Source: an uncultured archaeon
Lineage (GTDB): Archaea; Iainarchaeota; Iainarchaeia; Iainarchaeales; 0-14-0-20-30-16
Length of the DNA stretch: 12,453 nt
Direction: 5' to 3'
Assembly: GCA_964480435.1 (NCBI GenBank)
Contig: CAYZSS010000025.1
Span: 1-12,453, forward strand
Shown: in pieces, positions 1-12,453 of the stretch
Position numbering within the stretch: position 1 is the first letter of the stretch
Layout: every line of letters starts with the position of its first letter
Notes under the pieces: generated by a model
Told to the model about the DNA's origin: nothing
Seen by the model: only the letters and a program-made list of their open reading frames with translations
Database searches by the model: none
Position numbers and translations under genes: made by a program

Positions 1-1037
1 TCATCAAATTCAATTAAAGGATTTGATATCCCTTCCATGCTTGTTTTCTTCAATTCTTTTATTACATCTTCATGACTTAAGGAATTCGCATTTTCCATTG
101 CAGATAATAAGACTTTTGCAGCATCATAACCAAAAGGAGCAGCTACATTTACTAAAAAATCATTGCCTTTTTGAGCCATAATTTTTGTTTTAAAATCATT
201 AGGCAAATTAAACTTTGGAGAAGTAAACATCACACCTTCCCCCAATCCACTTTTTAATGAATCTTCAGAAAGAGTTGCATCCCCACCAACAATTGGAACG
301 TTTAAATTTATTTCTTCTTTTGTTTTCAAAATAGAAAGCAAGTTCTTTGGGTACACAGGCAAATAAAGTAATTCTGGGTTAGTATTTTTTACTTTAATCA
401 ATAAATCTTTAACATCCAATTGGTCTTGTAGTACAGAATCTTTTGATTCAATTACACCCCCAAGTTTTGTGTACTCCGCAGAAAATTTATTTGTAATTTC
501 TTGACCCCAGTTATTATTAACGTAAATTATTGATACTTTTTTCTTGCCTAATTTATTGTAAATATAATCCGCAGCATAAACTCCTTGAAAAGCATCAGAA
601 GGATAAACTCTGAAAATATTATTTCCTAATGCTGTTAATCCTGGACTAGACGCCGTAGCAATAACATTTGGAATATTTTGTGTAACACCCATTGGCAACC
701 CAGATCCAGCCTCAGCAGAACAAACTGGCCCCAACATCCCAACCAAATCATAATTATTTAATAGAGCATTATACGCTTTTGCCCCACCTTCCGAAGTGCA
801 CAGCCCATCTTCAACAATAAGTTCTATTTTTTTCCCATTTATTCCACCTTTTGCATTAAATTCATCTATAGCAAGTTGCACACCCGCAACTGTGTTATAG
901 CCCCAGGTAGCAGTATCTCCACTCAAAGGAGCAACTAAGCCAATCTTCAGAGCACCATTAGCCCCATTAATAGAAAATACAATTATTATTGCCAAAACAA
1001 TCACAGCAAGTATTCCAAAAAACAAATAAGATTTCAT
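1..1037 (-). CDS. ABC transporter substrate-binding protein, Leu/Ile/Val-binding (LivJ/LivK-like, type 1 periplasmic-binding fold); the 3' end runs off the window
   Basis: The reverse frame is open from the ATG at 1037-1035 to the window edge. It is absent from the ORF track because it has no in-window stop. GGAGG (complement of 1045-1049) lies 7 nt upstream of the ATG. My own translation begins MKSYLFFGILAVIVLAIIIVFSINGANGALKIGLVAPLSGDTATWGYNTVAGVQLAIDEFNAKGGINGKKIELIVEDG. That is a hydrophobic anchor followed by the KIG..PLSG..G and INGKKIEL..ED pattern typical of branched-chain amino acid binding proteins. Confidence 0.8.
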   Translation of the reverse strand, partial: MKSYLFFGILAVIVLAIIIVFSINGANGALKIGLVAPLSGDTATWGYNTVAGVQLAIDEFNAKGGINGKKIELIVEDGLCTSEGGAKAYNALLNNYDLVGMLGPVCSAEAGSGLPMGVTQNIPNVIATASSPGLTALGNNIFRVYPSDAFQGVYAADYIYNKLGKKKVSIIYVNNNWGQEITNKFSAEYTKLGGVIESKDSVLQDQLDVKDLLIKVKNTNPELLYLPVYPKNLLSILKTKEEINLNVPIVGGDATLSEDSLKSGLGEGVMFTSPKFNLPNDFKTKIMAQKGNDFLVNVAAPFGYDAAKVLLSAMENANSLSHEDVIKELKKTSMEGISNPLIEFD

Positions 1038-1060
1038 TTTATTTCCTCCAGCAAGATCTT

Positions 1061-1072
1061 TTGTATATACAA
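1061..1072. promoter_or_regulatory. Perfect 12-bp palindrome TTGTATATACAA in the divergent SBP/Lrp intergenic region; candidate operator and/or TATA element
   Basis: TTGTATATACAA is its own reverse complement. The half-sites recur as TTGTAT at 1104-1109 and ATACAA at 1152-1157, bracketing the TATA box at 1131-1140. Confidence 0.35.
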
Positions 1073-1130
1073 CCTTGGTTTTTATGAGAATATATTATGT
1101 TTTTTGTATTCTTGGAATAAAACAGAAATA

Positions 1131-1140
1131 TTTAAATATA
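1131..1140 (+). promoter_or_regulatory. Archaeal TATA box (TTTAAATATA) for the Lrp/AsnC gene
   Basis: It matches the TTTAWATA consensus and is centred about 27 nt upstream of the ATG at 1162. This spacing suggests a leaderless or near-leaderless mRNA. Confidence 0.5.
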
Positions 1141-1161
1141 TTTTCAGTATTATACAAATAT

Positions 1162-2124
1162 ATGCTTAATTTAGACAAATTTGACAAAAAACTTCTATAT
1201 GAATTAGATTTAAATGCCCGCCAGACCAATAAACAGTTAGCCAGAAAAGTAAAGTTGTCTGAGCAGGCCATCGCATACAGGATTGAAAAATTACAAAAAA
1301 ATGGAGTCATAGAAGAATTCGTTTTAATGGTTAACCCTGGAAAACTTGGATACACCCATTACAAAATATACCTTAGATTACAAAACATTCCAACAGAAGA
1401 AGAAAAACTATTTCTTGATTTCTTAAAAAAAGAAGATGGGGTTTTTTGGGTTGTATCCGCACGCGGAAACTATGACTACATCATCTCTTTTTCTTCCAAA
1501 ACATTAAATGATTACAAAATATTTTATTATAACTTAAAAAATAAATTTGGGCAATATATTTATTCAGAAGATTTAGTTTTGCCTATAAAAGCACCATTAT
1601 TTAATCGATCTTATTTTGTAGAAAATTCCAAAAAATTAGAAGTAATATACGGGGGAAAACAAGTTATTGAAGAAATAGATAACAAAGACAAAAAGATTAT
1701 TAGTGCTTTAGCACACAACGCAAGACTAAGCTATTTAGAAGTAGGCAAAAAGACAAAAATAAAACCAGACACAGTAAGAAATCACTACAAAAAATTAGTT
1801 GCAAATGGAGTAATAATAGGGACACGATTAAAACTGAATGTAAAAAAAATTGATAGAAATTATAACATTATTTTTTTTACACTACAAAACTTTAATGAAA
1901 AAAATCTAAGAGATATGGAAGTTTTCGCACAAGGTCACGCACCAATAATTTACTATATTAATTGTATTGGAAGCCACAACGTAGAACTTGAGATTGAAAC
2001 TATAAATGATGACGAAACAGATTTTATAATAAAAAGTTTTAGAGATTATTTTTTTAAATATATCAAAAATTATTCTGTTCTTACAGTAAAGGAAGAAATA
2101 AAGCTAAAAATCGTGCCGTTCTAG
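1162..2124 (+). CDS. Lrp/AsnC-family transcriptional regulator with two tandem HTH plus ligand-domain modules in one chain
   Basis: The track ORF 1075..2124 starts at TTG and adds a hydrophobic, junk-like 29 aa. The ATG at 1162 follows the TATA box. The N-module is LDKFDKKLLYELDLNARQTNKQLARKVKLSEQAIAYRIEKLQKNGVIEEF. The second module starts near 1675 and reads IDNKDKKIISALAHNARLSYLEVGKKTKIKPDTVRNHYKKLVANGVIIG. Both fit the HTH_AsnC pattern and each is followed by a beta-rich segment. Confidence 0.8.
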   Translation: MLNLDKFDKKLLYELDLNARQTNKQLARKVKLSEQAIAYRIEKLQKNGVIEEFVLMVNPGKLGYTHYKIYLRLQNIPTEEEKLFLDFLKKEDGVFWVVSARGNYDYIISFSSKTLNDYKIFYYNLKNKFGQYIYSEDLVLPIKAPLFNRSYFVENSKKLEVIYGGKQVIEEIDNKDKKIISALAHNARLSYLEVGKKTKIKPDTVRNHYKKLVANGVIIGTRLKLNVKKIDRNYNIIFFTLQNFNEKNLRDMEVFAQGHAPIIYYINCIGSHNVELEIETINDDETDFIIKSFRDYFFKYIKNYSVLTVKEEIKLKIVPF

Positions 2125-2142
2125 AAAAAGAGCTAACTAAAT

Positions 2143-2829
2143 TCAAGTTGTAGGCACATATTCTCTAATTACTACGTGCTTCTCATCAAGCCCCAAAGAC
2201 TGTGCAAAATCAAAATATTTTTCTTTTTCCAAGGTACTTACTTTTGATGAATTAAATCCAGTTACAAAGCTCACATAAGTATCTATTTTTTGTTCCTTAC
2301 ATTCTTTAATAAATAAAATCAAATTATTAAAAGCAGACTTATATTTTGGCCTGCACAAAGTAGTGTAATCTTTTTCAGAAATAGCATTTAGTGAGATACG
2401 TATTTCATCCAGCCCAGAAGCTTTCAATAGTTTTGCTGCATTTTTTTTCTTACATCTTACTAGGCCATTGGTATCTATTCTCACTTTTATTTTATATGTT
2501 TTCTTTATTTCTTTTATTACTTTAATAATTTTGTCAAAATATATTAACGGCTCTCCTAACCCTATGAAAGCAATTTCTTCATCATCTTTTCGTAAATTTT
2601 TTTCAATTTCTGAAATTATCTTTTTTTCTGCAGGAGATTTACTTAAATAAAGAGACTTTTGTGCTTTTTTTTCATAAATATTTTCCTTGCCAAAATCGCT
2701 TTTTAATCTGGGCCTACTACAAAAAGCACAATCATTTACACAAGCATAATTACTTATCACATTCACATACAAAATATTTCCTGAATACACAGGAGTTGTA
2801 AATCTGTAAGTAATATTTTCTTGCTTCAT
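2143..2829 (-). CDS. Small radical SAM protein, possibly of the archaeal TatD-associated radical SAM type
   Basis: It has the CxxxCxxC motif CVNDCAFC, plus FIGLGEPLIYFD and RIDTNGL motifs typical of the radical SAM core. The track start at 2841 is GTG. The ATG at 2829 is preceded by AAGGTG about 9 nt upstream (Shine-Dalgarno-like), so I prefer 2829. The subfamily assignment is from memory of motif style only. Confidence 0.8.
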   Translation of the reverse strand: MKQENITYRFTTPVYSGNILYVNVISNYACVNDCAFCSRPRLKSDFGKENIYEKKAQKSLYLSKSPAEKKIISEIEKNLRKDDEEIAFIGLGEPLIYFDKIIKVIKEIKKTYKIKVRIDTNGLVRCKKKNAAKLLKASGLDEIRISLNAISEKDYTTLCRPKYKSAFNNLILFIKECKEQKIDTYVSFVTGFNSSKVSTLEKEKYFDFAQSLGLDEKHVVIREYVPTT

Positions 2830-2842
2830 ATATATCAGCACC

Positions 2843-3007
2843 TTAAATTAACAAAACATGCAGAATTGTAAATATCAAAGCAAATAATGCAAACACTTTG
2901 TGATATATTGGTTTTATTTTAAGTCTTATTCCAAATACACCTACAAATACAGTTGCAATTAAAAACAAAAGCCCAAGTATTCCAAAAATATTAGTTAATA
3001 AACTCAT
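2843..3007 (-). CDS. Unannotated 54-aa two-transmembrane micropeptide (below the ORF-track length cutoff)
   Basis: Hand translation gives MSLLTNIFGILGLLFLIATVFVGVFGIRLKIKPIYHKVFALFALIFTILHVLLI*. The ATG (3007-3005) overlaps the TGA stop (3006-3004) of the upstream SdpI-like gene as ATGA. GAGGGAT lies about 9 nt upstream. The ORF stops at 2845-2843, just before the radical SAM start. A 54-codon open frame is uncommon in sequence this AT-rich. Confidence 0.5.
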   Translation of the reverse strand: MSLLTNIFGILGLLFLIATVFVGVFGIRLKIKPIYHKVFALFALIFTILHVLLI

Positions 3008-3645
3008 TTTTTTATCCCTCTATAAAGTAAATAAGAATATACAAATAAAATTATTACTACTAATAAAATACCAACCAAAAAAACATAAAATACATATTTA
3101 TCATAAAAGAAACCAAGCAAAGTTATTAGTCCTAAAACATAAAACAAAATTGCAGCCAGTTTATGTGTCTTATTCCAAACCTCGTCATTAGCCAAAGTCC
3201 AGGGCGTCCTTATACCTACAAAATAATTTCTTTTTGCTTTTCTCAAAAGGGGAGCAATAATAATAAATAGCATTCCAATTGCAGGAACTATAGCTTTACT
3301 CATGTTAAAAACAGACCCAAGGTTCCAAAAAATTGTTAATAAATAAATGTAAAACAAAAATAACATTATTCCAAAAATAAAATAGTCGAATTCTTTTTGA
3401 AATTTTTCATAATTTTGTTTTAAGGGGTCCAATTTAGGTAAAAAATAAAGTAATAACACCATTACTAACCCCACCACAGGCATTAAAAATAAACCCCACG
3501 CTTTTGACATAAAACCATTAACCTGTCCTGCCGCATCCCAGTGTGATGCCACCTTATCAGGAAAATGAGCATATAACCCAATAGCAAGCACAAAAGAAGC
3601 AATAACTAAGAATATTGTAAGAATATTAATTAGTTTCAGTTTCAT
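3004..3645 (-). CDS. SdpI/DUF1648-family integral membrane protein
   Basis: The N-terminus is a TM helix followed by HFPDKVASHWDAAGQVNGFMSK, the DUF1648 signature style. Several further TM helices follow, plus a RNYFVGIRTPWTL motif typical of SdpI-like proteins. The ATG is at 3645. Confidence 0.75.
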   Translation of the reverse strand: MKLKLINILTIFLVIASFVLAIGLYAHFPDKVASHWDAAGQVNGFMSKAWGLFLMPVVGLVMVLLLYFLPKLDPLKQNYEKFQKEFDYFIFGIMLFLFYIYLLTIFWNLGSVFNMSKAIVPAIGMLFIIIAPLLRKAKRNYFVGIRTPWTLANDEVWNKTHKLAAILFYVLGLITLLGFFYDKYVFYVFLVGILLVVIILFVYSYLLYRGIKK

Positions 3646-3666
3646 GATAAATATAAGTTAAATAAC

Positions 3667-3674
3667 TTTAAATA
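3667..3674. promoter_or_regulatory. TATA element (TTTAAATA, palindromic TTTAAA core) placed to serve both the tRNA (+) and the SdpI-like operon (-)
   Basis: It is centred about 28 nt upstream of the tRNA 5' end (3699) and about 25 nt upstream of the minus-strand ATG at 3645. Confidence 0.45.
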
Positions 3675-3698
3675 AGTATATACACCCTATTTTATCAA

Positions 3699-3855
3699 GC
3701 AGTAGTAGTCTAGCGGTTAGGATTGGGGCTTCCCATGGGCCTTTTTGTAAAAAACCCCCGGGAAAAAACGCTTCGCGTAATTTCTTAGGGAATATAACAG
3801 ATAAAGTTATGCCCGGAAAGAGCCTCTGACCCGGGTTCAAGTCCCGGCTACTGCA
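3699..3855 (+). tRNA. tRNA-Gly (anticodon CCC) interrupted by an 85-nt intron at the canonical 37/38 position
   Basis: This was folded by hand. The acceptor stem is GCAGTAG/CTACTGC. The D arm is GTCT-AGCGGTTA-GGAT. The anticodon stem is GGGGC/GCCTC, with loop TTCCCA|..|A and anticodon CCC at 3732-3734. The variable region is TGAC. The T arm is CCGGG-TTCAAGT-CCCGG and the discriminator is A3855. No CCA is encoded. Exons are 3699-3735 and 3821-3855, giving a 72-nt mature tRNA. Confidence 0.9.
3736..3820 (+). other. tRNA intron with a canonical hBHBh' splicing motif
   Basis: The central 4-bp helix pairs TTCC (3730-3733) with GGAA (3815-3818). The 3-nt bulges are CA|T (3734-3736) and AG|A (3819-3821), with cleavage after the second bulge nucleotide in each. 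The outer helix pairs GGGC (3737-3740) with GCCC (3811-3814). Internal hairpins include ACGC-ttc-GCGT and ATAAC-agataaa-GTTAT (3794-3810). Confidence 0.85.
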
Positions 3856-3887
3856 TCAGAGAGTATATTCCCTCTAATGTGGTTTAT

Positions 3888-4478
3888 ATGTATTCATATT
3901 TATGGGCTTATCTAAAACACCAGAAAGAACTTTTAGTAGGACATTTAAAAAGTCTATATCTACAAATAGTTTATCCACAAACTTATGAGCAGATGAAAAA
4001 AATAAGAGGCAATTATAAAAAACTTCTAAAAGAAATTAAACAACTATTAAAATCAAACGATTTAGCTTGCGATTATATTTCCAGAGTAAAAACAATCTAT
4101 TCAATTAACCGAAAATATACTTATTGCCAAATAAAAAAAAGAAATTTTAACACTGCGATAACAGATTTCATAGGGGCAAAAATTCTCCCAAAAACTTATA
4201 AAGATTGTCATAAAGCTGCTGAAATTATACTTGCAAATTACAAATTACAAATAGTTGAGGGCATGAAAAACCCAGAAAATTTCTTTGGTCCTCCACAAAA
4301 AATGAGAGATACCGACAGTCAAATAAAAAACCAAATATATATTAAAATATTATATGAAAACTCCCCTGCCCACATTATGATACAACCACAATCAGAGATA
4401 AGTTCTATTTCAAAAGATAGGGCAAAATACATACAATGCATCAATAAAGCCTTAAAAGAATACAAAAGAAAAAATTAA
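3888..4478 (+). CDS. Hypothetical protein with a weak, degenerate RelA/SpoT-like (nucleotidyltransferase-fold) motif pattern
   Basis: This is a long open frame in AT-rich DNA. The track start at 3879 is GTG and the first ATG is 3888. The motif order SRVKTIYSINRKY ... ITDFIGAKIL ... AHIMIQPQ resembles RxKxxxSxxxK ... DxxGxR ... EIQIRT of RSH synthetase domains, but key residues are substituted. The functional call has low confidence. Confidence 0.55.
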   Translation: MYSYLWAYLKHQKELLVGHLKSLYLQIVYPQTYEQMKKIRGNYKKLLKEIKQLLKSNDLACDYISRVKTIYSINRKYTYCQIKKRNFNTAITDFIGAKILPKTYKDCHKAAEIILANYKLQIVEGMKNPENFFGPPQKMRDTDSQIKNQIYIKILYENSPAHIMIQPQSEISSISKDRAKYIQCINKALKEYKRKN

Positions 4479-4484
4479 CTCTTA

Positions 4485-4489
4485 TTTTT
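4485..4489 (+). terminator. Oligo-T tract, a possible archaeal terminator after the 3888..4478 ORF
   Basis: A T5 run lies 7 nt after the stop codon. Archaeal termination commonly uses oligo-T. The evidence is weak in a genome this AT-rich. Confidence 0.25.
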
Positions 4490-4531
4490 CTGATTTAGAT
4501 GTTTTTAAAAATTAATAAAAAAGAGTATACA

Positions 4532-4539
4532 TATTTAAA
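4532..4539 (+). promoter_or_regulatory. TATA box (TATTTAAA) for the lipoprotein gene
   Basis: It is centred about 25 nt upstream of the ATG at 4561. Confidence 0.4.
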
Positions 4540-4560
4540 GTTATATTTAATATTTCTATA

Positions 4561-5712
4561 ATGAATAAAATATTTATCTCTTTGATTCTCTTTTTTGTTG
4601 TATCAGCTATATTTTTATCTGGTTGTGTTTCAACAACAGACGACGACAACAACTTAGGCACCACACAATCAGAGTTAAATAGTGATGGAACAGCAAATAG
4701 CCCAAATAACGGAGGGCCAAGTGAAGTTGATAACGTAATATATATCCCGGGAAATAATAATCCTGCTGAACCAGATCCTAAACCAAAGGACGAAGTAGAT
4801 CCTGCTGATGATAACCCTAGTACTACTCCTCAAATTCTTTTAAATGCCTTGGGTTTAGCACAATTATTAGGTTTGCCAACTGATGATATTGATGCAGCTA
4901 CAAAAGCAAAAATCAAACAATATATTGAACAAATAATAGCTGACCCGAATTCAACAAATGCCATGCTAGTAAATGCTTTAGAGTTAGCACAGGCTTTAGG
5001 TTTAGACTCGGAAGGTATGTTTGCAAAAGAGATTTGGGACAAAATAAAAAGCCGAATTGAAGCCGAATTAAATGACCCATATACTTGTAAAAATAGATTA
5101 AAAGAAATAGCTGAATTACTTTCTCAATTAGGTTGGGATGACTTAGCTGATAAAGCAATGCAAAAAGCAGAAAGTGCTACAGAACTTTGTAGTAGAATTA
5201 AATATGAATATTTATCTGAAGCAAAAGACACTTATTATTTTACAAAAATAGATATTGTTGGTGGCGCATTAAAAAGATATAGTGTTTTAGGCCAAACTTT
5301 AGGTACTAGAAACTATTATTTTGAAGATGGCAAATTTATTTGGTCTTATAAAGTAGTTGTAGACAATGGTTGTGTTATTATAACCAAAGAAGGCAATGGA
5401 ACAGCCACTATGGACTCAGAAAACCACAGTTTATTTGGCTTTGAAGATGCTGAGCAGTATGGCGGATCAGCATTTTTTTCCGTAGAGCTAAATGTAGATA
5501 AAACCCCATCACCTACAAGAAATGAATATTGTGATGAAAACCCTGATCAACAATTAGGAAAAAGTAAAGAATATGAAAATTTACAAGTTCATATTGGTGG
5601 CAATGCTAAAGGACATAGAGCAGTTGGCCAGAAAAACCAAGTTTGGAGCCCGCCACAAGATCAAGAATCTGGTTATGAATATACATATTGGGATTTGAGT
5701 TTTGGAGAATAG
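4561..5712 (+). CDS. Secreted lipoprotein of unknown function, with an N-terminal lipobox, an acidic/Pro/Asn-rich linker, three helical repeats and a beta-rich C-terminal domain
   Basis: The signal peptide MNKIFISLILFFVVSAIFLSGC ends in the lipobox L-S-G-C. A low-complexity DDDNN...PAEPDPKPKDEVDPADDNPSTTP linker follows, then repeats of NAL(G/E)LAQ(L/A)LGL. Confidence 0.8.
   Translation: MNKIFISLILFFVVSAIFLSGCVSTTDDDNNLGTTQSELNSDGTANSPNNGGPSEVDNVIYIPGNNNPAEPDPKPKDEVDPADDNPSTTPQILLNALGLAQLLGLPTDDIDAATKAKIKQYIEQIIADPNSTNAMLVNALELAQALGLDSEGMFAKEIWDKIKSRIEAELNDPYTCKNRLKEIAELLSQLGWDDLADKAMQKAESATELCSRIKYEYLSEAKDTYYFTKIDIVGGALKRYSVLGQTLGTRNYYFEDGKFIWSYKVVVDNGCVIITKEGNGTATMDSENHSLFGFEDAEQYGGSAFFSVELNVDKTPSPTRNEYCDENPDQQLGKSKEYENLQVHIGGNAKGHRAVGQKNQVWSPPQDQESGYEYTYWDLSFGE
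4843..5229 (+). repeat. Three in-frame tandem repeats of 129 nt (43 aa) inside the lipoprotein gene
   Basis: Units start at 4843, 4972 and 5101, an exact 129-nt period. They begin aatgccttgggtttagcacaattattaggtttg, aatgctttagagttagcacaggctttaggttta and aaagaaatagctgaattactttctcaattaggttgg. The third unit is degenerate. Confidence 0.6.
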
Positions 5713-5745
5713 AAAACATAATAAAAATATCACAAAACAATAAGC

Positions 5746-5753
5746 TTTATAAT
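5746..5753 (+). promoter_or_regulatory. TATA box (TTTATAAT) for the OFOR operon
   Basis: It is centred about 25 nt upstream of the ATG at 5775. Confidence 0.4.
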
Positions 5754-5774
5754 TATCTATTTTTATTATAACAT

Positions 5775-7433
5775 ATGGACAAAAATTTAGATTTTACTAT
5801 TGTTATTGGTGGAAGAGCTGGAGACGGCATAAGACAAACCGGCAATTTAATTGCCAGAACCTTAAACCAGAGGGGGTACCACATCTTTGTTAATGAGGAT
5901 TATCCTTCCCTTATAAGAGGAGGACATAATTTTTCAATAATAAGGTGTAGCACAAACCCGGTCCAAGCTATAAAAGAAAACATAGATATTCTAATAGCAA
6001 TGGATGAAAAAACAATCCAAAAACATAAAAATCTAAATAAAAATTCAGTTATTATTTTTGATTCTTCAGACGAAACAAAGCAAAAAGGAATTGGAATAAA
6101 AATGAAAGAATATGTTTCAGAAAAAAATTACAAACCAATTATGAGAAACACAGTTGCATATGGAACATTATGTAAAATTTTAGGAATAGATTTAAAACTT
6201 GCAAAAAAAATGATTGAAAAAATTATTGGACGTCATGTGAAAGAAAATATTGAACTAGTAGAATACGGTTATAATCAAACAAAAGAAAGTTTTACAAAAT
6301 TAGATATTATAAAAAAAGAAAAAACAGCAATCATAACAGGAAATGAAGCAATAGCATTAGGAGCAGTAAAAGCAGGATTAGAAAATTATTATGCTTACCC
6401 TATGACTCCGGCAACAAGTGTTTTACATTATTTAGCCGAAAACCAAGATAAATTTGGATTAGAAGTTTACCAGCCAGAAAGCGAACTAGCAACAGTAAAT
6501 ATGGCTATCGGAAGTGCATTTGCGGGCAAGAGGTCCATGGTAGGAACTGCAGATGGTGGCTTTGCATTAATGACTGAAGCATTAAGTTTAACAGGCATTT
6601 CAGAAACCCCCTTATTATTTTTTGTATCTCAAAGAGCGGGGCCAGCAACAGGAGTACCAACATATACTTCTCAGGGATCTCTATTGTTTACTGTTTTCGC
6701 AGGTGCAGGAGATTTTCAAAAAATAGTAGTCTGTCCGGGAGATGCAGAAGATTCTTTTGAATATACAGGAAAAGTATTAAATTTGGTTTGGAAATATCAA
6801 ATACCAGGCATTGTTTTAGCAGATAAAGAACTATCTGAAAATACTTACGAATTTAATTTGGAAATTCTAAAAACTGTGAAAAAAGATGAAATAAAATTAA
6901 GCACAGAAAAAAATTATGCACGTTATAAATTCACAGACACAGGTATTTCTCCCTTATTATTCCCTGGGAAAAAAGATGCAGTTGTTAGAGGCACAAGTTA
7001 CGAACATGATGAACATGGAATAACTACAGAAGATTTAAGAATAGTACAAAAAATGCAAGACAAAAGAGCAAAAAAAACAGAGTCATTAATTAATGAATTA
7101 AAGAAAACTAAAACAGCAAACATATTTGGAGATAAAAAATCAAAGACTGCAATAATTTGTTTTGGATCAACAAAAGGAATTTGTAAAGAGGTTGGAGAAA
7201 ACTTAAAACTAAAAGTAATACAACCAATTTTTATAGAACCATTTCCAATTTGGGAAATTGAAAAAGAACTCAAAGGGATTGAAAAAATTATTGTTGTTGA
7301 ATTAAATATGACCGGACAACTAAGCAAAATTCTAACTCAAAATGAAATAAAAATAAACAAGAAAATATTAAAGTATAATTCCAGACCTTTTGTCTATGAA
7401 GAATTACATAAACTTATCAAGGATGTGATATAA
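5775..7433 (+). CDS. 2-oxoacid:ferredoxin oxidoreductase, fused gamma-alpha subunit
   Basis: The N-terminal gamma-type domain reads IVIGGRAGDGIRQTGNLIARTL...YPSLIRGGHN. The alpha domain reads ITGNEAIALGAVKAGLENYYAYPMTPATSV and GGFALMTEALSLTGISETPLLFFVSQRAGPATGVPT. No delta (ferredoxin-like) subunit is present, as in two-subunit Sulfolobus-type OFORs. The 2-oxoacid specificity cannot be read from the sequence. Confidence 0.9.
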   Translation: MDKNLDFTIVIGGRAGDGIRQTGNLIARTLNQRGYHIFVNEDYPSLIRGGHNFSIIRCSTNPVQAIKENIDILIAMDEKTIQKHKNLNKNSVIIFDSSDETKQKGIGIKMKEYVSEKNYKPIMRNTVAYGTLCKILGIDLKLAKKMIEKIIGRHVKENIELVEYGYNQTKESFTKLDIIKKEKTAIITGNEAIALGAVKAGLENYYAYPMTPATSVLHYLAENQDKFGLEVYQPESELATVNMAIGSAFAGKRSMVGTADGGFALMTEALSLTGISETPLLFFVSQRAGPATGVPTYTSQGSLLFTVFAGAGDFQKIVVCPGDAEDSFEYTGKVLNLVWKYQIPGIVLADKELSENTYEFNLEILKTVKKDEIKLSTEKNYARYKFTDTGISPLLFPGKKDAVVRGTSYEHDEHGITTEDLRIVQKMQDKRAKKTESLINELKKTKTANIFGDKKSKTAIICFGSTKGICKEVGENLKLKVIQPIFIEPFPIWEIEKELKGIEKIIVVELNMTGQLSKILTQNEIKINKKILKYNSRPFVYEELHKLIKDVI

Positions 7434-8284
7434 TGAATCCTATAGATTTAAACACATACGCAGAAAATACCTGGTGCCCAGGTTGTGGAAACTTTTCATT
7501 ATTAAATTCTTTTAAGTCCGCAATTTCTGAATTGGTTAATGACAATAAATTAAAAAAAGAAGAAATAGTAATTGTCACAGGAATAGGTTGTCATGGAAAA
7601 ATGTTTGATTACTTAAACCTAAATGGCTTTTACGCCTTACATGGGAGGGCAATCCCCACAGCAGAAGGAATAAAATTAGCAAACAAAAAATTGAATGTAA
7701 TTATTTTTGTTGGTGATGGGGATTGTTATGGAGAAGGAATAGAACACCTAATTTTTGCAGCAAAAAGAAATGCAAATATTACAGTAATTGTCCACAATAA
7801 CCAGAATTATGCCTTAACAACCGGGCAATTTACGCCTACAAGCCCATGGGGTTACAAAGGAAAATCAAAACCACAGGGTATTTTTGAATTACCACTAAAT
7901 CCAATAAAATTAATGCTCTCAAGCAATGCAAGTTTTGTAGCAAGAGGATTCGCAGGAGATATAGATCATTTAAAAAATATTTTCAAAGAGGGAATAACAC
8001 ATAACGGCTTTTCTTTTATAGAAGTTATACAACCAGAAGTTACTTGGTTAGATACTTGGGGATTTTATAGAGCACATACAAAAAAGATTCCAGAAAACCA
8101 CGATTTATCAAATCAGGAACATGCTATGAAGTATGCAAATGAATTTGATTATCTAAATGTAGAGGATACCCAAATGTCGTTAGGCATTTTTTACAAAAAG
8201 TCAAGAAAAGATTTTGAAGACCTAGAAAAGATAAAAGATGAAAAACAAGATATGAAAAAACACCTTCTAAATCGGCATTATTAG
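7433..8284 (+). CDS. 2-oxoacid:ferredoxin oxidoreductase, beta (TPP-binding) subunit
   Basis: Motifs include WCPGCGNF and GIGCHG, plus the TPP motif GDGDCYGEGIEHL...VHNNQNYALTTGQ. The ATG overlaps the upstream TAA as TAATG (7431-7435), preceded by the SD-like AAGGATGTGAT. Confidence 0.9.
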   Translation: MNPIDLNTYAENTWCPGCGNFSLLNSFKSAISELVNDNKLKKEEIVIVTGIGCHGKMFDYLNLNGFYALHGRAIPTAEGIKLANKKLNVIIFVGDGDCYGEGIEHLIFAAKRNANITVIVHNNQNYALTTGQFTPTSPWGYKGKSKPQGIFELPLNPIKLMLSSNASFVARGFAGDIDHLKNIFKEGITHNGFSFIEVIQPEVTWLDTWGFYRAHTKKIPENHDLSNQEHAMKYANEFDYLNVEDTQMSLGIFYKKSRKDFEDLEKIKDEKQDMKKHLLNRHY

Positions 8285-8294
8285 ACAAAAAGAA

Positions 8295-8300
8295 TTTATA
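8295..8300 (+). promoter_or_regulatory. TATA element (TTTATA) for the multi-HTH gene
   Basis: It is centred about 26 nt upstream of the ATG at 8324. Confidence 0.4.
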
Positions 8301-8323
8301 CTTCCTCCCATCTATTTTTTATT

Positions 8324-9298
8324 ATGCCTAGGCCACTTGGAAGAAAAGCAAAAAATTATGGTAAACAAAGAGCTAAACAAATAGCTACATTTAGACTGTA
8401 TCTGGGCCAGGCAAGAGAAATAATCAGGCAAAGAGGATCCATAACAGCTACTTTTTTAACACAAAACGGAATCCCTAGAAATATGGCAGACAGGGTTTTA
8501 ACACACCTTGAACAACAAGGAGAACATATACCCCCTCCAGAAAGAGTACGAGCTCAAGGACAAAGAGCAGTAGAAGCAATAAAAAGAAGAGAAAAATTAA
8601 AAGCCAGTTTAGATTCAGGGGCACAAATATCTGACATATTAACTCTTACTCAATACTCAGGAAAATCCGGAACTGAATTATTAGCTTCTGATCTTAATGC
8701 AATAAGGAAGTATTATGACCCTTCTTTTTCAATAAGAATGGCAATTCCCGCTAATCCAAGAGTAGCAAGAATGATAATGTTAATTAAAGAAAATCCAAAC
8801 ATATCACAAAAAGAACTTGCAAAAAATATAGGAGTAAGCACAAGCACAATAAGAGATCTGCTTACCTTAGTTTCAGACCGGATTAAAAATCTTAGAATTT
8901 TTCCAGGCAGTAGATTTTCGGTAGGTGAACTTAGAAGCCAAAATATCACAATATTAATTGAATATTTAAAAGGAACAAAACTCAAAGACATTGCAGAAAT
9001 GATAAATAAAGAACTTGCAAAAAAAAGAAGCCCACATAGGCTGACAATGACAAATGTAGCTCACCGCTTAAAATACGCCGCAAAACCAGACGAAGACACC
9101 CCCAGAAGAGCTAGCGGACCAACACAATATACTAAGGAACAACTGGCAATACAGAATAAAGAAATAAAAAACCTTGCAAAAACAAATATTGGTCCAGCTG
9201 AAATTGCGAGACTTGTTACAAAAAAAACAGGTATGACAGTAACAGGAGACCAAGTTTATGCCAGACTAGCATGGTGGAAGAAAAGGGGACTTATTTAG
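8324..9298 (+). CDS. Orphan basic protein made of about five consecutive helix-turn-helix modules; family not recognised
   Basis: There are five segments with the pattern helix, G/N turn, helix, turn, recognition helix. Examples are IIRQRGSITATFLTQNGIPRNMADRVLTHLE, LDSGAQISDILTLTQYSGKSGTELLASDLNAIRK, IKENPNISQKELAKNIGVSTSTIRDLLTLV, LKGTKLKDIAEMINKEL...MTNVAHRLKY and AKTNIGPAEIARLVTKKTGMTVTGDQVYARLAWW. No enzymatic motif was seen. Confidence 0.7.
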   Translation: MPRPLGRKAKNYGKQRAKQIATFRLYLGQAREIIRQRGSITATFLTQNGIPRNMADRVLTHLEQQGEHIPPPERVRAQGQRAVEAIKRREKLKASLDSGAQISDILTLTQYSGKSGTELLASDLNAIRKYYDPSFSIRMAIPANPRVARMIMLIKENPNISQKELAKNIGVSTSTIRDLLTLVSDRIKNLRIFPGSRFSVGELRSQNITILIEYLKGTKLKDIAEMINKELAKKRSPHRLTMTNVAHRLKYAAKPDEDTPRRASGPTQYTKEQLAIQNKEIKNLAKTNIGPAEIARLVTKKTGMTVTGDQVYARLAWWKKRGLI

Positions 9299-9305
9299 AA
9301 TACTA

Positions 9306-9310
9306 TTTTT
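9306..9310 (+). terminator. Oligo-T tract after the multi-HTH gene, a possible terminator
   Basis: A T5 run lies 8 nt after the stop. It is followed by a weak hairpin, TTACT-aagt-AGTAA. Confidence is low in AT-rich DNA. Confidence 0.25.
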
Positions 9311-9409
9311 CACACTTACTAAGTAGTAATAACAACAGTTGCTATTTCCCCCAGAAAAAAAATATTGGTTGTTTTCTATTACTATTTAAAAAATACGGAC
9401 AGGTTTATT

Positions 9410-9417
9410 TTTAAATA
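9410..9417 (+). promoter_or_regulatory. TATA box (TTTAAATA) for the methyltransferase gene
   Basis: It is an exact consensus match centred about 25 nt upstream of the ATG at 9438. Confidence 0.45.
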
Positions 9418-9437
9418 ATCCTTTACTATAAGCTAAT

Positions 9438-10370
9438 ATGCAAACCAGAGAGATACCCACAAGTTTTATTGAAAAGATAAAAACAATCCTTCCTGAAGAC
9501 GAGATAGAGGATTTCAAAAAAGCCCTTGTTGAATCTCCATTAAAAGCCTTTAGAATTAATACTTTAAGAGGAAACGCTAAAGAAGTTAAAGAATCCTTTG
9601 CTACAAAAGGGATAGATATTATACCCATGCCATTTTACAAACATGGTTTTTTTGTAAAATCTTTTTCTATATCCCTAGGAAATACTCTTGAGCATTTTTT
9701 AGGAAAGATTTACGTCCAAGACGCAAGTTCTATGCTACCTGTGATTCCACTTGAAGCACAAAAAAATGAATCTATTCTGGATTTAGCCGCTGCCCCTGGG
9801 TCAAAAACAACACAAATTGCAATGAATATGCAAAACGAGGGGTTAATAATTGCAAATGAACCAAATCAAAAAAGAATACAAGCCCTACAAGACAATTTAG
9901 AACGAGCAGGAGTATTAAACACAGTAATAACAAAAAATGATGGCAGATTTTTTAAGAAAATGTCAAATTCTTTTGATAAAATTCTATTAGACGCGCCTTG
10001 CTCACTAGAAGGAACAATGTTTAAAGATGAAAAAGTAAAACATAGGTGGAGCCAACATTTTGTAAATAGCTCTGCAAAATTAGAATATGATTTATTACAA
10101 TCAGCAATTATTTCTGCAAAACCTGGTGCAACAATAATTTATTCCACTTGCACAATATCTCCTGAAGAAAATGAGGCAGTAATTAATAAAGCGATAAACG
10201 AATTTGATATTGAAATAAAAAACGTAGAATTTGATAAATTAAATTGTTCCCAAGGAATAACAAACTATAATAATTTAGAATTTGATAAAAGTGTAAAGAG
10301 GTGTATAAGAATATGGCCGCACAAAGCAAAAATAGGGGCTTTTTTCCTAACAAAAATTCAAAAAAAGTAG
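9438..10370 (+). CDS. NOL1/NOP2/Sun (RsmB/RsmF/Trm4-type) RNA cytosine-C5 methyltransferase, N-terminal and catalytic domains only
   Basis: YVQDASSMLPV and DLAAAPGSKTT form the SAM motif I. The two catalytic Cys motifs are DAPCSLEG and YSTCTISPEENE. The terminal IGAFFLTKIQKK matches the usual end of the catalytic domain. Confidence 0.85.
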   Translation: MQTREIPTSFIEKIKTILPEDEIEDFKKALVESPLKAFRINTLRGNAKEVKESFATKGIDIIPMPFYKHGFFVKSFSISLGNTLEHFLGKIYVQDASSMLPVIPLEAQKNESILDLAAAPGSKTTQIAMNMQNEGLIIANEPNQKRIQALQDNLERAGVLNTVITKNDGRFFKKMSNSFDKILLDAPCSLEGTMFKDEKVKHRWSQHFVNSSAKLEYDLLQSAIISAKPGATIIYSTCTISPEENEAVINKAINEFDIEIKNVEFDKLNCSQGITNYNNLEFDKSVKRCIRIWPHKAKIGAFFLTKIQKK

Positions 10371-10849
10371 AATATAAACTTTTAAGTAGCAAAGAATTAA
10401 TTGTAATTTATAACTATCTTGAGGAACAATTTGGGATCCCGGAAGCAGAATTAAACAAATATGAGTTCATAAAAAGAGGCTTAGATCTTTGGGCATGCAC
10501 AAAAAAATCTTTGCAAGTAATACAATTTGAAGGAATCGGACTTAAATTAAGCACAATTGGATTAAGAGCTATGCGTAACCCTTTTGAAGGTAACAAAAAA
10601 ATAACTACTAATTTCGCACAAGCATTTGGGATGTATGCTACAAAAAACACATATGAATTAAAAGAAGATGAATTGCTCCCTTACCTAAGAGGACAGGACT
10701 TAGAATTAGAGTCAGATATTGGTCGAGGACACAGAATAATAAAATATAACAATAATATTGTGGGCGTTGGTCATGCACAAGAAACAAAAATAATAAACCA
10801 AATACCTAAAAGCAGGTTTATAAAAAATTGGAATATAAAATCAGTCTAG
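10313..10849 (+). CDS. RsmF-type C-terminal (pre-PUA/PUA-like) RNA-binding domain, encoded in the -1 frame relative to the methyltransferase; either a separate overlapping gene or the frameshifted continuation from about 10361
   Basis: GRGHRIIKYNNNIVGVGHAQETKIINQIPKSR resembles the G-x-vlv-y-g-x-LG-x-gk...lKN-x-yPk..R ending of RsmF-like C-terminal domains (recalled from memory). The track start at 10301 is GTG. The ATG at 10313 is preceded by GAGGTG (10298-10303). Residues encoded before about 10361 overlap the conserved end of the upstream gene and look like out-of-frame noise. Confidence 0.65.
   Translation: MAAQSKNRGFFPNKNSKKVEYKLLSSKELIVIYNYLEEQFGIPEAELNKYEFIKRGLDLWACTKKSLQVIQFEGIGLKLSTIGLRAMRNPFEGNKKITTNFAQAFGMYATKNTYELKEDELLPYLRGQDLELESDIGRGHRIIKYNNNIVGVGHAQETKIINQIPKSRFIKNWNIKSV
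10361..10367 (+). other. A_AAA_AAG heptamer in the zero frame of the methyltransferase, immediately followed by TAG; a candidate -1 frameshift site or a homopolymer indel site
   Basis: The zero-frame codons are CAA AAA AAG TAG (10359-10370). The -1 frame reads AAA AAA GTA GAA TAT... = KKVEYKLL, which continues into the 10301..10849 ORF. Confidence 0.4.
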
Positions 10850-11260
10850 AGAATAAATTTCAGAGCCATTTTTTATTTTATTTCTTTTTGCTTTTTTTAT
10901 TAAATAGTGAACTGAACTTTTTGGTAGACCAGTTTTTTTCTCTATTTCCCTATATGAAAATCCAGATTTATAAAGTGCCAGAGCTTTTTTCATTTTTTCA
11001 GGATCTTGTGCTATAGGCCTTCCAGGCAAACGTTCATAAGTAATCTTAACTTTTTTTCTAAACAAATAAGATTTTACTTTTTCCGCAAGCCTTCCAAAAG
11101 TAGATTTAGGCATAAATAATTCTTTTTTTTCTTTAAAATATTTCTCATATTCTTTTGTTTTCACAGGCCTAACTAGATGCACTTTATGTTTTGTTTTTTT
11201 TCCTTTTCTAACAATTTCTTTCATATTATCCCACGTGCACTTCTTACTCTTAAATTTCAT
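10841..11260 (-). CDS. Small, highly basic DNA-binding protein with a C-terminal resolvase/HTH_7-type helix-turn-helix
   Basis: GRPIAQDPEKMKKALALYKSGFSYREIEKKTGLPKSSVHYLIKKAKR fits the resolvase-type HTH pattern. The N-terminal half is Lys-rich. The track start at 11263 is GTG. The ATG at 11260-11258 overlaps the RNase Z TGA stop (11262-11260) as TGATG. Confidence 0.7.
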   Translation of the reverse strand: MKFKSKKCTWDNMKEIVRKGKKTKHKVHLVRPVKTKEYEKYFKEKKELFMPKSTFGRLAEKVKSYLFRKKVKITYERLPGRPIAQDPEKMKKALALYKSGFSYREIEKKTGLPKSSVHYLIKKAKRNKIKNGSEIYSLD

Positions 11261-12171
11261 CACTTTAATTCAAAAGAATTCAGATCAGTTCCAAAAACAA
11301 TTTCTTTTGATTTATATTTCTTTTTTATTTTATCTAAATCTTCCAGATATCTATTACTATAATTAAATAAAATTAATTTTTTTACTTTCGCTTTTTTTGA
11401 TATTTTTATTACATCTTCTAAAATAGAGTGTTTTGTTTCTTTTGCTTGTTTTTTATGTTCATTCAAAAAACAAGATTCGTGGAAAAGCAAATCCGCACCT
11501 TTAATAAAAGATTCATAACCAGTATCATCCAGATCTACAAAATAAGCTAATTTTATTCCTTCTTTATTTTTACTATAATCCATTACCATTTCAGGTTTTA
11601 TTTTTTTTCCATTATAGCTTACTATCTCCCCATCTTGTAATTTTTTATATAATGGGCCAGGTGGTAAAAGTTTTTCTGCTTTTTTTCTATTAAACTCACC
11701 AATTTTATTTTTTTCTTTAATTAAAAATCCAAAATTTAATACTCTATGTTTTACTTTTTTTGCATATACTTCAGTATTATTAAAATCTAAAATTTTCCCC
11801 TCTGATAGTTCTTTACAAATTATTTTGTAAGAAACACCAATATTAAAGGCATTTAACATATCTTCAATTCTTTTTTTTATTCCTTTTGGGCCAAAAATAG
11901 TAAGTGGATTTTTTCTTTCTGACAATTCCATTGTTGCCAATAATCCAGGAAGCCCCAAAAAATGATCTGCATGAAAGTGGCTTATAAAAATATTATTTAT
12001 TTTCATAAAACTTATTCCAGACTGCATAATTCTTATTTGCGCACCTTCACAAGCATCAAACAAAAAAACATCCCCATCATGTTGTACAATTAAAGACGAA
12101 GTGAAATTTTCTTTTGTTGGCTTAGATGATACACTTCCTAATAAAACAGCTTTAAACATAATACCACTCAT
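11260..12171 (-). CDS. rnz: Ribonuclease Z (tRNA 3' endonuclease, metallo-beta-lactamase fold)
   Basis: The HxHxDH motif is in ISHFHADHFLGLPGLL, with FLFDACEGAQ upstream. C-terminal motifs are LFHESCF...AKETKHS and LILFNYSNRY. Candidate starts are 12192, 12171 and 12159. I chose 12171 because TTTTATAT (complement of 12191-12198) is centred about 24 nt upstream. Confidence 0.85.
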   Translation of the reverse strand: MSGIMFKAVLLGSVSSKPTKENFTSSLIVQHDGDVFLFDACEGAQIRIMQSGISFMKINNIFISHFHADHFLGLPGLLATMELSERKNPLTIFGPKGIKKRIEDMLNAFNIGVSYKIICKELSEGKILDFNNTEVYAKKVKHRVLNFGFLIKEKNKIGEFNRKKAEKLLPPGPLYKKLQDGEIVSYNGKKIKPEMVMDYSKNKEGIKLAYFVDLDDTGYESFIKGADLLFHESCFLNEHKKQAKETKHSILEDVIKISKKAKVKKLILFNYSNRYLEDLDKIKKKYKSKEIVFGTDLNSFELK

Positions 12172-12190
12172 ATAATATAAAACACAATAC

Positions 12191-12198
12191 ATATAAAA
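12191..12198 (-). promoter_or_regulatory. TATA element (TTTTATAT on the minus strand) for the RNase Z/HTH operon
   Basis: It is located between the upstream gene's stop (12204-12202) and the RNase Z start candidates. Confidence 0.35.
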
Positions 12199-12201
12199 TA
12201 T

Positions 12202-12453
12202 CTACACATCTTGCCTTTTTAAAAATTCTTTGGTAATCTCTTCTCTCAAAATAGAATCTATTTTTTTAACATCTGGATTACTAAGCGCTCTTGGATACCT
12301 TGGATTTTTTCTATCATTTATCCAAGGATAGTTCCAAAATTCAGTATTTTTTACAAAGTTACGCGCAAACTGTTCTGAATATTCTAAACACCCAGTTAAA
12401 ATTACATCAATATAAGACTGTATTATTGGACTTTCAGAAGATGGTTTTCCCGG
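12202..12453 (-). CDS. C-terminal 83 codons of an unidentified protein; the 5' end lies beyond the window
   Basis: Hand translation of the reverse strand is open from the window edge to the TAG at 12204-12202. It reads PGKPSSESPIIQSYIDVILTGCLEYSEQFARNFVKNTEFWNYPWINDRKNPRYPRALSNPDVKKIDSILREEITKEFLKRQDV*. It is not in the track because no start lies in the window. I do not recognise the family. Confidence 0.55.
   Translation of the reverse strand, partial: PGKPSSESPIIQSYIDVILTGCLEYSEQFARNFVKNTEFWNYPWINDRKNPRYPRALSNPDVKKIDSILREEITKEFLKRQDV

Follow-up and report, generated by a model that had tools for sequence, protein, structure and literature searches.

A probable overlapping gene pair for an RNA m5C methyltransferase and a stand-alone PUA protein in a DPANN archaeon

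The RNA methyltransferase locus described here is very probably an operon of two genes from a DPANN (Diapherotrites-type) archaeon, in which the downstream gene, gene 2, is a separate, overlapping gene that starts at ATG 10313. The locus lies in a 12,453-nt stretch of archaeal DNA, referred to below as the window, from a genome with a G+C content of 30.6%, and reading of the sequence gives two ORFs on the same strand, the second in the -1 frame relative to the first. An earlier note on this DNA had put forward programmed -1 frameshifting at an A_AAA_AAG-TAG site as a candidate link between the two ORFs. The relatives speak against this proposal, since they keep the split but not the heptamer and several of them have independent starts. 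Of the alternatives that the note also listed, the comparative evidence supports a separate overlapping gene that begins at ATG 10313 and has GAGGTG as its Shine-Dalgarno (SD) sequence.

In this explanation, gene 1 (9438 to 10370, forward strand) would make a complete 310-aa RNA m5C methyltransferase of the Nop2p/NSUN type, with an RsmF-type N-terminal domain and an RsmB/F catalytic domain, and ordinary initiation at ATG 10313 would yield a separate 178-aa protein from gene 2 (10313 to 10849, forward strand), a stand-alone pre-PUA plus PUA RNA-binding protein. The two proteins may cooperate in trans, the PUA protein bringing the RNA substrate to the methyltransferase; such a pairing would restore an RsmF-like enzyme and be similar to the Nop2-Nip7 pair of eukaryotes.

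The two genes and their products

The start codon of gene 2 (10313 to 10315) is made up of the last base of an Ile codon (ATA) and the TG of a Trp codon (TGG) in the RIWPH motif of gene 1, and an SD-like GAGGTG (10298 to 10303), the putative ribosome-binding motif, is located 9 nt upstream of it. Initiation inside these Ile-Trp codons would leave a 58-nt same-strand overlap (10313 to 10370), throughout which the -1 frame is free of stops, and would add to the gene 2 protein an 18-residue tail that is predicted to be disordered. Gene 1 ends in GAFFLTKIQKK and a stop, with the codons CAA AAA AAG TAG at 10359 to 10370. This end contains an A7 run (10360 to 10366) and the lineage-specific heptamer A_AAA_AAG (10361 to 10367), which adjoins the TAG stop codon (10368 to 10370), and the stop codon itself falls at the position of the inter-domain linker of fused RsmF-type proteins. 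A second formally slippery site, T_TTT_TTC (10340 to 10346; GCT TTT TTC, coding for A-F-F), lies inside the overlap, and all of these features are on the forward strand. After the A_AAA_AAG heptamer, the -1 frame continues with GTA GAA TAT AAA (VEYKLLSSKEL) and remains open until a stop at 10847 to 10849; a virtual fusion of both ORFs has 470 aa. The coordinates that the earlier note gave for the end of the catalytic ORF, the heptamer, the A7 run, the -1 continuation to 10849, ATG 10313 and GAGGTG are all confirmed in the sequence, and its domain assignment, frame relation and list of alternatives were likewise correct.

Gene 1 matches the Pfam families PF17125 (Methyltr_RsmF_N) and PF01189 (Methyltr_RsmB-F), the latter with E = 8e-49. 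Against TIGR00446 (nop2p) it scores 263.9 bits, above the cutoff of 210.45, with residues 39-309 covering model positions 2-264 of 264. These profile matches assign gene 1 to the nop2p subfamily of the NOL1/NOP2/sun family, with a complete catalytic domain. The gene 1 product is complete on its own. Its alignment with PH1374 (chain residues 39-314 of 315) runs to the end of that protein, and its alignment with the catalytic core of Nop2 likewise runs to the end of the core. The gene stops just past the conserved GFF.aK..K motif that closes the catalytic domain, and the closest homologues of gene 1 are all 299-317 aa long. The modelled methyltransferase superposes on Nop2 with an rmsd of 1.5 Å at 34% identity.

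The gene 2 product scores 32.6 bits against PF13636 (Methyltranf_PUA), above the gathering cutoff of 27.6, and would by this match be a stand-alone form of the RsmF-type PUA module. The identical 178-aa product (P0121) has been called by gene callers in public assemblies. Its residues 1-18, which are encoded by the overlap, are predicted to be disordered (AF2 pLDDT <50) and the remainder to be folded, with the conserved domain starting at approximately V19-E20-Y21-K22; substitutions across the stretch that encodes residues 1-18 hit synonymous sites of frame 0. The AF2 model as a whole is of moderate confidence (pLDDT 67.6), and its best Foldseek match is YebU/RsmF 2frx, over 165 columns of the 178-aa model (E 5e-6, TMq 0.65).

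A word-indexed protein search with the C-terminal domain alone gave 6 matches and was superseded by an exhaustive profile search, which gave 720 homologues. Nearly all of the best 150 of these are stand-alone proteins of 130-185 aa, only three are fused, and the matches begin at residues 2-15 of the homologue and at about residues 20-35 of the query. Free-standing homologues of 130-185 aa number in the hundreds, and the same stand-alone PF13636 architecture is found in P0127-P0141 and in the product of L016. In WOR-3 bacteria, the gene for this domain follows der and has no methyltransferase gene nearby. The C-terminal pre-PUA plus PUA module of RsmF thus appears as a large free-standing family in archaea and bacteria, often encoded beside a Nop2-like methyltransferase.

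The split across relatives and the start of gene 2

The split between methyltransferase and PUA protein recurs at about 40 distinct loci in Diapherotrites-type DPANN archaea and in Poseidoniales, and the downstream PUA ORF is in the -1 frame at loci L001-L014 and L037-L049. The frame break is shared by numerous assemblies and samples that are independent of one another, with protein identities of 38-75%, including relatives without any A run, and at the protein level both ORFs are intact and conserved. No fused archaeal orthologue was found among the top 120 matches; the fused forms are bacterial and begin at 36% identity. When the fused homologues are aligned with the window pair, a gap of 16 columns falls exactly at the junction, and every fused homologue has a linker of 10-19 residues that is absent from the virtual fusion. 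Comparison shows the gene split to be widespread and, judged from these sequences, ancestral.

In Poseidoniales, the ATG of gene 2 (GTG in L019 and L059) lies inside a 7-nt overlap, ATGTTGA or ATGTTAA; the junction reads GAA AAA TGT TGA, and -1-frame stops are found just upstream of the gene 2 start. One contig, L071, has an ATGA overlap between the two genes. At L044 (50%/48% identity), where the gene 1 codons are ATC TGG, a spacer of about 137 nt precedes a second gene that is in the other (+1) frame and has its own ATG, with the product M-R-E-Y-E-Y-K-E-L-S. At L036, in a Pacearchaeota genome, an MFS-like gene stands between the methyltransferase and PUA genes, and at L035, where the match to the methyltransferase is broken into pieces in three reading frames, the two genes do not overlap. 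According to the earlier note, well-separated orthologous gene pairs with independent starts and no slippery site would refute programmed frameshifting, and alignment of related loci would tell whether the frame break and the heptamer are conserved. The break is conserved and the heptamer is not, and L044, L036 and L035 have separated genes, which argues against programmed frameshifting.

Further evidence comes from a comparison of two junction classes, namely 16 distinct long-overlap junctions from the window's clade and 24 distinct Poseidoniales-type controls. All 16 long-overlap junctions have xTA-TGG (ATA, GTA or TTA) and hence an ATG. Among the 24 controls, the codon before TGG is ATA in 10, ATC in 8, ATT in 5 and CTT in 1, so that the ATG is present in 10/24 (Fisher p = 1e-4, uncorrected for phylogeny and overstated because the compared lineages are related). 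The -1 frame is open from the ATG to the stop in 16/16 long-overlap junctions versus 0/24 Poseidoniales-type junctions, which contain 1-4 stops each. Elsewhere in gene 1, the density of -1-frame stops is 0.08-0.14 per codon, and the expected chance of 18 stop-free codons is 0.07-0.24 per lineage. The overlap avoids codons ending in T before AA/AG/GA codons, as seen in CAC AAA, GCA AAA, ACA AAA, ATC AAG and TGC AAG. Codon resampling with each gene's own usage gave P = 0.0 for the window and L009, an uninterpretable value for which too small a codon sample is suspected, and was replaced by the -1-frame stop densities and the class comparison. The comparison of classes shows selective maintenance of both the ATG and the open -1 frame in the window's clade.

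The GAGGTG is formed from minor codons of gene 1, AAG and AGG (in the window, AAG is used 44 times vs 349 for AAA, and AGG 23 times vs 81 for AGA), and AAG AGG TG is conserved in the four closest lineages. The motif is strong only in the closest relatives, and deeper members have only GTGA-type remnants. In a radical-SAM ORF of the window, apparently an internal gene, AGGTG likewise stands 9 nt before the start. Some of the conservation of the ATG and the motif comes free, because the ATG and part of the motif sit in protein-constrained codons of gene 1; even so, the start codon and ribosome-binding motif of gene 2 within the gene 1 ORF appear to be maintained by selection, and translation probably starts at ATG 10313. 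GTG 10301 was considered as a start of gene 2 and rejected, as L005 and L008 have a -1-frame stop between the position of the GTG and the ATG.

The slippery heptamers and rival explanations

An in-frame slippery heptamer of the form X_XXY_YYZ is present at the 0/-1 junction, where A_AAA_AAG is followed by TAG. The heptamer does not exceed chance expectation: the window contains 27 copies of AAAAAAG vs 19.2 ± 3.9 in shuffles, in-frame X_XXY_YYZ heptamers number 88 among 3448 codons, and two other window genes end in an A-rich heptamer directly before the stop, AAAAAAA-TGA (heptamer from 3013, minus strand) and AAAAAAT-TAA (heptamer from 4469). Among the 16 distinct long-overlap junctions, only that of the window has A_AAA_AAG directly at the stop; in L042 it lies one codon upstream. 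Other relatives end gene 1 with ATG AAA AAA TAG, GTG AAA GAG TAG, TCC AAA GAA TAG or ATC AAG AAA TAA, or with AAG ATA TAG, AAA CTT TAG or GAA GAG TAG. No downstream stimulatory structure is predicted at 10368-10450 (-8.6 kcal/mol vs a shuffle mean of -10.15, z = 0.56, with 134/200 shuffles folding at least as well as the native sequence), in agreement with the earlier note, which had seen no convincing hairpin there. An SD-like stimulator was not found about 10 nt upstream of the heptamer, where the sequence at 10-14 nt is TTCCTAACAAAAATTC, and scans of the window gave no Rfam match and no tRNA. Most likely, the A_AAA_AAG at the end of gene 1 arose incidentally, from a C-terminus rich in Lys that is encoded in an AT-rich genome.

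If programmed -1 frameshifting took place at A_AAA_AAG, helped by the TAG, two isoforms would result, a short one of 310 aa and an RsmF-like fusion of 470 aa. In E. coli, this heptamer is shift-prone by nature, so some low-level, unprogrammed slippage may occur here. In favour of programmed frameshifting, the heptamer, stop and -1 continuation all exist in the sequence, and the virtual fusion does have the RsmF-type domain order that the earlier note had expected of a product of about 470 aa: it matches NCBIfam RsmF in one colinear stretch (residues 3-459 to model positions 5-468 of 480), and its Pfam order is Methyltr_RsmF_N, Methyltr_RsmB-F and Methyltranf_PUA. AF2 folds the fusion as a methyltransferase plus a C-terminal module (pLDDT 82); however, this model, which is confident per domain, fits RsmF crystal structures domain by domain only (overall rmsd ~19-20 Å) and therefore says nothing for or against covalent fusion. 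In addition, one archaeal -1 frameshift, that of fucA1 at A-AAA-AAT, has been experimentally established (PMC8211752, PMC1616953). Against programmed frameshifting, the heptamer is missing from most orthologues with the identical split, related lineages start the second gene independently or have the two genes apart, and a conserved ATG with GAGGTG precedes a downstream ORF that has hundreds of stand-alone homologues. A slip at the stop needs neither the ATG nor the 18 preceding open -1 codons, yet both are maintained. Neither a downstream structure nor an upstream SD-like stimulator accompanies a heptamer of a kind that is abundant in the window, other gene ends included, and the fusion would lack the linker of all fused homologues. 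We consider programmed frameshifting at this site to be very unlikely. Low-level -1 slippage at A_AAA_AAG-TAG on top of independent initiation is likewise highly improbable; if true, it would give three products, a free methyltransferase, a free PUA protein and a little of a covalently fused, linker-less RsmF-like isoform, and would represent a newly arising, lineage-specific recoding site layered on an ancient gene split.

A slip at another place in the overlap, such as T_TTT_TTC (10340-10346), be it a -1 frameshift or transcriptional slippage, would explain the open frame upstream of the stop, and GCT TTT TTC is indeed invariant in the close clade, with the -1 frame open across it. However, the motif is forced by the conserved residues G-(A/G)-F-F and gives way to GGG TTT TTC, GGT TTT TAC, GGT TTC TTC and GCA TTT TTC among deeper members whose layout is unchanged. 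T5-T6 runs are short for transcriptional slippage. The 9 open codons from the ATG to the site and the retention of the ATG in 16/16 junctions would also be left unexplained, which makes such a slip extremely unlikely. An artefact or decay, that is, a 1-nt assembly error, phase variation in A7 or recent pseudogenisation of a fused gene, is almost certainly not the explanation, even though A8 in place of A7 would fuse the frames and homopolymers are error-prone. The earlier note had listed error or phase variation in the A run, and both are excluded as the origin of the split because the break is present in relatives without an A run and in independent assemblies; the A7 is also unchanged in a second, independent assembly of this organism (L080, Logan SRR8437217). 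Both ORFs are, moreover, intact and conserved, and the top 120 matches include no fused archaeal orthologue.

Independent initiation at ATG 10313 might also be served by an internal archaeal promoter in gene 1, giving a leaderless or short-leader mRNA near this ATG. An AT-rich stretch, TTTGATAAAA, is located at about 10281-10290, 23-32 nt upstream of the ATG, and a TATA-like, AT-rich sequence also precedes the ATG of the window's first genes, which lack SD motifs, by about 25-30 nt. However, the AT-richness of this stretch is uninformative, because it codes for conserved residues in a genome of low G+C content, and the GAGGTG built from minor codons argues for SD-led initiation; this variant is very doubtful. 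Here comparative loci settle the choice between gene pair and recoding without experiments. The locus mostly serves as a caution, as in AT-rich and lysine-rich genomes a slippery heptamer by a stop codon and a homologous domain in the -1 frame can mimic recoding.

Comparison with known systems

Bacterial RsmF/YebU (the 16S rRNA m5C1407 methyltransferase; 2frx, 3m6u-x, 3m4x) has the same domain content and order as the two ORFs read together. The pair described here differs in being archaeal, in having the C-terminal module as a separate polypeptide from its own gene and in lacking the inter-domain linker. It falls outside the RsmF equivalog NF008898, for which the virtual fusion reaches 290.3 bits vs a cutoff of 588, and would consist of two chains, not one. 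The archaeal stand-alone Nop2p-type protein PH1374 (P. horikoshii, 1ixk) has the same length and end point as gene 1, whereas eukaryotic Nop2 (NSUN1) has long extra extensions; no adjacent RsmF-type PUA gene has been described for PH1374, aTrm4 (M. jannaschii, 3a4t) or Nop2/NSUN1.

The Nop2-Nip7 pair of eukaryotes, in which the PUA protein Nip7 is bound to Nop2 on the pre-60S particle, also combines a Nop2-like methyltransferase with a separate pre-PUA plus PUA protein of about 160-180 aa. The gene 2 model (pLDDT 67.6) matches the whole length of human NIP7 (1t5y/1sqw) in Foldseek with E ~2e-3 and TM 0.47-0.50 over 160-176 columns, and the relative P0127 has a sub-threshold match to pre-PUA_NIP7 (PF17833; E 0.017). 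For the gene 2 protein itself, the Nip7 families (pre-PUA_NIP7 PF17833 and UPF0113 PUA) gave no match at E <= 1, and a profile of the C-terminal domain found nothing meaningful among PDB sequences, so the putative link to Nip7 is one of fold only; unlike Nip7, gene 2 has a PUA domain of the RsmF type (PF13636). The pairing of methyltransferase and PUA protein may throw light on the ways in which RNA substrates are recruited by enzymes of the RsmF and Nop2 types.

As recoded genes, S. solfataricus fucA1 and E. coli dnaX likewise have 0/-1 ORFs that overlap by tens of nucleotides and an A-rich heptamer (A-AAA-AAT and A_AAA_AAG, respectively). In dnaX, the shift is aided by a hairpin together with an SD stimulator. 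For fucA1, a putative stem-loop and rare codons in the flanks are described, and the 81-aa fragment encoded by its N-terminal ORF is non-functional (PMC8211752). In contrast to both, neither ORF of the present locus is a fragment, no stimulators were found, the heptamer is unconserved and the downstream start is conserved.

The locus shares with translationally coupled prokaryotic pairs (ATGA/TAATG) the common strand and the -1 phase of the downstream gene, and its relatives use ATGTTGA/ATGTTAA and ATGA. An overlap of 58 nt is unusually long for prokaryotic gene pairs. Compared with ATGA/TAATG pairs, the start in the window's clade would have moved 55 nt upstream into the coding region of the catalytic domain, and the resulting same-strand overlap, with the gene 2 start embedded in the catalytic RIWPH motif, appears to be kept by visible selection on synonymous codons.

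Domains of the gene pair and age of the split

The methyltransferase gene of the window (gene 1, 9438-10370, + strand, 310 aa; Methyltr_RsmF_N and Methyltr_RsmB-F in Pfam) ends ...GAFFLTKIQKK with the codons CAA AAA AAG TAG (10359-10370, +), within which lies an A_AAA_AAG heptamer (10361-10367, +). After the heptamer, the -1 frame (+) continues as VEYKLLSSKEL... up to a stop at 10847-10849, and this frame has an ATG at 10313 (+) preceded by GAGGTG at 10298-10303. The ORF beginning there (gene 2, 10313-10849, +, 178 aa) carries the RsmF PUA-like domain PF13636 (Pfam). Apart from the Pfam domains, these features are exactly as an earlier note gave them. The 470-aa virtual fusion, in which gene 1 is read through into the -1 frame at the heptamer, aligns with the NCBIfam RsmF model in a single stretch (3-459 against 5-468 of 480), scoring 290 bits, below the cutoff of 588, and it passes the nop2p subfamily model TIGR00446 (263.9 vs a cutoff of 210.45).

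The closest methyltransferase homologues are all 299-317 aa long at 40-75% identity, and the fused forms among the matches listed are bacterial (WOR-3 and others), occurring only at <=36% identity. The nearest relatives of the window are Candidatus Diapherotrites (DPANN) MAGs. In every one of nine loci obtained by exact-protein look-up (L001-L009), a 178-183-aa PUA ORF lies 3' of the methyltransferase, in the -1 frame and overlapping it by 58 nt. As the samples and assemblers behind these loci differ, and the A7 run is identical in an independent assembly of the same organism, the suggestion that a sequencing error or phase variation in the A run had broken one gene is not supported. Judged from these alignments, the split is real and old, and therefore no error. 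The C-domain alignment, used as query against genome and metagenome collections, brought in further loci (L010-L079), in each of which both halves were placed by tblastn.

The window (30.6% G+C, archaeal in appearance) also encodes a tandem Lrp/AsnC-type regulator, a radical SAM protein, 2-oxoacid:ferredoxin oxidoreductase subunits and tRNase Z. The regulator (ORF 1075-2124) has two winged-helix HTH_24/AsnC-type HTH matches; the TTG listed as its start (1075) probably lies too far upstream, and an ATG at ~1162 fits the domain start. ORF 3888-4478 (196 aa) matches the RelA/SpoT nucleotidyltransferase region weakly and below threshold (E 9e-5, 23 bits vs a cutoff of 27), and its product could resemble a small alarmone synthetase, here in a DPANN archaeon. 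Synteny is kept in the closest relatives: downstream of the methyltransferase and PUA genes come a convergent gene for a small HTH protein, with weak HTH_SB / sigma-70 region 4 matches, and then tRNase Z (window 10841-12192, minus; L001 4441-5729; L005 4749-6123); the HTH ORF (10841-11263), on the opposite strand, shares 9 nt with the 3' end of the PUA gene.

The heptamer and the junctions of relatives

The window has 27 copies of AAAAAAG, where dinucleotide shuffles give 19.2 +/- 3.9, and its 3448 codons include 88 in-frame X_XXY_YYZ heptamers. Because two further, unrelated genes also carry an A-rich heptamer of this form directly 5' of the stop (AAAAAAA-TGA, 3004-3022, minus; AAAAAAT-TAA, 4469-4478), the pattern of a slippery site next to a stop codon is explained by composition in this genome. 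The earlier note saw no convincing downstream stimulatory hairpin, and indeed the 83 nt downstream of the heptamer fold no better than shuffles (z = 0.56); an SD-like stimulator ~10 nt upstream is absent on sequence inspection, and an Rfam scan gave no matches.

When both frames are printed at the 16 distinct long-overlap junctions of the window's clade, the endings of gene 1 differ widely, from CAA AAA AAG TAG in the window to ATG AAA AAA TAG, GTG AAA GAG TAG, TCC AAA GAA TAG, ATC AAG AAA TAA, AGA AAG ATA TAG, ACA AAA CTT TAG, AAG AAA GAG TAA, AAA GAA GAG TAG, AAA AAA CTA TAG and others. Several of the 16 have no slippery sequence of any kind, and the gene layout is identical nonetheless; on this comparison the heptamer is not conserved across relatives. 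Other relatives have unambiguously independent starts. Gene 1 ends GAA AAA TGT TGA/TAA/TAG in 23 distinct Poseidoniales (MG-II/III) junctions, where a 7-nt overlap (ATGTTGA or ATGTTAA) supplies the gene 2 start, ATG or, in L019 and L059, GTG; the product reads M-L-R-I-L-D..., and -1-frame stops lie a few codons 5' of this start. Locus L071 joins the pair by a classical ATGA overlap. L044 (50% and 48% identity), which falls in the same broad clade as the window, has ATC TGG, hence no ATG, and its gene 1 stop is followed by a spacer of ~137 nt and a gene 2 start in the +1 frame, ATG AGA GAA TAT GAA TAT AAA GAG..., so that the protein begins directly at the conserved EYK(E/L)LS motif. In Pacearchaeota L036, an MFS-like gene lies between the two genes, and in Methanohalobium L035 the two genes are free of overlap, the methyltransferase match there being spread as separate pieces over three reading frames. 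Such separate genes with their own starts are the outcome that the earlier note named as refuting a programmed frameshift, and with the split kept and the heptamer not kept, the programmed -1 frameshift at A_AAA_AAG-TAG that the earlier note put forward is not supported. Unprogrammed low-level slippage on the heptamer giving a real fused product is very improbable.

Gene 2 start and the maintained overlap

In the window's clade there is no ATG, GTG or TTG near the gene 1 stop, and the first start codon 5' of it is an ATG made by xTA-TGG inside the RIWPH motif. The required third-position A (ATA, GTA or TTA) is present in 16/16 long-overlap junctions; at the same position, Poseidoniales-type loci have ATA (10), ATC (8), ATT (5) or CTT (1), and L044 has ATC (Fisher p = 1e-4 for long-overlap vs Poseidoniales-type, kinship of lineages ignored). 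Among the window's Ile codons, ATA accounts for 47%. From this ATG to the gene 1 stop, the -1 frame is free of stops in all 16 junctions and has 1-4 stops in each of the 24 Poseidoniales-type controls (p = 1.6e-11, uncorrected for phylogeny). The rest of gene 1 has a -1-frame stop density of 0.08-0.14 per codon, and the probability of an open 18-codon run is therefore 0.07-0.24 per lineage. The codons of the overlap show how the frame stays open: before AA/AG/GA codons, those ending in T are avoided (CAC AAA, not CAT AAA; GCA/GCG AAA; ACA AAA; ATC AAG; TGC AAG; CTG AAA). L005 and L008 have their last -1 stop two codons 5' of the ATG; the open frame is thus maintained as far back as the ATG and not beyond it. 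Neither the ATG nor the open stretch would be needed for a slip at the stop codon; the earlier note's alternative of a separate overlapping gene starting at ATG 10313 with GAGGTG agrees with both. Sequence comparison shows both the gene layout and selection on the gene 2 start. In L044 (1371-1986), the -1 frame over the last 19 methyltransferase codons is still stop-free although the ATG is lost, which may be what remains of an overlap that was dissolved recently.

Since overlap substitutions between relatives fall on frame-0 synonymous sites and alter -1-frame residues, the overlap-encoded tail of gene 2 is a passenger of the gene 1 coding sequence. The GAGGTG, 9 nt 5' of the ATG, is composed of two minor codons, AAG (44 vs 349 AAA in the window) and AGG (23 vs 81 AGA). 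AAG AGG TG is kept in the four closest lineages; because deeper relatives retain only GTGA-type remnants, its SD role is putative. The radical-SAM ORF has AGGTG at the same 9-nt spacing, and first genes look leaderless. Upstream of the first genes of apparent transcription units (4531-4560, 5745-5774, 8294-8323, 9408-9437) there is no SD, and AT-rich TATA-like sequence lies ~25-30 nt 5' of the ATG; GGTG/GTGAT-type motifs lie 3-9 nt before the start of apparently internal genes (2830-2849, minus; 7418-7432). Leaderless first genes and SD-led distal genes are a familiar archaeal division. Genes 1 and 2 probably share one transcript, on which ribosomes would initiate at ATG 10313, led by the SD; initiation on an internally promoted leaderless transcript is less likely.

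A free-standing PUA protein and its parallels

An exhaustive HMM search with the C-domain (1.84 billion representatives of clusters built at 50% identity, E <= 1e-3) gave 720 matches. Almost all of the best 150 are 130-185 aa long, with alignments beginning at target residues 2-15 and query positions ~20-35, and only three of these 150 are fused (473-500 aa). Beyond the four or five closest relatives, nothing matches the 18 overlap-encoded residues, and the stand-alone homologues carry PF13636. The C-domain is thus an autonomous protein family, the RsmF C-terminal module (pre-PUA + PUA, PF13636) existing as a large set of free-standing proteins (10313-10849 in the window; proteins P0127-P0275; loci L015, L018, L020, L022, L024-L026, L028, L031, L033 and L034). 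In WOR-3/Hydrothermota bacteria the PUA gene adjoins no methyltransferase, none being found within 2.5 kb in the WOR-3 loci, several of which have it 3' of the GTPase gene der, most of these with 4 nt of overlap. In P0138 (371 aa), one of the representatives, the module forms a fusion with a HAD hydrolase.

The AF2 model of the 178-aa protein (mean pLDDT 67.6) has a folded two-domain body after residues 1-18 (pLDDT <50). By Foldseek it matches E. coli YebU/RsmF 2frx (E 5e-6, TMq 0.65, 165 aligned columns of 178), 3m4x and Thermus RsmF 3m6w, and, over its full length, human NIP7 (1t5y, 1sqw; E ~2e-3, TM ~0.5). No sequence-level link between the PUA protein and NIP7 was found; a relative has a sub-threshold pre-PUA_NIP7 match (E 0.017). 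The virtual fusion is modeled confidently per domain (pLDDT 82) and fits RsmF structures domain by domain only (rmsd ~19-20 A), its methyltransferase part superposing on Nop2 at 1.5 A with 34% identity. Alignment with fused homologues leaves a 16-column gap exactly at the junction, and a -1 fusion would be without the 10-19-residue linker found in all fused enzymes. The methyltransferase is nearest in sequence and structure to eukaryotic Nop2/NSUN1 (AF2 models m61e230ddeb1c and m8c093f0ea6a4; 9438-10849).

The pair is best read as an ordinary split gene pair whose overlap is unusually long and selectively maintained. The free pre-PUA + PUA protein would recruit RNA to the Nop2p-type methyltransferase as a subunit acting in trans, the two together functionally reconstituting an RsmF-like enzyme; we infer initiation at ATG 10313, complex formation and substrate, and the adjoining tRNase Z gene hints at a tRNA-related role. 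Because the PUA protein matches the NIP7 fold and the methyltransferase is closest to Nop2/NSUN1, the pair resembles the eukaryotic Nop2-Nip7 heterodimer, a likeness at the fold level of a predicted model. The only experimentally established cellular -1 frameshift in archaea is that of fucA1, with an A-AAA-AAT heptamer, flanking rare codons and a putative stem-loop in an enzyme split into non-functional fragments (PMC8211752, PMC1616953). Unlike the fucA1 pieces, both ORFs of the present pair are complete functional units with free-standing homologues.
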